From Patescibacteria group bacterium (lineage in GTDB: Bacteria > Patescibacteriota > Minisyncoccia > Phycocordibacterales > SIBU01): DNA of 64,000 nucleotides. The translations under genes and the position numbers were made by a program. The notes beneath the pieces are model-generated. The model made no database searches, had not been told where the DNA came from, and saw only the letters and a program-made list of their open reading frames with translations. Positions 1 to 64,000 of this stretch are shown in pieces; position 1 is the first letter of the stretch, and each line of letters opens with the position of its first letter. The stretch is taken from contig JAZJZC010000004.1 in assembly GCA_040390045.1 (NCBI GenBank), positions 67,157 through 131,156 on the forward strand. Reading direction: 5' to 3'.

Positions 1-285
1 GCAACAGCAGATAGTTTGAAGGCCGCCTTTTCAAAGGTTGGAACTGTGGTTTCAGCAAACGTTATCATCGACAAAATGACAGGACGCTCACGAGGTTTTG
101 GTTTCGTTGAAATGGAAGATGCAGATGCTGAAAAAGCAGTTGCAACTATGCACGGAACTGAGCTCGATGGTCGCACATTGACTGTCAACGAAGCTCGCCC
201 TATGTCAGATAAACCTCCACGACGAAGTGGCGGATTTGATAGAGGAGAGCGAAGTGGTGGTGATGATCGCCGATCAAACTACTAA
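1..285 (+). CDS. RRM-type RNA-binding protein, 5'-truncated by window edge
   Basis: RNP1-like RGFGFVEM motif plus a Gly/Arg-rich tail. The window starts at the RRM midpoint, so the true start lies upstream. Confidence 0.7.
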   Translation, partial: ATADSLKAAFSKVGTVVSANVIIDKMTGRSRGFGFVEMEDADAEKAVATMHGTELDGRTLTVNEARPMSDKPPRRSGGFDRGERSGGDDRRSNY

Positions 286-339
286 ATAGTAAATTAGATA
301 GTAGTAGGTTAGACATGAAGATGAATGTTTAACAAAAAG

Positions 340-375
340 AATGCCCCGCGCCTCTGGCGCGGGGCATTCTTTTTA
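340..375 (+). terminator. rho-independent terminator
   Basis: GC hairpin aatgccccgcgcc-tctg-gcgcggggcatt followed by a T-run. Confidence 0.75.
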
Positions 376-395
376 GAATTTGCTATAATAAAACC

Positions 396-1247
396 ATGAA
401 GAAAATCATCATAATAATACTTTTTATTCTTGTAGTAGCTGGAGCTGGAATTTTTCTCTGGCAGAGAGGTTCCTTATGGCAGGCAACTAATCCCGAACCA
501 GTCATGTGTACGATGGAAGCCAAACTATGTCCCGATGGTAGCTACGTTGGCCGTTCCGGACCAAAATGTGAGTTTGCAAAATGTCCTGTAACAACATCTG
601 GCAATTTTACAAAGGGTGAATTAACCCTAGGTGTTGGAGAGAGTAAAAAAATTGACGATCTCACTATTAAAATTAATAAAGTTTTGGAAGATAGTCGCTG
701 TCCCAGTGACGTGCAATGTATTCAGGCGGGGACGGTTAGACTCGAGACCCTTCTCACCTTGCCGGATAGCACCGAATCCGCTGTTTTTTCATTGAATGCT
801 AAGCAGCAGTTGTATGGTAGTTATTTAATTTCCTTGATCGCAGTGTTGCCCGGGAAAATTAGCACCAAAACCATTACCAACAAGGATTACGCAGTGACTT
901 TTTTAGTTGAAAAACAAAAACAAAATCCCACATCTCAAACTGGAAAAATTTCTGGAAAAGTAACTCTTTCACCCACATGCCCTGTTGAAAAATTTCCACC
1001 AGATCCCGCGTGTGCGCCCAAGCCTTACCAAACAACAATCCAGGCTTTTCTTCCTGACGGCTCTGAGTTAGTAGCGTCTGCCAAATCAAATGCCGATGGT
1101 ACGTTTACGATGAGTCTACCGGGGGGTGATTACAATCTTGAAACCAAAGGTGGTGAAGTCTATCCACGATGCGCTTCGCAAGGTGTCACCGTGAATGCAG
1201 GCAAAGAAGTTTCAGTTTCAATTTCATGCGATACGGGAATACGTTAA
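396..1247 (+). CDS. membrane-anchored or secreted hypothetical protein
   Basis: N-terminal TM helix, Cys-rich stretch, and a C-terminal segment resembling a carboxypeptidase-regulatory-like beta-sandwich (GKVTLSP...DGTFTM). Confidence 0.55.
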   Translation: MKKIIIIILFILVVAGAGIFLWQRGSLWQATNPEPVMCTMEAKLCPDGSYVGRSGPKCEFAKCPVTTSGNFTKGELTLGVGESKKIDDLTIKINKVLEDSRCPSDVQCIQAGTVRLETLLTLPDSTESAVFSLNAKQQLYGSYLISLIAVLPGKISTKTITNKDYAVTFLVEKQKQNPTSQTGKISGKVTLSPTCPVEKFPPDPACAPKPYQTTIQAFLPDGSELVASAKSNADGTFTMSLPGGDYNLETKGGEVYPRCASQGVTVNAGKEVSVSISCDTGIR

Positions 1248-1273
1248 TTTTGCCTTCAACTAATAATTCTTTT

Positions 1274-2266
1274 ATGAATCGTTATTTGAAAATTTTGATG
1301 GTCGGAGTTGTCATTGCTGGCATGGGGTATGTTTTTCGCGCACCGATTGAAAAAACCATTGGCCCGATTGTAACCCCAATATACGAGCGATCAGTGGAAA
1401 ATTTTAATTTCCTTTTTTCCCAAATTAGAAATTACTTCACGCCTTGTTCCTCTCCAATTGCCTACAAGCTCGATAGCTTCAGTACCAAGTTTGGAATTTC
1501 TAAAACCTATTTTTTAAGCGCCATGGCAGATGCTGAGGCCATTTGGGAAAAACCTTTCGGCCGACAATTATTTACCTATGCGCCAGAAGGAGGAGTACTC
1601 AAAGTAAATTTAATTTACGATTACCGCCAACAAACCACGGCCAATTTAAGCACACTCGATGTTGTTGTAAAAAACAACAAGGCTTCCTATGACGATTTGG
1701 TTGCCAAGTTAGCAACTTTAAAATCTCAGTATCAGACTAAGAAAGATGCATTTGACGCGGCAGTTAGTGCCTATGAAACTAATGCCGATGAATATCACCA
1801 GGAAGTTTCAATGTGGAATGCAAAAGGCGGTGCGCCGAAATCTGAATACGATAAGCTTCAGGCAACTCGCGTATCCTTACAAAATCAATCAGCGCAACTT
1901 CAGGTGATGCAAAACGCGGTTAATGAATTGGTCAACCAAATTAACTCTTTGGTGCTCACAATCAACAGGCTCGGCGCTAGTCTCAATTTAACCGTTGATC
2001 AATACAATACAGTTGGAGCAACGAGAGGCGAAACATTTGAGGAAGGTTTGTATCAAAGCAGTGCGGCCGGATCGGAAATTGATATTTACGAATTTAGTAG
2101 CCGAAATAAACTAGTGAGAGTTTTGGCGCACGAGCTTGGACACGCGCTTGGTCTTGATCATGTGAATGATCCCGAAGCCATTATGTATAAATTAAATAAT
2201 GGTTCGAGTTTGGCTTTAACTAAAGCGGATTTAGCGGCGCTCAATACAAGGTGTAGGGTGAAGTGA
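1274..2266 (+). CDS. zinc metalloprotease, matrixin/metzincin-like
   Basis: HELGHALGLDH = HExxHxxGxxH zinc-binding motif. N-terminal TM helix and a coiled-coil middle. Internal ATG at 1274 chosen over the overlapping upstream extension. Confidence 0.65.
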   Translation: MNRYLKILMVGVVIAGMGYVFRAPIEKTIGPIVTPIYERSVENFNFLFSQIRNYFTPCSSPIAYKLDSFSTKFGISKTYFLSAMADAEAIWEKPFGRQLFTYAPEGGVLKVNLIYDYRQQTTANLSTLDVVVKNNKASYDDLVAKLATLKSQYQTKKDAFDAAVSAYETNADEYHQEVSMWNAKGGAPKSEYDKLQATRVSLQNQSAQLQVMQNAVNELVNQINSLVLTINRLGASLNLTVDQYNTVGATRGETFEEGLYQSSAAGSEIDIYEFSSRNKLVRVLAHELGHALGLDHVNDPEAIMYKLNNGSSLALTKADLAALNTRCRVK

Positions 2267-2310
2267 AAGGAGGGGAAGGTTTTAGGGGTTAGGGTTTAGT
2301 AAACAAAAGT

Positions 2311-2350
2311 AAAAAGCCCGCAAAATTTTTCCGAAAAATTTTGCGGGCTC
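2311..2350. terminator. bidirectional terminator hairpin
   Basis: gcccgcaaaattttt / aaaaattttgcgggc inverted repeat between convergent genes. Confidence 0.7.
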
Positions 2351-2361
2351 ACTCGAAAAGG

Positions 2362-2811
2362 TCAATTGAACACGAACTTATAGATGGGGAAAAGTCTCCA
2401 AATGATTTGGACAACCTGCCCCGTTGCCCTGTGCCGGAACATGCAGTGTTTTAGGTCCCTCGTGTCTTTGAGCTCGGTAACTTGCTCGAAGGCGCTGCAA
2501 TCCTCCGAAAGATCCTCGGTGAGGTGGGCGTAAAGATTTCCGAAGCCTGTTGCGGTAGACGTCGCCCATGCTTCATGCTCCTGAGTGTTCCTTGGAATAA
2601 GTTCAATTCGAGAATTATCCCTTTGGATCCAGGCGATCTCGTCGGTTGTCTTAAGCACGGTGTAGCCCAGTTTTTCATAACAGGCGAGATCCGCCTTGAG
2701 AGAATCATGTACCCAAAAAGCGCTGTGTTCGTGTTGAATGGTGGTGCTTTTGCCGGCACCCTCGAGTGTGCTTAGTGCAAGAAGGAGGTCTTCCCAAACT
2801 GCGGTTTTCAT
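2362..2811 (-). CDS. VOC/glyoxalase-family-like protein
   Basis: Pattern EHSAFWVHD...YEKLGYTV...IELIP resembles a vicinal-oxygen-chelate fold. ATG start confirmed at 2809-2811. Confidence 0.4.
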   Translation of the reverse strand: MKTAVWEDLLLALSTLEGAGKSTTIQHEHSAFWVHDSLKADLACYEKLGYTVLKTTDEIAWIQRDNSRIELIPRNTQEHEAWATSTATGFGNLYAHLTEDLSEDCSAFEQVTELKDTRDLKHCMFRHRATGQVVQIIWRLFPIYKFVFN

Positions 2812-2880
2812 AATTTCGTGTGTGCTGTGTTTGCTCGCAAAACCTTATCACAAAATATATGAAATTCGCAAATGGAAATA

Positions 2881-3594
2881 CTAATTAATTTTTTTCTGAG
2901 CGTAAACCGAAATACTCCGTCTCTTAAACGCATGGCCTTGGCGAAGATGGCCGTGGGATTTAGTTACTTTTTCAATAGTGAAAAATTCCGAAAGTGAGGC
3001 CTCAATTTCAGCTTCGGTGAAGACGTGTTCGGCTTGGCCAATTTTTGGATGAATGTAGGAGCCTTTTTCCTCAGCGGGATTTTCCTTAAGTAGTCGCTCG
3101 GCATTTACATCGTCATCTCGAAGAAAAGTTTTTAAAAATAACCAACCACCAGGTCGGAGCACTCGATCAATTTCAGAAATTAATTTTTTTCGTTGTTCCT
3201 GATTCAAAAAATGTGAAGTCATCATGTCGAGAACGAAGGATTGAGATCGGTCGGGGACAGGAAGGACATCACTAATTGAACCAACTTTATATTCCAAATT
3301 TAAATCAGTGCTCAATTTTTTTGCCTGCTCAACGGCTTCACGAGAAATGTCCAAACCCAAACCTTTCAAACCATAATTTTGAGCAAGAAAAATTAAATTG
3401 CGCCCGTTGCCACATCCTAGGTCAAGAACCGTGGAGGTTTGATTCAAAAATTCTCTACCGTGCTCGCGCTCTAGCCAGCGGGCGAATTTTTGTAGGTCTT
3501 CACTTGGATTAGTTGAAATCGCCAGGTGTGTTCCGGTTTTATATTCCTTATTCCAAAAGTCTTGTCCTTTGCCCGCAAATCTCTTTCTTTTCAT
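2881..3594 (-). CDS. class I SAM-dependent methyltransferase
   Basis: Motif I VLDLGCGNGRN. Confidence 0.7.
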   Translation of the reverse strand: MKRKRFAGKGQDFWNKEYKTGTHLAISTNPSEDLQKFARWLEREHGREFLNQTSTVLDLGCGNGRNLIFLAQNYGLKGLGLDISREAVEQAKKLSTDLNLEYKVGSISDVLPVPDRSQSFVLDMMTSHFLNQEQRKKLISEIDRVLRPGGWLFLKTFLRDDDVNAERLLKENPAEEKGSYIHPKIGQAEHVFTEAEIEASLSEFFTIEKVTKSHGHLRQGHAFKRRSISVYAQKKIN

Positions 3595-3661
3595 AGCCGT
3601 ATACTACAACAAAGATGCACTTCTCGCATCATTTCTCAATTTCGGCTATACTGTCAAAATT

Positions 3662-4429
3662 ATGGCACCAGCGCATCACAACAAAATTTACATTTACGGC
3701 AAACACGCCTTAGCCGAAGCCTTGACGAACACTCCAAAGGTTATTGAAGAAATTTTCATGACTTCTACATTTGATGATTCTGCTATTCGAGCGCAGGTCA
3801 AAAAGCTTGGTCTCGCCACCTCAGTTTTGTTACCAAATAAATTACCAAAAGAAGTTGATTCACAAGCGGCTCACCAGGGAATTATTGGCGTGCTTTCTTT
3901 TGACAGACTGATCCAACCGTTCACACAATTTGCTGAAAATTTAAAAATTACTCCCGACACCTCGCTGATTCTTTTAGGTGAACTTTCCGACCCACAAAAT
4001 GTCGGCGCGGTGATTCGCAGTGCTGCCGCCTTTGGAATTTCTGCCGTTTTAATTCCTGAACACAATCAAGCTCAGATCACCGGTTCGGTGGTAAAAGTTT
4101 CGGCAGGAATGGTTTTCAGAATTCCGTTGGTCTCAGTGAGCAATGTTAATACCAGTTTACGTGAATTGAAGGATAGGGGATTTGCCGTGTACGGTCTTGA
4201 AGGTGGAGCAAAATACACTATGCCGAAGGAGGAATTTGAATTACCGACAATTTTTGTACTTGGCAACGAGTCAGAAGGCATTCGCGAAAAAACTCGCGAG
4301 CTCTGTGATAAATTAATTTCCATTCCCATTAGTCCAAATTGCGAATCATTGAACGCTGGTGTCTCCGCCGCCGTTGCATTTTACGCATGGAGCGCGAAAC
4401 ATCCGAAGGCTGTAAGATCAAGCAAATAA
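3662..4429 (+). CDS. TrmH/SpoU-family RNA 2'-O-methyltransferase (RlmB-like)
   Basis: IYGKHALAEAL N-terminal domain and SpoU motifs (DPQNVGAVIRSAAAFG, LGNESEGI). ATG at 3662 chosen; the 3569 extension is untypical. Confidence 0.75.
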   Translation: MAPAHHNKIYIYGKHALAEALTNTPKVIEEIFMTSTFDDSAIRAQVKKLGLATSVLLPNKLPKEVDSQAAHQGIIGVLSFDRLIQPFTQFAENLKITPDTSLILLGELSDPQNVGAVIRSAAAFGISAVLIPEHNQAQITGSVVKVSAGMVFRIPLVSVSNVNTSLRELKDRGFAVYGLEGGAKYTMPKEEFELPTIFVLGNESEGIREKTRELCDKLISIPISPNCESLNAGVSAAVAFYAWSAKHPKAVRSSK

Positions 4430-4469
4430 AAACCACACTTTGCAGTGTGGTGCGAATTCTTTTTCCTGC

Positions 4470-5828
4470 TCACTCGCATAGCACGAGGTCACTGGTTTCA
4501 GGTAATTCCGGCAACTTCCAACTCAAGGCCTGCTGGATAACTCTTTCCGCGCCAACCAAGGCACGTTCGCTGACGCGGTTGACCGGTTGCCAGGACCAGG
4601 TTTTGGGATGTTCAATGCTGTTGTGATCAAGCAAGGTCTTTCGAAGTGCCCAATTGGCCGCCGCTGCAAGCTCAATGCCTCGCATGAACTGGATGGCGCC
4701 ACCAAGCATTATCATCGATACATCCCAATGCTCCTGTTGGCTTCGGAAATTGCTAACCTTCCGAAACTCCGATTGTTCAAACTCCACGCTGAAGGTGGTT
4801 TCCGATGGCACGAGCGAAAGGTACTCCCGTATCGCAATATGCCCACCAAGCCAATCAACTTGTTTACCGTCAGCAATTGCCAGCGAGTTATGTTGAGTGG
4901 CTCCGGGCGCGGGCTGGTCGCCGTTCATTTTTGACCACCCGCTATCACCAGCGATTCTCTGGCCAAGGAAGCCACTCATGGCAATCAAGCCATCCTGCCG
5001 ACTGAGATCTTTTCCGTGAAAGCGACCAATAAACCATTCGTAACCGGCCATCTTGAGGACGAGAAATGACCACTCGGGCCGCATTCCCTGCAGGATGTCG
5101 TGGCTAGCGTCGTAGTTGAGGAAGCACCATCCTTTTAGTCCGGCCGCCTCGACCATACGCGCGATGATGATCCAGTGAAGCGGATTGTTCGCGATGTTTT
5201 GGGTGAAAACTTCCCGACTCGACCAGCCGCACATTGGGCAATTTTCAATGAAGAGTTTTACCCGGTGTGCCTTGGCGTATCGAACGAGCGGAATCAAAAC
5301 CCTCCCTGCCAGACGCATATTTTGCTCGATGGTCAGGTTAAGATCGCGTCCGATGAAAATCGTAACGCCCTTCGTACCAAGGCCAGCTTTTTTGAGTGCG
5401 CCGGCAGTGCGAATCGCTCGCCGAAGATGTTCGATATTTTGAAGGCGGTTTTCAAGATTAAGGTCGAGCAGGTTGTCGAATGCTCCGAGGCTGCCGATTT
5501 TAACCTTACCTTGCGCAGCGTCCTCAAGTCGCTTAATGTCATCCTTGAGAATCTCCTCGCCGCTTCCATCACGGAACGTTCGAATGGGAGTGTGTTTTGC
5601 AACCGGATCCGCCATGCTTTCAGGCGGGACATTGGCATCTGCTGGCGCAAGTGCACAACCGAGTTCCAAGACGGTAACTCCGGTTTTTCGCGCATGCACG
5701 AGGTGTTTGGTTGCCGCTATCATCGACGCCTTTCGTGGGTCGCGGATAAACATATCCGAGTTGGTACCCGGTGGTGTTTGAACACTGGCTGTAAAATAGC
5801 CGATGTCCAACATATCTAATGTTGTCAT
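4470..5828 (-). CDS. sugar phosphate isomerase/epimerase (xylose-isomerase-like TIM barrel) family protein
   Basis: TIM-barrel-like pattern (FIENCPM, NYDASHD). The track ORF begins with an alternative TTG. The first ATG is at 5826-5828 (MTTLDM). Confidence 0.45.
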   Translation of the reverse strand: MTTLDMLDIGYFTASVQTPPGTNSDMFIRDPRKASMIAATKHLVHARKTGVTVLELGCALAPADANVPPESMADPVAKHTPIRTFRDGSGEEILKDDIKRLEDAAQGKVKIGSLGAFDNLLDLNLENRLQNIEHLRRAIRTAGALKKAGLGTKGVTIFIGRDLNLTIEQNMRLAGRVLIPLVRYAKAHRVKLFIENCPMCGWSSREVFTQNIANNPLHWIIIARMVEAAGLKGWCFLNYDASHDILQGMRPEWSFLVLKMAGYEWFIGRFHGKDLSRQDGLIAMSGFLGQRIAGDSGWSKMNGDQPAPGATQHNSLAIADGKQVDWLGGHIAIREYLSLVPSETTFSVEFEQSEFRKVSNFRSQQEHWDVSMIMLGGAIQFMRGIELAAAANWALRKTLLDHNSIEHPKTWSWQPVNRVSERALVGAERVIQQALSWKLPELPETSDLVLCE

Positions 5829-5965
5829 AGATTTTATGTGTACTGGTGAATCCAAACGCTTCCATACCGACACTCGTCGGCTTGGCCGTTTAGGTTGTTG
5901 AGAGAATATCCCAATCGGGTTCAATACTACAAAGATAGGAGGAGTTGTCAATCTTAAAATTTAAT

Positions 5966-5997
5966 TAAAAAAACCGCCGACGCAAAGCGTTGGCGGG
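5966..5997 (-). terminator. terminator for purB
   Basis: Minus strand reads cccgccaacgctttgcgtcggcgg followed by a T-run. Confidence 0.65.
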
Positions 5998-6015
5998 ATT
6001 AGGTGATACGCTGCG

Positions 6016-7515
6016 TCAGCGGAACGAACGCGCTTTTGCAAGGACGTTATCGATTTGGATCGCTTCACCCCTGAGGTTATACGAGAAACTGAAAATTTCT
6101 TCCCATCGTGCCTTTGTGTTAGCCAGACAGAAAATTTTTCCAAGGGCCGAGTTCCAAGTATCAGTTTGGACGGTAGTAAACGCCAACTCTTCGGAAGGTC
6201 GCAGAATACATCTTGGAATATGATCCTGAATCGATGTTGTCGGGGTTCGCCACTTGGCGACATGAGCTGCCGCCTCCTGAGCCTCTGCGTAGGATGTACA
6301 CTCATTTGTGCGAATGAGTTTAGTCACGGCGTTTGGCTCCAACACACCAAAAGCCGCCAACTGGACAATGGAATAGCCAGCGCCTGGACTGAGGCCGCAT
6401 TCAAGGCCGACCTCTTCCAAAAAGTCTGCAACTTTGCTGGCGGCGTACACCCCCGCGCAGTCGAGAACTTCGCACAGCATCTGATCCGGATAGACCTGAA
6501 GATTTTCCAGCACTTTGGTCATTTGCGTCAGCGTGTGTGTGGTGACAAAAAACAAATCCGGCCAGGCCACGCGTTCGACGCAAGACTGCTCGATACCTCG
6601 TTCATGCCAGGTCTGGATGTTTTGTACAATCATCTGAACGTAACCTTCGGCCATGCGAAGCATGCCCCCCATTTGCTCGAGAGTGATCGTGTTGCGTTTG
6701 TGCGGCATACGAGAAGAACCGCGCTGACTTTTGCCAAATGGCTCACGCATCAGAGTCCTCCCACTTCGAGCGTTGAGACGGATGTCGGTGGCGATTTTTA
6801 CGATCGTCGCAACCAGTTGTCCAAGTGCGGAAGCAACCGGCGCGTAGACTTCGCGAGGAATGATTTGAGTAGCGCCGTAAAATGGCAGGAAACCCAAACT
6901 CGCGAGTGCCACTCTTTGAATCTCATCCGAAAGGTCGGGTGAGTTGCCTATAGCTCCGGAGAGCTTTGAGCGGTCGAGACCGCTTTTGGCGCGTTTCAAA
7001 TTCTCAACGCTAATCAAGATGGCCTTGAGCCACGTGGCGACACGTTTTCCAAAAGTCTGGAGTTCCGCCCACTGACCATGAGTTTCGCCAAGCATGACTG
7101 TGAAGCGATGGTGCTCAGCCTGCTTGATCAACACATCAATTAGAATGCCGGCCAACTTTTCAACTTCTCCGAGAGAAGCCAAAAGCATTTTGGCAAAGGC
7201 CGGTTCCTCAGTATCATAGGAAGTCATTTTTCCGTGAAAATACCGCTTTAGTGTCGAGTGTAAGTGCCGTTGTCTTTCCTCAACGAAGGCGATCAGATCG
7301 TGCCCGACTTCGGTATCTTTCTTTTTCCACCACTCAAGATCGATAGGAATACTCTCAAGCATTTGACGGATCGTCTCTGCTTCTTCGCGCAGAATTTCTC
7401 CGCAGGTTCCTCGAGCGTCGATCACTGCCAGTTCGGTTGCTTGCCAAAGCCGTAATTTGTTTTCATCCGTCCAGATTTCTTTTATAACAGGGTTTCGGGC
7501 GTATCGTGGGTGCAT
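6016..7515 (-). CDS. purB: adenylosuccinate lyase
   Basis: Fumarate-lyase signature GSSRMPHKRN. N-terminus ERY..IWTDENK matches PurB. Confidence 0.9.
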   Translation of the reverse strand: MHPRYARNPVIKEIWTDENKLRLWQATELAVIDARGTCGEILREEAETIRQMLESIPIDLEWWKKKDTEVGHDLIAFVEERQRHLHSTLKRYFHGKMTSYDTEEPAFAKMLLASLGEVEKLAGILIDVLIKQAEHHRFTVMLGETHGQWAELQTFGKRVATWLKAILISVENLKRAKSGLDRSKLSGAIGNSPDLSDEIQRVALASLGFLPFYGATQIIPREVYAPVASALGQLVATIVKIATDIRLNARSGRTLMREPFGKSQRGSSRMPHKRNTITLEQMGGMLRMAEGYVQMIVQNIQTWHERGIEQSCVERVAWPDLFFVTTHTLTQMTKVLENLQVYPDQMLCEVLDCAGVYAASKVADFLEEVGLECGLSPGAGYSIVQLAAFGVLEPNAVTKLIRTNECTSYAEAQEAAAHVAKWRTPTTSIQDHIPRCILRPSEELAFTTVQTDTWNSALGKIFCLANTKARWEEIFSFSYNLRGEAIQIDNVLAKARSFR

Positions 7516-7662
7516 AAGTTCTACTGGTTGCAGTTTCGTTTCAAGGCCGGTGCGTCAATGCATTCGGCTGTCTAACTCTGCGTCAATTCAAGCATTATGG
7601 AAAAGCCGTGTCAATTTTTTCTCTGTGCATAAAATTTTCTGTTGTTCTGCTATAATTATCAA

Positions 7663-8055
7663 ATGCTCTCCGAAGATAAAATTGATTACCTACTCCAAAT
7701 TCGGGATTCGAAACCGGGATTGAGACCTGAGACCGTGAAAGTTATTTTGCGTGCGTTACGATGGGACGAAGATGAAATTGCAAGGGGATTGGAATTTTTG
7801 AAAAGGCCAGCGCCATCTGTAGCTGCGGCAGTTCCGACTCCCGTGGAACTTGCTGAGTCTGATGAGGAAGTTCCCGATGAACCGAAACCCATTGTCATTA
7901 AACAAAACCCATTTCCACTTGGCGCACCGCACCATAAATTAGTAGCACAAAGAAAAGAAAACCGTCACAATCATCATGTGTTGGCCGGATTTGTTTTTGG
8001 AGCAATTGTCATAACTTCGTTTTTGATTTGGTACGGGTACTATTATGCCAACTAA
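7663..8055 (+). CDS. hypothetical protein with C-terminal TM anchor
   Basis: ORF with acidic/Pro-rich middle and a hydrophobic C-terminus. Confidence 0.4.
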   Translation: MLSEDKIDYLLQIRDSKPGLRPETVKVILRALRWDEDEIARGLEFLKRPAPSVAAAVPTPVELAESDEEVPDEPKPIVIKQNPFPLGAPHHKLVAQRKENRHNHHVLAGFVFGAIVITSFLIWYGYYYAN

Positions 8056-8890
8056 AGATAAGTACAGCGCCGTTTGGGTTTCGCATTCCTCAATGGGGGA
8101 TTTTTTGAAATGCCCGCGAGCCTATTATTTGCATAATGTTTTTAAGCATCCGAAAACTGGCAAGAAAATAAATATTATTAATCCCGCGCTGGCGCTCGGC
8201 CAGATTGTCCACGAGATTGTTGAAGGTTTGGGAGAATTTAAAGTTGAAGAGCGTTTTAATCGGCCGCTTCTTGAAATGTATGACAAGGCATGGGAAAAAA
8301 TTTCTGGAAAACGCGGTGGATTTAAAAGTGTAGAAGAGGAGAAAGAAGCCAAAGCTCGTGGCAGAGCGATGGTAGAGAGGGTTATTAAAAATCCTGGGCC
8401 ACTAGCAAATAAAACTGTTCATATTAAACCAGGCGCAAATGGCATGCCTCCAAATTTTTATTTATCAGAAGATGACAATATTATTCTGTGCGGAAAAATC
8501 GACTGGCTTGAGTACATTCCCGAAACTGACTCGGTTCGCTTAATTGATTTTAAAACAGGCAAACATGATGAAAGTGGTGACTCGCTACAACTTCCCATTT
8601 ATCATTTACTATTGAAACATTGCCAAAAGCGCCCGCTCGCCGGAGCAGCGTATTGGTATTTAGATCGCGATGATGTTCCGACGCCGGTTGACCTGCCTGA
8701 TTTAGAGAAAGGCAGAGAAGCGGTGCTCAAGGTTGCGCGCGAGGTCAAGGCGGCGCGTGATAAAAAAGAATTTAATTGTCCACGTGGTGAGAAGGGTTGT
8801 TTTGCCTGTCAGCCATTCGAAAAAATTGTGCGAGGTGAGGCGGAATTTATTGGGACTGGAGAATACAATCAGGATATCTACGTTGTGTAG
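8045..8890 (+). CDS. PD-(D/E)XK nuclease, Cas4/AddB-like with 4-Cys cluster
   Basis: N-terminal Cys (FLKCPRAYY), D...IDFKTGK (D/ExK) core, C-terminal CPRGEKGCFAC. Confidence 0.7.
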   Translation: MPTKDKYSAVWVSHSSMGDFLKCPRAYYLHNVFKHPKTGKKINIINPALALGQIVHEIVEGLGEFKVEERFNRPLLEMYDKAWEKISGKRGGFKSVEEEKEAKARGRAMVERVIKNPGPLANKTVHIKPGANGMPPNFYLSEDDNIILCGKIDWLEYIPETDSVRLIDFKTGKHDESGDSLQLPIYHLLLKHCQKRPLAGAAYWYLDRDDVPTPVDLPDLEKGREAVLKVAREVKAARDKKEFNCPRGEKGCFACQPFEKIVRGEAEFIGTGEYNQDIYVV

Positions 8891-8952
8891 ACCTGCCCGC
8901 TTTACCTGCCGGCAATCGGGCGGCCAAACAGGTTTAAGATTTCAAGAGTCCA

Positions 8953-8979
8953 TTTAACCATTCGCTCGAAAGGTTAAAT
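8953..8979. repeat. 27-bp palindromic element tttaaccattcgctcgaaaggttaaat, solo copy
   Basis: Identical to 26365-26391. Inverted partial copy at 26049-26068. Confidence 0.8.
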
Positions 8980-9124
8980 AGGAATTTATTCTACTATTTA
9001 TGGTAAGGAACCAATAAAAGTTAGATTTTGACATTTTTTACAGAAACGCTAAGCTTCATTTTAGAAAGATACCAAGTGTACTTGGTTTGAAACGAAGTAA
9101 ACAAAACTCAGTAAGGATCACTGT

Positions 9125-10486
9125 ATGAATAAAAATGAAAGCCTCAGCGTATTTGTTGTTGGCAAAGGTGGACGTGAGCATGCCCTGGTGCATGCTCTTG
9201 CGCAGTCGCCACTCGTTGGTAAGCTTTGGTGCGCGAACGGAAATCCCGGAATAGCCGCAACCAAGTTGACGACAGGTAGGTTAGTTTATTGTCCGACGAT
9301 CGAGGAGCACGGAGAGCTTCTTGCGACTGCAGTCAGAGAACGGATGGATTTAACGATCTTCGGTGGCGAGGAGCATTTAATGGCCGGATTGGGTGACGCA
9401 TTTCGAATTCACGGACTCAACGTTTTTGGTCCAGGCTATCGAGGCGCCAACCTTGAAGGGTCGAAAATGTACGCTCAGCGGTTTGCTGAGCGACATGGTT
9501 TACCCTTCGCGGTCGGTGAATGTTTTGTCAGCAATATGCACGATGCATTTGAGTACGCAGAGTCACTCGATTATCGGTGTGTCGTTAAGGCCTCGGGACC
9601 TTGCCTCGGAAAGGGCGTGAAGGTTTGTCACAACGTGTCAGAAGTCGAGGAGGCCTTGCGGTTGATGATCGTGGATCGTAAGTTTGGCACGGCCGGTCAA
9701 AACATTGTCATCCAGGAACTACTGGAAGGACAGGAACTTTCGTTGCACATTCTGAGCGACGGAGTGAACTGGAGGTTACTTCCCATCGCGCAAGATCATA
9801 AGCGCCTCCTCGGTGACAATCTCGGCGACATGACCGGTGGCATGGGAACGTATTCTCCGCATCCGACAATCACCACTTCTGATCTGGAAAAAATTGCGGC
9901 TGAAATCATGCCGAAATTTCTCGAGGGTTGCAGGAGGGACAGCATTGTCTTTCAGGGCGTGTTGTTTTTTGGGCTCATGGTTACCGCGGATGGCGTTAAG
10001 ATTTTAGAGATCAACGTCCGTTTCGGAGATCCAGAAGCCCAAGCGATTCTTCCGAGAATTAAAACTGACATGGTAGAGCTTTTGCTGGCCACGGCGACAG
10101 GGCGGCTTGCCGAAGTGCCGCTTGAGGTGTACGAGGACCTCGCAACGGTCAACGTTGTCATGGTATCGGCGGGATACCCGGGAAACTACAACAAAGGTTT
10201 TCAAATTACGGGAATTGAAAGCGCAGAAAAAATTCTTGGAATCAAAGTTTACCATGCCGGTACGGCGATCGAGCGAGGAGTTCTGGTGACAAACGGTGGG
10301 CGAGTGCTGAGCGTGTGCTCATGCGCGCGCGATCTCAAAACTGCGCATGAACGCGCATACCATGCCGTCGAACTTATTAAGTTTTCCGGCGCGTACTATC
10401 GCCGAGATATTGGCAGGCAGGTTCGTAAGGCGACCTACGATGGTTATACTCCGCAGTTGGCACCCTATCGGTTGCAGCACGAGTAG
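9125..10486 (+). CDS. purD: phosphoribosylamine--glycine ligase
   Basis: VFVVGKGGREHAL N-terminus and an ATP-grasp core. Confidence 0.9.
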   Translation: MNKNESLSVFVVGKGGREHALVHALAQSPLVGKLWCANGNPGIAATKLTTGRLVYCPTIEEHGELLATAVRERMDLTIFGGEEHLMAGLGDAFRIHGLNVFGPGYRGANLEGSKMYAQRFAERHGLPFAVGECFVSNMHDAFEYAESLDYRCVVKASGPCLGKGVKVCHNVSEVEEALRLMIVDRKFGTAGQNIVIQELLEGQELSLHILSDGVNWRLLPIAQDHKRLLGDNLGDMTGGMGTYSPHPTITTSDLEKIAAEIMPKFLEGCRRDSIVFQGVLFFGLMVTADGVKILEINVRFGDPEAQAILPRIKTDMVELLLATATGRLAEVPLEVYEDLATVNVVMVSAGYPGNYNKGFQITGIESAEKILGIKVYHAGTAIERGVLVTNGGRVLSVCSCARDLKTAHERAYHAVELIKFSGAYYRRDIGRQVRKATYDGYTPQLAPYRLQHE

Positions 10487-10499
10487 TTATTATTTTATC

Positions 10500-10527
10500 A
10501 GCCGGTTCCATTTTGGAACCGGCTTTT
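10500..10527 (+). terminator. rho-independent terminator after purD
   Basis: agccggttcca-tttt-ggaaccggc followed by tttt. Confidence 0.75.
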
Positions 10528-10750
10528 GTTATTTGCCCACAAAATCCGAATTTTGAGGATTTTGTGGTTTGCAAATAACAACCCCGCACCAACCCCAGGG
10601 CGTACCCCTCCGGGTATCACGAAGCGTGAAGTGCGCGTCCCCTTACCTTGTAGGGCTCCATTGTTTCCTTGCGAGTTTCTGAACGAGTTAGGAAACAAGC
10701 AGTACCCTTGTGGTACGAAGCGCGAGCCCGTATGTCCTCTGGTGCTGGGG

Positions 10751-13700
10751 TTATTTAAGCTCTTTAATTTTTTCCGCAATCAAACTAATTTCGTCATTTC
10801 GATTCGAGATTTTGCCTTTGATGGCGACACATTTTTCCGCAACAAGAAGCGCTTTAAATTCTTCATAGACTTTTGGAAAAACCACCGCTTCAATAGTTCC
10901 GCTTAAATCAGCAAGGCGGAGGAACATCATCTGATCGTTTTTCTTAGTGAAAATTGGTTTGGCTTCCTCGATGATGCCGCCGAGAACTACGACCATTCCT
11001 TCCTTCATTTCCGCTTTGCATTTCACAATGTTCATGTCCCTTTTTTCTAAAACATTTTTAAATTTATCAAGCGGATGTCCCGAAATGTATAAGCCAAGGA
11101 GCTCTTTTTCCCAAATTAATTTTTCAGATGCTGTGGCAGGAGATCCTTGCGTGAGTACCAAGCCTTCATTTTCCGAAACAGTTAGTGTGTTGCCGAATAA
11201 AGAATCCTGATTTTCTATTTTTTGAGATTTTTCTTTATTGAATTGCAAAAGATTGTCCATGTTCGCCATCATCATCCCACGTTCGCCAAAGTCGTCGAGT
11301 GCGCCGGATTTAATCAAGGCTTCAATTGATTTTTTGTTAAGACTTCGGTCATGCACACGGGTCAAAAAATCTCCAAGGGATTTAAACGCACCGTTTTTCA
11401 CGCGCTCAGCAATAATGACATCGGCAATGCCTTCTCCAAAGTTTTTAATGGTTGTTAACCCAAACCTGATGCGGTCTACCGCATCAGGAGCTGTAAGCTG
11501 TAAGCTGTCAGCTTTTAGCTTCACCACCGTAAAACCTGAGTAGCTTTCATTAATCGATGGAGGCAATACCGGAATTTTCATTCGTTTACATTCCGAAATA
11601 ATTTCAGAAATTTTTTCAACGTCGCCCGAGTCGGCGGTGAGTACGGCAGACATATAGATCGCGGGGAAGTTGGCTTTCATGTAGGCAGTTTGATATGCCA
11701 CACGTCCGTAACTTGCAGCGTGGGCCTTACCGAAGCCGTATGCAGCAAAAGGCTCGATCAGTTTCCAAAGTTCATCGGCCTTTTTCTCGCTCATGCCATT
11801 TTTTACCAGACCTTTCAACAGTTTTTCTTTTTGCGCGTCCATCTCAGCGACAATTTTCTTTCCCATGGCTTTGCGGAGTTTGTCTGCTTCGAGCCACGAG
11901 TATCCTGCGAGTTCAATAGCGATTAACATAACATCTTCCTGGTAGGTAATAACTCCATACGACGCCGAAAGAATATTTTTCATGCGTGGGTCGAGATATT
12001 TAACCAGCGATGGATTATGTTTTCGCTCAATATACTGAGGGATCGATTCCATAGGACCCGGACGATAGAGAGCCACCATGGCGTTGATATCATGAATGCT
12101 TGTAGGTCGCAGATCTTTAAGATAGTGAGTCATACCTGAACCACTGAGTTGAAAAAGTCCACCGGTAATTCCAAGCGCGAGCATCGCAAAAGTTTTTTTG
12201 TCATCAATCGGAATGGTGTCAATATCAATATCTACATTTTCTAATTTTTTAGCCAGCAAAACTGCATCAGCAAGAATGGAAAGATTTTTAATTCCAAGAA
12301 AGTCGAATTTCAAAAGCCCGACATCCTCCATAACATACATATCGTATTGAGTAATAATTTTTCCTTCGCCTTTAGGATCAAACTGCAGTGGGGTAAAATC
12401 TGTTAAAGGTCTAGGGGAAATAACCACACCAGCCGCATGTACCGAAATGTGTCGGGCGCAACCCTCAATTTTTTTAGCTAAATCAATAATTTCCGTGACC
12501 TCGGGTTCATTTTTGTATCTTTTTTTCAGCTCAGGAACTAACTCCATAGCTCGATCGATTGACATGGGAAAACCTTGCGAACCCATTGGGATCATTTTTG
12601 AAATACCATCACCCAAACTATACGGATGCCCGAGCGCTCGCGCCACATCTCTCACGGACCCACGCGCCATCATAGTTCCAAAAGTTCCCACCTGCGCCAC
12701 TTTATCCTCGCCGTACTTTTTTCGCGCATATGTAATCAGTTCATCGCGTCGCGAATCGGCAATGTCCATGTCAATATCGGGAGCAGAAGGTCGTTCGGGA
12801 TTGAGAAATCTCTCGAAGGGCAATTTATATTCAATGGGATTTACGGTACTAATGTAGGCGAGGTAGGAAACCATCGATCCAGCGGCCGAACCTCTCGTGG
12901 TACTAAAAATTTTCTCACTTCTGGCGTGACGAAGAAGGTCAGACACCACTAAAAAATATGGAGAGTAGCCTTTATCGCGAATGATTTTCAATTCATACTC
13001 AACACGATCAGTTACTTCTTTTGTCGCTTCAATGCTTCGAGTTTTGATACCGTCGTACACTAACGCCTTCAACTCCTCATCAAGAGTTCTTCCGGAGGCA
13101 ACTTTGTAGTCGGGGAAAACCCATTTGCCGAGCTCGATTTCCAGGTTGCACATATCAGCAATCTTGGCGTTGTTTTCAAGGGCTTCGGGCAACTTTTTAA
13201 AAAATTTTTGCGCGTCCTTGTCAGATATGAAAGAAAAATCGCCGGTGTTTTCAGCTTGACCGGCCCGCTCGCTCAATTCAGCGTTGCTGTTTACAAGGGT
13301 TAATGTATTCCGCGCTGTCTTGTCTTTTTCAGAAAGGTAGTAGACATCGTGGCAGGCTACAATATTCGTTTGAGTTTGTTTGGCAAAATCGATCAACATT
13401 TCCATTCTCTTGTCGTGTCCTTCAACCTCGGGGAAATGAGTGATTTCCAAAAAGAAATTATCGTTGCCATACATTTTTTTATACCAGTCAGCAATTTTTG
13501 TGGCGTTTTCAATATCGCCAGACTTAAGCGCCTCCAAAATTTGACTATTAAATGATGGCGCGATTGCCACTAAACCTTCAGAATATTTTTCGATAAGTTC
13601 TGCGTCGATTCTCGGCTTGTAATAGAAGCCGTCAAAATGCGATTCGGTTACCAGTTTAATTAAATTTTTGTAACCAATAAGATTTTTGGCAAGCAAAACC

Positions 13701-13966
13701 AATCGTGTGCGTCTATTGTCGACACCGGCTTGTTTGTCTTGTCGCTTTCGAGCCGCGACATAGGCGTCAATGCCGATGATTGGTTTGATGCCCTGAGCTT
13801 TACATTCTTTGTAAAATTCAATGGCACCGTACATGTTACCGTTGTCAGTAAGAGCCAGAGACGTCATTTCAGACTTTTTTGCAGCCGCAACGAGCTCGTC
13901 AATCTTTGGAAGTGCAGACAGTAAGCTGTAGTGACTATGGACGTGTAAATGTGTAAACTTTGTCAT
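10751..13966 (-). CDS. dnaE: DNA polymerase III alpha subunit
   Basis: PHP domain start HLHVHSHYSLL; 1071 aa. Confidence 0.92.
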   Translation of the reverse strand: MTKFTHLHVHSHYSLLSALPKIDELVAAAKKSEMTSLALTDNGNMYGAIEFYKECKAQGIKPIIGIDAYVAARKRQDKQAGVDNRRTRLVLLAKNLIGYKNLIKLVTESHFDGFYYKPRIDAELIEKYSEGLVAIAPSFNSQILEALKSGDIENATKIADWYKKMYGNDNFFLEITHFPEVEGHDKRMEMLIDFAKQTQTNIVACHDVYYLSEKDKTARNTLTLVNSNAELSERAGQAENTGDFSFISDKDAQKFFKKLPEALENNAKIADMCNLEIELGKWVFPDYKVASGRTLDEELKALVYDGIKTRSIEATKEVTDRVEYELKIIRDKGYSPYFLVVSDLLRHARSEKIFSTTRGSAAGSMVSYLAYISTVNPIEYKLPFERFLNPERPSAPDIDMDIADSRRDELITYARKKYGEDKVAQVGTFGTMMARGSVRDVARALGHPYSLGDGISKMIPMGSQGFPMSIDRAMELVPELKKRYKNEPEVTEIIDLAKKIEGCARHISVHAAGVVISPRPLTDFTPLQFDPKGEGKIITQYDMYVMEDVGLLKFDFLGIKNLSILADAVLLAKKLENVDIDIDTIPIDDKKTFAMLALGITGGLFQLSGSGMTHYLKDLRPTSIHDINAMVALYRPGPMESIPQYIERKHNPSLVKYLDPRMKNILSASYGVITYQEDVMLIAIELAGYSWLEADKLRKAMGKKIVAEMDAQKEKLLKGLVKNGMSEKKADELWKLIEPFAAYGFGKAHAASYGRVAYQTAYMKANFPAIYMSAVLTADSGDVEKISEIISECKRMKIPVLPPSINESYSGFTVVKLKADSLQLTAPDAVDRIRFGLTTIKNFGEGIADVIIAERVKNGAFKSLGDFLTRVHDRSLNKKSIEALIKSGALDDFGERGMMMANMDNLLQFNKEKSQKIENQDSLFGNTLTVSENEGLVLTQGSPATASEKLIWEKELLGLYISGHPLDKFKNVLEKRDMNIVKCKAEMKEGMVVVLGGIIEEAKPIFTKKNDQMMFLRLADLSGTIEAVVFPKVYEEFKALLVAEKCVAIKGKISNRNDEISLIAEKIKELK

Positions 13967-13984
13967 GCAGAGTGATTATACTAT

Positions 13985-14611
13985 ATGAGTAAGCCGCGAC
14001 AATCTAAAATTAAATTTCTAATTGGAATTGATGAAGTGGGAAGGGGACCAATTGCTGGGCCGGTTGCGGTCGGAGCTTTTTGTGTCCCGGTAAAATTTCA
14101 AGACGAATTATTGAAATTTTTCCCTAAAAATCAAATTCGCGATTCCAAAAAATTGAAACCGCTTGTCCGCGAGGAAATCTACGAAAGACTGAGCCTTGCC
14201 AAAAAGAGTGGACAAATAGAATTTACCGTTATTTTTTCCAGTTCAAAAATTATCGATACGCGTGGTCTTTCTTTTGCTATTAAAAACGCTCTTGCTCAGA
14301 CGCTTTCCATAATTGGTAAAAAAGCTCATGAGTGCCAAATTTTCCTCGACGGTAGTCTTAAAGCGCCGATTGAGTTCGTAAATCAAAAGACGATTATTAA
14401 AGGTGACGAAAAGGAGGCAGTGATTGCGCTCGCTTCAATTGTCGCCAAGGTCACCCGCGATCGGGCTATGAAGGTTTTAGCAAAGAAGTACCCGCACTAT
14501 GGATTTGAAATTCACAAGGGCTACGGTACAGCGATGCATTACAAGAACCTTAAAAAGCGCGGGATGTCTCCAATTCACCGGCGCTCGTTTTTGAAAAATT
14601 TCGCGGGTTAA
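13985..14611 (+). CDS. rnhB: ribonuclease HII
   Basis: GIDEVGRGPIAGPV motif. Confidence 0.88.
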   Translation: MSKPRQSKIKFLIGIDEVGRGPIAGPVAVGAFCVPVKFQDELLKFFPKNQIRDSKKLKPLVREEIYERLSLAKKSGQIEFTVIFSSSKIIDTRGLSFAIKNALAQTLSIIGKKAHECQIFLDGSLKAPIEFVNQKTIIKGDEKEAVIALASIVAKVTRDRAMKVLAKKYPHYGFEIHKGYGTAMHYKNLKKRGMSPIHRRSFLKNFAG

Positions 14612-14642
14612 CTCGCTCATTTTCTGTGGATAACACCCGCTA

Positions 14643-14671
14643 TTGACACTTATTTAAATCTGTGATAACTT
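14643..14671 (+). promoter_or_regulatory. sigma70-like promoter candidate with two DnaA-box-like sites nearby
   Basis: TTGACA-17-TAACTT. TGTGGATAA at 14625-14633 and TGTGATAAC at 14661-14669. Confidence 0.35.
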
Positions 14672-14765
14672 CCTCCTCAGCGATCTTTGAGTAACTTAGG
14701 CGCGTAGCCTGGCTTATTGTCGCACCAATTCATCAGAGGGAATCAATTGATCCCGAAAGGAATTC

Positions 14766-15443
14766 GTGGAAACTGAAAAAAAAGTTACATCGCACGCAAT
14801 CGGAACGATTTTCGTTAAGGTTCGTGCTGACGGTGAGGTTGAGGCTGCCGCGATGCATTACACAAAACGTGAGAAGAGAACCAAGCAACTCCGTACGACC
14901 TTGAGGCTCCCGATGGGTAAAGGGAAGAAGGTAGAGAGGGAATCTCTAACCGAGACTCAGGTCCGTGAGGCGGTTCAGGAATGCGCAAAAATACCTGCTG
15001 ACTTTGATTATGAGTTCGAGTTCCGCGGTCTCGTGTATTATGCCGTGGTGCCTGACGATGACAACGGCGACAGCGAACTGCATCTGAAAGCCTTTATGGT
15101 TGCGCGGCTGAAAAAGGGTGAGTTGCGGGATTACCAGGCCAACGAACAGGAGTACGATCCTGACACCGGTAAACCTATCCCTGACGAGGTTGAAATTCTT
15201 GGGCCTTTGAAGTGGTACGAGATTCGCGAGGTTCTCAACGAAATGGCAAGACAGGGAAACGGCCTGTATGTTCACACTACTGCTGTTCTTGCTACACTCG
15301 TTGCTCTTGCGGGAAAGTACCCGAAGGTTGAAGCTCGTTACGGTGGCATCGTTAATCGGCCTGACGTGCAGCAGCGAGTCGCCATTTCAGCAAATTACAG
15401 GGACGAGGTCAAAGCCTACGTCGGCTCGCTCCAGGCCACTTGA
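14766..15443 (+). CDS. hypothetical protein (GTG start, locally GC-rich)
   Basis: Long ORF. AAAGGA lies 5 nt before GTG. GC clearly above neighbours. No recognisable domain. Confidence 0.5.
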   Translation: METEKKVTSHAIGTIFVKVRADGEVEAAAMHYTKREKRTKQLRTTLRLPMGKGKKVERESLTETQVREAVQECAKIPADFDYEFEFRGLVYYAVVPDDDNGDSELHLKAFMVARLKKGELRDYQANEQEYDPDTGKPIPDEVEILGPLKWYEIREVLNEMARQGNGLYVHTTAVLATLVALAGKYPKVEARYGGIVNRPDVQQRVAISANYRDEVKAYVGSLQAT

Positions 15444-15494
15444 GAGTTTCGTTTTTTTCACACCGCTCCGGTATCCTGGGCGGTTTTTTCTTGT

Positions 15495-15529
15495 AATGTT
15501 GCCCCGCCCGCAGCGGGCGGGGCAACATT
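15495..15529. repeat. GC-rich hairpin ccccgcccg-cag-cgggcgggg (member of a repeat family)
   Basis: Perfect hairpin aatgttgccccgcccgcagcgggcggggcaacatt. Related cores at 53278-53319 and 62620-62690. Confidence 0.6.
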
Positions 15530-15573
15530 CTGGGAGATTGCAAATTTTCTAATAAGTGTTAAGCTTTCAAACC

Positions 15574-15798
15574 ATGGTAGTACGAATGCGCGCCAATCGG
15601 TCTCATAGGGATAATCGACGAAGTCACTTCGCGTTAGGTGAACCTCGATTTTCAACGTGTAAAGATTGCGGAGCATCGCATTTGCGACATCGAGTGTGTA
15701 CCACCTGTGGTAAGTACAAAGGCATGCAAGTGCTCAACGTACATGCCAAAGTAGAGAAGAAAGCGAAGAAGTTGAAAGAGAAAGCGGCAGTAAAATAA
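15574..15798 (+). CDS. rpmF: 50S ribosomal protein L32
   Basis: MVVRMRANRSHRDNRRSHFAL plus CxxC..CxxC zinc ribbon. Confidence 0.85.
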   Translation: MVVRMRANRSHRDNRRSHFALGEPRFSTCKDCGASHLRHRVCTTCGKYKGMQVLNVHAKVEKKAKKLKEKAAVK

Positions 15799-15910
15799 GC
15801 ACGAAATTTTAAGCACGAAATCCGAAAGAATATCTAAATTAGAATTTAAAAATTTTAATTTGGGATTTGTTTCGAGTTTCGAATTTGAGATTTCGGATTT
15901 GTCTTCATTT

Positions 15911-16813
15911 ATGGCTAACAGGCACCTTGCAAGATCGACAGTTCTACAAACCCTCTTCGAGTGGGATTTTAATGGTCAGCGAAAGACTGACGATGTAGAA
16001 ACGATTCTCAAGAGAGATATCGCCGAATTTGCTCCTGGCGTTAGTGATTCGTCGTTCATGACTGAGCTCCTCCGTTCTATTTGCGACAAGATGTCGGACA
16101 TTGATACGATTATTGAAAAGGCTGCTCCAGATTGGCCAATCAATAAAATTTCTATTATCGATCGCAACATCTTGCGCATCGGTCTTTACGAATTGCTTTT
16201 TGCGGACAAAACTGAAGTGCCGGAAAAAGTGGCGATCAATGAAGCGATTGAGTTGGCGAAAACATTCGGCGGCGAAAATAGCGGCAAATTTGTAAACGGC
16301 GTTCTTGGTTCAGTCTACAAAGAACTTGGAGAGCCCGGCAAAGATGCTGTTTCCCAGAAGAGTAAACGCAAAGCTGAAGTTCCGTACGAAAAAATGCCTA
16401 TCCAAAAATTGGGAGGCGCAGTGGTCTATGCTAAGGATGGTGGTGAAATTTATCTCGCGCTTGTCCACGATATTTTCGGTCATTGGACGCTCTCAAAAGG
16501 AAAAATTGAAGTTGATGAGGACGTTAAGCAAGGTACGACGAGAGAAATGAAGGAAGAACTTGGCCTCGATGTTTCGATTCAAACAGATCTTGGAAAAAAT
16601 GAATACATCGCATCCGATCCAACTCTTGGTAAAATTCGCAAACAAGTAAATTACTTTTTGGCAGAAGCCAAGTATGAAAATTTAACTCTTGGTACTTCAG
16701 GTGGACTCGACGACGCACGATGGTACAAAATGGCGGATATTGTTTCTCTTAATTTGTACAATGACATTTTGCCAATCGTCACCAAAGCGGTCAATATATT
16801 ACTTAAAAAGTAG
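15911..16813 (+). CDS. nusB: NusB antitermination factor fused to C-terminal NUDIX hydrolase domain
   Basis: NusB motifs DRNILRIGLYELLF and INEAIELAKTFGGENSGKFVNGVLG. Canonical Nudix box GKIEVDEDVKQGTTREMKEELGL. Confidence 0.8.
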   Translation: MANRHLARSTVLQTLFEWDFNGQRKTDDVETILKRDIAEFAPGVSDSSFMTELLRSICDKMSDIDTIIEKAAPDWPINKISIIDRNILRIGLYELLFADKTEVPEKVAINEAIELAKTFGGENSGKFVNGVLGSVYKELGEPGKDAVSQKSKRKAEVPYEKMPIQKLGGAVVYAKDGGEIYLALVHDIFGHWTLSKGKIEVDEDVKQGTTREMKEELGLDVSIQTDLGKNEYIASDPTLGKIRKQVNYFLAEAKYENLTLGTSGGLDDARWYKMADIVSLNLYNDILPIVTKAVNILLKK

Positions 16814-16894
16814 ATAGTCGGTAGTCAGTAGTTTGTAGAAAATCCGTTTTTCCTTACTACCAACTACCCACTACAATACTAACCTACTACTCCA
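16814..16894. repeat. GTAG/CTAC-rich palindromic intergenic repeat
   Basis: tagatagtcggtagtcagtagtttgtag ... ctaccaactacccactac forms a long imperfect inverted repeat. Same family at 287-320 and 28817-28935. Confidence 0.6.
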
Positions 16895-17584
16895 ATGGAT
16901 TTTTCAAAATTCGAAGACCAACTCGGTATTTATTTCAAAAACAAAAGTCTTTTACAGACGGCTTTTACGCATAGATCATATATCAACGAAAACCGAAAAG
17001 GTGCGCTTGAACACAACGAACGCCTGGAGTTTTTGGGCGACGCTGTCTTAGAGTTGATCGCGACGCATTTTTTGTATAACAAATATCCTGACAAAGCAGA
17101 AGGGGATTTGACGTCCTACCGTTCTGCGCTTGTTAACGCCGTGACACTTTCTGAAATTGCCACGAAACTCGGCATGAATGAATTTCTTCTTTTATCAAAA
17201 GGGGAAACCAAGGATACTGGCCGCGCTCGACAATATATTTTGGCAAACACTATGGAATCTTTTATTGGCGCCCTGTTTCTCGATCAAGGATATGACGCGG
17301 CACAAGTATTTATAAAACAATACATTCTCTCGCTCATCGACAACATTGTTGCCAAAAAAAGTTGGCTTGACGCAAAAAGTTTTTTTCAGGAAAAAGCTCA
17401 GGAAGAAGAGGGAATTACTCCGTCTTATGTAGTACTTAAAGAAACTGGTCCCGATCACGATAAACAATTTACGGTTGCAGTAGAAATTGGTCGCGAACGT
17501 GTTGCCACAGGCGAGGGAAAATCAAAACAAGAAGCTGAACAGAGTGCGGCACAGGAGGGACTGAAAGCCAAGAGTTGGAATTAG
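16895..17584 (+). CDS. rnc: ribonuclease III
   Basis: ERLEFLGDAVLE signature and a C-terminal dsRBD. Confidence 0.9.
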   Translation: MDFSKFEDQLGIYFKNKSLLQTAFTHRSYINENRKGALEHNERLEFLGDAVLELIATHFLYNKYPDKAEGDLTSYRSALVNAVTLSEIATKLGMNEFLLLSKGETKDTGRARQYILANTMESFIGALFLDQGYDAAQVFIKQYILSLIDNIVAKKSWLDAKSFFQEKAQEEEGITPSYVVLKETGPDHDKQFTVAVEIGRERVATGEGKSKQEAEQSAAQEGLKAKSWN

Positions 17585-17614
17585 GAATCAAGAATTAGGA
17601 ATTATGGGAAAGAA

Positions 17615-17637
17615 AAAACCGATCAATGATCGGTTTT
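17615..17637. terminator. bidirectional terminator
   Basis: aaaaccgatcaatgatcggtttt. Confidence 0.7.
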
Positions 17638-17643
17638 GCAATT

Positions 17644-18156
17644 TTATACTGTAGCGCGAGGAATTGACGTCGTTAATCGACGTTTTCCGTCAAGCATCAG
17701 TCCATAGGCGAAATTACAAAGTGGAATTTTTTCAAAACCCGCGGTATTGTCCCAATTAGTAATTAGCCAGCCTTTGGGCAGAGTCTCGCCAATTAACAGC
17801 TCTCTTTTTTGAGGTGTGCCGAAAGGTCGATCTGGAACTTCAAAAATTTCGGTTTTTGGGCATGCCGTAGGAATGTGAAGAAGCGGATAATTTGGCGCAA
17901 GCTCAAGTCGCCGCAAACACCTTTTGTCTACCGTTGCGGTTGTTCCCGGAAATCTGATCTGGACAGTACTGTGGCCAGGAAAAGCCTCCAAAACGGTTGT
18001 GAGCAAATTCTTAAAGCCCGTCGGTTCGGTGTCATTGAAAATTACAATGTCACCTTTGTGAAGAGCCGATCGGCTTTTGTGCAACCCTAATCTCCAGAGT
18101 AAAAGTAGAATTACGGTGGTTTCGACGAGAATCAATATCGATGAAAGATTTTTCAT
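17644..18156 (-). CDS. hypothetical membrane-anchored protein
   Basis: ATG at 18154-18156, N-terminal TM helix, no recognised motif. Confidence 0.4.
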   Translation of the reverse strand: MKNLSSILILVETTVILLLLWRLGLHKSRSALHKGDIVIFNDTEPTGFKNLLTTVLEAFPGHSTVQIRFPGTTATVDKRCLRRLELAPNYPLLHIPTACPKTEIFEVPDRPFGTPQKRELLIGETLPKGWLITNWDNTAGFEKIPLCNFAYGLMLDGKRRLTTSIPRATV

Positions 18157-18256
18157 TGCATGGTACGTTTTTCTGCTTTCATACTATCTGTTAAAGCTTC
18201 TATGTCAACACAAATTAGAATTCCCTTTATTTTTAATAAAAGCTATAATTCTCCTC

Positions 18257-20548
18257 ATGTATCTGAAGGGCTTAGAAATCTCTGGCTTTAAATCTTTTGC
18301 CAAAAAAACGGTATTGCAATTTAGCACGCCGATTACTGCTGTGGTTGGACCGAATGGTTCCGGTAAATCAAATACTGCCGAGGCTTTTCGTTTTGTGCTT
18401 GGCGAACAATCGATCAAATCGATGCGCGGAAAGCGCACGGAAGATTTAATTTGGAATGGGGGTGGCGATACTGCCCGCGCCAACCGCGCTTCGGTAAAAG
18501 TAGTTTTCGACAATCATCAGAGAATGCTTAATGTTGATTTTGATGAAGTATCCCTTGAGCGTGTGATTTATCGTGACTCTTCCAGTGAATATTTTATCAA
18601 TGGTACTCAGGTGAGGCTCAAAGACATTATCGAACTTTTGGCCGGCGCTCACATTGGCTCATCGGGACATCATATTATTTCTCAAGGTGAAGCTGATAAA
18701 ATTCTAAATGCCAACAGTAAGGAACGTCGTGACATGCTTGAAGACGCGCTTGGTTTAAAAATTTATCAATATAAGCGTTTGGAAAGCGAGCGGAAGTTGG
18801 AAAAAACTGATGAAAACATGAAGTCGGTTGAATCTTTGCGAAAGGAGATTGCGCCGCATTTGAAATTTCTAAAAAAGCAGGTTGAGAAAGTGGAAAAAAC
18901 TCTCGAGTTGAAGGAGGAATTACGAACAGTTTCTAAGAATTATTTTAAACGTGAAGAGGTATATATTACATTTCAAAGACAAGCGATTGAAAGTGATAGA
19001 AAAAAACCGACGGATGACCTTGCGCAACTGCAAAGTGATCTTGCTAAAGCAAAGGCGGTTTTGGAAATTTCAGCTGGGGTGAATGCCAAAAATAACGAAA
19101 CAATTAAATTAGAAAGTGATTTGAGCGCGGTGAGAAATGAAAAAGATCGGTTAGCGCGAGAGCTCGGCCGAATCGAAGGTGCAATTGGTAGTGAAGAAAG
19201 AATTGTTCGACGTGAGAAGGAAATGATGGCTCAAGAGGGGAATCAACAGGTTTTATTAAAAGACGTAGAAGCTGTAAGGACTACGATTGAACAGAAAATA
19301 GTAGAGGTGGAAAAATTTAAAGACGAAAATTCTTTGCAGAATTTTTTTGATTTCATTCGAGCTACGTTTGATGAATTTATAAAACGCCACAAGCGTGGAG
19401 ATACAACACAACTGCTCAATCAATCACTTTCAGAAATTGAACGATTAAAATCTGAACGCCAAACTTGTGAGGCTGCACTCGCTGATTCTAATAAAAAAGA
19501 GGAAGATTTGCGCGCCACGCTTTTGCATATGCAGAAATTGATTGAAAAAGATAAGGATTCAACTCGAGATGCTGAGCGAGAGATGTTTAGGATTATGAAC
19601 GAGGAAAATCTTGTTCGCAATATTTTGGCGTCATTAAAAGCCCGCGAGGAAAGGTTGAATCTTCTCGATGAAAGCTTCAAGAGAGATGTTCAGGAGGTAA
19701 TGATGTTGGTTGGGCGTGAGGTTTACAATTACACAAGTGAAGTAATTCTCGCGGAGAACGGAGCCGCGATTTCTGCGGCAGAAATCGCGGCTGAAGAACG
19801 TGTCCACCAAGAAGAGCGTCGTCGCTCAATGGAAAAAATGAAAATCCGTATCGAGGACGCAGGAACTGGTGGTGGCGAAGATGTTCTCAAGGAATACAAC
19901 GAAACACTCGAACGCGATCAATTTTTGGAACGAGAATTGGCAGACTTAGCTCAGTCGGCACTATCTCTTAAAAATATTATTGTTGAACTGGAGGAAAAGC
20001 TCGACACCGAATTCCGTGAGGGGGTGTTGAAAATTAATACTCAATTTCAAAATTTCTTTAATTTAATGTTCGGAGGTGGATCCGCATCACTTCAAGTGGT
20101 ACGCGAAACAAAAAAGAAAAAGAGTGATACTGATTTGGAAATTGACATGGATGCAGTACCAACTGAAGACGGCGAAGAAGACATGGAGGAAAAAGAGGGA
20201 ATTGAAATTGATGTCAGTTTGCCTCGTAAAAAAATCAAAGGCTTGATGATGCTCTCCGGTGGTGAACGTGCGCTTACTTCGATTGCGCTTTTGTTTGCCA
20301 TTTCTCAGGTCAATCCGCCGCCATTTGTCATTCTCGATGAGACTGACGCGGCACTCGACGAAGCCAACTCAAAAAAATACGGCGATATGATCGAAAATCT
20401 CTCCAAACTTTCACAACTGATTTTAATTACGCACAATCGCGAAACCATGTCCCGCGCAGGAGTACTCTACGGCGTCACCATGGGTTCTGGTGGAGTTTCT
20501 AAATTGCTCTCGATTGCATTTGAAGAAGCTGTTGCGGTGGCAAAATAG
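18257..20548 (+). CDS. smc: SMC-family chromosome segregation ATPase (short form, 763 aa)
   Basis: Walker A GPNGSGKSN, coiled coils, signature LSGGERALTSIALLFA, Walker B ILDETDAALD. Start taken at MYLKGLEISGF. The upstream track extension would overlap the convergent gene. Confidence 0.8.
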   Translation: MYLKGLEISGFKSFAKKTVLQFSTPITAVVGPNGSGKSNTAEAFRFVLGEQSIKSMRGKRTEDLIWNGGGDTARANRASVKVVFDNHQRMLNVDFDEVSLERVIYRDSSSEYFINGTQVRLKDIIELLAGAHIGSSGHHIISQGEADKILNANSKERRDMLEDALGLKIYQYKRLESERKLEKTDENMKSVESLRKEIAPHLKFLKKQVEKVEKTLELKEELRTVSKNYFKREEVYITFQRQAIESDRKKPTDDLAQLQSDLAKAKAVLEISAGVNAKNNETIKLESDLSAVRNEKDRLARELGRIEGAIGSEERIVRREKEMMAQEGNQQVLLKDVEAVRTTIEQKIVEVEKFKDENSLQNFFDFIRATFDEFIKRHKRGDTTQLLNQSLSEIERLKSERQTCEAALADSNKKEEDLRATLLHMQKLIEKDKDSTRDAEREMFRIMNEENLVRNILASLKAREERLNLLDESFKRDVQEVMMLVGREVYNYTSEVILAENGAAISAAEIAAEERVHQEERRRSMEKMKIRIEDAGTGGGEDVLKEYNETLERDQFLERELADLAQSALSLKNIIVELEEKLDTEFREGVLKINTQFQNFFNLMFGGGSASLQVVRETKKKKSDTDLEIDMDAVPTEDGEEDMEEKEGIEIDVSLPRKKIKGLMMLSGGERALTSIALLFAISQVNPPPFVILDETDAALDEANSKKYGDMIENLSKLSQLILITHNRETMSRAGVLYGVTMGSGGVSKLLSIAFEEAVAVAK

Positions 20549-20628
20549 CTATGCGCTTTTTTGATATTTCTCTCTCTTTGTACTACACTTCAGTAAGTTG
20601 ATTTTTAGGAGTCCATTATGAAGACCTT

Positions 20629-20808
20629 GAGAAAGCTGCCGAGATACAAGAGGACCCATGTTTTGCGTGATGCTGGCTTTTGGCAGGATCGCAGGATAGC
20701 CGACGGTGCTGCGGTGCCAATTCCAGGGGGAGTCAAAAAACCGACATATCGCGACGGCGGAATTGACTGGGAAGCATCCGGTCTCGGCAATTCATAATTT
20801 GCTTGCCT
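20629..20808 (+). CDS. small basic hypothetical protein (59 aa), not in ORF track
   Basis: Canonical SD AGGAG 6 nt before ATG. MKTLRKLPRYKRTHVLRDAGFWQDRRIADGAAVPIPGGVKKPTYRDGGIDWEASGLGNS. Locally GC-rich. Confidence 0.4.
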
Positions 20809-20881
20809 CGTTTTCACAACACACAACCGTGCATTTCTATGCGCGGTTTTTCTTTAAGACTTTATGTAAATTCATTACGTA

Positions 20882-22855
20882 CTATTTACTATCTATCAGC
20901 ACGTAATCCAACGTTTTTCTCTCCATATCAGCCAAAACAACTTTAAATCGGACAGAGTCACCCAAAGTATATTTCTTTTTAGTTTTTTCACCGATGAGAC
21001 AATAATTTTTTTGATCGAGTTTGTAAAAATCTCCCGCGAGATCGCGAAGTTTAACCATGCCTTCACAGCGAGTTTCTTTTTCTTCGATGTACATACCCCA
21101 CTCAGTCACACCGGAAATGATGCCGTTGAAACTTTGACCAACTTTAGTTTGCATGTACTCAACTTGTTTATATTTTTTCGAAGCGCGCTCAGCTTCAGCG
21201 GCGGCAATTTCTTGTTCAGAGTTGGCGCTGGCCATTTTTTCATAGGAATGCCATTCATGTTCAGGAATTTTAGTGCCATTTAAATGATGGAATAAAACTC
21301 GATGTACCAGAAGGTCAGCGTATCGGCGAATAGGGGATGTAAAGTGAGTGTAGTATTCGAAGGCCAAACCAAAGTGTCCAATGTTACCCGTCGAATAAAT
21401 AGCCTTGGCCATCGATCGTACTGCCGCAGTTTTAATCATCGATTCTTCGGCGCGTCCCTCAATCTGCTTGAACAGCATTTGCAAATCCTTTGCGGAAACT
21501 TTGCCATTCGTGTTTGGCAACTCGTGTCCAAGAGCCTTAAGAAAAATTCCAAGCTCGGCAATTTTCTCCTGATTTGGCGTATCGTGAATACGATAAATAA
21601 AAGGCTCTTTACTTTTGTGTTTCTCCCGAGCTTTAAAAATAAATTCGGCAACTTCCTTGTTGGCCAAAAGCATGTACTCCTCGACGAGCTTATGAGTATC
21701 AAGTCTCTCTTTTTTGTAAATTTTAACCGGTCTGCCCAGCACATCGAGTTCGAAGCGTACCTCGTCCTGCTCAAAGTCGATAGCACCAGCAGAAAACTTT
21801 CGTTTCTGCATTTTTTTAGCCATCTCATTGAGCGCTAGCAGTGCTTCCGTATGTTCTACTGATTTTCCATCGAGTACATCCTGTGCAGATTCGTACGTGA
21901 ATCGTTTTGCAGAATGAATGATTGTTTTTCCAAACCATTTTTCTTTTACGATTCCTTCTTTGTTTAAAATAAAAACGGCAGAAAATGTTAAACGATCCTC
22001 GTCAGGTTTCAAACTACAAACCTCGTTTGAAAGTGCCTCAGGAAGCATGGGAATTGTGCGATCAACAAGATAAACAGAAAATCCTCGGCGCAAGGCCTCA
22101 CGATCGAGCTCAGTTTTTTCCTTTACGTAATGAGAAACATCAGCAATGTGCACTCCAATTTCGTAACTATCCTCTGAAATCTTTTTATAGGAAATAGCAT
22201 CGTCAAAATCTTTGGCATCAATTGGGTCAATGGTGAAAGTTAATGTGTTTCTGAAATCACGACGCTTACTGAGTTCATCGGCAGATACGTGGACTCCAAG
22301 TTTAGAAATTTTTTCCGCCTCATGTTCGACACTGTGGGGAAATGAGGAATCAAAACCTTTTTCAAGCGCGATACCAAGCATTTCGGCGTTATTCTCTCCC
22401 TTTTTACCAATAATTTGGAGAAGTTCACCTGTTGGATTTTTATTTGGATCAGACCATTCGAGGAATTTTACAAGTACTTTCATGCCAACTGCTTTCTTGG
22501 CCATCTCGTTTGAGCCGACGTTAATCTCCTTGTAGACTTTTTTGTCATCAGGCAAGAGAAAAAAACGCCCCTTGTCCATTTGAAGGGTTCCGACAAATTG
22601 CAATTTAGCCCGTTTCAGAATTTTCAAAACCTTTCCCACTTTTCTACCGCGTACAGATTTTGGAAGTACGGCAATTTCCACCTCGTCGAAATGAAGTGCG
22701 GTGTTTAGATTTTCCGGTTCAATTAGAATATCGACATCTTCATTTTCGAGTTCAACAAAACCCATGCCTTTTCCAGCAATTCTGATTTTTCCGACATGTT
22801 TTTTTGATTCAACGTTCGATGGGTGAGGTTGGTCGTTTTTTTGACGTTTGTTCAT
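20882..22855 (-). CDS. rnr: ribonuclease R / RNase II family exoribonuclease
   Basis: N-terminal OB/cold-shock region, RNB domain, C-terminal S1. Confidence 0.85.
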   Translation of the reverse strand: MNKRQKNDQPHPSNVESKKHVGKIRIAGKGMGFVELENEDVDILIEPENLNTALHFDEVEIAVLPKSVRGRKVGKVLKILKRAKLQFVGTLQMDKGRFFLLPDDKKVYKEINVGSNEMAKKAVGMKVLVKFLEWSDPNKNPTGELLQIIGKKGENNAEMLGIALEKGFDSSFPHSVEHEAEKISKLGVHVSADELSKRRDFRNTLTFTIDPIDAKDFDDAISYKKISEDSYEIGVHIADVSHYVKEKTELDREALRRGFSVYLVDRTIPMLPEALSNEVCSLKPDEDRLTFSAVFILNKEGIVKEKWFGKTIIHSAKRFTYESAQDVLDGKSVEHTEALLALNEMAKKMQKRKFSAGAIDFEQDEVRFELDVLGRPVKIYKKERLDTHKLVEEYMLLANKEVAEFIFKAREKHKSKEPFIYRIHDTPNQEKIAELGIFLKALGHELPNTNGKVSAKDLQMLFKQIEGRAEESMIKTAAVRSMAKAIYSTGNIGHFGLAFEYYTHFTSPIRRYADLLVHRVLFHHLNGTKIPEHEWHSYEKMASANSEQEIAAAEAERASKKYKQVEYMQTKVGQSFNGIISGVTEWGMYIEEKETRCEGMVKLRDLAGDFYKLDQKNYCLIGEKTKKKYTLGDSVRFKVVLADMERKTLDYVLIDSK

Positions 22856-23007
22856 TACTGGGGCATTGTAGCAGAAAAGACGGTACTAAGCCATTTAAGC
22901 ATTTTACGATTGACATTGTCCCACTTCAGAACAAAATTGAAAGTTGAGCTTGCTTTGATTGCATTATTTTCCAAACCGGCGCTCTGTTCATTGCGACCGG
23001 TTTTCTT

Positions 23008-23036
23008 TTGACTTTTTTTGTCTGTACTGGTAAGCT
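23008..23036 (+). promoter_or_regulatory. promoter candidate for rpsP (possibly leaderless)
   Basis: TTGACT-17-TAAGCT ends 6 nt before ATG 23043. Confidence 0.35.
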
Positions 23037-23042
23037 ATGCGG

Positions 23043-23423
23043 ATGTTAAAAATCCGATTACAACGAGTGGGCAGAACGAATGTTCCGACTTTTCGCGTAG
23101 TTTTGACTGACTCAAAGAACAGCACTAAAAGTGGACGTTTTTTGGAGATCCTTGGTTCATACGATACTCGCAAGGATAGTGAGAAAAAAGTTAACGCAGA
23201 GCGTGTTAAATACTGGATTTCAAAAGGCGCACAGGTTTCAGGAACTCTTCACAACTTTTTAATACACACCAAAGTAATAACTGGTAAAAAAATTAACGTT
23301 TTGCCAAAGAAAACCCCAATTAAGAAAGAAGAAGTTGCGAAGGTAGAAAAGCCAGCTGAAGCCGCAGCTCCTACCGAAGTTGCTCCATCAGTCGAAGCCG
23401 CCTCTGAAGCAGTCAAATCATAA
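23043..23423 (+). CDS. rpsP: 30S ribosomal protein S16
   Basis: MLKIRLQRVGRTNVPTFRVVLTDSKN..GRFLEILG. Ala/Glu-rich C-terminal extension. Confidence 0.88.
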   Translation: MLKIRLQRVGRTNVPTFRVVLTDSKNSTKSGRFLEILGSYDTRKDSEKKVNAERVKYWISKGAQVSGTLHNFLIHTKVITGKKINVLPKKTPIKKEEVAKVEKPAEAAAPTEVAPSVEAASEAVKS

Positions 23424-23434
23424 ATTACGGTTTA

Positions 23435-23469
23435 AAACCCCCGCCGCGCCTTGAGCGGCGGGGGTTTTG
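23435..23469 (+). terminator. rho-independent terminator
   Basis: aaacccccgccgc-gccttga-gcggcgggggtttt. Confidence 0.8.
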
Positions 23470-23607
23470 TCAACTTTACACTTTTAACTTTACACTTTAT
23501 ACTGTCTCTAGCAGTACGTAGCGAGGCGGAATGAATTAACTAACCGCATACTCGGTCGAAACGACTGTCTATCGAGTTTAAAAAACACATAATAATAAAA
23601 TACTGAA

Positions 23608-23925
23608 ATGAAACAAGAAAGCGATGTAATCTTTTTAGAGTACGTAGTGAAGGCTTTAGTTGATAATCCAAACGATGTTAAAGTTGTCCGCACAGTCGAT
23701 GAGATGGGTGTTTTGTTAACCCTTTCTTTGAATCCTGCTGATATGGGAAAAATTATCGGCCGCATGGGCAATACCGCAAAGGCTATTCGAACCCTTCTTC
23801 GAGTTGTTGGAATGAAAAATAATGCCCGTGTTAATCTTAAAATCAACGAACCAGAAGGTGCCGCTCCACGAGAAATAAAGACAAACAAGACGGTGGATGA
23901 GGCGATGGAGGACCTCAAGATATAA
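23608..23925 (+). CDS. khpA: KH-domain RNA-binding protein (KhpA/YlqC-like)
   Basis: KH GxxG motif IIGRMGNTAKAIR. Conserved position after rpsP. Confidence 0.75.
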   Translation: MKQESDVIFLEYVVKALVDNPNDVKVVRTVDEMGVLLTLSLNPADMGKIIGRMGNTAKAIRTLLRVVGMKNNARVNLKINEPEGAAPREIKTNKTVDEAMEDLKI

Positions 23926-23955
23926 CCGGTAGATTCAAGAATAAAACCAAAAAAA

Positions 23956-23991
23956 ATACCGCCGCGACTCCGTCGCGGCGGTATTTTTTTT
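23956..23991 (+). terminator. rho-independent terminator
   Basis: aataccgccgcgac-tcc-gtcgcggcggtatt followed by T8. Confidence 0.8.
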
Positions 23992-24054
23992 GACAAAAAC
24001 AACTGATATGTTTAGTATTCGCGCTAGTTCGGTACAAATTCAAAAATTTAATGC

Positions 24055-24804
24055 ATGAACACTCCAAAGATCAATATTCTGATTAACGGCTGGACCGGCA
24101 AGATGGGCACCGCCTTACTCGCCTGCGTAGAAAAACATCCAGGGCTTGAGGTCGTCGGAAAAATCTGTCACTCGGATCAGGTGGACGGCAAACTTCTCGA
24201 TGTCGATGTTGTCGTGGATTTCGTCAATGATCCCGGGGTAAGCACCTCCATGGCAGTGACCTGCGCTGCAATTAAAAAATCAATCGTTATTGGCACTACC
24301 GGTCACACCGACGAACAGCGTCAGATCATTGAGGACATGGCAAGAATCACTCCCATTGTCATGACCTCAAATTTCTCGATCGGAGCCAACTTGCTTTTTT
24401 GGCTCAGTGGCGTCGTCACGGAAAAAGTTGGAATTGGCGTCGACATAGAAATTGTTGAGATGCATCACTGCCTCAAAAAGGATGCACCGAGTGGCACGGC
24501 GCTGACGTTGGCAGAAATTATTGCCGCGGCTCGAAGCAAACAACTTCATGATGTTGTCCAATTTGGCCGACACGGAACGACTGGACCGCGAAGCCAAGAT
24601 GAGATCGGGATTCACTCGATTCGCGGCGGCGATGTGGTCGGGGATCACACGGTACTGTTTGCCGCCATCGGCGAACGAATCGAATTGACGCACAAGGCTT
24701 CCAGCCGCAACACGTTCGCCGAAGGCGCACTACGTGCTGCAGAGTGGGTTGTAAAGCAAAAACCTGGTTTGTACGACATGCAGGACGTTCTCGGTCTCCG
24801 TTGA
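24055..24804 (+). CDS. dapB: 4-hydroxy-tetrahydrodipicolinate reductase
   Basis: EIVEMHHCLKKDAPSGTA signature. Confidence 0.88.
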   Translation: MNTPKINILINGWTGKMGTALLACVEKHPGLEVVGKICHSDQVDGKLLDVDVVVDFVNDPGVSTSMAVTCAAIKKSIVIGTTGHTDEQRQIIEDMARITPIVMTSNFSIGANLLFWLSGVVTEKVGIGVDIEIVEMHHCLKKDAPSGTALTLAEIIAAARSKQLHDVVQFGRHGTTGPRSQDEIGIHSIRGGDVVGDHTVLFAAIGERIELTHKASSRNTFAEGALRAAEWVVKQKPGLYDMQDVLGLR

Positions 24805-24898
24805 TTTCTCTACCCCAGCCTTTCGCTGGGTTTTTTCTTGACCAAAGTTTGGTTTCAGTTATTATGCCCTTAGTTCAAATTTTTGAAAGATTTTCTCA

Positions 24899-25210
24899 AT
24901 GAATGTAAGTATCAACGTTTTGGCACCGCCGGCTGGTGTGCGCCAAGGGTGTAAAAAATGCAAGCGCATTTTCGTTCAGGGAAAGGCCGTTATCGAAGTT
25001 TCCCTCAATGGCGTAATGTATTTTCTCGCTCCGCACGAGCCTTTCAGGTGTTGCGGTGAAGAGAGAAAATCAGCTATTGTTTTTCCATCAAAGGAAGCGG
25101 CGATTGCAACCGCAGAGGATCTTCGTGTCATTTACAATAGTGGTAATGGAGAAACGGTTATGCTCGTTGCCCAACCGAAAGATTTAACCGATCGTTGGCG
25201 CAGCAATTAA
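24899..25210 (+). CDS. hypothetical Cys-containing small protein
   Basis: 103-aa ORF downstream of a TTGACC-17-ATTATG promoter-like site. No known motif. Confidence 0.4.
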   Translation: MNVSINVLAPPAGVRQGCKKCKRIFVQGKAVIEVSLNGVMYFLAPHEPFRCCGEERKSAIVFPSKEAAIATAEDLRVIYNSGNGETVMLVAQPKDLTDRWRSN

Positions 25211-25266
25211 TTTTGCTGTTTTTTCTTGCCTTTTTTGCCTAAACCCTATACCCTAAACGTCACATC

Positions 25267-25995
25267 ATGACTTTCCACTTCATAACCCTATTCCCACACG
25301 CTTTCGACTCCTATCTCGGGGAGTCGATTTTGAAACGTGCAATTGAAGACAAAAAAATAAAAGTAAAGTTTTATAATCCTCGAGATTTTGCAGAAAACAA
25401 ACACGATCGAATAGACCGAAAACCATACGGTGGAGGCCCAGGTATGGTAATTCAAGCTGAACCGGTAATTCGCGCGATTGAAAAAGCGTTGATGACAGCA
25501 GGGTATAGGGTAGAGGGTAAAGGGTATAGACGAATTAAAAGTAGTAAAAAACTAAACCCTAAAACTTACACCCTTAACCCTGTGATAGTCTGGCTCAGTC
25601 CTTCCGGCAAACAATTTACCAATGAGTACGCTAAAAAAGTAGCGGGAAAGTTTGTGGACATTATTATTATCTGTGGCCGATATGAAGGAATCGATGCCCG
25701 AGTTAAAAAAGTTTTCAAAGTTGAAGAACTTTCAGTCGGACCATTTGTGCTCACTGGTGGGGAATTGCCGGCGATGCTTATGATCGATGTGATCTCACGA
25801 CAAATTCCAGGGATACTCGGTGATTTTAATTCTCTCGAGGAATCTCGCGTTGCCAGCCCAGATGTGTATACGCGGCCAGTAATTTTTAAATTTAAAGGAA
25901 AGAATTTTCGTGTTCCGAAAATTCTTCTTTCAGGTCACGCTGCCAAAATTAAGGAGTGGAAAGAATCAAAAATTAAAACAAAACCAAATAAGTAA
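25267..25995 (+). CDS. trmD: tRNA (guanine37-N1)-methyltransferase
   Basis: FITLFPHAF, RPYGGGPGMV, SPQG-like and GRYEGID motifs. Carries a roughly 20-aa in-frame insertion relative to E. coli TrmD. Confidence 0.9.
   Translation: MTFHFITLFPHAFDSYLGESILKRAIEDKKIKVKFYNPRDFAENKHDRIDRKPYGGGPGMVIQAEPVIRAIEKALMTAGYRVEGKGYRRIKSSKKLNPKTYTLNPVIVWLSPSGKQFTNEYAKKVAGKFVDIIIICGRYEGIDARVKKVFKVEELSVGPFVLTGGELPAMLMIDVISRQIPGILGDFNSLEESRVASPDVYTRPVIFKFKGKNFRVPKILLSGHAAKIKEWKESKIKTKPNK
25498..25583. repeat. TIR-bearing TAGGGT-repeat element inserted in-frame within trmD
   Basis: Left arm cagggtatagggtagagggtaaagggtat. Right arm aaaccctaaaacttacacccttaaccctg (terminal cagggt/accctg). Encodes an extra loop MTAGYRVEGKGYRRIKSSKKLNPKTYTLNP. 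Confidence 0.6.
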
Positions 25996-26045
25996 CCCCC
26001 CCCCCCCGTCTTTTTCGCCACACTACTTTAAAAATAAACAGTACC

Positions 26046-26073
26046 TTGTAACCTTTCGAGCGAATGGTATAAT
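26046..26073 (+). promoter_or_regulatory. sigma70-like promoter of arsR-family gene overlapped by inverted copy of the 27-bp element
   Basis: TTGTAA-16-TATAAT. Element copy taacctttcgagcgaatggt at 26049-26068 sits between -35 and -10. ATG follows 7 nt after -10. Confidence 0.5.
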
Positions 26074-26079
26074 GCTTTG

Positions 26080-26349
26080 ATGAGTGATTTTAAAAAATTG
26101 GAAAAGTTGCTAAAGGTTGCTGGCAACCAAAGACGACTCGCAATACTTGCGTACCTCAAAAAAGTAAGAGTGTCATCTGTTGGAAAAATTTCTGAAAATC
26201 TTAATATGTCATATCACGCCGCCTCGAAGCATTTGCGCTTGTTGCTGAACGCTGAGTTGCTCGATCGCGAACAGAAAAAATTTGAGGCTCACTATACACT
26301 TTCAAAAAATCAGCATAGACTCGTTAGTAATTTACTGGAGCTACTTTAG
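26080..26349 (+). CDS. ArsR/SmtB-family HTH transcriptional regulator
   Basis: RRLAILAYLKK...VGKISENLNMSYHAASKHLRLL winged-HTH pattern. Confidence 0.7.
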   Translation: MSDFKKLEKLLKVAGNQRRLAILAYLKKVRVSSVGKISENLNMSYHAASKHLRLLLNAELLDREQKKFEAHYTLSKNQHRLVSNLLELL

Positions 26350-26364
26350 ACCCAACCTCACTTA

Positions 26365-26391
26365 TTTAACCATTCGCTCGAAAGGTTAAAT
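26365..26391. repeat. 27-bp palindromic element tttaaccattcgctcgaaaggttaaat
   Basis: Identical to 8953-8979. Inverted relative to 26049-26068. Confidence 0.8.
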
Positions 26392-26431
26392 GAGAATAAA
26401 ACAACTTTTTAACTAAATCCGTACTTAATTT

Positions 26432-27118
26432 CTATCTGATTTCGTAAATCACATCTTTTCGCTCAACCACAATTTTCCAGCCATTCATTTTAGCAAAACG
26501 GTACAGCGCTTGGTTTGGATTAAAACAAATTGGATTTTCCACCAGTTCGAGCATTGGAATATCACCCTCGGTGTCACCAATTCCGTAAGAACCCTTCAAT
26601 GTTAAATTTTCCTTGGCAACTGCACGACGGACAATGTTGGCTTTGTTTGCAATAAGATGAAGGTCAACGACTTCACCGGTAAATTTATCTGACGGGCCAA
26701 GTTCATAAAATCTCCCGTACACTTTATTAAATCCCAGTCGTTTACAAAAAGCGTCGAGCAATCCTTTTGGTGACTGAGACACTGCAAGCAAAAAATAACC
26801 TTTTCGTTTTAATTTCTTAACGAGGTCGCGCGTATAGCGATACATTTTATTTTTATTGGCCTCAACCACCGCAAGACCGATTTTTTCAAACTCATGGTAG
26901 TCCACACCCTTGAGATATTTCATAAATGTGTCGATAATGGCCTGGATGTAGTCCTCATAACTTCCTTCTCGGTTAGTCCAGCGCTCAAATTGTAATTGAT
27001 ACAACGCCCGGCTTTTTTTGGGGAAAACGCCTTCGTCAATCAGGGCTTCAACCAATTCGATTAGTAAACTTGAACGAAAAATTGTTCCATCAATATCGAA
27101 AACTGCGACTTTTTTCAT
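26432..27118 (-). CDS. HAD-superfamily hydrolase
   Basis: Motif I VFDIDGTI and a C-terminal GDTEGD. Confidence 0.75.
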   Translation of the reverse strand: MKKVAVFDIDGTIFRSSLLIELVEALIDEGVFPKKSRALYQLQFERWTNREGSYEDYIQAIIDTFMKYLKGVDYHEFEKIGLAVVEANKNKMYRYTRDLVKKLKRKGYFLLAVSQSPKGLLDAFCKRLGFNKVYGRFYELGPSDKFTGEVVDLHLIANKANIVRRAVAKENLTLKGSYGIGDTEGDIPMLELVENPICFNPNQALYRFAKMNGWKIVVERKDVIYEIR

Positions 27119-27193
27119 GTTTCAATTGTACAAAGTTGTGAAGTAAAAAGCCACAATTAAAATTACGAATAAAAAACTCCGTTCGTACATAAG

Positions 27194-27478
27194 TTATATA
27201 CGTGACGGAGGGAGCAAAGAGGGGAATAATAGCAGGATTATAAATACGAAGTTAAAAGCTGCCAATATAATTTTAAAACCCCTCTGCAGGTTTCCGATCT
27301 TCATTACAATTTGCAATATCCACGCTGATGCAGCGTAAATGCAAGAAAAAAATAATGCTGTCGTAAGGGTTGCTCCCCCAGGCGTTTTCGTAGGTATGCC
27401 CGCGCCCATCATGACTAGTAAAAAAGTTATCAAACCCATAAACGGGGCTGAGAGAGCGAAAAGTCTCAAAAATCTCAT
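27194..27478 (-). CDS. small multi-pass membrane protein (hypothetical)
   Basis: 94 aa with about 3 hydrophobic helices, co-oriented upstream of the HAD gene. Confidence 0.35.
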   Translation of the reverse strand: MRFLRLFALSAPFMGLITFLLVMMGAGIPTKTPGGATLTTALFFSCIYAASAWILQIVMKIGNLQRGFKIILAAFNFVFIILLLFPSLLPPSRI

Positions 27479-27756
27479 AAATATCCAGTTCGTTTTTCTA
27501 AATAATTTATATCACAACCAAGCTATAAATCCAGTACTTGCTTTAGATAGGCCCTTTCTGTTAGACTTATGCCACAAATCAATAGTATCCAGAGGATGGT
27601 GAGAGTCATTGGCTTTAAGACCCATCCAGCAACTTGTCCCGAGCGTAGTCGAGGGATAAAGTGCTCAACCCAATCCCGTAAGGGAAAGATAACCGGTCAA
27701 ACTCTTTCCCAAACGGCGAAAGTTTTTTTTATAAATTTATTACGTTAATTCACTCA

Positions 27757-28815
27757 ATGAGTAAGAAAAATAATACATATACTGTAGAGAGTGTAACCTG
27801 CGGCCACCCTGACAAGGTCTGCGATCAGATTTCTGATGCAATTTTAGATGCATGTTTGGCGCAAGATCCAAAAAGCCGCGTTGCTGTGGAAACCTTCGGT
27901 AGTCACGGGCACTTAGTGCTCGGTGGAGAGGTCACAACCAAGGCCAAGGTCAATTACAAAAAAATCGCTGCGGACGTTTACAAAAAAATTGGATACACCA
28001 AAAAACTCGATATTCAGGTGTTCATTGTTCAGCAGTCACCTGACATTGCTCAGGGGGTTGATACTGGCGGAGCGGGAGATCAGGGAATTATGTACGGTTT
28101 TGCCACGAATGAAACTCCAGAGTATTTGCCACTTGGCGTAGTTTTGGTGCACAAACTTGCTAAGGGATTGGAAAAATTACGAACCAGCGGCGCAATTAAA
28201 TGGCTCAAACCCGACGGTAAAACTCAAGTGACGTTTCTCAATGGGAAAATTTGCACAGTTCTTGTCAGTACTCAGCATGATAAAAAAATTACCCACGCCG
28301 AAATTAAAAAAACTATAACTGAGAAACTTATCAAACCAATTTTGGGAAAGCTTGCCGATGGGGTGGAAATTCTTGTAAATCCAACCGGTTCATTCGTTCA
28401 GGGTGGATTTGAGGCTGACGCGGGACTTACAGGGCGAAAAATTATCGTTGATACCTACGGAGGCCTAGTGCCACACGGTGGAGGTTGTTTTTCCGGAAAA
28501 GATTTGACGAAAGTTGATCGTTCAGGAGCCTACATGTGCCGATTTGTTGCCAAAAATTTGGTTGCAAACGGCTATGCCAACGAAGCTATGGTTTCTGTGG
28601 CCTACGCCATCGGGCATATTGATCCGCTCATGGTCTATGCTGTAGATGAAAATGGAAAAGATTTGTCAGCTATTGTAAAAAAACATTTTGATTTTCGACC
28701 GCGAGCAATTATTGAAAAATTGGATTTGCTCAAACCGCAATATCAGCAAACTGCCGCCTATGGGCATTTTGGAAAATTGGGATTGCCGTGGGAGAAGATT
28801 GTGAAGATGAAATAA
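27757..28815 (+). CDS. metK: S-adenosylmethionine synthetase
   Basis: ESVTCGHPDKVCDQISDAILDA, GAGDQGIMYGFA, GRKIIVDTYGG. Confidence 0.92.
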   Translation: MSKKNNTYTVESVTCGHPDKVCDQISDAILDACLAQDPKSRVAVETFGSHGHLVLGGEVTTKAKVNYKKIAADVYKKIGYTKKLDIQVFIVQQSPDIAQGVDTGGAGDQGIMYGFATNETPEYLPLGVVLVHKLAKGLEKLRTSGAIKWLKPDGKTQVTFLNGKICTVLVSTQHDKKITHAEIKKTITEKLIKPILGKLADGVEILVNPTGSFVQGGFEADAGLTGRKIIVDTYGGLVPHGGGCFSGKDLTKVDRSGAYMCRFVAKNLVANGYANEAMVSVAYAIGHIDPLMVYAVDENGKDLSAIVKKHFDFRPRAIIEKLDLLKPQYQQTAAYGHFGKLGLPWEKIVKMK

Positions 28816-28816
28816 G

Positions 28817-28935
28817 GGGAGAGAGTAGATAGTCGGTAGATGGTAGTAGGTAGACCAGATTAAAGAAACCCCCGGCGCGCTTTGCGCGCCGGGGGTTTCA
28901 ACAAGTCTACCCACTACCCACTAATTACTACTTTC
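28817..28935. repeat. GTAG/CTAC palindromic repeat enclosing a terminator hairpin
   Basis: tagatagtcggtagatggtagtaggtagac ... terminator ... gtctacccactacccactaattactac. Inner hairpin aaacccccggcgcgc-tttg-cgcgccgggggttt at 28866-28898. Confidence 0.7.
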
Positions 28936-29444
28936 TATTTCACAATAATCACTCCGAGATACTTTGACGTTGGCATACCGGTGTTCAAGTTATAAAATGG
29001 CCACGCACCGGCTGTTGTGAAAGCAAAATAAAATTTACCACCTCTACCAAGAGGTCCAGACTCCTGGGAAAATCCTGGGTAGGTCGTTTCTGGTTTATCT
29101 GTTGAGCCGTGAATTACCATAGCCATACTACTGGAATTTCTAAATTCAACACTTTCACCACGCTTAATTTCAAGAGTCGATGGTACAAAGCCTTTATCGG
29201 TGAGCTCAACTACATTTCCAGTTGGTTTTGGCGTTGGGGTAATAACCTGAGTTGGTGTCTGAGTCATTGGTTTTTTTGTAACTGGCGCAGCTGTTTTAAC
29301 TACCGGCATCTCAGCCTGTGAGTTTGTAGTGTCAACGACTGGCGGAACTTCCGATTCATTCGTTTTGTTAGCAATAAGGATAATTCCGACAACGACAACT
29401 ACGGCAACTCCACCCCAAACCCACTTTGTATAATCTTTTTGCAT
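28935..29444 (-). CDS. membrane-anchored cupredoxin-like domain protein
   Basis: N-terminal TM helix, Pro/Thr linker, and VELTDKGFVPSTLEIKRGESVEF cupredoxin-like strand pattern. Metal ligands not evident. Confidence 0.45.
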   Translation of the reverse strand: MQKDYTKWVWGGVAVVVVVGIILIANKTNESEVPPVVDTTNSQAEMPVVKTAAPVTKKPMTQTPTQVITPTPKPTGNVVELTDKGFVPSTLEIKRGESVEFRNSSSMAMVIHGSTDKPETTYPGFSQESGPLGRGGKFYFAFTTAGAWPFYNLNTGMPTSKYLGVIIVK

Positions 29445-29593
29445 TTTAGATTAGCAATAATAAGAGTATTAATACGACGTGGCAAAATTATACCACAAAA
29501 CTTACAGTTTTGTGGTGGGTTGTGGATAATTGTTATGGTGGGACAGCAAAAATTTACATAAAAATACCTCAGAAAAATTCTGAGGTACACCGA

Positions 29594-30598
29594 TCAATAA
29601 ATGCACTCACCCGCGGACTGACTGATGCCGGCATCGAAAATTTCTCGTGCTCGGCAGGTGCTTCCGAGGATTCGATTCACTCCGGCCTCGTACATAGCTG
29701 CAAAATTACGGTACCGTCGACCGACCTCTCCAATTTCATCTTCGGTGAGAATCGGGTATTTAGGATTGGGTAATCCGTGCGAACGCGTAATGTCGAGCGC
29801 CTTCTTGAAACCTTTTTCGATCAGAAGTTGCCTTAGGTATTCCTTCGAGTAGTGCTCAACCTGTCCCGGCTTGAGCGTTTTGGTCAGAGCATAGCGATCC
29901 TCGTTAGGAGTTCCAAACGAGTCAATCACCACTGGGTGTCTCTTCCGCCCAGACAAGGCAATTTCTTTTTTGCCATCGAGCCTCGTAAAGCCCGCCGACC
30001 GCGCCGCAAGTGCAAGTGCGCCATTGAGGCGATTAATAACTCGCCAGACACTTCGCCATTCGGTCAGAGTAATTCCAGCATACGCCAAGGCTTCTTCTGT
30101 GGTCGCAATTGGGCGGTCGACATCTTCCCATTTCGTAGTCACTTCGTGGGAAGGAAAAGGCAACAGAGTTCCTTCAGTGGGAAGTTTGTCCGAGCCGTCA
30201 CTTTCAAAACCGAAATCAGTCGGTTTCCTTTTTCCCGATATGAAGTCACGGTTGAGGTTGCCCGAAACCGCTTCACGGTCAATCCACTCCAGTGATACCA
30301 TAACGTCGGTCTCACCAGGATTTAATGCCAGCCCCTTTAATGTATTGAACCGGCGCACCAATATCGTCCACTCATCCTCTTGCTCGAGAATGCAGGTCTG
30401 GACGCCGACTGCCGTGGCGATTCGATTTGATGCCATGGTGGCTCGAACCACAGCCTTTCCCATTTCCGGAATTGGCTGTGAGCAGCGGCCGATGTCGAAC
30501 GCAGACCAATTGTTGGTGTGCACGAAAGCGAGGGTTTGCGCGTCGACCTCGTAGATGTCTTTAACGCTACCTTGGTGGATAAGCTCTCTGCTTTTCAT
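29594..30598 (-). CDS. purC: phosphoribosylaminoimidazole-succinocarboxamide synthase
   Basis: GSVKDIYEVD...SAFDIG N-terminus typical of SAICAR synthetase. Locally GC-rich. Confidence 0.8.
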   Translation of the reverse strand: MKSRELIHQGSVKDIYEVDAQTLAFVHTNNWSAFDIGRCSQPIPEMGKAVVRATMASNRIATAVGVQTCILEQEDEWTILVRRFNTLKGLALNPGETDVMVSLEWIDREAVSGNLNRDFISGKRKPTDFGFESDGSDKLPTEGTLLPFPSHEVTTKWEDVDRPIATTEEALAYAGITLTEWRSVWRVINRLNGALALAARSAGFTRLDGKKEIALSGRKRHPVVIDSFGTPNEDRYALTKTLKPGQVEHYSKEYLRQLLIEKGFKKALDITRSHGLPNPKYPILTEDEIGEVGRRYRNFAAMYEAGVNRILGSTCRAREIFDAGISQSAGECIY

Positions 30599-30713
30599 GA
30601 GTTTTGTGTTTGTTGTGTGTTCAGTTGTTCTGTTGCAATACTAGGCTAGGCTCAAATTTTTTGCAAACACTTTTCAAATTTCACCAACTTGTGTATTATT
30701 GTCAGATAAACCT

Positions 30714-31442
30714 ATGCACAAAAATACAATTGTTTACATAATTTGGTCACTAGTCATTGTTGGAGTGTTCGGAATTGGAATTTTTATTTCTCAAAAAAAA
30801 TCTGCTCCTGCCGATCAGTCAAACGTTTCAGTCGACTCAACTGGCGGTACACTAAAAGTTACCGAATTACCAGTTAATCAATATTCAACTGAAAATCCAA
30901 CAGTAACGCCGAAGCCAGAAGAAAAACCAGCCACAAACACCTCTACTAATTCATCAACACAAACTAAAACCATGAACAAAGTTACTCTTGATACCAACTT
31001 CGGAAAAATTGTTTTGGAAATGTATCCAGCCGATGCGCCAAAAACTGTACAAAACTTTTTAACACTCGCACAGAAGGGTTTTTATAACGGAGTAATTTTT
31101 CACCGAGTAATTCCTGGATTTATGATTCAAGGAGGGGATCCAATGGGAACCGGTACAGGCGGCCCAGGATACAAATTTGATGATGAGTTGAATCCAAGCA
31201 CTCCATCATACAAAGCTGGTTACAAAAAAGGCGTGCTCGCCATGGCAAACGCTGGCCCAAACACCAACGGCAGTCAATTTTTCATTATGCTTGCTGATTA
31301 TCCTTTGCCAAACAATTACACCATCTTCGGTCATGTTGTTGTGGGTCAAGATGTCGTTGATGCAATCGGAAAAACTCCTACCGATGAGAGTGATCGACCC
31401 CTTTCGGAGGTGGTTATGAAGAGTGTCACCGTTAGTAACTAA
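30714..31442 (+). CDS. membrane-anchored cyclophilin-type peptidyl-prolyl isomerase
   Basis: FHRVIPGFMIQGGDP and GSQFFI motifs; N-terminal TM helix. Confidence 0.85.
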   Translation: MHKNTIVYIIWSLVIVGVFGIGIFISQKKSAPADQSNVSVDSTGGTLKVTELPVNQYSTENPTVTPKPEEKPATNTSTNSSTQTKTMNKVTLDTNFGKIVLEMYPADAPKTVQNFLTLAQKGFYNGVIFHRVIPGFMIQGGDPMGTGTGGPGYKFDDELNPSTPSYKAGYKKGVLAMANAGPNTNGSQFFIMLADYPLPNNYTIFGHVVVGQDVVDAIGKTPTDESDRPLSEVVMKSVTVSN

Positions 31443-31517
31443 ATTATCTTCAAATTTTCTTTGACATTCTTTCTGGTCTTGATATTATTTTGATAGTTCA
31501 CACAAGAAAGGATTGCT

Positions 31518-31715
31518 ATGCAAACCGCAGTAGTTGGCTGTTGTGACGATTGTCACCACTCTGTCAGTTTCCTGGTAACCGTTGGGTGGAAATTGTGCCA
31601 CCAAAATGAATTGGCGCCAATGATCTGTCTCAAATGCACTCACGATCGACAAAGGGAGAAAAATTCTTCCAATAGGCCGGTCGGAAGCCCGCACGAGACT
31701 ACCTTGCTCGCTTGA
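31518..31715 (+). CDS. small Cys/His-rich hypothetical protein (65 aa)
   Basis: AAAGGA SD 5 nt before ATG. Contains 6 Cys and 5 His (CCDDCHH..C..C..C.H). Could be spurious. Confidence 0.25.
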   Translation: MQTAVVGCCDDCHHSVSFLVTVGWKLCHQNELAPMICLKCTHDRQREKNSSNRPVGSPHETTLLA

Positions 31716-31812
31716 TTTCTCGAAAGATTTATATGGGTACCTGAATAAGGCGCCCTTTTCTTTCTCTTTCTTACCTGAAACCTTAGCTTTTGTTATACAC
31801 ATCCTCAGCTTG

Positions 31813-31841
31813 TTGACAAGGAAGTCCCTATAGTCTATACT
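31813..31841 (+). promoter_or_regulatory. near-consensus sigma70 promoter about 340 nt upstream of rpoB
   Basis: TTGACA-17-TATACT. Confidence 0.5.
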
Positions 31842-32179
31842 TCCGCCTATCTTCGCAAGATTGTGTTACGGGGGAAATTGAAGGGATTGCAAGGTTTATT
31901 GGTCCTTAATAAAATTCCAGATTTGGCACACTTCTTCGTTGCTCGCTCCGTTTGCTCCCGCGCAGTAGTTTACTACAGCTTGGTCGCAATACTCGCGAGC
32001 GCCTCGAATTGTATCCAAATCATGAAATTTTATAACCGCATTTTTCTTGCTTAATCTAACTAAATAACCAAAAATTTTTGGCTGCCTCTCATCCGAGGGA
32101 GTTTTTTGTCTGTATTTTTAAAAGTAAAGTTTAATAGATAAGGGGTGGGGAGATTATTAAAAGCTTTTTTATAAAAATT

Positions 32180-35100
32180 ATGAACACACGACAAATATTT
32201 CACAACGGAAAATTGGAAGAAATGGTTCCGTACGACACCGGCGGAAAACGTTCAAAAAAATATTTCGGAAAGTGGAAAAAGGCTCTCACCGACACCCCAA
32301 ACTTTGTCGCTCCTCAAATCAAGTCATTTGAATGGCTTGTAAAACATGGCCTTGAAGAAGTCTTTAAGGAATTTTCTTCTATTAAAGATTATGCTGGAAA
32401 GAAATTTGAATTGGACTTCACCGGTTTTAAACTCTCCGAACCAAAATTTGACGAATACTATGCCAAGGCCAACAAACTCTCCTACGAAGCGCCGCTCAAG
32501 GGAACCGTTAAGTTAAAAAATAAAGTTTTAGGAACTGTTAAAGAGCAGGAAATTTTCCTTGCCGATTTTCCACTCATGACCAATCACGGAACCTTTATTG
32601 TTTCCGGCATTGAACGAGTTATCGTGCCACAGCTCGCGCGATCATTCGGTATTTCCTTTACTGCGCAAGATATTAAAGGCGGCCGTTACTTCGGAGCTAA
32701 AATTATTCCTTCCCGTGGAGCTTGGATTGAAATTGAAAGTGATCCCGACGGCGCTATTTACGTTCGCATCGATCGAAAGAGAAAATTTGCTGTTACCTCA
32801 CTCCTTCGAATTTTAGGCGCCGCAACTGAAAAAGATATTTTCTCTCATTTTAAGGATAATGAATTTGCTAGAGCAGTACTTGAAACCACCCTCCTTAAAG
32901 ATCACGCCAAAACCGCTGACGATTCATTCCTCGAAGTTCACAAGCGATTGCGAGATGGCGATTTGGGAACAGTTGAAAACGCCAAAGAATTTATTCGCTC
33001 AATTTGGAGTGAAGAACGCTATGATATTTCAAAAGTAGGACGTTTTCGATTCAACAAGCGTTTCAATAAAAGTATGGATCCAAAGGCAATTGCCGTTCGA
33101 ACTATTACGCTTGATGACGTGGTGACTATTGTCTCTCACGTTATTAATCTTAATAACACCCCCGGCTCTATCGAAGACGATATTGATCACTTAGGATCAC
33201 GCCGCGTTCGTTTTGTCGGTGAACTCATGCAACAGAAAATTCGCGTTGGTATGTCTCAAATCAAACGAAACATTCAAGATCGAATGTCGACTGTTGATCC
33301 TGACGTCACCATGCCGGTACAATTTATTTCACCCAAACCTTTGCAGGCACGATTGAAAGAATTCTTCACCACCAACCAACTATCGCAATTCATGCTTCAG
33401 GAAAATATTCTTTCTGAACTCGAACACTTGCGAACGCTTTCTGCTCTTGGTCCCGGAGGTCTTACGCGCGAACGCGCAGGATTCGAAGTGCGCGACGTGC
33501 ATCCATCTCACTACGGCAGACTCTGTCCAATTCATACACCCGAAGGTCCAAACATCGGTTTGATTTTGCGTTTGTCTACCTACGCAACGCTGAATGATTT
33601 CGGCATGATTGAAACTCCATACGCCAAAGTTACCAAGGGTGTTGTTACCAAAGAAATTCACTACTTAGACGCACTCGCCGAAGAGACTTTTAAAATTGCT
33701 CACGCCGCAACTGAATATGACAAAGATGGACGAATCACCAACGATGAAGTTGAAGTGAGAATCAGCGGTAAACCAGGACTCGTCACTCGAGACCAGGTTG
33801 ATTATATCGACGTGGCCACCAACCAAGCCTTCTCGATCGCCACTTCGATGATCCCGTTCCTTAACCACGACGATGCCAACCGAGCGCTCATGGGTTCGAA
33901 CATGCAAAAACAAGCAACTCCATGTTTGGTTCCTGAAGCTCCACTTGTCGCTACCGGCATTGAAGAAAAAGCAGCATTTGATAGCGGACGAATTATTATT
34001 TCTGAGGAAGAAGGAACAGTTACGCATGTTGACGCTTCAAAAATTTCTGTCAAAAATTCAAAAGGTAAGGAACACGAATATCCACTTGTTAATTTTTCTC
34101 GAACCAACGGCTTTACCGCCTTCCATCAACGACCATCGGTTAACCTCGGTGATTCAGTAAAGAAGGGAGACGTGTTGGCTGATACATCATCAAGTTCAAA
34201 CGGCCAAGTAGCTCTCGGACAAAACATGCTCGTAGCCTTCATGTCATGGTCTGGATCAAACTACGAAGACGCTATTATTATTTCCGAACGATTGGTTAAA
34301 AATAGTAAATTCAGTTCAATTCACATTGAGGAATTTGTGGTCAACGTACGCGATACCAAACTTGGGCCCGAAATTACCACTCACGATATTCCAAACGTTG
34401 GCGAAGCTAAACTTAAAAATCTTGACGAAGATGGAGTAGTTCGCGTTGGAGCCGAGGTTCGTTCAGGAGACATCTTGGTTGGTAAAATTACGCCAAAAGG
34501 AGAGACACAACTTACTCCAGAAGAAAGACTCTTGCGATCACTCTTCGGTGAAAAAGCTCGTGACGTCAAAGATACATCAAAGAGAATGGAAGGAGGAAAG
34601 CGCGGCCGCATTATCGGTGTGAAAGTATTCTCTCGTGAAAAAGGAGACAAGCTCGATTCAGGAATCATCAAACGAATTCATATTGAAGTGGCAGAACTTC
34701 GAACGGTGTCTGTGGGAGACAAGCTCGCCGGCCGACACGGTAACAAAGGTGTTATTTCAAAAATTCTTCCAGAAGAAGATATGCCATACATGCCAGACGG
34801 CCGACCAGTGGATGTTATTTTGACTCCACTCGGCGTGCCTTCACGTATGAACCTCGGACAGATTTTGGAATTGCACTTGGGATTGGCCGCACAAATTCAA
34901 GGCTACCAAGCAATCGTTCCTCCTTTTGCCGGAGCAACTGAAACTGAAATCAAAGAAGAATTGGTAAAATCAGGTATTCCAGAATCTGGAAAAGTGAAAC
35001 TTTACGACGGCCGAACCGGTCAGGCGTTTGATCAAGACATTGCCATTGGGTACATGTACATTCTTAAACTGCACCACATGGTTGAAGATAAGATTCACAT

Positions 35101-35449
35101 GCGTTCAATTGGTCCGTACTCACTTATTACTCAGCAACCACTTGGAGGAAAAGCTCAAGGTGGAGGACAGCGATTCGGAGAAATGGAAGTCTGGGCACTT
35201 CTTGGACACGGCGCGGCACATACATTGCGTGAAATTCTGACAATCAAATCTGACGATATTATGGGACGAAGCGCGGCATTCGATTCAATTGTTAAGGGTG
35301 AAGAAATTTCCGAATCAAATGCTCCGGCATCGTTTAACGTTTTGCTCAACAACTTACGAGGATTAGCACTCGACGTTGATCTCAAAGGTCAACTTCCAGA
35401 AGTTCCTGATCAGAAAAGGTCGCGCACAAGAAGTGGAAGTGATCGATAG
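32180..35449 (+). CDS. rpoB: DNA-directed RNA polymerase subunit beta
   Basis: 1089 aa with conserved RpoB blocks (GNKGV, NMQRQA-like, LGGKAQ.GGQRFGEME). Confidence 0.95.
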   Translation: MNTRQIFHNGKLEEMVPYDTGGKRSKKYFGKWKKALTDTPNFVAPQIKSFEWLVKHGLEEVFKEFSSIKDYAGKKFELDFTGFKLSEPKFDEYYAKANKLSYEAPLKGTVKLKNKVLGTVKEQEIFLADFPLMTNHGTFIVSGIERVIVPQLARSFGISFTAQDIKGGRYFGAKIIPSRGAWIEIESDPDGAIYVRIDRKRKFAVTSLLRILGAATEKDIFSHFKDNEFARAVLETTLLKDHAKTADDSFLEVHKRLRDGDLGTVENAKEFIRSIWSEERYDISKVGRFRFNKRFNKSMDPKAIAVRTITLDDVVTIVSHVINLNNTPGSIEDDIDHLGSRRVRFVGELMQQKIRVGMSQIKRNIQDRMSTVDPDVTMPVQFISPKPLQARLKEFFTTNQLSQFMLQENILSELEHLRTLSALGPGGLTRERAGFEVRDVHPSHYGRLCPIHTPEGPNIGLILRLSTYATLNDFGMIETPYAKVTKGVVTKEIHYLDALAEETFKIAHAATEYDKDGRITNDEVEVRISGKPGLVTRDQVDYIDVATNQAFSIATSMIPFLNHDDANRALMGSNMQKQATPCLVPEAPLVATGIEEKAAFDSGRIIISEEEGTVTHVDASKISVKNSKGKEHEYPLVNFSRTNGFTAFHQRPSVNLGDSVKKGDVLADTSSSSNGQVALGQNMLVAFMSWSGSNYEDAIIISERLVKNSKFSSIHIEEFVVNVRDTKLGPEITTHDIPNVGEAKLKNLDEDGVVRVGAEVRSGDILVGKITPKGETQLTPEERLLRSLFGEKARDVKDTSKRMEGGKRGRIIGVKVFSREKGDKLDSGIIKRIHIEVAELRTVSVGDKLAGRHGNKGVISKILPEEDMPYMPDGRPVDVILTPLGVPSRMNLGQILELHLGLAAQIQGYQAIVPPFAGATETEIKEELVKSGIPESGKVKLYDGRTGQAFDQDIAIGYMYILKLHHMVEDKIHMRSIGPYSLITQQPLGGKAQGGGQRFGEMEVWALLGHGAAHTLREILTIKSDDIMGRSAAFDSIVKGEEISESNAPASFNVLLNNLRGLALDVDLKGQLPEVPDQKRSRTRSGSDR

Positions 35450-35467
35450 TTAAACTCAAAAAATACC

Positions 35468-38400
35468 ATGATAAAATCAAAAACCATTGGAAATTTAAAC
35501 ACTTTCGAGAGCATCGGCCTCAAAATTGCCTCTCCCGAGAGAATCAAGGAGTGGTCCTACGGCGAAATCACCAAGCCGGAAACCATTAACTATCGAACAC
35601 AGAGAAGTGAAAAATCTGGGCTATTCGACGAGAAAATTTTCGGCCCAGATCGAGATTACGAATGTTACTGTGGAAAATACCGCGGTATTCGCTATAAAGG
35701 AATTGTCTGTGAAAAATGTGGAGTGGAAATCACTCGCTCAATTGTTCGACGTGAACGAATGGGTCACATTGATCTCGCAACCCCAGTTTCTCACATCTGG
35801 TTTCTCCGAAGTATGCCATCTCGCTTGGGATTAATTCTTGGAATGGCAACGGGAGATTTGGAAAAAGTTATTTACTTCGCCGGTTACATCGTCACCAAGA
35901 TTTTTGAAGACGACCGCGCGCAAATTCTCAAAGATCTCGACGCCGAATACAAATCAAAAGTTAAATCTCTTCAAGACGAGAAATCTAAAGACGCCATTAA
36001 AGAGAAATGTGTCGCTGCTAAAAAAGAAATTGAGAGTGTTCAAGAGGGAACTGTGCTTGATGAAGTGGCCTACCACAACTTCTCCATGAAATACGGCACC
36101 CTTTTCGAAGCTTCAATTGGAGCCGAAGCCGTGTACAGTTTGTGCAAAAATATTGACCTCAAAAAACTTGAGAATAAACTTGAACAGGATTTTCAAGAAG
36201 CCAGCTCGCTCGAAAAAGATAAGATCAACAAACGATTGAGCCTCGTTCGCTCAATGATCAACTCAAACATTCGCCCAGAATGGATGTTTTTGACGCGAAT
36301 TCCTGTTATTCCACCAGCACTTCGACCAATGGTTCCATTAGACGGAGGCCGATATGCTACGTCAGATGTGAACGATTTGTACCGCCGCGTCATCAACCGC
36401 AACAATCGTTTGAAGAAATTGAAAGAAATCAATGCGCCGGATGTTATTTTGCGTAACGAAAAAAGAATTCTTCAGGAAGCCGTTGACTCACTTATTGATA
36501 ACTCAATTCGACACGGCAACACTCCTTCAGGTGCCTTGAATCAATCACAGCGCCGACCGTTAAAATCCCTTTCTGACAACCTTAAAGGTAAACGAGGTCT
36601 TTTCCGACAAAACCTTTTGGGTAAACGCGTTGACTACTCAGCTCGATCGGTTATCGTTGTCGGTCCTGAACTCAAACTCGACCAGTGTGGTTTGCCAAAA
36701 CACATGGCTCTTGAACTTTTCCGACCATTCGTTATCGGCGAACTTCTACGACGCGAATTAGCATTCAACATCCGCGGAGCCGGACGCCTTATCGACGAAG
36801 ATGTTCCGGAAGTTTGGGCTATTCTTGAAGAAATCACCAAAGATAAATACGTTCTTCTAAACCGCGCGCCTACGTTGCACCGATTGGGTATTCAAGCTTT
36901 CCGACCTGTACTTATCGAAGGTAACGCTATTCATGTCCACCCACTCGTTTGTACCGCCTTCAACGCTGACTTCGACGGAGACCAGATGGCTGTCCACCTT
37001 CCGCTTGGAGTTGAGGCTCAGCTCGAGGCCAAGGAAATCATGGCATCTGACAAAAACATTTTGAAACCTGGAAACGGCGATCCGATTGTTTCTGCAAAAA
37101 TGCTCGATATTGTTCTCGGTTGTTACTGGATGACCAAGATTATTCCAGGAGCTACAGGAGAAGGGAAATACTTCTCAAGTCCAAATGCCGCTATCACCGC
37201 GTTCAACTTCGACGCAGTGGAATTCCGCGCAAAGGTGAAAGTCATGGGAACCAGCAACCTCAAGTACAAGGAATTTGAAGGAGGGTTATTTGAAACATCT
37301 GTTGGACGATTGCTCTTCAATAGTGTGCTTCCATCTGACTACCCATACATCAACCAAGATATCGAACGAAAGAAAATGGCATGGCTCGTTGATGATCTCA
37401 TCAACCGCTACGGCATCAAAAATATTCCACCGATCATGGATAAGATAAAGTCCTTCGGTTTCAAATACGCAACCTACTCTGGCGTTACCTGGGGAATTGA
37501 CGATGTCAAAATTCCAGAAAAGAAACCTGAAGTGATTGACGCCGCTAAGAAAAAATCCGACCTCGTACTCAATCAATACAACGAAGGTTTGCTTTCAAAA
37601 GAAGAAAAACTTCGAAAAAATATTGAAATTTGGCACGGTGCTAAAAATGAAATTGAAAAATTAATCCCAGCAACACTTCCAGTAAACGGTTCAGTTCACG
37701 ACATGGTGTTCTCTGGTGCTCGAGGTTCATTTTCACAGATTACTCAGATGGCCGGTATGAAAGGTTTGATTCAAAACACTGCCGGAGAAACTATCGAATT
37801 TCCAATTCTTTCTTCAATGAAAGAAGGTTTGACTCCAATTGAATACTTCATTACCACTCACGGTTCTCGAAAAGGTTTGACTGACACGGCGCTCAACACT
37901 GCCAAAGCCGGATACCTCACTCGAAAATTGTTCGTCGCCGCGCAAGATACGATTGTTACGGAAGAAGATTGTGGAACCAAAGACACCCTAACCATCAAAC
38001 GAGTTGGCGCTCTTGGTGGAGATCCTACATTGGCGAAACACATCAAAGGACGAGTTCTCGGCGCTGACGCCATTGGCAAAAATGGCGAAGTTATTCTCAA
38101 GAAAGGAACCTTGTTGTCAAAAATTGACGCTTTGAAAATCCAGGATGAAGGGGCACTCGAAGCTAAAGTTCGATCACCACTGACCTGTAAATCAATCCAC
38201 GGCGTTTGCATCAAATGTTACGGTGTTGATCTCGGTAAATTTGAATCGGTGGGAATTGGCGAAGCAGTAGGAACCGTTGCCGCTCAAGCTATCGGTGAAC
38301 CAGGAACTCAGCTCACCATGCGTACTTTCCACGCCGGAGGAACCGCGTCTGTCGGAGGAGACATTACGCAAGGTTTGCCTCGCGTTGAAGAACTCTTCGA

Positions 38401-39145
38401 AAAACGAGCTCCAAAAAATCCAGCCGTTGTTTCTCGTGTAGATGGAGTTGTTACAGAAATTCGTGACATGGGTAAGGAAAAAATCATCATCGTTGTTCCC
38501 GACATTGCAGATAAATCAAAGACCAAGAAAAAGGCTGAGATTGAATACACGATGGGTTATGCTCGAATTTCATTTGTAAAGGTAGGAGATACGATTAAAA
38601 AGGGTGACGTTATTACCGACGGTTCAGTTGATATTGATGAACTCTTCAAATACGCTGGTCATGAAAAAACTGAAGACTACATCATCGCCGAAGTTACCAA
38701 GCCTTACGAGCTCCAAGGAGAAACTGTTTCTCGAAAACACATTGAAGTGATCGTCCGACAGATGTTCAGCCGACGAAAAGTTCTTGATGGTGGAGGCACT
38801 GCGCTTTCAACTGGAGAAATGATTGATCTCTACCAACTTCATCTAGAAAACGAAAAAGCTAAGGAAGCCGGACTTGAGGAAGCCAAGGTTGAACCAGTGA
38901 TCATGGGAATTTCAGAGGTATCACTTTCACGCAAAAGCTTCCTTTCAGCCGCTTCCTTCCAACACACCACTCGCGTACTTATCAATGCCGCTATTCGCGG
39001 TAACGAAGACAAACTACTCGGTCTCATGGAAAACGTTATTATCGGACGCTTGATCCCAGCTGGAACTGGAGTTGTTGGTGGAGCAAAAGCTAATCTCATT
39101 AAAGAAAAGAGAGCAGAAAAAGAAGCTGAAGCCGCTCGAAGCTAG
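35468..39145 (+). CDS. rpoC: DNA-directed RNA polymerase subunit beta'
   Basis: 1225 aa; NADFDGDQM catalytic motif and zinc-binding Cys. Confidence 0.95.
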   Translation: MIKSKTIGNLNTFESIGLKIASPERIKEWSYGEITKPETINYRTQRSEKSGLFDEKIFGPDRDYECYCGKYRGIRYKGIVCEKCGVEITRSIVRRERMGHIDLATPVSHIWFLRSMPSRLGLILGMATGDLEKVIYFAGYIVTKIFEDDRAQILKDLDAEYKSKVKSLQDEKSKDAIKEKCVAAKKEIESVQEGTVLDEVAYHNFSMKYGTLFEASIGAEAVYSLCKNIDLKKLENKLEQDFQEASSLEKDKINKRLSLVRSMINSNIRPEWMFLTRIPVIPPALRPMVPLDGGRYATSDVNDLYRRVINRNNRLKKLKEINAPDVILRNEKRILQEAVDSLIDNSIRHGNTPSGALNQSQRRPLKSLSDNLKGKRGLFRQNLLGKRVDYSARSVIVVGPELKLDQCGLPKHMALELFRPFVIGELLRRELAFNIRGAGRLIDEDVPEVWAILEEITKDKYVLLNRAPTLHRLGIQAFRPVLIEGNAIHVHPLVCTAFNADFDGDQMAVHLPLGVEAQLEAKEIMASDKNILKPGNGDPIVSAKMLDIVLGCYWMTKIIPGATGEGKYFSSPNAAITAFNFDAVEFRAKVKVMGTSNLKYKEFEGGLFETSVGRLLFNSVLPSDYPYINQDIERKKMAWLVDDLINRYGIKNIPPIMDKIKSFGFKYATYSGVTWGIDDVKIPEKKPEVIDAAKKKSDLVLNQYNEGLLSKEEKLRKNIEIWHGAKNEIEKLIPATLPVNGSVHDMVFSGARGSFSQITQMAGMKGLIQNTAGETIEFPILSSMKEGLTPIEYFITTHGSRKGLTDTALNTAKAGYLTRKLFVAAQDTIVTEEDCGTKDTLTIKRVGALGGDPTLAKHIKGRVLGADAIGKNGEVILKKGTLLSKIDALKIQDEGALEAKVRSPLTCKSIHGVCIKCYGVDLGKFESVGIGEAVGTVAAQAIGEPGTQLTMRTFHAGGTASVGGDITQGLPRVEELFEKRAPKNPAVVSRVDGVVTEIRDMGKEKIIIVVPDIADKSKTKKKAEIEYTMGYARISFVKVGDTIKKGDVITDGSVDIDELFKYAGHEKTEDYIIAEVTKPYELQGETVSRKHIEVIVRQMFSRRKVLDGGGTALSTGEMIDLYQLHLENEKAKEAGLEEAKVEPVIMGISEVSLSRKSFLSAASFQHTTRVLINAAIRGNEDKLLGLMENVIIGRLIPAGTGVVGGAKANLIKEKRAEKEAEAARS

Positions 39146-39154
39146 TTTTTCCGA

Positions 39155-39204
39155 TTGACGTCACAGAAACACTTGTATATACTTCTGTATATACAAGTGT
39201 TTCT
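39155..39204 (+). promoter_or_regulatory. promoter TTGACG-17-TATACT embedded in perfect 40-bp palindrome (candidate MazE/MazF operator)
   Basis: Arms agaaacacttgtatatac / gtatatacaagtgtttct at 39165-39204. ATG of antitoxin at 39215. Confidence 0.6.
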
Positions 39205-39214
39205 AGTAATTAAC

Positions 39215-39457
39215 ATGACAACGAAAATTCAAAAGTGGGGAAATAGTCTCGCTGTTCGCCTACCAAAAGAGGCGGCGGAAAACGCTGGTCTAAAACAAGG
39301 CTCAGTTGTATCTATCGTATCGAATGATGATTTGATTTCTATTAAACCGCTTTCGAAACCGAAAGAGACCCTTTCGCAACTTGTACGGAAAATTAGCGCC
39401 AAAAACAGACACGAGGAAATTGACTGGGGTAAAATGAAAGGCAAAGAAGTATGGTAA
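39215..39457 (+). CDS. mazE: MazE/AbrB-type antitoxin
   Basis: SpoVT/AbrB swapped-hairpin motif KWGNSLAVRLPKE. Confidence 0.75.
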   Translation: MTTKIQKWGNSLAVRLPKEAAENAGLKQGSVVSIVSNDDLISIKPLSKPKETLSQLVRKISAKNRHEEIDWGKMKGKEVW

Positions 39458-39792
39458 GACAAGCCTATATTCCCAATAGGGGCGACATCGTATGGATGAG
39501 CTTCGATCCTTCGTTTGGACATGAACAAGCAGGGAGAAGGCCGGCGTTAGTTGTATCGCCAAGGGTGTATAATAAAAAAACCAGCATGGCGATTTGTTGC
39601 CCAATTACGAGGTCAATCAAAGGTTACTCGTTTGAAGTTGAAATTTTGGTTGATGGTGTACAGAGTGTTGCACTAGCAGATCAAATCCGCGCACTCGATT
39701 GGTCAAAAAGAAAGTGCCAGTTCATAGGCAAGGTCTCTGAAGCGCAATTATCTGAGTTACAAAGCAAAATTAGTGAATTGATACAAGGATAA
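39451..39792 (+). CDS. mazF: MazF/PemK-family endoribonuclease toxin
   Basis: PNRGDIVWMSFDPSFGHEQAGRRPALVVS..PITRS. Overlaps mazE by 7 nt. Confidence 0.8.
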   Translation: MVRQAYIPNRGDIVWMSFDPSFGHEQAGRRPALVVSPRVYNKKTSMAICCPITRSIKGYSFEVEILVDGVQSVALADQIRALDWSKRKCQFIGKVSEAQLSELQSKISELIQG

Positions 39793-39794
39793 CT

Positions 39795-41561
39795 ATGTCA
39801 GGAAACGTAGATCAAATAAAAGAAAGGCTTAGCATAGTTGATGTTGTCGGTTCCTATGTTAAGCTCGAAAAAGCAGGTAGCAACTACAAAGCTCGGTGTC
39901 CATTTCATAATGAAAAGACGCCGTCCTTTTTCGTGTCGCCAGATAGAAATTCCTTTTACTGCTTCGGCTGCCAAGTGAAAGGTGATATTTTTTCCTTTGT
40001 CGAACAATTTGAAGGGTTGGATTTTGTCGGAGCACTAAAGGTTCTAGCTCAAAAAGCTGGAGTGACACTGGAACGAGAAAATCCTAAAGCTAAGAGCGAA
40101 AAAGACAGACTGTACTCAGTACTCGATGCTGCAACTAGCTTTTTCGAAAAATCATTGAGTTTGGATTCTGAGGCAAAAGAATATTTGGCCAAGAGGGGAG
40201 TAAAACCTGAAACTATTAAAGATTGGCGATTAGGTTTTGCGCCCGACTCTTGGAGGGCGCTGTACGATGATCTTACTGCCAAAGGCTTTACTACCGGAGA
40301 GATGATTTCTGCAGGACTTGTTAAGAAATCGGAGAAAGGTTTCTTCGATTTTTTCCGTGGCCGAATTATGTTTCCGATTTTTGACAGCTCAGAAAGAGTT
40401 ATCGGATTTTCCGGCAGAATTCTATCGCGACTTGATGACGGAAAAACTGGCAAATACGTCAATAGCCCTGAAACAATCCTGTTCAACAAGTCGCGAGTTC
40501 TGTACGGCTTGCACAAAGCGAAATACGACATTCGAAAACGTGATTATTCAATCATGGTGGAAGGCCAAATGGATCTGGTACTCTCACACCAGGCCGGCTT
40601 CAGCAACACTGTTGCCGTCTCAGGTACCGCACTTTCGCAAGACATTTTAAGTGATAATGGAGTGACTAATCTCGGACTGCTAACACGACTTTCAAAAAAC
40701 ATTATTCTTTCGTTCGATTCTGACGAGGCGGGTTTTAAGGCGTCCGCACGAAACGCTAAAACCGCGTTAATGCTTGGGATGGATGTAAAAGTTGCAAAGC
40801 TGCCACAGGGCGAGGATCCTGCTGATATTATCTTGAGAAATCCTGCCGAGTGGGCGGAAATTATTAAAAATTCCAAACACGTCATTGATTTTTCTCTCGA
40901 AACTCTGCTTGAGAAAAAACTTGAACCGCGAAAATTGGGTGTTGAGATTCAAAAACTCATACTGCCATACGTAAAATCGCTTCAAAGTGCTATCGATCAG
41001 TCACACTTTATAACAAAAATTTCCGCATTGGCTGGAATAAAAGAGGACGCGCTATGGGCTGAGTTTAAGAAAATTGAAGTGGAACCAGCGATTGAAACTT
41101 TGCAGTTTAAAACCTCCGAAACCGCTGAACCCAAAAAAGCCAACCGAAAAAATAATATCGAGAAAAAAGTTTTAGGGATTCTAGTCTGGCAAGAAGCCAA
41201 AAAGAGCGATCAGAAAATTAATGTTTCCGAACTTCGAAAAAACTTGGTAGCAATCTTAGGCAACGAACAGTTTAACCTTTTAGAAACCGCAAACAAAAAC
41301 AACCTTAATGATTTAATTTTTGAAGCCGAGCTGTCCTACGATAACTCCTTAAATCTCAAGCACACAATCGCAGAACTTTTACTTAATCTTGAAGAAGAAG
41401 TCATTGATCAAAAGTTGGCAGAAGCTATGAGCCTGTTGTATTCGAAGGAAAATAAAACCCATAGCGTGCATATGACCTCCGTTGACACTCTGTCACGAAG
41501 AAAGCAGGAATTACGTCTACTTAGAAGTAAATTGACCACAGAAAGTAGCAATAAATTATGA
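39795..41561 (+). CDS. dnaG: DNA primase
   Basis: Zinc-binding CPFHNEKTPSF...CFGC motif and a TOPRIM core. Confidence 0.9.
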   Translation: MSGNVDQIKERLSIVDVVGSYVKLEKAGSNYKARCPFHNEKTPSFFVSPDRNSFYCFGCQVKGDIFSFVEQFEGLDFVGALKVLAQKAGVTLERENPKAKSEKDRLYSVLDAATSFFEKSLSLDSEAKEYLAKRGVKPETIKDWRLGFAPDSWRALYDDLTAKGFTTGEMISAGLVKKSEKGFFDFFRGRIMFPIFDSSERVIGFSGRILSRLDDGKTGKYVNSPETILFNKSRVLYGLHKAKYDIRKRDYSIMVEGQMDLVLSHQAGFSNTVAVSGTALSQDILSDNGVTNLGLLTRLSKNIILSFDSDEAGFKASARNAKTALMLGMDVKVAKLPQGEDPADIILRNPAEWAEIIKNSKHVIDFSLETLLEKKLEPRKLGVEIQKLILPYVKSLQSAIDQSHFITKISALAGIKEDALWAEFKKIEVEPAIETLQFKTSETAEPKKANRKNNIEKKVLGILVWQEAKKSDQKINVSELRKNLVAILGNEQFNLLETANKNNLNDLIFEAELSYDNSLNLKHTIAELLLNLEEEVIDQKLAEAMSLLYSKENKTHSVHMTSVDTLSRRKQELRLLRSKLTTESSNKL

Positions 41562-41638
41562 GGTAGTTTTATAAAGAAAACCCTTGATAACCCTGCTAAA
41601 TAGTGTTAAAGTGCCTTCAAATAAACCTAAATTTTGAT

Positions 41639-42862
41639 ATGAAAAAAACCAAAAGCAAAAAGTCTAAAATCGTAAAAAAGCCAGTTTCCAAGGCAAAAAC
41701 CTCTAAGAAGTCCAAAGCTCAAAAGGCTCCTAAAAAGAAGCTAAAATCAAAAGCCAAGGCTCCAAAAGCCTTCGTTTCCAAGAAAGACAAGGAAATGAAT
41801 GACAAAGCGCAGAAACTTTTCCTCAAGGGTAAGGATCGCGGTTTCGTCACTCACGATGAAATCCTCAAAGAATTTCCTCACATCGAGGACGATATTTTTT
41901 TCCTGGATCAACTCTATGCCAAACTTCACGATGGTGGAATTGACATCCTAGAAAGTGGTGGAATGCTCGACCTCGGTGATGAGGTTGCGACAAAGAAAAA
42001 TGTTTACGAAGGACGCGCATCAGAGTCTTCCTACGACTCGATCCAGATGTATCTGAAAGAAATTGGTCAGTACCCTTTGATTTACGCACAAGAGGAAAAA
42101 GATTTAGCCAAGAGAATTCAGACTGGCGATGAAGAAGCAAAAAATCTTTTGGCTCGTGCCAACCTCAGACTCGTGGTTTCAATTGCCAAAAAATACGTCG
42201 GTCGCTCGCCCGACCTCACCCTTCTCGACCTCATTCAAGAAGGTAACCTCGGTCTTTTCAAAGCAGTCGATAAATTCGATTGGACCAAAGGTTTCAAATT
42301 TTCAACCTACGCCACCTGGTGGATCCGCCAGGCTATTACTCGCGCCTTGGCAGACCAATCTCGCACCATTCGCGTCCCAGTACACATGGTAGAAACTATT
42401 GCTAAATACAAACAAGTCGTCCGCCGACTTTCTCAAGACCTAGGCCGCGATCCGTTACCTGAAGAAATTGCCGTTGAAATGGGACTTGATGTTGAGAAAG
42501 TTTATAATATTGAAAAAATTGATCAGGATACTGTATCACTCGAAAGCCCAGTAGGGGACGAAGGTGATGATGGTAAATCAACTCTCGGGGATTTTATCGC
42601 TGATGACAAAATTCTTTCACCTGACCACGAATCATCTCGCCGCATTCTTTCCGATCAAGTCAAAGAAATTCTCAACGATCTTTCAGAAAAAGAACGACGA
42701 ATTTTGGAAATGCGTCATGGACTAAATGACGGCGTCACTCACACCCTCGAAGAAGTCGGTCAAAAATTCGGCGTCACACGCGAGCGTATCCGCCAAATTG
42801 AAGCTAAAGCTCACGAAAAAATAAGACAACACGATAAGGCTAAAAGACTCGAAAATTACTAA
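41639..42862 (+). CDS. rpoD: RNA polymerase sigma-70 factor RpoD with Lys-rich N-terminal extension
   Basis: Regions 2-4 present ([23 protein letters not shown]). ATG at 41639 preferred over GTG at 41603. Confidence 0.88.
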
Positions 42863-42866
42863 TTTT

Positions 42867-42900
42867 AAAACCGCCCCCGATGAACATCGCGGGCGGTTTT
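42867..42900 (+). terminator. rho-independent terminator after rpoD
   Basis: aaaaccgcccccgatgaacatcgcgggcggtttt. Confidence 0.75.
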
Positions 42901-42969
42901 GTATAAAGAAAAAACCCAATATCCGGAGATATTGGGTGCCTCGTTAAGTCGAGACTGACAGTGATACTG

Positions 42970-44382
42970 CTACTCAGTGGTGGCAGGCGGAACCGGAGTT
43001 CCCCGAAGCCAGTCGAAAAGGTTGCCCTCATCAAAAGCGGCAATAAGGTTGACCGCAACCTTCTTCAGATGATTTCCCAAATCCCTGCCTGCCCAGTTGG
43101 TGTTGTAATCGTAGGCAATGGGTTTATGGAAAATGTGCCAGTAGGGCCGATCGATGGCATTAAAACCCACTAGCCCTCCTTGATTAGCGCGGAGAAATGC
43201 AATCGTGTCCGCGACCATTTCATTGAACAATGGGAATGTCCCGGAATCCGAGAACCTTCCGATCACAAACATGTACGGGATTCCTTTTTTGAATCCTACA
43301 ACGTACGGATCAATTGATCGCAACCAGTTGGTGTTCTTCCAGTCGCCGCCAGCGACGTCATGATAAGGGGTCATTATCACGAGATAATCAAAAAGGCCAC
43401 GTGCCTCCCGAATTCGCCGCGAGATGGCTGGGGGAATCTGATCTCCTCCGTAGTGGCGAAGGGTCCGCGTGCGACGGTTGTACATCTGAAAAAAGTCCGC
43501 CCAGTTTTGATTGGGAAACAAGTTGCAGAAATACTTAGTCGATGAATGGACCTTCGGGTCCGGAACTTCCCAGATTTGATCCGCTTCGCGTGTCCCAGCC
43601 TCATCTGCCCAAAAATACCAAACTGGCACAGCGGTGAACAGGTCAGGTAGGTACTGGATCGGCAAGATCGTATCTCGCCGAACGAGATTCTCAGTGATCA
43701 TGAATCGAAGAGTCTCGCGAAACGATTTGAACCGGGCCACTTCGGCTCGGAGCGAATTGTTCTGCACATCCATGCCGAGCTCACTCTGGTTTTTAATGGC
43801 TTCATCAACTCCGGCATCAAGGGCGGTATCGTCCTCAGCCAGGCTAAATGTTGAGCCGAACTGGGCCAGCGCTGGGAACAGGTGCTCCAGGAAGAGCCGC
43901 ATCAGTTCGCCAACATTTTCCGGCACCGACGAGTCCCGAGGGACTTCCGATGCGGGTTGATTGGCAACCACCTGTGCGATCACCTCCGGCGGAATAGTTT
44001 TCACGCCCATGGCTTTCTGCCGAGCCGTCGGTTGTACCTCATTTGTAGCGAGTGCTCCTCCAGCGAATGGCGCCAGAGCAACAAAGCCCGGGATCGCTTG
44101 CGTGCCGGCGGGGATGAGCTCAATCTCAATGGTTTCAACAGCCCCGATGGCACGGTAGTACCCCGTTCCACGTTTCGGATCATTGGCCACATTAAACGAA
44201 ACCACCATACCCACGCGAGGTGGAGAGGAGCAGTCATCCTTATGCAGGAAGATGTCCGCGATGGTTTCGATGTTGTGTGGCCCACCATGGCTCATTGCCA
44301 CGGTCCTGATACCGATGAACGCGTATCCGTCATTACCCGGGACACTCACTACCCGGCCAGTGTATTTTCCAGCAGTTTGCAT
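42970..44382 (-). CDS. uncharacterized protein: N-terminal cold-shock/OB-like domain fused to large unknown C-terminal domain
   Basis: N-terminus GRVVSVPGNDGYAFIGI...DIFLHKDD resembles a CSD. C-terminal roughly 380 aa unrecognised, with possible HD-like H...HD...H.H.D spacing (RHYGG, YHDVAGG, WHIFHK). GC far above window average. SD-like AAAGG 7-10 nt upstream. Confidence 0.6.
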   Translation of the reverse strand: MQTAGKYTGRVVSVPGNDGYAFIGIRTVAMSHGGPHNIETIADIFLHKDDCSSPPRVGMVVSFNVANDPKRGTGYYRAIGAVETIEIELIPAGTQAIPGFVALAPFAGGALATNEVQPTARQKAMGVKTIPPEVIAQVVANQPASEVPRDSSVPENVGELMRLFLEHLFPALAQFGSTFSLAEDDTALDAGVDEAIKNQSELGMDVQNNSLRAEVARFKSFRETLRFMITENLVRRDTILPIQYLPDLFTAVPVWYFWADEAGTREADQIWEVPDPKVHSSTKYFCNLFPNQNWADFFQMYNRRTRTLRHYGGDQIPPAISRRIREARGLFDYLVIMTPYHDVAGGDWKNTNWLRSIDPYVVGFKKGIPYMFVIGRFSDSGTFPLFNEMVADTIAFLRANQGGLVGFNAIDRPYWHIFHKPIAYDYNTNWAGRDLGNHLKKVAVNLIAAFDEGNLFDWLRGTPVPPATTE

Positions 44383-44498
44383 TGTTACCTTTCAGTCAGT
44401 TGGACAGTCAGTCAGAATCTTTCAAAGGACCTATCCGTTTCCTTCAGAGATACTAAACACCACAGCGGCGTTCAGTAGACTGAAGGAAACCTCGACGC

Positions 44499-44528
44499 AT
44501 TATAATACATTTATACCTACTTTGTCAA
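44499..44528 (-). promoter_or_regulatory. near-consensus sigma70 promoter driving the CSD-fusion gene
   Basis: Minus strand reads TTGACA-17/18-TATAAT. The 5' UTR is about 115 nt and contains a 10-bp perfect inverted repeat tttccttcag/ctgaaggaaa (44438-44489). Confidence 0.55.
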
Positions 44529-44533
44529 CAATT

Positions 44534-44560
44534 AAAAAGACGCCTGAAAAGCGTCTAAAG
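44534..44560 (-). terminator. terminator after the small Rx4H protein gene
   Basis: Minus strand reads agacgc-ttttcag-gcgtct followed by ttttt. Confidence 0.6.
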
Positions 44561-44575
44561 ATGAGGGTGATTTAA

Positions 44576-44845
44576 TCAAATTGGAGAGACCAAGAAGGGG
44601 TATTTGTCTGGATTGAAACCGCTTTCCTTGAGCGCATCGCGAAGGTCGGCAAGTCCAGCCCAAACTTGGTCCTTCTTTTTGCTACCACTGGGAAGGCTGA
44701 TTGAAAGAAGCTGGTTGACGCTATCAATTCGGTGCTTCAGCATAAACCGGAATGTCGGACGCCTGATTTTGAACCCAGCGTGAACGGAAAACTGGCCGAT
44801 TGACATGGCTCCCAATTTCGCCAGCCTTGAATTTTTTCTTCCCAT
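44576..44845 (-). CDS. small hypothetical protein with Rx4H motif (possible HEPN-like)
   Basis: ATG at 44843-44845; the track start is TTG at 44869. Contains RFMLKH. Confidence 0.35.
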   Translation of the reverse strand: MGRKNSRLAKLGAMSIGQFSVHAGFKIRRPTFRFMLKHRIDSVNQLLSISLPSGSKKKDQVWAGLADLRDALKESGFNPDKYPFLVSPI

Positions 44846-44921
44846 AACATTAGAACAATAGCTTTTCAAAGCTTACCCCACGTATTAATTTTGTGCAATT
44901 AGTCATGCTATACTTTTTGGC

Positions 44922-47840
44922 ATGGATTCACAGGAATTTACCAGGGCTTATAAAAACCTAAATTTAAAGCAAAAGGAAGCAGTAGACGCCATTGAAGGGC
45001 CGATCATGGTCATTGCTGGGCCTGGAACTGGTAAAACAACCATTCTTACCTTGCGTATTGCTCAAATTCTCCGTAAAACTGACACCCCTGCTTCTGGAAT
45101 TTTGGCAATTACCTACACTGAAGCGGGAGTCAAGGCCATGCGACAAAAGTTGCGACAAATTATTGGCTCGAGAGCGGATGAAGTGCGAATTCACACCTTT
45201 CATAATTTTGCCTCGTCCGTTATCGGAGAATTTAGAGATCATTTTGTGCATTTAGATCGAACGACCCAACTTAGTGATATCGAAGCTGAAAGTCTAATCC
45301 GTGAACTTTTAGAAACAGGAAAATTTCGTGACCTACGACCGTTTGGTAATCCTGATTTTTATATTCAAAAAATTATTAGTGCTATTAGCGATTCCAAGCG
45401 CGAGGCCTACACACCTGAGATGATACGGGCTTTTGTGGCGGATGAAAAAAAGAGAATTGAGAATGATGAGGAATCTGTTTCAACGCGCGGGAGTTCAAAG
45501 GGGGAGTTGAAAGCCGAGGCCAAAAAAGAGATCGAGAAAGGCGAGCGTACACTGGTTTTCGCTGATCTATACGAAGCGTACGAAAATAAAAAACGAGAGG
45601 ACAGGAAGATGGATTTTGATGACTTGATTATTGAACTCCTTTTAGCGCTCAGAAAAGACGAACTATTGTTGAGAATGCTACAGGAAAAATTTCTTTATTT
45701 ATTGGTAGACGAACATCAGGATACCAACAACTCCCAAAACGAGATTATTAAACTTTTGGCAAACTTTTTTGATGTGCCAAACATTTTCATAGTAGGAGAC
45801 GAGAAGCAATCAATCTATCGATTTCAAGGAGCGTCAGTTGAAAATTTTTTGAAGTTTCAAAGCTTGTGGAAAGATCTAAAAATCATTAACCTTGAAGCCA
45901 ACTACCGTTCTCACCAAAAAATCTTGGATGCCAGTTTTTCCATGATAGAGAACAACTATGCAAACGGTGAACATGAAAATTTACGAATTAAACTTCAAGC
46001 TAGTGGCGAAGAAGAGTCCCGTCCTGTGGATATTGTCAGCGGAAAAAACACCGAAACAATTGAAGAATATTTGATATCAGAACTAAGAACTATTCTAAAA
46101 AAAGAGCCCAAAGCCTCAGTAGCTCTTATCACCAAAACCAACCGTGACCTTGAGCGAGTACTTCGATTGTGTGAGACAAACAACGTGCCTGTTTCATCTG
46201 AACGAAGTGTCGATATTTTTAGCCATCCTATCGGTTCTTTATTTTTCGATCTTGCTGAGTTTTTATATGACCCGTCTCAACTAGAATTATTTGCTAAAAC
46301 CCTTATCGCTGGCCTGTGGGGAGTCACCTTTGAAAATTCAGTTGAATTATTGAAACTAATTAAAGCAGGTAAAAAAATCGATTTTTCAAAATTTCCTGAA
46401 CTTAAAATATTACAAAAAGAAATTACAAGTAACGGTGCCTTTAATTTTATAATTCTTCTAGCAGAGAAAAGTGGCTACGCAGCCATAACTGCTCGCGAGC
46501 CGGAGTATGTCGAAGTTTGGCGTGGCATTACCACATTGGCGGAAAATTTAATCCGCGAAGCCGATCTCACTGATCCACGAGAACTACTGAAACGACTTAT
46601 AGCTTACAAAACCTCGGCTGAAAACCGTAGTATTAAAATTAGTGTTGGAACACCAGATACCTCGATCCGAGCAATGACTGCCCACGGAAGTAAGGGTCTT
46701 GAATTTGATTACGTGTACATTCCATACGCCACTGAAGAGTCGTGGATCGGAAGAAATTGGGGCTATTATTTTGTTCTGCCAAAAACCAGAACTGCCAATG
46801 AGGTACCTGATGTCAGACGACTGTTTTACGTCGCACTTACACGTGCTCGCAAACATGTCACGATTCTTTTTGGAGAGGAGGAGCACGGCGATGGACTTTT
46901 GCCGTTGCGATTTATCGACGAGCTTGACCCAGCGCACACCTCGCGCATATCCTTGCCGGCTGGCTCTGTGAAAAAAGTGTCAGAAACTAAAGTACGCTCG
47001 CTCAGCGATCACAGCAAAAAAACTCTCGAGTATGCTAAACATCTTTTGCAAACCTCAGGATTATCGGTCACCGCGCTTAATCACTTTCTTGAGTGCCCGA
47101 GTGCTTTTCTCTATCAAAGTATTCTAAAACTTCCTCAAGCACCTGCGGCAACAGCCGAAAAGGGTAACGCCATGCATCTCGCTTTCTCAAAAGTTTGGGG
47201 ATCAGTGGATAAGAGCAAGAAAAATATTGAAAAAATTCTCACCGATACTACCGAATATTATTTTTCGGAATCGCTTTTGCCATTATTTGAAAAAGAAGCA
47301 GTGAAAAAAGAATTACTGCGAGATATTCCTATTGTTGCTCGCGAACTTGAATTTCATTTTGCTCAAGAAGGAAAAATATTTTCCGAAACATGGAGTGAGT
47401 CAGAGTTCAAAGGTAAACACCAAAAACAAGAAGTCGTGATTCCCGTTCACGGCAAAATCGACGCCATTGTCGATTCAGGGAAGGAAGCAAAAGTGTTTGA
47501 CTACAAGACTAAGAAAGCCATGTCTGAAAACGAGATTCGCGGTAATACCAAAAATAGCAACGGGGATTATTTCCGCCAATTAGTATTTTACAGACTGCTC
47601 CTTGAGCATGATTCTCGTTTTACAGGCCGCTTAATCACACCATCGCTTGTCTTTGCCGTTCCAGATGACAAGGGCAGATGTCCAACAATTACCTTAGCTG
47701 TTGAAAAAACTGATCTCGAAAAAATAAAAGCTGAAATTCAATCTTTGATCGATTCTGTTTGGTCGGGATCCCTTCTTACAGACAGATGTGAAGATCCAAA
47801 ATGTGAATGGTGTAAGCTCAAAGCAATATTACTCGCGTAG
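44922..47840 (+). CDS. UvrD/PcrA-family helicase fused to C-terminal Cas4/AddB-like Fe-S PD-(D/E)XK nuclease
   Basis: Walker A AGPGTGKTT, DEHQDTN, and helicase motifs. C-terminal D...DYKTKK nuclease core with C...CEDPKCEWC cysteine cluster. Confidence 0.8.
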   Translation: MDSQEFTRAYKNLNLKQKEAVDAIEGPIMVIAGPGTGKTTILTLRIAQILRKTDTPASGILAITYTEAGVKAMRQKLRQIIGSRADEVRIHTFHNFASSVIGEFRDHFVHLDRTTQLSDIEAESLIRELLETGKFRDLRPFGNPDFYIQKIISAISDSKREAYTPEMIRAFVADEKKRIENDEESVSTRGSSKGELKAEAKKEIEKGERTLVFADLYEAYENKKREDRKMDFDDLIIELLLALRKDELLLRMLQEKFLYLLVDEHQDTNNSQNEIIKLLANFFDVPNIFIVGDEKQSIYRFQGASVENFLKFQSLWKDLKIINLEANYRSHQKILDASFSMIENNYANGEHENLRIKLQASGEEESRPVDIVSGKNTETIEEYLISELRTILKKEPKASVALITKTNRDLERVLRLCETNNVPVSSERSVDIFSHPIGSLFFDLAEFLYDPSQLELFAKTLIAGLWGVTFENSVELLKLIKAGKKIDFSKFPELKILQKEITSNGAFNFIILLAEKSGYAAITAREPEYVEVWRGITTLAENLIREADLTDPRELLKRLIAYKTSAENRSIKISVGTPDTSIRAMTAHGSKGLEFDYVYIPYATEESWIGRNWGYYFVLPKTRTANEVPDVRRLFYVALTRARKHVTILFGEEEHGDGLLPLRFIDELDPAHTSRISLPAGSVKKVSETKVRSLSDHSKKTLEYAKHLLQTSGLSVTALNHFLECPSAFLYQSILKLPQAPAATAEKGNAMHLAFSKVWGSVDKSKKNIEKILTDTTEYYFSESLLPLFEKEAVKKELLRDIPIVARELEFHFAQEGKIFSETWSESEFKGKHQKQEVVIPVHGKIDAIVDSGKEAKVFDYKTKKAMSENEIRGNTKNSNGDYFRQLVFYRLLLEHDSRFTGRLITPSLVFAVPDDKGRCPTITLAVEKTDLEKIKAEIQSLIDSVWSGSLLTDRCEDPKCEWCKLKAILLA

Positions 47841-47858
47841 GACTACTACACAATGTAA

Positions 47859-48683
47859 CTAGCTTTTCTTTAAGGCGAGATCGATAAATTGTTTTAGAGC
47901 CGCCATGTTCAAGTCACCGCTAATTTGAATTTTAGTTTTAGTTTTATCGATTACAAGAATGTTGGGAGTGCCGGGTGGACTCTGCCTCAAAAATGTTTGA
48001 TTGATTTCCAATAATTTAGCTTCAGATGATGCAATTAGTGGGGTGCTGAGGACGAAAACCGTATTTGGCGTTCCATTGACGTTTGCATTTAGGCCATCCT
48101 CAAAGTCTTTCTTAACGACATCGGCGTTGTCACCATTTGCCAGACAAGCATTAAATTTTGCAACATCCAATTTCATATCCCCAGCAATTTTTGGCAATTG
48201 CGCTGGATCAAGTCCGTTATTAGAAGGCGTGACTTTAAAAACTCGGGTCACAAAATCCCAGAAGGCTGGATCACCACCTTGATCGAAAGCGCACTCAGCG
48301 GCTTCAGATTCCTTGGGAGATTTTGGATGAATATCGAGAGGGAAGTGACGATAGACCCACGCCAAGTCACCATTTTTGCCATATTGATCCATCAATAGAT
48401 TAAGTTTAACATCATAGTCTTTACAAAACGGACATTCCAAATCTGAAAATTCAACCATGGTGATGCGCGCATTTGGATTGCCTAAAAGGTGATCGCTGCT
48501 GTCAATTTTTCGAATATTAATTTCTTGTGGTTCAGAATCGGCAACAACTGAGCTCGGGAGCAACGACGTATCTGCCATCTGGCCTCCACCTCTAGAAAAA
48601 AAGACTGCGCCGCCAATAATAATACCAGCGAGAACAATCGCCATCGGTAGTGATAATTGAGTTTTTTGTGGTTCTGTTTCCAT
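47859..48683 (-). CDS. DsbA-family thiol:disulfide oxidoreductase, membrane-anchored
   Basis: CPFC active site and an N-terminal TM helix. Confidence 0.8.
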   Translation of the reverse strand: METEPQKTQLSLPMAIVLAGIIIGGAVFFSRGGGQMADTSLLPSSVVADSEPQEINIRKIDSSDHLLGNPNARITMVEFSDLECPFCKDYDVKLNLLMDQYGKNGDLAWVYRHFPLDIHPKSPKESEAAECAFDQGGDPAFWDFVTRVFKVTPSNNGLDPAQLPKIAGDMKLDVAKFNACLANGDNADVVKKDFEDGLNANVNGTPNTVFVLSTPLIASSEAKLLEINQTFLRQSPPGTPNILVIDKTKTKIQISGDLNMAALKQFIDLALKKS

Positions 48684-48758
48684 ACTTTAAAATTATTTTA
48701 GAATTGTAACATATGGCCAAATAATAAAATAGCGTCAAGTAACACTCGACGCTACACA

Positions 48759-49181
48759 TTATGGGAAACGAGCACCCAATGAGTTGGGAACCAACCTGAA
48801 AGTCAGATTTGTGCCTACCCAATGAGCAAAATATCTATCACCTGGAGGAACGGGGCTCAGGAGCTTAAAAAAGCGCATCTCACCGGCTCTCATCCAATTT
48901 GAATCCTCGCCCACCAAATTCTGCTGTAGAATCGCAAAAAAATTGGTAGTAATCGCATGATTGGTGGGGTTCACCGACACTTGCCATAACGAGGCATCGC
49001 ACCAGTAGAAACCATCAGTTAAGAGAGCTTGGTTTGCGGCGAGGCCCTCACAGCTTCCTGCAATGGGAGACTCCAGGGTTTTGCTGTTCTGTGGCTCTAC
49101 AGGAAATAGAACTGCCTGTAGTGACGCGAGCATCAGAACTGTTAAAAAGTTCAAATTCAACCAGTACTTTTTTAGATTCAT
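48759..49181 (-). CDS. secreted hypothetical protein
   Basis: Signal-peptide-like N-terminus; no known motif. Confidence 0.4.
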   Translation of the reverse strand: MNLKKYWLNLNFLTVLMLASLQAVLFPVEPQNSKTLESPIAGSCEGLAANQALLTDGFYWCDASLWQVSVNPTNHAITTNFFAILQQNLVGEDSNWMRAGEMRFFKLLSPVPPGDRYFAHWVGTNLTFRLVPNSLGARFP

Positions 49182-49248
49182 AGTTGACTCCTTTGTTCTA
49201 CTGGGATCAACTATACAAAGCTACCTGAATTAGTCAATTGACACCAAT

Positions 49249-49914
49249 TTACTCGAGTACACGCTCGGTGTACACCACCAACCTTTTACTGTAACTATGC
49301 ACTTTTTGAATCCAAACTCCGTCACAGGTAATTAAATTTAATTTCGCAATTGATCCTGTGGTATCAAAAATTTCAGCGAGCGGTGCATTTGAGTCATCAT
49401 AAATTGCAGTATTCACAACCTGAAAAGTAATTTTTTGTCCTGCTGTGTCTGTTACATACACCTGATCCCCGCGCTTCAATTGATCGAGATGAATGAACAC
49501 GGCATTAGCATCTCGCGCAGTGTCTAGGTGACCGTCAATCACTGCACTACCAGCCTCGCCGGGTTTTGGACTTTTATTAAACCATGCAACATCGGTAAAA
49601 TTATTTGGAATTCCAACACGTCCTGCCGCAGTAAGACCAACATTCTGAATGTTGGCGTCTATATTTATTGTCGGAATCACGAGCCTACTCGGTAATCCAA
49701 CATTTTTAACTGGGCCAACTGGATAGATAGGATTCACAAAACCCGTGATGTTCGACAATCTGTACAAAACATATCCGCCAAAGCCAACAACGACGACAGC
49801 CACAACAAAGGCATAGAGTCCCGTATGAGTTCGCGATTTATGGCGCCAGTGTTTTTGTGGTTCTGGAGCATGCCCGCCGTGTTCGCTATTTGGTGAGTGT
49901 GATTCCATATTCAT
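49249..49914 (-). CDS. sortase-family cysteine transpeptidase
   Basis: TM anchor plus LITCDG catalytic motif (TLxTC). Confidence 0.75.
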   Translation of the reverse strand: MNMESHSPNSEHGGHAPEPQKHWRHKSRTHTGLYAFVVAVVVVGFGGYVLYRLSNITGFVNPIYPVGPVKNVGLPSRLVIPTINIDANIQNVGLTAAGRVGIPNNFTDVAWFNKSPKPGEAGSAVIDGHLDTARDANAVFIHLDQLKRGDQVYVTDTAGQKITFQVVNTAIYDDSNAPLAEIFDTTGSIAKLNLITCDGVWIQKVHSYSKRLVVYTERVLE

Positions 49915-49925
49915 TCAATCATAAC

Positions 49926-50501
49926 CTAGAAGGGCAATGTGTAGTTCATAACTTGGGTTGAAACGCTCTCCCAATTACTCGGATCAAGTTTTATTTCCTT
50001 AACAACATTTCCTTCTTTATATTTAACGTGCTTGTTTTTCATTGCGTATTCGTAAATCTCCTTTGTGATTTTAACATCCTCAAGACAGTATTTTACCACT
50101 TTGTCCTTCTCACCATTTCGCCACCAGACAACAGCCTCAAGCCCATGGCCGGATTTATTTTTTCCAAGTGTAGCTTCAGCAATATCATCGAGTTTAATTC
50201 GGCGACCTAAAGAGGCGCGAATTTCCTTAAGAAGATCGAGGCTTTTAATTTTTGACAAATCACCCGGGTAATATTTATTGAGTAGGGGAATGTCGAAATG
50301 ATCAGAATTGTAGCCAATCAGCACATCGGTTTTTTCCAAAATTGGCCACAAATTTTTAAGATCCTCTTGAAAATAGCTCGAGTATTTATTAGTTTCAGAA
50401 TCGTGAATACAAATAACCGAAAGGTTCAGTTTCGAAGGGTCATTTGAGCCAACTTCAGCAAAAAGGTCAGAAGTTTCAATGTCGAAAGTGATTTTGCGCA
50501 T
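49926..50501 (-). CDS. DEDD-family 3'-5' exonuclease
   Basis: Exo I ITFDIETS, Exo II YNSDHFDIPLL, Exo III YCLEDV. Confidence 0.7.
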   Translation of the reverse strand: MRKITFDIETSDLFAEVGSNDPSKLNLSVICIHDSETNKYSSYFQEDLKNLWPILEKTDVLIGYNSDHFDIPLLNKYYPGDLSKIKSLDLLKEIRASLGRRIKLDDIAEATLGKNKSGHGLEAVVWWRNGEKDKVVKYCLEDVKITKEIYEYAMKNKHVKYKEGNVVKEIKLDPSNWESVSTQVMNYTLPF

Positions 50502-50681
50502 CCCGTAGTGAAAATTGGCTTGGTTTGCTGTTAAGCCAACCTTGCCAAATTTAAATTAAACAATTTTTTATAATCTAAACTCTCGCATTACTCGTGCATT
50601 CGTTTCCGCAAACAGCGAAGCCAATTTCTACTATCGGGACGCATCGGATAATTCTACCAGATATCTGGATTGTCACTAACC

Positions 50682-50710
50682 TTGACGTAAAGCTATCTTT
50701 GTGCTAATTT
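50682..50710 (+). promoter_or_regulatory. promoter candidate
   Basis: TTGACG-17-TAATTT upstream of the 50741 ORF. Confidence 0.4.
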
Positions 50711-50740
50711 GCTGTCAGCTCGTAGAAAAAATTTGAAAGA

Positions 50741-51058
50741 ATGAAAAATCGAGATCCAGAGCAGGCTCCGGGCTTCCCCTTTACAACAGCGGGGTCAGTC
50801 ATCGCGCTACTACTCGTAGTTGCGGGTATCTCTGTGATGGGATCCCTATTTACTGTAACGCGAGTGCACCAGGACGCAATTGAGGCGGAATCACCTGCCG
50901 AGAAGGGCTATCGTGTCAAGCTCTACTCCGGAGAAAGTACCGTAAGCGAGTGGAACACTGCCAAACAACCAAGTTTTGGCGTTGCGGGAATAGAATTCAA
51001 AACTCTGGCCGGCAAAAAAGTGTACCTCGATGGTACATGGTCAATCGAGGAAAAATAA
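50741..51058 (+). CDS. small membrane-anchored hypothetical protein
   Basis: Hydrophobic helix after a charged N-terminus. Flanked by a promoter and a terminator (51071-51104). Confidence 0.5.
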   Translation: MKNRDPEQAPGFPFTTAGSVIALLLVVAGISVMGSLFTVTRVHQDAIEAESPAEKGYRVKLYSGESTVSEWNTAKQPSFGVAGIEFKTLAGKKVYLDGTWSIEEK

Positions 51059-51182
51059 AATCTCGATCGTCGGCAAGCAATTCAGTGCTTGCCGATTTTT
51101 CTTTCTAAATTTAGACAGTAGTAACAGCTTGTTTTACAAAATTAATCATGATAATTTATTTACAGATGAGATTTTTTCAAAC

Positions 51183-51542
51183 ATGTTTACGACACAAATT
51201 GACCACCAGGAACTTGGAATTGTGAGGTGTCCCGTTCCAGTTAAGCAGCTAACCTTCGAACGGTTCGGCTGTAGCGTTTCTGCAGGATTTAGAGAGATAC
51301 TCGAGTTTGAAAACCTGAAAACTAAGCCCTCTAATATCGTCATCTGTTCCCACTCCTGGGCAGACGATACTCCAAGCACATATCAGGTAAGTTGGTGGCT
51401 AAATAAACAAGCGGCAATTCGGGCTTTTTCAGCGCCACCAGATAGTGAATTTTTAAGGTTACTTGGTCCACTTATGGGACTCATTGAACATAGCGTTCTT
51501 TCCGATCTACATAGGCCGTGGTTTTATCAGGGTTGGCGATGA
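51183..51542 (+). CDS. hypothetical protein (weak call)
   Basis: 120-aa ORF from an internal ATG. Convergent with the hisS 3' end. No motif. Confidence 0.25.
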   Translation: MFTTQIDHQELGIVRCPVPVKQLTFERFGCSVSAGFREILEFENLKTKPSNIVICSHSWADDTPSTYQVSWWLNKQAAIRAFSAPPDSEFLRLLGPLMGLIEHSVLSDLHRPWFYQGWR

Positions 51543-51591
51543 ATGATCTTTCCAAAATACCACTTAAATTTGGTATTTTTATTTTAAAATT

Positions 51592-52896
51592 TTACCCTAA
51601 AATATTTGCCAGATTGTCCTCTCCAGACTCCTTCTCCTCTCCAGTCTCCAAATTTTTAATTTTGAATTTTCCACTTTTAATTTCTTCTTCACCAACGACA
51701 AGAATAAACTTGGCGCCATGTTTATCGGCACGTTTGATTTGATCACCAACTTTTTTACCCGAGTAATCGACAATCACGGATTTTCCTGATGCACGTACTT
51801 TTTGAGCAAGTTCTTGTGCGAACTCAACTGTGTCGCCAATGGTGCAGATTGCCAGAGAAACAGAATTTTTTAAAATTGGCAGAAGATTATAGGTTTCCAA
51901 CACATCGCGGATAGTAACATCTCCCATACCAAATCCAATTGTAGGAATTTTTTCTTCACCAAAAATTTCAAGTAGATTATCATATCGCCCACCACCAAAA
52001 AGCGCACGGCGGTTATCAGGATTAAGATCAAAGATTTCAAAAACAATTCCGGTGTAATAATCAAACCCGCGCATCAAGGTTTGATCGAAAACCACATTCG
52101 TAATGCCTAAGTTTTCAAGCGCAGCCATTAAGTTTCTAATTTCGGCAAGTGCTTCCTCAAGTACTGTTTCTTTTGGCAAACGAGAAATGAATTCCTCAAA
52201 ATTTTTTGAATTTAAAAGCGTCAACAAAAAATTATCTTTTTCACCGACGGTTTCCGTAATTAATTTTTCAAAATCAGCCTTTGGCAACTTTTCTTTTCTA
52301 TCTATAATCTTAGCCACTTTTCCAGATTCTGATTCGGAAAGCCCCATGAGAGTCTGCAAAATGTAGTTAACAATTCTTCGACTGTTGATTCGAATTTCAA
52401 ACTGATCGTTTTTAATACCGAAACCCGACATGATTTCTGAAGCCAGCGAAATAATTTCTACTTCTGCCTGAATGCCTTCAACTCCAAAAATATCAACATT
52501 GAGTTGCCAATGTTCGCGCAATCTTCCACGTTGCGGCTTTTCATATCGAAAAAGATTTGGTGTTGAAAACCAGCGAACAGGGAAGGTGAGTTCTCTTTTT
52601 TTGGCGGCGATCATACGCGCCAAGGTTGGCGTCATTTCGGGTCGTAAAGTTACCTCCCGGTCGCCACGATCTTTAAAAGTGTAGGTTTGTTCGTTCACAA
52701 TTTCCTCGCCTGACTTAGCGCGATACAATTCTGCTGACTCGAGTATTGATGCTCCGTACTCCTCATACCCAAATTTTTGCGCAACGTTTCTCCAAACACC
52801 AAAAATATAATTTTGTATTGCTTGATCAGCAGGATAAAAATCTCGCACACCTTTGTAGCTTTCAGTTGAAATACTAGGTTTATTTTCACTTGACAT
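51592..52896 (-). CDS. hisS: histidine--tRNA ligase
   Basis: GVRDFYP, class II motifs, C-terminal anticodon-binding domain. Start at ATG 52894-52896 (MSSENK); the track extension upstream is not HisS-like. Confidence 0.88.
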   Translation of the reverse strand: MSSENKPSISTESYKGVRDFYPADQAIQNYIFGVWRNVAQKFGYEEYGASILESAELYRAKSGEEIVNEQTYTFKDRGDREVTLRPEMTPTLARMIAAKKRELTFPVRWFSTPNLFRYEKPQRGRLREHWQLNVDIFGVEGIQAEVEIISLASEIMSGFGIKNDQFEIRINSRRIVNYILQTLMGLSESESGKVAKIIDRKEKLPKADFEKLITETVGEKDNFLLTLLNSKNFEEFISRLPKETVLEEALAEIRNLMAALENLGITNVVFDQTLMRGFDYYTGIVFEIFDLNPDNRRALFGGGRYDNLLEIFGEEKIPTIGFGMGDVTIRDVLETYNLLPILKNSVSLAICTIGDTVEFAQELAQKVRASGKSVIVDYSGKKVGDQIKRADKHGAKFILVVGEEEIKSGKFKIKNLETGEEKESGEDNLANILG

Positions 52897-52961
52897 AGGT
52901 TGTATTTTAGCCGAAAGGTTACTATTTAACAAGAAAAAATCTCCTGTGTTCAGGAGATAGG

Positions 52962-53243
52962 TTACAGGTGACGTTTGGTCGGCTTGTGTAAATTGGCTCT
53001 GTGAACTCGACCGCGCCACATTAAAACGAAGGCGGAACCAAAAAACGTAAGAGCGGCGGCCGGAATCATCGCGACCAAAATGAACAAGCCTTGTGCGAAG
53101 TGATACGTTGGACTGAAAATCAAAAAAAGTAACCACGCGCAGAGGCCCCATAAGACGCAAAAAAGAACCGAATAGCTTGTGAATTTCATAGCAGTAAACT
53201 TCGATCCGCTAAAACTATAGCAAATTTTTCCATTTTTTGTCAT
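52962..53243 (-). CDS. small membrane protein (weak call)
   Basis: 93 aa with two hydrophobic helices. Confidence 0.3.
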   Translation of the reverse strand: MTKNGKICYSFSGSKFTAMKFTSYSVLFCVLWGLCAWLLFLIFSPTYHFAQGLFILVAMIPAAALTFFGSAFVLMWRGRVHRANLHKPTKRHL

Positions 53244-53257
53244 AATGCTCCACGCAA

Positions 53258-53345
53258 GGGCCTATAGTTCAGTGGCACCCGCCCGAACGTACCGAAACGG
53301 TAGTTCGGTACGGGCGGGGAACAAGTGGGCATGAGGTAGAGTTTG
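53258..53345 (+). pseudogene. tRNA-Ala 5' fragment duplicate disrupted by a GC-rich hairpin repeat
   Basis: First 18 nt identical to the tRNA-Ala 5' end. Then hairpin cccgcccgaacgtaccgaaacggtagttcggtacgggcgggg (53278-53319), then a decayed anticodon/variable-arm remnant. No T-arm or acceptor 3' strand. Confidence 0.6.
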
Positions 53346-53368
53346 AAATATTATAAAAATTAAAGCAC

Positions 53369-53439
53369 GGGCCTATAGTTCAGTGGTAGAACGCATCCAT
53401 GGCATGGATGAGGTAGGGGTTCGATTCCCCTTAGGTCCA
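53369..53439 (+). tRNA. tRNA-Ala (anticodon GGC)
   Basis: Cloverleaf with G3:U70 identity pair, anticodon loop atGGCat, T-loop ttcgatt. CCA not encoded. Confidence 0.85.
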
Positions 53440-53486
53440 CAAATTTCGGGGACTCAATTTGTGGACCTAAGCAAAGCAACTACTTG

Positions 53487-53640
53487 CTTTGCGGAGGGGA
53501 ATCGAACAGCGGAGTCATGTTTTTTCATCAGAAAAAACGGACGAGCTGGTGCCCAGACAAATTCGAGCGACGGCAAGAATTTAGTCGCGGGCGATTCACC
53601 CATATAGGCGTCAACTTGAAAAAGTGTTACCATTTTAACT
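53487..53640 (+). promoter_or_regulatory. structured leader upstream of TerC-family gene; weak yybP-ykoY (Mn2+) riboswitch-like candidate
   Basis: Several hairpins. GGAGGGGAAUCG, GUCAUG and GGCAAGAAUUUAG loosely echo conserved yybP-ykoY blocks, but GAGAC is absent. The gene context (TerC) is the classical one. Confidence 0.3.
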
Positions 53641-53645
53641 CTCTT

Positions 53646-54578
53646 ATGTCTTTAATTCTCACAATTCTCGGCCTAGCACTTTTTGAAATCATCAACAGCG
53701 TGGATAACGCGGTAATTAACGCTGAAGTCCTTTCAAAAATGAGTCAAAAATCCAGAAAGTGGTTCCTACTTTGGGGAGTTCTGTTGGCCGTTTTTCTTGT
53801 TCGTGGACTTTTGCCCTGGATAATTATTTGGCTCACCAGTGGCGAACTAACACTCTGGCAAGCCCTCGTTGCCACATTAAGTTCCAGTCCTGAAATTCAC
53901 ACATTGATCGAGCAATCGGCCCCGCCACTTCTTGTTGGCTCCGGCATCTTTTTAATTTTTCTTTTTCTTTATTGGTTATTTTTGGAGCAGAAATCTTACG
54001 GACTTATTGGCGAACGATTTATTCACCGTCATGGTCTATGGTTTTATACCGTTGCCTCAATTGTACTGACAATAATCGTGTGGATTTGCATCAAAATCAA
54101 TCCAATAATGGCGCTTGGAGCCGTCATCGGATCAACAGGATTTTTCATGGTCCATGGTTTTAAAGAAAATGCCGAAGCCGCAGAAAAAGAAATGTTGAGC
54201 GGGCAGGGAAATCTTTCTGACTGGTCAAAAATTTTCTACCTTGAGGCCATTGATGCCTGTTTCTCGATCGATGGAGTGCTCGGTGCCTTCGCCTTTACCC
54301 TTTCCGTGCCACTTATTCTTATTGGCAATGGCATCGGAGCTATTGTAGTTCGTCAGCTCACGATCGGTAACATTGATCGCGTCAAACAATTTGTGTTCCT
54401 TAAAAATGGCGCGATGTACTCAATCCTAGTTTTAGGTATCATCATGATCCTCGATTCATTCGGATTTCAAATTCCAACGTGGCTATCTCCGCTCGTCACC
54501 TTTATAATCATCGGCTACTTTTTCTATAAATCTGTTAAGCAAATTTCAAAATTAAATAGCACTGTTCCTTCTCTCTAA
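53646..54578 (+). CDS. TerC-family integral membrane protein
   Basis: Multi-pass TM protein with INSVDNAVINAEVL and SIDGVLGAF TerC-like motifs. Confidence 0.7.
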   Translation: MSLILTILGLALFEIINSVDNAVINAEVLSKMSQKSRKWFLLWGVLLAVFLVRGLLPWIIIWLTSGELTLWQALVATLSSSPEIHTLIEQSAPPLLVGSGIFLIFLFLYWLFLEQKSYGLIGERFIHRHGLWFYTVASIVLTIIVWICIKINPIMALGAVIGSTGFFMVHGFKENAEAAEKEMLSGQGNLSDWSKIFYLEAIDACFSIDGVLGAFAFTLSVPLILIGNGIGAIVVRQLTIGNIDRVKQFVFLKNGAMYSILVLGIIMILDSFGFQIPTWLSPLVTFIIIGYFFYKSVKQISKLNSTVPSL

Positions 54579-54661
54579 TTTTTGCGATTTTGTGTAAAAA
54601 TGCTATGCTTTTTCTGTTCCGCAATGTTACGTGTTCCATGTTTCGTGATGCATGATTTCGA

Positions 54662-54700
54662 GGCCCTATCGTCTATCGGCTAGGACACGGCCTTCGAAAG
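54662..54700 (+). pseudogene. tRNA-Glu-like 5' fragment
   Basis: ggccctatcgtctatcggctaggac closely matches the 5' half of tRNA-Glu. The anticodon stem is decayed and no T-arm or acceptor 3' strand follows. Confidence 0.5.
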
Positions 54701-54823
54701 GTGAGCTTGGGATTGGGACCCGAGCGCAAGACCTTGAGCGATCTGTCCTCAGAATGCGAAGGGTGTACAGCTCCTGTAAGGAGGGAAATGCGGGGTGAGT
54801 GTTTTGTGTTAAAATTGAAATTA

Positions 54824-54895
54824 TGGCCCTATCGTCTAACGGTTAGGACGGAGGCTTCTCAAGCCTTAAATCCGGGTTCGATTCCCGGTAGGGTC
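54824..54895 (+). tRNA. tRNA-Glu (anticodon CUC)
   Basis: 72-nt cloverleaf, anticodon loop ttCTCaa, T-loop ttcgatt. Confidence 0.85.
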
Positions 54896-54910
54896 ACATT
54901 TTGAAACAAA

Positions 54911-55849
54911 ATGGTTTTCAAAAGCCTCAAATCCATTTTAACCTTTGGTAGCAAGTTATTTCAAGTTAGAAAGAGTTCTGAAATATATAATGGTGGTAGA
55001 ATAGCACCAATGACAACTGATGAAAATAAAATATTTATAGAATTATCCGAACTTCTCAAAAGGGCTGTTAATTTAATCGAGTTACGTATAGAACAAATTG
55101 AAAATAAACATCCAGAATCCACAACTTCAAAGGCAGAGAAAGAGGCAGATGCATGTATAAGAACATTTTATGTTAGATCACTAAAACCGTACCGGGATAC
55201 AATATTATTTCTTTCGGAAGAAATCGTCCGAGAAAATGAGAAATATCATTTCTTTTTAGTACCACATGCTCGAAAACTCTTTGATATATATGTTCGATTT
55301 TTACATCTACTTGAAAACTGCGCTTCAGAAAATCAACGCGGGCTAGCATGTATTGCATACCAATTACTAGCATATAAAGGATTGAGAAATGAGAGTGTAT
55401 ATAACGAATTATTATCCATCAATAAGAACTTGCTGGATGAAGAAAAACGTACTTTTCCAAATTTTATTGATTTTGATTATTTATGGTATTTAAGAACGAG
55501 TGGTCTGGCATTTAAGACGACACGAGATTTATTTAAAGTGGATATTATAAATAAATATTCAAATCCTCCAATAAAAATATTTAGGGGACAAAATATTGTT
55601 GAACTATATGGTTCTATATCTGAGCTCTGCCACGGTAACCCTTATTATCATTACGATTCTCCCTATACTGAGAGATTTTGGGTTGCGACAATAAGTTTTA
55701 TGGTGACATCTTATCTCATTAATTTGACTGATACTTACATTTTGAATAAAACTTTACCACGAGATTTTCATGATTGGCTAAGAGAAGTCGATAAGGCCAG
55801 TCGTTCGATGGTTGCAATATGGAAAACAAAAAGAAGAACTACTCTATGA
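54911..55849 (+). CDS. AT-rich orphan hypothetical protein adjacent to tRNA-Glu
   Basis: 312-aa ORF starting 16 nt after the tRNA, with an alternative ATG at 55010. Markedly lower GC than neighbours. Contains RENEKYH (Rx5H) but no confident domain. Confidence 0.55.
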   Translation: MVFKSLKSILTFGSKLFQVRKSSEIYNGGRIAPMTTDENKIFIELSELLKRAVNLIELRIEQIENKHPESTTSKAEKEADACIRTFYVRSLKPYRDTILFLSEEIVRENEKYHFFLVPHARKLFDIYVRFLHLLENCASENQRGLACIAYQLLAYKGLRNESVYNELLSINKNLLDEEKRTFPNFIDFDYLWYLRTSGLAFKTTRDLFKVDIINKYSNPPIKIFRGQNIVELYGSISELCHGNPYYHYDSPYTERFWVATISFMVTSYLINLTDTYILNKTLPRDFHDWLREVDKASRSMVAIWKTKRRTTL

Positions 55850-55935
55850 AAAACTTACTATATAGACTTTGACAGCTGGTCTTTGCCGATTCCCAAAAAT
55901 TTGCTAATTTCGCCACAAAAGCATAGACTTAGCAA

Positions 55936-56460
55936 ATGAATAACTACCAAGACAGAGGAAACCGAGGCGGGGGATTTAGAGGTGGAAACGGAGGTGGTGG
56001 CGCGCCATATCAGAAGAAGACCTGGGGAGCTGACCGAGGTGGCGAGCGAGACAAACCGATGTTTAAGGCAACCTGTGCTGAGTGTGGCAAGGCTTGCGAA
56101 GTACCATTCCGACCAACAGGTGACAAACCGGTCTATTGCCGCGATTGTTTTAATAGTAAACGAGAACCGAGTGATTCACGAGGTGGCTCACGACCAGATT
56201 TTAGTAACAGAGCTCCGAGGAGAGATTTCGGTGACAAAGCAAGTTTCCGACCCGACACACGACCTGATCCACGACTTTCACTCGCCAACGACGAGCTCAA
56301 AAAACAGCTATCCGAAATTAGTTCCAAACTCGATCGACTTTTGTCGGTAATGGAGAAGGGAAGCGTGGCTAAAAAAGAAACCTCTGAGTCAGTAAAGTCT
56401 TCCGAAGAAACTCCCAAACCTAAAATATCAAAAACTCGAACTGGAAAAGCGAAAAAATAA
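55936..56460 (+). CDS. RGG-rich zinc-ribbon protein
   Basis: Gly/Arg-rich N-terminus, CAECGKAC...CRDC zinc ribbon, Lys/Ser-rich coiled C-terminus. Confidence 0.6.
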   Translation: MNNYQDRGNRGGGFRGGNGGGGAPYQKKTWGADRGGERDKPMFKATCAECGKACEVPFRPTGDKPVYCRDCFNSKREPSDSRGGSRPDFSNRAPRRDFGDKASFRPDTRPDPRLSLANDELKKQLSEISSKLDRLLSVMEKGSVAKKETSESVKSSEETPKPKISKTRTGKAKK

Positions 56461-56484
56461 ATTCAATCCCACTCACATCTCTGT

Positions 56485-57273
56485 ATGGCGAAACTCAATC
56501 AAAAAACCTCTTTCGGCCTCATTGCAAAAGAATATCAAAAATATCGACGCTCCTACGACCCGAAATTATACAAATTGCTGTTCTCATTTCTACCATCTAA
56601 AAAATCAAATGAAAGTTTGAATATTTTAGATATTGGCTGTGGCACGGGGAAATCAACTGAACCGATCGTGAAGCTAGCAGGGAAACGAAAAGTTTCGGTT
56701 ACAGGAGTTGATCCTGACCCAAGAATGCTTCGAGAGGCACGTCTTTCGGCACGTAAGCAAAAATTATCGATTGTCTATGTCAAAGGATCTGCAGAGAAGC
56801 TTCCTTTTCAAAAAGAGGAATTTGACGGAGTAATTTCCGGCACTGCTTTTCATTGGTATGGAAATAAAAAAACAGTATCCAAAATCAAAAGTGCCGTAAA
56901 AGAGGGCGGCGTATTTTTTGTTTTTTGGACCCAGTACGTAAAATCAAACAAAAAGGCTGTCGGCCACAATCTATATCACAAGTACAACTGGCGAGGCATA
57001 GGTAAAAAATTTAGGGGTCAGGAGTCTCTAGGCAAACTTCTGTCGCAATCAGGTTTTAAAAAAGTTAAGTTTGCTAAAATATTATTTAGCGAAAAAAGAA
57101 CTGTTTCCCACATAATCAACAATTTGAAAACCAACTCCTCGTACCTGCTCATGTCACCAAAAAACAAGAATGATTTCATTCGGGAATTAACCGCTGCCTA
57201 CAAAAAAACTCTGGGAAATAAAAAATATTTTACGGAAAAACTAGAACTACTCGTTTGCTATGGATTTAAATAA
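56485..57273 (+). CDS. class I SAM-dependent methyltransferase
   Basis: LDIGCGTGKST motif I. Confidence 0.7.
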   Translation: MAKLNQKTSFGLIAKEYQKYRRSYDPKLYKLLFSFLPSKKSNESLNILDIGCGTGKSTEPIVKLAGKRKVSVTGVDPDPRMLREARLSARKQKLSIVYVKGSAEKLPFQKEEFDGVISGTAFHWYGNKKTVSKIKSAVKEGGVFFVFWTQYVKSNKKAVGHNLYHKYNWRGIGKKFRGQESLGKLLSQSGFKKVKFAKILFSEKRTVSHIINNLKTNSSYLLMSPKNKNDFIRELTAAYKKTLGNKKYFTEKLELLVCYGFK

Positions 57274-58156
57274 AAGTTATTCTCTTTCCATGAAAACAAT
57301 TGCCTCACAAATTAAAAATTTCATTCTGCACCTTCGTCTACACTATCAAATTTTTATTCTCAGCGGACCATATTTGCTTGGAGTCCTGCTATCGAACCAG
57401 CTGTCTTATCTGCAACTTGTGCAGTTTTTTTCAGTTCACATTTTACTTTTTGGTGGTGTAACAGCATACAACTCCTACTTCGATAAGGATGAGGGCCCGA
57501 TCGGTGGTCTTAAGAATCCGCCTAAAATGCAAAAATGGATGCTCGTTGCTTCTTGGATATTCCAAATCTTCGGTCTACTAATCGCGTTCTATAGCGGATT
57601 TTATTTTAAAATTATTTATATTATTTGCGCCCTGAGCTTTTGGATGTACAGCTCGCCGAGAGTAAGACTTAAAGGCCAACCAATTGCGAGCTTGGTTGCC
57701 ATTGGGGTTAGTGCTGCGGTTTGCGCCACGCTGCTCGGCTACTACGCAAACGGAAACACAGAGGCACCTTCACTTATTGTTTGGATAGCCGCACTTGGTT
57801 CAATTTTTCTTATCACAAGTATGTATCCAGTATCGCAGGTGTATCAAGTTGAGGAAGATAGATTGCGCGGAGATGTTACATTTGCAGTACGATATGGAAA
57901 ATCTGGCGTAAAAAATTTATTTTTTTCTTTATTTCCAATTGGAACTTTACTTGTAGCTTTTGCGTTAGCGTCAATAAACATTTTGTACTCCACACTTTTC
58001 ATTATTGGTGGCATTGTTGCAGGAATTATGGTGTCTCTTGTCATTAAGAAAATGACTATGACACCGAGTGACTACACGATGGTCATGAGAGTTAAATATG
58101 TTGGCGGACTATTATTTTCTCTTTGCATGTTACTTCTTATTTTTTTGAATTTCTAG
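57260..58156 (+). CDS. UbiA-family prenyltransferase
   Basis: Multi-pass TM protein with YNSYFDKDEG (Asp-rich motif). Confidence 0.65.
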   Translation: MDLNKSYSLSMKTIASQIKNFILHLRLHYQIFILSGPYLLGVLLSNQLSYLQLVQFFSVHILLFGGVTAYNSYFDKDEGPIGGLKNPPKMQKWMLVASWIFQIFGLLIAFYSGFYFKIIYIICALSFWMYSSPRVRLKGQPIASLVAIGVSAAVCATLLGYYANGNTEAPSLIVWIAALGSIFLITSMYPVSQVYQVEEDRLRGDVTFAVRYGKSGVKNLFFSLFPIGTLLVAFALASINILYSTLFIIGGIVAGIMVSLVIKKMTMTPSDYTMVMRVKYVGGLLFSLCMLLLIFLNF

Positions 58157-58188
58157 ATACTATTTTCTAAATACTATATACTATTCTG

Positions 58189-58797
58189 ATGCTCCCTTAT
58201 CTCTCCTTTCCTCATTGGCTCGTCGTCATCAGTGTGCTCATAAGTTTATTCAGAGCGAGCATCTACGTTAGAGATACGTTGACCGGAAAGACAAAACCAA
58301 ATCGCATCTCTCATGCCATGTGGGCCTTAGCGCCAGCCGTCGGAGTTATTTCTGCACTTTCTGCACATGCTGACATCTGGACAACAAGTAGAATTTTCAT
58401 GGCTGGCTTTGGTCCGTTTGTAATTTTACTTGCATCATTTTTTAACAGACAAAGCTACTGGAAATTAACGCCGTTTGATTTTCTGTGTGGGCTTTTTTCT
58501 GCGTTTGGATTAGTCGCCTTACTGTTCGCAAAATCTCCGGAACTTGCGATTTTATTCGCTGTGATAGGGGATTGTTTTGCCGCGATCCCAACAATTATAA
58601 AATCCTGGAAATATCCAGGAACTGAAACAGGGCTAAGTTACATTGCCGGCTTGATAGCCGCACTTCTAATTGTGCCTTCAATTCCAAAATGGGACATCAC
58701 AAATTCAGCATTCCAAATCTATCTCATTGTTGTTGAAATAATTTTTATTTCGGCCATTTATCGAAAACAAATTTCTCGCTGGTTTTCCACTAACTAA
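58189..58797 (+). CDS. integral membrane hypothetical protein
   Basis: About 6 hydrophobic helices. Confidence 0.5.
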   Translation: MLPYLSFPHWLVVISVLISLFRASIYVRDTLTGKTKPNRISHAMWALAPAVGVISALSAHADIWTTSRIFMAGFGPFVILLASFFNRQSYWKLTPFDFLCGLFSAFGLVALLFAKSPELAILFAVIGDCFAAIPTIIKSWKYPGTETGLSYIAGLIAALLIVPSIPKWDITNSAFQIYLIVVEIIFISAIYRKQISRWFSTN

Positions 58798-58801
58798 TCC
58801 T

Positions 58802-59182
58802 ATGTTTAAAAAACTTTTTCTTATTCTCCTCAGTTCATTTATTTTAAACGTCATCTGGGAAAATCTGCACGTAGTTTTGTATACAGACTTCGGCGGTCAA
58901 GCAATCACGGAATTCGTTCTTGTTCGCGCCTCAGCACGGGATGCAATAATTTTAACAATTCTTTCTCTACCATTTTTCTACTTCGTTTTTTTAAAAAAAC
59001 ACAAGTGGCTCATCATTCCAATCTGCGCGCTTGTAAGCATCGGACTTGAACTCCACGCAATCAAAACAGGCCGCTGGGGCTACAGCGAACTCATGCCACT
59101 CATTCCATTTGTTGGTGTTGGAATTTCTCCGGTCTTACAACTGGGACTGATTGGTTTCCTAGTTTTTTCCTTTGTTATTTAA
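58802..59182 (+). CDS. integral membrane hypothetical protein
   Basis: 4 hydrophobic helices. Confidence 0.5.
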   Translation: MFKKLFLILLSSFILNVIWENLHVVLYTDFGGQAITEFVLVRASARDAIILTILSLPFFYFVFLKKHKWLIIPICALVSIGLELHAIKTGRWGYSELMPLIPFVGVGISPVLQLGLIGFLVFSFVI

Positions 59183-59485
59183 ATAAAAAGACCGTCCGAA
59201 TTGGAAGGTCTTGGGTTTGATGTCGTATCAGCGACGAGAAACGTGAGCGTAGTTGCCCGGTGCGACCCTGATCGTAGGGGGCTTCGAATGCTTTTGCTGA
59301 GTGGGTTTTTCGTGGACGTAAGTTCCAGCACCTCCTGCGAAGCGAGGGCTCGCGGTACGCAGAATGCGGTGCGTGGTGGCGTCAACGTGGTAACGATGTC
59401 TCATGATGCAATTTGACTGACTTTGTGCGAACTGGGCTCGAGAAAATATATGAGATTTTAAACCTTAAGTCAAGTAAAAAGGTGC

Positions 59486-59526
59486 ATAACTAAAGCCCCG
59501 CGCCAAAGGCGCGGGGCTTTAGTTAT
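59486..59526. terminator. strong bidirectional terminator hairpin
   Basis: ataactaaagccccgcgcc-aaa-ggcgcggggctttagttat. Confidence 0.75.
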
Positions 59527-59543
59527 CACAAGCGGTCGAGTAT

Positions 59544-59999
59544 TTATTGAAACAGAGATTCAGCCACCACCTTCACATCTCCACCGTCAGCTTTTCCTTT
59601 GAGTTCTTTCATTAAAGTACCCACAAATTGTCCGAGTTTAGCTTTGTCAGTAATTCCCATTTCAGCTTTTTTGGCAACCGCAATTTTTTTAATTTCTTCA
59701 CGGCTCATGGTCTGAGGCAAATACTTTTCAAGAATGGCCAATTCAGCTTTTTCTGATTCCGCTAAATCCGCGCGGCCGCCGTTGGTAAACTGCTCAATTG
59801 AATCTTTTCGTTGCTTAACCGCGCGCTTGATCACAGCGAGTGCATCTTCATCTGAAAGTTCGTCAGTTGGCTTTTTTCCTTTGGCGACAGACTCGTTTAA
59901 AAATGCGGCAACTAATCCGCGAACCACGAGCAATCGAACCTGATCCTTGGCCATCATGGCTTCCTTAATTTCTGATTTGATATTTAATTGGAGGGGCAT
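59544..59999 (-). CDS. GatB/YqeY-domain protein
   Basis: MPLQLNIKSEIKEAMMAKDQVRL..V..IKRAVKQRKDS pattern. ATG at 59997-59999. Confidence 0.75.
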   Translation of the reverse strand: MPLQLNIKSEIKEAMMAKDQVRLLVVRGLVAAFLNESVAKGKKPTDELSDEDALAVIKRAVKQRKDSIEQFTNGGRADLAESEKAELAILEKYLPQTMSREEIKKIAVAKKAEMGITDKAKLGQFVGTLMKELKGKADGGDVKVVAESLFQ

Positions 60000-60087
60000 A
60001 AAATGCAAAGTTAAAAAGTAAAAACTAAAATTACCTGACAATTGTATCAAATTCGGCATCATTTAGGAATATGGTATACTTTTTGTC

Positions 60088-61146
60088 ATGTCTGAAGGAA
60101 TTCTAATAGTGATTCTTGCGCTACTTTTAATTGGAAATGGAGTTTTGGTGTGGTTGCTTTTAAAAAGTAAGAAACAGCCTGAAAAACCAGAAAACGACAC
60201 CGGACTTAAACTTATTCTCCAGCAAGTCAACGAATTGTCTCGAACAGTGGATGCCAAGATAGGGGAGTCAGCTAGACAAATGAATGATTCGGTGCGAAAT
60301 CAATTTGGCGAATCAGCGAAACTGATCCGTGAAGTGACTCAAGGTCTCACCAAACTCGACGAAACCAATCGCCAAGTGGTTTCTTTTGCTGATCAACTCC
60401 AAAACCTGCAAGATATTTTGAAAAACCCAAAACAACGTGGCATTTTAGGCGAATACTATCTTGAAACTCTTTTAAAAAATGTTTTGCCGCCAGGACACTA
60501 TCAGATGCAATATGCTTTTGCTAACGGAGAAATTGTTGACGCCGCCGTGTTTGTGAAAGAAAAAATTATTCCAATTGATTCCAAATTCAGTCTCGAAAAC
60601 TATAATCGGTTAACTGAAGCCAAAGATCCCAGCGAAAAAGATCGTTTGGAAAAAGTGTTCATGAACGACTTAAAAATGCGCATTCAGGAAACTTCAAAAT
60701 ATATCCGGCCTAGTGAGGGCACGATGGATTTCGCCTTTATGTTTATTCCCCATGAAGCGATCTACTATGATTTGCTGGTCAACAAGGTTGGTGCCGTGAG
60801 TGATGACACTGAAAATCTGATTCAACGCGCCGCCAGTAAATACAAAGTGATTATTGTTTCGCCAACATCTTTCTTGGCCTACTTGCAAACAGTGTTACAA
60901 GGTCTCAAAGCCATGCAAATTGAAGACACTGCAAAAGACATCGTGAAGCGCGTCGACGAGCTCGGCAAGCATTTAAAAAATTACGAGGAATACCACAACA
61001 AACTCGGTAATTCGATCGGAACCGTGGTCAATCATTTCAACAACGCCAGCAAAGAATTTAAAAAGGTTGATAAAGATGTCATGCGAATCAGCGGTAGCGC
61101 CGTAGGAATTGAAATTGAACTTTTGGAAAAAATTGAGGAAGAATAA
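60088..61146 (+). CDS. rmuC: DNA recombination protein RmuC
   Basis: N-terminal TM helix, coiled coil, and RmuC C-terminal domain (MFIPHEAIYYDLL). Confidence 0.8.
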   Translation: MSEGILIVILALLLIGNGVLVWLLLKSKKQPEKPENDTGLKLILQQVNELSRTVDAKIGESARQMNDSVRNQFGESAKLIREVTQGLTKLDETNRQVVSFADQLQNLQDILKNPKQRGILGEYYLETLLKNVLPPGHYQMQYAFANGEIVDAAVFVKEKIIPIDSKFSLENYNRLTEAKDPSEKDRLEKVFMNDLKMRIQETSKYIRPSEGTMDFAFMFIPHEAIYYDLLVNKVGAVSDDTENLIQRAASKYKVIIVSPTSFLAYLQTVLQGLKAMQIEDTAKDIVKRVDELGKHLKNYEEYHNKLGNSIGTVVNHFNNASKEFKKVDKDVMRISGSAVGIEIELLEKIEEE

Positions 61147-61168
61147 AAAAACACCTGAGCTGTATTAC

Positions 61169-61477
61169 CTAGGTGTTGTTCGGCAGACCCCAATAATCAT
61201 CCGCGTGTGATTGTCTGACAAAAGGCCACTTACTCTTTGGAAGTGACCGAGCAACGGATTTCCTACTTGGAAGCGGGATAGCAGCCTTTCGCATCCTGCG
61301 TCGCAAGTCAGCAAGATTAAGACCCCTCAATTTTGTCGCTCGAGCCTCTGCTTCAGCGTTCAAATTTTTCAATTCAGTGATCTCGACTTTTGATAAGGTT
61401 TCTCCGTTGGACTGTCGTACAATAAGATCCACTCGTCGCTCATTTCGCTTCTTCCAACTTCTAAGAGTTTTTCTCAT
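61169..61477 (-). CDS. basic hypothetical protein
   Basis: 102 aa, Lys/Arg-rich, ATG at 61475-61477. Confidence 0.4.
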   Translation of the reverse strand: MRKTLRSWKKRNERRVDLIVRQSNGETLSKVEITELKNLNAEAEARATKLRGLNLADLRRRMRKAAIPLPSRKSVARSLPKSKWPFVRQSHADDYWGLPNNT

Positions 61478-61560
61478 ACATTTTCCTTTCTTCTAAACTA
61501 GATAGTACCTTACAATTCCTAAAATAAAATTGCAAATTAAAAAATAAAAAACCCGCGCGG

Positions 61561-62070
61561 TCAGGCGAGGGTGGGGCGAAGAAGTGAGGAAACGGGTGGT
61601 TGCCTAATCGGCGCTCGGAGCGTCTCTGACGCGGCGTCGATTTCGGCGACTACAGCGCCGACCAAACTCAGTGCCAAGCCTTTCATGTCATTAGAATTTG
61701 GGTCGGAGGGATCAATGGCCTGAGTAATACCGAGGATACGTAGAGCCTCAGCAACTTTTTTGGGGTCGGCAAGCACGGCGTCGAGTTCGGGATCCATAAG
61801 CGTATCGACGCCCAGTTCAAGCGGAATTACCACCATGGCCAAAAAAAGGGCGTTCATGTTCGGAGGGTGAGAATTGACACTCCGAGAGGTCGGAAGATCT
61901 ATCATTTTCCCTAGTCCACAGGAACGATCCAAGTCACTGAACGATATGTCACGCATCTTCATTACATCGACAATTCTGTCAGCCAACACGCGCCGACAGC
62001 GGGGAAGACCCTCAAAAAGGAGAGTACTACAAGGGGCATTAGGTCGGTTAAACATAAAACGAGCTTTCAA
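61561..62070 (-). CDS. GC-rich hypothetical protein (weak call)
   Basis: ORF of 169 aa, or 131 aa from MRDIS. No motif. Confidence 0.3.
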   Translation of the reverse strand: MKARFMFNRPNAPCSTLLFEGLPRCRRVLADRIVDVMKMRDISFSDLDRSCGLGKMIDLPTSRSVNSHPPNMNALFLAMVVIPLELGVDTLMDPELDAVLADPKKVAEALRILGITQAIDPSDPNSNDMKGLALSLVGAVVAEIDAASETLRAPIRQPPVSSLLRPTLA

Positions 62071-62150
62071 ATCTGTCTATAATCCTATAGTTTTTAAGAT
62101 AAAGTGCAATACCAGCCAAGGCTTGCTTTTTTAACAAAATTCTGTAATAT

Positions 62151-62477
62151 ATGCCTATTATGGAATTTGCAGTAATACAAACAGGTGGCAAGCAATACAG
62201 GGTCTCCGTTGGAGATGTTGTAAAAATTGAGAAAATTATCGGCGACCACAAAGTGGGGGACGAGGTTGTTTTTGACAAGGTTTTACTTGTTGAAAATGGC
62301 AACGACACCACGATTGGTACCCCGTACATTTCCGGCGCTTCTGTTACTGCCACCCTCGCTGAAATCGGCCGAGATGCCAAAATCAACGTCATTAAATACA
62401 AACAAAAGAGTCGCTATTTCAAGAAAAATGGTCACCGCCAGCCTCATTTTAAAGTGAAGATTGAGTCGTTGAAATAA
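62151..62477 (+). CDS. rplU: 50S ribosomal protein L21
   Basis: EFAVIQTGGKQYRVSVGDVVKIEK. Alternative ATG at 62160. Confidence 0.88.
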   Translation: MPIMEFAVIQTGGKQYRVSVGDVVKIEKIIGDHKVGDEVVFDKVLLVENGNDTTIGTPYISGASVTATLAEIGRDAKINVIKYKQKSRYFKKNGHRQPHFKVKIESLK

Positions 62478-62582
62478 AGTTTGTCCTCGTCCTATCCCCG
62501 CCACAGCTAAGGGAACACTTATCCCTCGGAAGACCTCGGCGGGGTGTTAGGCGAGGAACCGGGGCAAACTTTGTTGTAGCAG

Positions 62583-62690
62583 AGTCAGCTCCGCTGACTC
62601 ATGTAGTCGTTGCGGATTCATCCTCGCCCCACCCGCCCGAACGTACCAGAGTACTCTCGGTACGGGCGGGGAGCGGGCGAGGTATTCTCC
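62583..62690. repeat. nested GC-rich palindromes including cccgcccgaacgtacc...ggtacgggcgggg family member
   Basis: Hairpin gagtcagc-tccg-ctgactc, then cctcgccccacccgcccgaacgtaccagagtactctcggtacgggcggggagcgggcgagg. Confidence 0.6.
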
Positions 62691-62755
62691 GCAGTTACAA
62701 TAAAACAAAAGAAAATCCCCCGATTCGCTCCGCGAATCGGGGGATTTTCAGTATT

Positions 62756-63373
62756 TTATGAGCGATTTTTCAACGCATTTTTAATCGTATCCGAATCAGA
62801 ATACTCAAGCTCAGTACCAGTTGAGAGACCGCGTCCTAAGATTGAAATTTTTAAACCAAATTGGGTTACGAAAGGCGAAAGAAACTTGATCAAAAAATCG
62901 GCCGTATTTTCTCCTTCAGGATTAACACTGGTGGCAACAATAATTTCCTCAAGACCATTTTTGGCACGTTCTTCCACTTTTGCAACTAATTCCTTCAATC
63001 GGATTTTTCTTTCCGGATCTTTCTCCAGAATTGGGACGGTACCACCTAAAATAAAATAATATCCGTTGTATGAGTGACTCTTTTCGATAGTTTCAAAATC
63101 AACATCTCGAGCCACCAACATGAGCGAGCTAGTATCGCGGTTGGAATCTCGGCAAATCGAGCAAAGCGAAGTTTTAGATTTATCGATAGGGAAAAAACGG
63201 AAACAACTTGGGCAATTTCTAATTTCTTTTTTCAATTCTAAAATCAGCTGAGCAACATTTTCCAAATGCCCATTGTTTCGTGACAATAAATAATAGACAA
63301 AACGCTTGGCTTGCCTCGGGCCGATACCAGGAAACTCTCGAAATATTTCTGTGAGCTTGTGTATTGAGTCCAT
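62756..63373 (-). CDS. recR: recombination protein RecR
   Basis: HhH FPGIGPRQAKR, C4 zinc finger CPSC..C..C, Toprim domain. Confidence 0.9.
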   Translation of the reverse strand: MDSIHKLTEIFREFPGIGPRQAKRFVYYLLSRNNGHLENVAQLILELKKEIRNCPSCFRFFPIDKSKTSLCSICRDSNRDTSSLMLVARDVDFETIEKSHSYNGYYFILGGTVPILEKDPERKIRLKELVAKVEERAKNGLEEIIVATSVNPEGENTADFLIKFLSPFVTQFGLKISILGRGLSTGTELEYSDSDTIKNALKNRS

Positions 63374-63481
63374 AATATACGAAAATTTAATACGAAAATA
63401 CTAAATAATACGAAAGCTGTTGCAATATCACTGAAGTTTTTGTAAATTTTCGTATTTTCGTATCCATTTCGTATGTTCGTA
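63374..63481. repeat. iteron-like array of ATACGAAA / TTTCGTAT octamers
   Basis: Three direct copies of atacgaaa, then four copies of tttcgtat-like in the opposite orientation. Confidence 0.6.
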
Positions 63482-64000
63482 TCAGAAATCAGCTTCTGAT
63501 TTATTAAAATCACCAAATTCGCCTTTTTCCATCGAAACAAACGTGGCTTTCTTATCATCAAAATAGAGATCAACCTTTCCGGTCGGACCGTTTCGATGCT
63601 TCTCGATCATAATTTCTGCAATATTCGGCCTGTCAGAATTTTCGTTATATTTATCTTCTCGATGAATAAACATTACCACATCAGCATCCTGTTCGATCGA
63701 ACCGGAATCTCGCAAGTCAGAAAGACGAGGTTTGCCTCCGCGACTCTCGACGGCACGCGAGAGCTGTGAAAGGGCAAGCACCGGCACGTCAAGCTCTCGG
63801 GCCAAATGTTTGAGCGAGCGGGAAATCTCAGTGACTTGCTGTACCAAGTTGTCATTATGACGCGCATTCGTCGGTACCATGAGTTGCAAGTAATCAACAA
63901 TAATAAGCCCGAGGCCTTTTTCACTTTTGAGTCTACGAGCAATCGAGCGCATCTTCAAAATATTATTTCCCGGTTGATCATCAATGTAAATTGGGGCTTT
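63482..64000 (-). CDS. dnaB: replicative DNA helicase DnaB, C-terminal part (runs off window)
   Basis: [45 protein letters not shown]. Confidence 0.88.

What the first reader, a model, noticed from the sequence alone, without database searches (positions are those of the whole stretch)
54662..55849. AT-rich orphan gene immediately 3' of tRNA-Glu, preceded by a tRNA-Glu 5'-fragment duplicate
The 312-aa ORF starts 16 nt after tRNA-Glu, is much more AT-rich than its flanks, and has no recognisable domain apart from an Rx5H motif. A degenerate copy of the tRNA 5' half lies about 160 bp upstream of the intact tRNA. A tRNA-adjacent, compositionally aberrant gene next to a partial tRNA repeat is typical of integrated foreign DNA. 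Such cargo is often a phage-defence or abortive-infection gene. There is no integrase here, so this would be a remnant or minimal islet.
Basis: partly seen in the sequence, partly recalled or inferred. Interest (0 to 1): 0.6.

Follow-up and report, generated by a model that had tools for sequence, protein, structure and literature searches.

The report
AT-rich DUF5677-like gene beside tRNA-Glu
A single AT-rich gene next to a tRNA-Glu gene in a Patescibacteria genome is probably horizontally acquired and is a distant member of the uncharacterised DUF5677 family; the partial tRNA copy upstream does not flank this gene but a separate 163-bp insert holding a small conserved RNA-like structure absent from Rfam.

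Summary
tRNA-Glu(CUC) is at 54825-54897. A maximal ORF runs 54911-55849, but the likely start is 55010, giving 279 aa. This is the lowest-GC stretch of the window (0.32 against 0.43). A 39-nt copy of the tRNA 5' part lies 163 nt upstream.

The gene is intact and looks foreign. It belongs to a family of about 108 clusters that sit in unrelated contexts, including a Zeta-toxin operon, an integrase-flanked island, a Panacea-domain neighbour and a T4SS pilin. Family genes are AT-rich whatever the host GC. The gene is missing from the matching position in the nearest relative found. It is not an orphan: 33 of 83 relatives hit Pfam DUF5677.

The tRNA fragment lies on the wrong side to be this gene's att scar. 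No 3' tRNA repeat or integrase was found.

The fragment and the intact tRNA instead bracket a conserved structured motif of about 90 nt. The motif recurs in two related genomes, once next to a 15-nt tRNA-Leu 3' repeat, and is absent from Rfam. That motif is the more novel lead.

The parts
54581..54609 (+). Weak promoter-like site TTGCGA-17-TATGCT upstream of the tRNA fragment, the motif and tRNA-Glu.
   Evidence: Read from the sequence. It matches 8 of 12 consensus positions, below the scan threshold used. It resembles the TTGCTA-17-TAGACT site before the Zn-ribbon gene, which is conserved in L123. This part is inferred.
54662..54700 (+). Partial copy of the tRNA-Glu 5' part (acceptor 5' strand, D arm, anticodon-stem 5' strand). 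It is the left direct repeat of a 163-bp insert.
   Evidence: The 39-nt match and shuffle control are. ARAGORN with introns enabled finds no tRNA that uses this fragment.
54700..54785 (+). Conserved structured motif: GGUGAG, a variable hairpin, CGCAA, a GACCUU/AAGGU helix enclosing a second hairpin, GUAC, and a hairpin with loop UGUAA.
   Evidence: It is 90% identical over 59 nt to L011:11174-11232 and 91% over 44 nt to L011:11049-11092. Covariance model R1 finds a fourth copy at L012:4041-4152. G-U pairs place it on the + strand. No Rfam family matches at E up to 10.
54825..54897 (+). Intact tRNA-Glu(CUC). Its 5' part is the right direct repeat.
54911..55009 (+). In-frame N-terminal extension of the maximal ORF, probably non-coding.
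   Evidence: No homologue has it; alignments and the NCBI annotation start at M34. It holds an AT-rich hairpin at 54908-54939 (I25) and a TATAAT at 54985-54990 (read).
55010..55849 (+). Probable CDS of 279 aa: an all-helical, divergent DUF5677-superfamily protein that is AT-rich.
   Evidence: Homologues are. The AlphaFold2 model has pLDDT 95.8. Invariant residues are R88, H208 and W224.
55850..55890 (.). Right junction of the AT-rich islet.
   Evidence: Collinearity with relative L123 begins at window 55891.
55936..56460 (+). Flanking native gene: a CxxC-x17-CxxC treble-clef zinc-finger protein, with its conserved promoter at about 55895-55925.
   Evidence: Pfam zf_Tbcl_2 at 3.9e-18. It is collinear with L123 together with the methyltransferase downstream.

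Best explanation
The ORF (probable CDS 55010-55849) is an intact, horizontally acquired single-gene islet of about 1 kb. It sits between tRNA-Glu and the native zinc-ribbon gene in a Patescibacteria chromosome.

It encodes a 279-aa all-helical protein from a small, mostly Patescibacteria/groundwater family. That family is a divergent branch of the uncharacterised Pfam family DUF5677. The family behaves as a mobile accessory gene.

Most likely function (inferred, not shown): a stand-alone conflict-system protein, either phage-defence/abortive-infection or toxin-like. The invariant R88 and H208, with S204, Y200 and E221, would form a polar catalytic or ligand-binding pocket on a helical bundle.

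The upstream tRNA-Glu 5' fragment is unrelated to how the gene arrived. Together with the intact tRNA it forms the direct repeats of a separate 163-bp insert carrying a conserved structured RNA-like motif.
For: Shown:
- Composition. It is the lowest-GC stretch of the window. Family genes have lower GC than their flanks in 9 of 9 loci.
- Family. There are 8 close homologues at 41-64% identity. A profile search finds 108 representative clusters, nearly all single-domain proteins of 265-300 aa.
- DUF5677 link. 33 of 83 members hit PF18928, and three of ten checked pass its gathering score (P0058 36.1, P0070 31.5, P0062 27.6 bits against 27.1). The match covers the region that holds R88 to H208. 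The profile built on the window protein and its close homologues finds those same proteins at E 8e-21 to 5e-17.
- Contexts of relatives differ in every case:
  - a Zeta-toxin/DUF7695 operon between murB and secA;
  - an island between two tyrosine integrases, with DUF3800, MerR, DUF4325, Ltp and a tandem weak-DUF5677 paralogue;
  - a SocA_Panacea neighbour;
  - a T4SS pilin neighbour;
  - an HTH_3 neighbour;
  - between rpsI and bipA.
- The gene is absent at the corresponding place in the nearest relative, L123. The next relatives have other upstream neighbours.
- The gene is full length and keeps all family-invariant residues. The AlphaFold2 model has pLDDT 95.8.
- DUF5677 is enriched beside serine recombinases in defence-rich contigs (P 2e-92, n=25; supplement of bioRxiv 10.1101/2025.10.07.681051).
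- The insert is separate. Direct repeats 163 nt apart enclose the motif, and the same architecture occurs in L012.
Against: - The window protein itself gives no Pfam, PADLOC or NCBIfam hit, so family membership is transitive.
- No family member matches any PADLOC defence model convincingly.
- No relative was found in phage or plasmid collections, or in IMG/VR.
- The one DUF5677 ORF tested experimentally was not among those reported to protect against phage.
- No recombinase, terminal repeat or tRNA 3' duplicate marks the islet, so how it was inserted is unknown.
- The nearest relative shares only 72-75% identity and its contig shows just 162 nt upstream. The 'empty site' evidence is therefore thin.
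Confidence: 0.7

Rival explanations
1. One reading: the gene is the last cargo of a decayed genomic island integrated at tRNA-Glu, and the upstream tRNA 5' fragment is the island's att scar.
For: The gene directly follows a tRNA 3' end. It is compositionally foreign. A real partial tRNA repeat lies nearby. One family relative sits in an integrase-flanked island and another lies about 670 nt from a tRNA-Gln.
Against: The repeat is a 5' fragment placed upstream of the intact tRNA, so the DNA it brackets is 54701-54824, not the ORF. No copy of the tRNA 3' half exists downstream or anywhere else in the window. No integrase lies within about 10 kb. The bracketed DNA contains its own conserved element, found with a tRNA-Leu repeat in another genome that has no DUF5677-like gene.
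Confidence: 0.12
2. The protein is a HEPN-type RNase abortive-infection or toxin effector that cleaves RNA through an Rx4-6H site.
Confidence: 0.15
3. The gene is a native, vertically inherited, lineage-specific gene. Its low GC reflects relaxed constraint or amino-acid composition rather than transfer.
For: No mobility gene or repeat marks it. Synteny in this clade is poor in general, because even the DUF475 and Zn-ribbon genes have different neighbours in relatives. Absence in relatives is therefore weak evidence.
Against: The family is patchy, with different neighbours in every locus. It keeps about 0.32 GC in hosts ranging from 0.34 to 0.49. It occurs inside an integrase-bounded island and in toxin-antitoxin-like operons. 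The collinearity break with L123 falls right at the edge of the AT-rich block.
Confidence: 0.1
4. The fragment plus spacer is the remnant of an intron-containing tRNA-Glu gene, that is, a 5' exon followed by a truncated group I intron.
For: The similarity to tRNA-Glu breaks in the anticodon loop at about position 34/35. That is a classical group I intron site. About 40% of Patescibacteria genomes carry group I introns, and their tRNA introns sit in the anticodon loop (PMC13011429).
Against: No Rfam group I intron hit appears even at E up to 10. No 3' exon is present. The same motif occurs as a tandem pair away from any tRNA in L011, and next to a T-loop/3'-end repeat of tRNA-Leu in L012. The unit is only 90-125 nt.
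Confidence: 0.1

Closest known systems
Pfam PF18928 (DUF5677; InterPro IPR043733)
   Same: Relatives of the window protein pass the Pfam gathering score over the central 130 or so residues, which carry the invariant Arg and the Y-x3-S-x3-H motif. A tandem paralogue in L115 shares the YG..S...H motif. DUF5677 is enriched next to recombinases in mobile defence-rich regions, which fits the variable contexts seen here.
   Different: The window protein and its closest homologues are not detected by the Pfam model. They carry extra N- and C-terminal helices, 279 aa against a 166-position domain. They come mostly from Patescibacteria/groundwater metagenomes. No function is known for DUF5677.
HEPN-domain toxins and Abi effectors (for example the HEPN toxins of HEPN-MNT pairs, PDB 5yep, 7ae2, 8xdj)
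   Different: There is no conserved Rx4-6H motif and no profile match. The protein is twice the size of a minimal HEPN domain. The structural match is no better than to unrelated four-helix bundles.
tRNA-gene integrative elements and their deletion derivatives (genomic islets, CIME-like elements bounded by attL/attR)
   Same: Partial tRNA direct repeats bracket inserted DNA. Here these are tRNA-Glu 5' part, 163 bp, intact tRNA; in L012 they are intact tRNA-Leu, 278 bp, exact 15-nt 3' repeat. An AT-rich accessory gene abuts the tRNA.
   Different: The bracketed DNA is only 125-280 bp and has no integrase. Here the repeat is of the 5' rather than the usual 3' part of the tRNA. The ORF lies outside the bracket. 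The insert carries a covarying RNA-like structure, which att arms are not known to have (the last point is my own knowledge).

Membership tests
Pfam DUF5677 (PF18928) | The protein matches the family HMM at or above the gathering score (27.1 bits). | tested here: not met
   The window protein gives no Pfam hit at E up to 10.
Pfam DUF5677 (PF18928) | Significant homology to proteins that pass the gathering score (transitive membership in the superfamily). | tested here: met
   The profile of the window protein and its 8 homologues finds P0058, P0062 and P0070 at E 8e-21, 9.5e-20 and 5e-17 over the full length. Those score 36.1, 27.6 and 31.5 bits on PF18928. In all, 33 of 83 members hit it.
HEPN superfamily | A conserved Rx4-6H catalytic motif. 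| tested here: not met
   The only Rx5H (R107..H113 of the 312-aa ORF) varies among the closest homologues. The invariant R88 and H208 are 120 residues apart.
HEPN superfamily | The four-helix up-down HEPN fold. | tested here: inconclusive
HEPN superfamily / known Abi and defence families | A profile match to a HEPN, Abi or PADLOC model. | tested here: not met
   None for the window protein or for 83 family members.
tRNA-integrated genomic island | Location directly 3' of a tRNA gene. | tested here: met
   The tRNA ends at 54897; the ORF starts at 54911 (maximal) or 55010 (probable).
tRNA-integrated genomic island | A direct repeat of part of the tRNA at the distal end of the island, bracketing the cargo. 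| tested here: not met
   No match to the tRNA 3' half exists in the window beyond the tRNA itself and the generic tRNA-Ala T arm. The 5' repeat lies on the other side of the tRNA.
tRNA-integrated genomic island | An integrase or recombinase gene in the island. | tested here: not met
   Neighbours within about 10 kb are a UvrD/PD-(D/E)XK helicase-nuclease, DsbA-like, sortase, RNase H-like, HisRS, DUF475, zinc ribbon, methyltransferase, UbiA and RmuC.
tRNA-integrated genomic island | Absence of the island at the same site in related genomes. | tested here: inconclusive
   L123 (Zn-ribbon 75% aa) is collinear from window 55891 onward and lacks the gene and the tRNA in its 162 nt upstream. The contig ends there, and more distant relatives are rearranged.
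Group I intron in a tRNA gene | 5' exon, catalytic core and 3' exon that reconstitute a tRNA. | tested here: not met
   No Intron_gpI hit, no 3' exon, and ARAGORN with introns enabled finds nothing at its default threshold.

The most novel reading that the evidence does not exclude
The structured motif of about 90 nt (window 54700-54785) may be the signature of a previously undescribed small element or RNA of Patescibacteria. It could be a miniature, non-autonomous element that sits in tRNA genes flanked by partial tRNA direct repeats, mobilised in trans. Or it could be a new tRNA-linked structured RNA or ribozyme co-transcribed with tRNAs. On this reading the DUF5677-like gene is a divergent, mobile conflict gene that happens to lie beside it.
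Probability: 0.3. Interest if true: 0.65.

Novelty: new member of a known kind. Interest (0 to 1): 0.4.

Why it matters
Taken alone, the gene is an ordinary accessory gene. It extends the uncharacterised DUF5677 family into Patescibacteria and identifies a sub-family the Pfam model misses, with invariant Arg, His and Trp residues to mutate. DUF5677 is statistically tied to mobile defence regions but has no known activity, so a compact 279-aa representative with a very confident model is a reasonable candidate for testing.

The more unexpected result concerns the 'tRNA scar'. It belongs to a recurring architecture in which partial tRNA repeats bracket a covarying RNA-like motif that has no Rfam family. 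If real, it could explain some tRNA-gene fragments in reduced genomes and add a new small RNA or mini-element class to a phylum already known for unusual tRNA introns.

Tried and rejected
- Direct Pfam, PADLOC, PHROG and NCBIfam scans of the protein found nothing usable.
- PDB sequence searches with both profiles gave nothing, apart from a spurious repeat-protein hit.
- Foldseek against the PDB and against BFVD found nothing with E of 0.001 or better. AFDB50 was unavailable.
- Searches for relatives in IMG/VR, phage and plasmid collections found none. The A2 alignment was too diverse for a locus scan.
- Synteny through the DUF475 gene failed. Relatives at 78-81% identity have different neighbours and no tRNA-Glu.
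- Synteny through the Zn-ribbon gene in JGI metagenomes reached at best 55% identity and those loci were rearranged.
- The Logan-based protein search gave L123 at 75%, the only collinear relative, on a contig of just 1453 nt.
- I tested whether L123's 5' end is the tail of the DUF475 gene, which would make 54579-55890 a single insertion. At the nucleotide level the match is not above the shuffled null. At the protein level the tail aligns to the exact C-terminus, but the score is only 25, so this is inconclusive.
- I looked for a tRNA-Glu 3' remnant to close an island and found none.
- The inverted matches around 54577-54612 and 55891-55926 were rejected as terminal inverted repeats. They are not collinear and are better read as two similar promoters.
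- The spacer folded alone is not unusually stable (z -0.93). The structure became visible only by comparison.
- Viral-contig scans for the motif gave no hits.
- nhmmer and covariance-model searches of all loci held found no fifth copy.

Full report
**1. Observation**

ARAGORN and Rfam both place an intact tRNA-Glu(CUC) at 54825-54897 on the + strand. The longest ORF after it runs 54911-55849 and is 312 aa. Its first ATG is 13 nt after the tRNA.

All eight close homologues, and the NCBI annotation of the identical protein, start at Met34. That annotation reads 'MAG: hypothetical protein V4467_04255, Patescibacteria group bacterium', 279 aa. The 33-residue extension has no counterpart elsewhere. 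The likely CDS is therefore 55010-55849, 112 nt after the tRNA.

The ORF has 0.32 GC against a window mean of 0.433 (sd 0.038 for 840-nt windows). It is the lowest such stretch in the 64 kb.

The partial tRNA copy is real. 54662-54700 matches the first 39 nt of the tRNA at 79%, and the first 25 nt match 23/25. None of 100 shuffles gave such a match.

**2. The protein**

Direct scans of Pfam, PADLOC, PHROGs and NCBIfam give nothing usable. The protein is nevertheless not an orphan.
- There are eight homologues at 41-64% identity.
- A profile of these finds 108 representative clusters in 1.8 billion proteins. Nearly all are single-domain proteins of 265-300 aa.
- When 83 members are scanned individually, 33 hit Pfam PF18928 (DUF5677), with a best E-value of 9e-9.
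- Of ten members checked, three exceed the gathering score. The match covers residues of about 85-220, the region carrying the conserved residues.

The window protein is thus a divergent DUF5677-superfamily member that the current Pfam model misses.

Across the 83 sequences, R88, H208 and W224 are invariant, numbering from Met34. P150, Y200, S204, E221 and W271 are nearly invariant. The hallmark is Y-x3-S-E-x2-H-G-N-P.

AlphaFold2 with the 83-sequence alignment gives an all-helical model of very high confidence (pLDDT 95.8, pTM 0.92). Foldseek finds nothing significant in the PDB or in BFVD.

**3. Is it foreign?**

Several independent lines say yes.
- The gene is the strongest compositional outlier of the window.
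- Family genes have 0.28-0.39 GC in all nine loci examined, while their hosts range from 0.34 to 0.49. The deficit reaches 0.16-0.20 in the higher-GC hosts.
- Every relative sits in a different context:
  - between ftsW and glycosyltransferase genes, with a 90-aa upstream ORF;
  - next to a SocA_Panacea-domain gene;
  - near a tRNA-Gln;
  - next to a T4SS pilin;
  - next to an HTH_3 regulator;
  - as the last gene of a Zeta-toxin / 64-aa / DUF7695 operon wedged between murB and secA;
  - inside an island bounded by two tyrosine integrases that also carries DUF3800, DUF3892, MerR, DUF4325 and an Ltp-type lipoprotein, and where the gene just upstream is a weak DUF5677 paralogue;
  - alone between rpsI and bipA.
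- The nearest relative of the flanking DNA that I could find is L123, whose zinc-ribbon protein is 75% identical. It is collinear with the window from 55891 through the zinc-ribbon and methyltransferase genes at 72.6% nucleotide identity.
- The collinearity starts 42 nt after the ORF stop, at the edge of the AT-rich block. The 162 nt that L123 shows upstream contain no tRNA and no DUF5677-like coding sequence.
- Relatives at 72%, 60% and 55% identity have other genes upstream of the zinc-ribbon gene.

**4. The tRNA-island model**

No integrase lies within about 10 kb. The neighbours are ordinary genes.

No copy of the tRNA 3' half exists anywhere in the window. The partial repeat is a 5' fragment lying upstream of the intact tRNA, so the DNA it brackets is 54701-54824 and not the ORF.

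**5. What the fragment does bracket**

A blastn of the spacer against all fetched loci gave two matches in L011, a related Patescibacteria MAG. Window 54725-54783 is 90% identical over 59 nt to L011:11174-11232 and 91% over 44 nt to L011:11049-11092. These are two tandem copies in an intergenic region. Proteins of these two genomes are only 55-81% identical, so the non-coding match stands out.

The three copies share an ordered set of elements:
- GGUGAG;
- a hairpin whose sequence differs completely between copies;
- CGCAAG;
- a GACCUU/AAGGU helix that encloses GA, a second hairpin and GA;
- GUAC;
- a hairpin with loop UGUAA.

A covariance model built from them finds a fourth, divergent copy at L012:4041-4152 (22.9 bits, E about 1e-4).

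Over the four copies, 94.9% of cells pair and 12 of 26 pairs show changes on both sides. Versions with partners slid by 1-3 columns drop to 31-52% pairing with 1-4 such pairs. No shuffle of 500 reaches the observed values. Two caveats apply: there are only four sequences, and the alignment was fitted to the model.

G-U pairs place the structure on the + strand, the strand of the tRNA. No Rfam 15 family matches, even at E up to 10.

L012 shows the mirror image of the window. An intact tRNA-Leu(GAG) at 3803-3889 is followed by about 130 nt, then the motif. Immediately after the motif comes an exact 15-nt repeat of the tRNA-Leu 3' end (3873-3887 = 4151-4165). A degenerate third copy (ATTCCTGACCACAG) sits just before the motif (read).

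In both genomes, then, the motif is flanked by direct repeats derived from a tRNA, and it begins with GUGAG right after the left repeat.

In the window, 54649-54658 (AUGAUUUCGA) can also pair with 54815-54824 (UUGAAAUUAU). That would close the whole insert just before the mature tRNA 5' end. This pairing is read from the sequence and is not tested.

What this element is remains unexplained. The candidates are:
- A miniature or deletion-derived integrative element (attL-motif-attR).
- A structured leader or trailer RNA of tRNA transcripts.
- An intron remnant. Group I introns are frequent in Patescibacteria tRNA anticodon loops (PMC13011429), and the tRNA-Glu similarity breaks at about 34/35. 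Against this, there is no group I hit and no 3' exon, and the L011 copies are not at a tRNA.

**6. Mechanism and confidence**

Shown:
- The gene is intact, AT-rich and related to DUF5677.
- It has a patchy distribution and variable, often conflict-associated, contexts.
- The tRNA fragment belongs to a different insert.

Inferred:
- The gene was acquired horizontally, by an unknown route.
- It acts in inter-element conflict (defence, abortive infection or toxin-like), using a polar pocket formed by the invariant Arg and His with Ser, Glu and Tyr.

Support for a defence role is circumstantial. DUF5677 is strongly enriched beside serine recombinases in defence-rich contigs (supplement of bioRxiv 10.1101/2025.10.07.681051). 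But the DUF5677 ORF cloned in that study is not among the five reported to reduce plaquing.

I put about 0.7 on 'horizontally acquired DUF5677-superfamily accessory gene, with the fragment unrelated to it'. I put about 0.3 on an actual defence or toxin function.

**7. Novelty and score**

The gene is a new, divergent member of a known but uncharacterised family. That is useful but unsurprising. The structured motif bracketed by tRNA repeats is the more unusual observation, but it rests on four copies in three genomes. Overall interest is 0.4.

Noticed in passing
window 54700-54785; L011:11005-11111 and 11150-11233; L012:4023-4146: A conserved structured motif of about 90-125 nt: GGUGAG, variable hairpin, CGCAAG, GACCUU/AAGGU helix enclosing a hairpin, GUAC, hairpin with UGUAA loop. 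The helices show compensatory changes. It is not in Rfam 15. It occurs as a tandem pair in L011.
   Followed up: partly
L012:3803-4166: An intact tRNA-Leu(GAG) is followed 278 nt later by an exact 15-nt repeat of its 3' end, placed directly after the motif. A degenerate third copy sits just before the motif. This mirrors the window's arrangement of tRNA-Glu 5' fragment, motif and tRNA.
   Followed up: partly
window 54649-54658 with 54815-54824: AUGAUUUCGA can pair with UUGAAAUUAU (10 bp including 2 G-U pairs). This would close the fragment-plus-motif insert immediately before the mature tRNA-Glu 5' end. A similar closing stem, AAUUAAAAGACUC / GAGUCUUUAAUU, flanks the tandem pair in L011 (about 10972 and 11270).
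   Followed up: no
window 53640-54578 (DUF475/TerC-family membrane protein between tRNA-Ala and the tRNA-Glu region): Its relatives at 60-68% identity come from MAGs labelled as DPANN and other archaea (Woesearchaeota, Nanoarchaeia, Micrarchaeota, Methanosarcinales-labelled bins). Bacterial relatives at 78-81% have entirely different neighbours. This suggests that the gene is itself exchanged between episymbiont lineages.
   Followed up: no
window 55895-55925 and 54581-54609; L123:171-201: The promoter-like TTGCTA-17-TAGACT before the zinc-ribbon gene is conserved in L123 (TTGCTA-17-TAGAAT). It resembles TTGCGA-17-TATGCT upstream of the tRNA fragment. The short inverted matches reported between these two regions are better explained by this similarity than by terminal inverted repeats.
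   Followed up: partly
L115:6131-7849: Two adjacent genes of 282-288 aa are both DUF5677-like. The upstream one scores E 2e-4 on PF18928 and shares the YG..S...H motif. They lie in an island bounded by two tyrosine integrases, so the family can occur as tandem paralogues.
   Followed up: partly
L113:5866-7843: A Zeta-toxin gene, a 64-aa ORF, a DUF7695 ORF and the DUF5677-like gene form a tight, overlapping operon between murB and secA. This may be a multi-gene toxin-antitoxin or defence module that includes the family.
   Followed up: no
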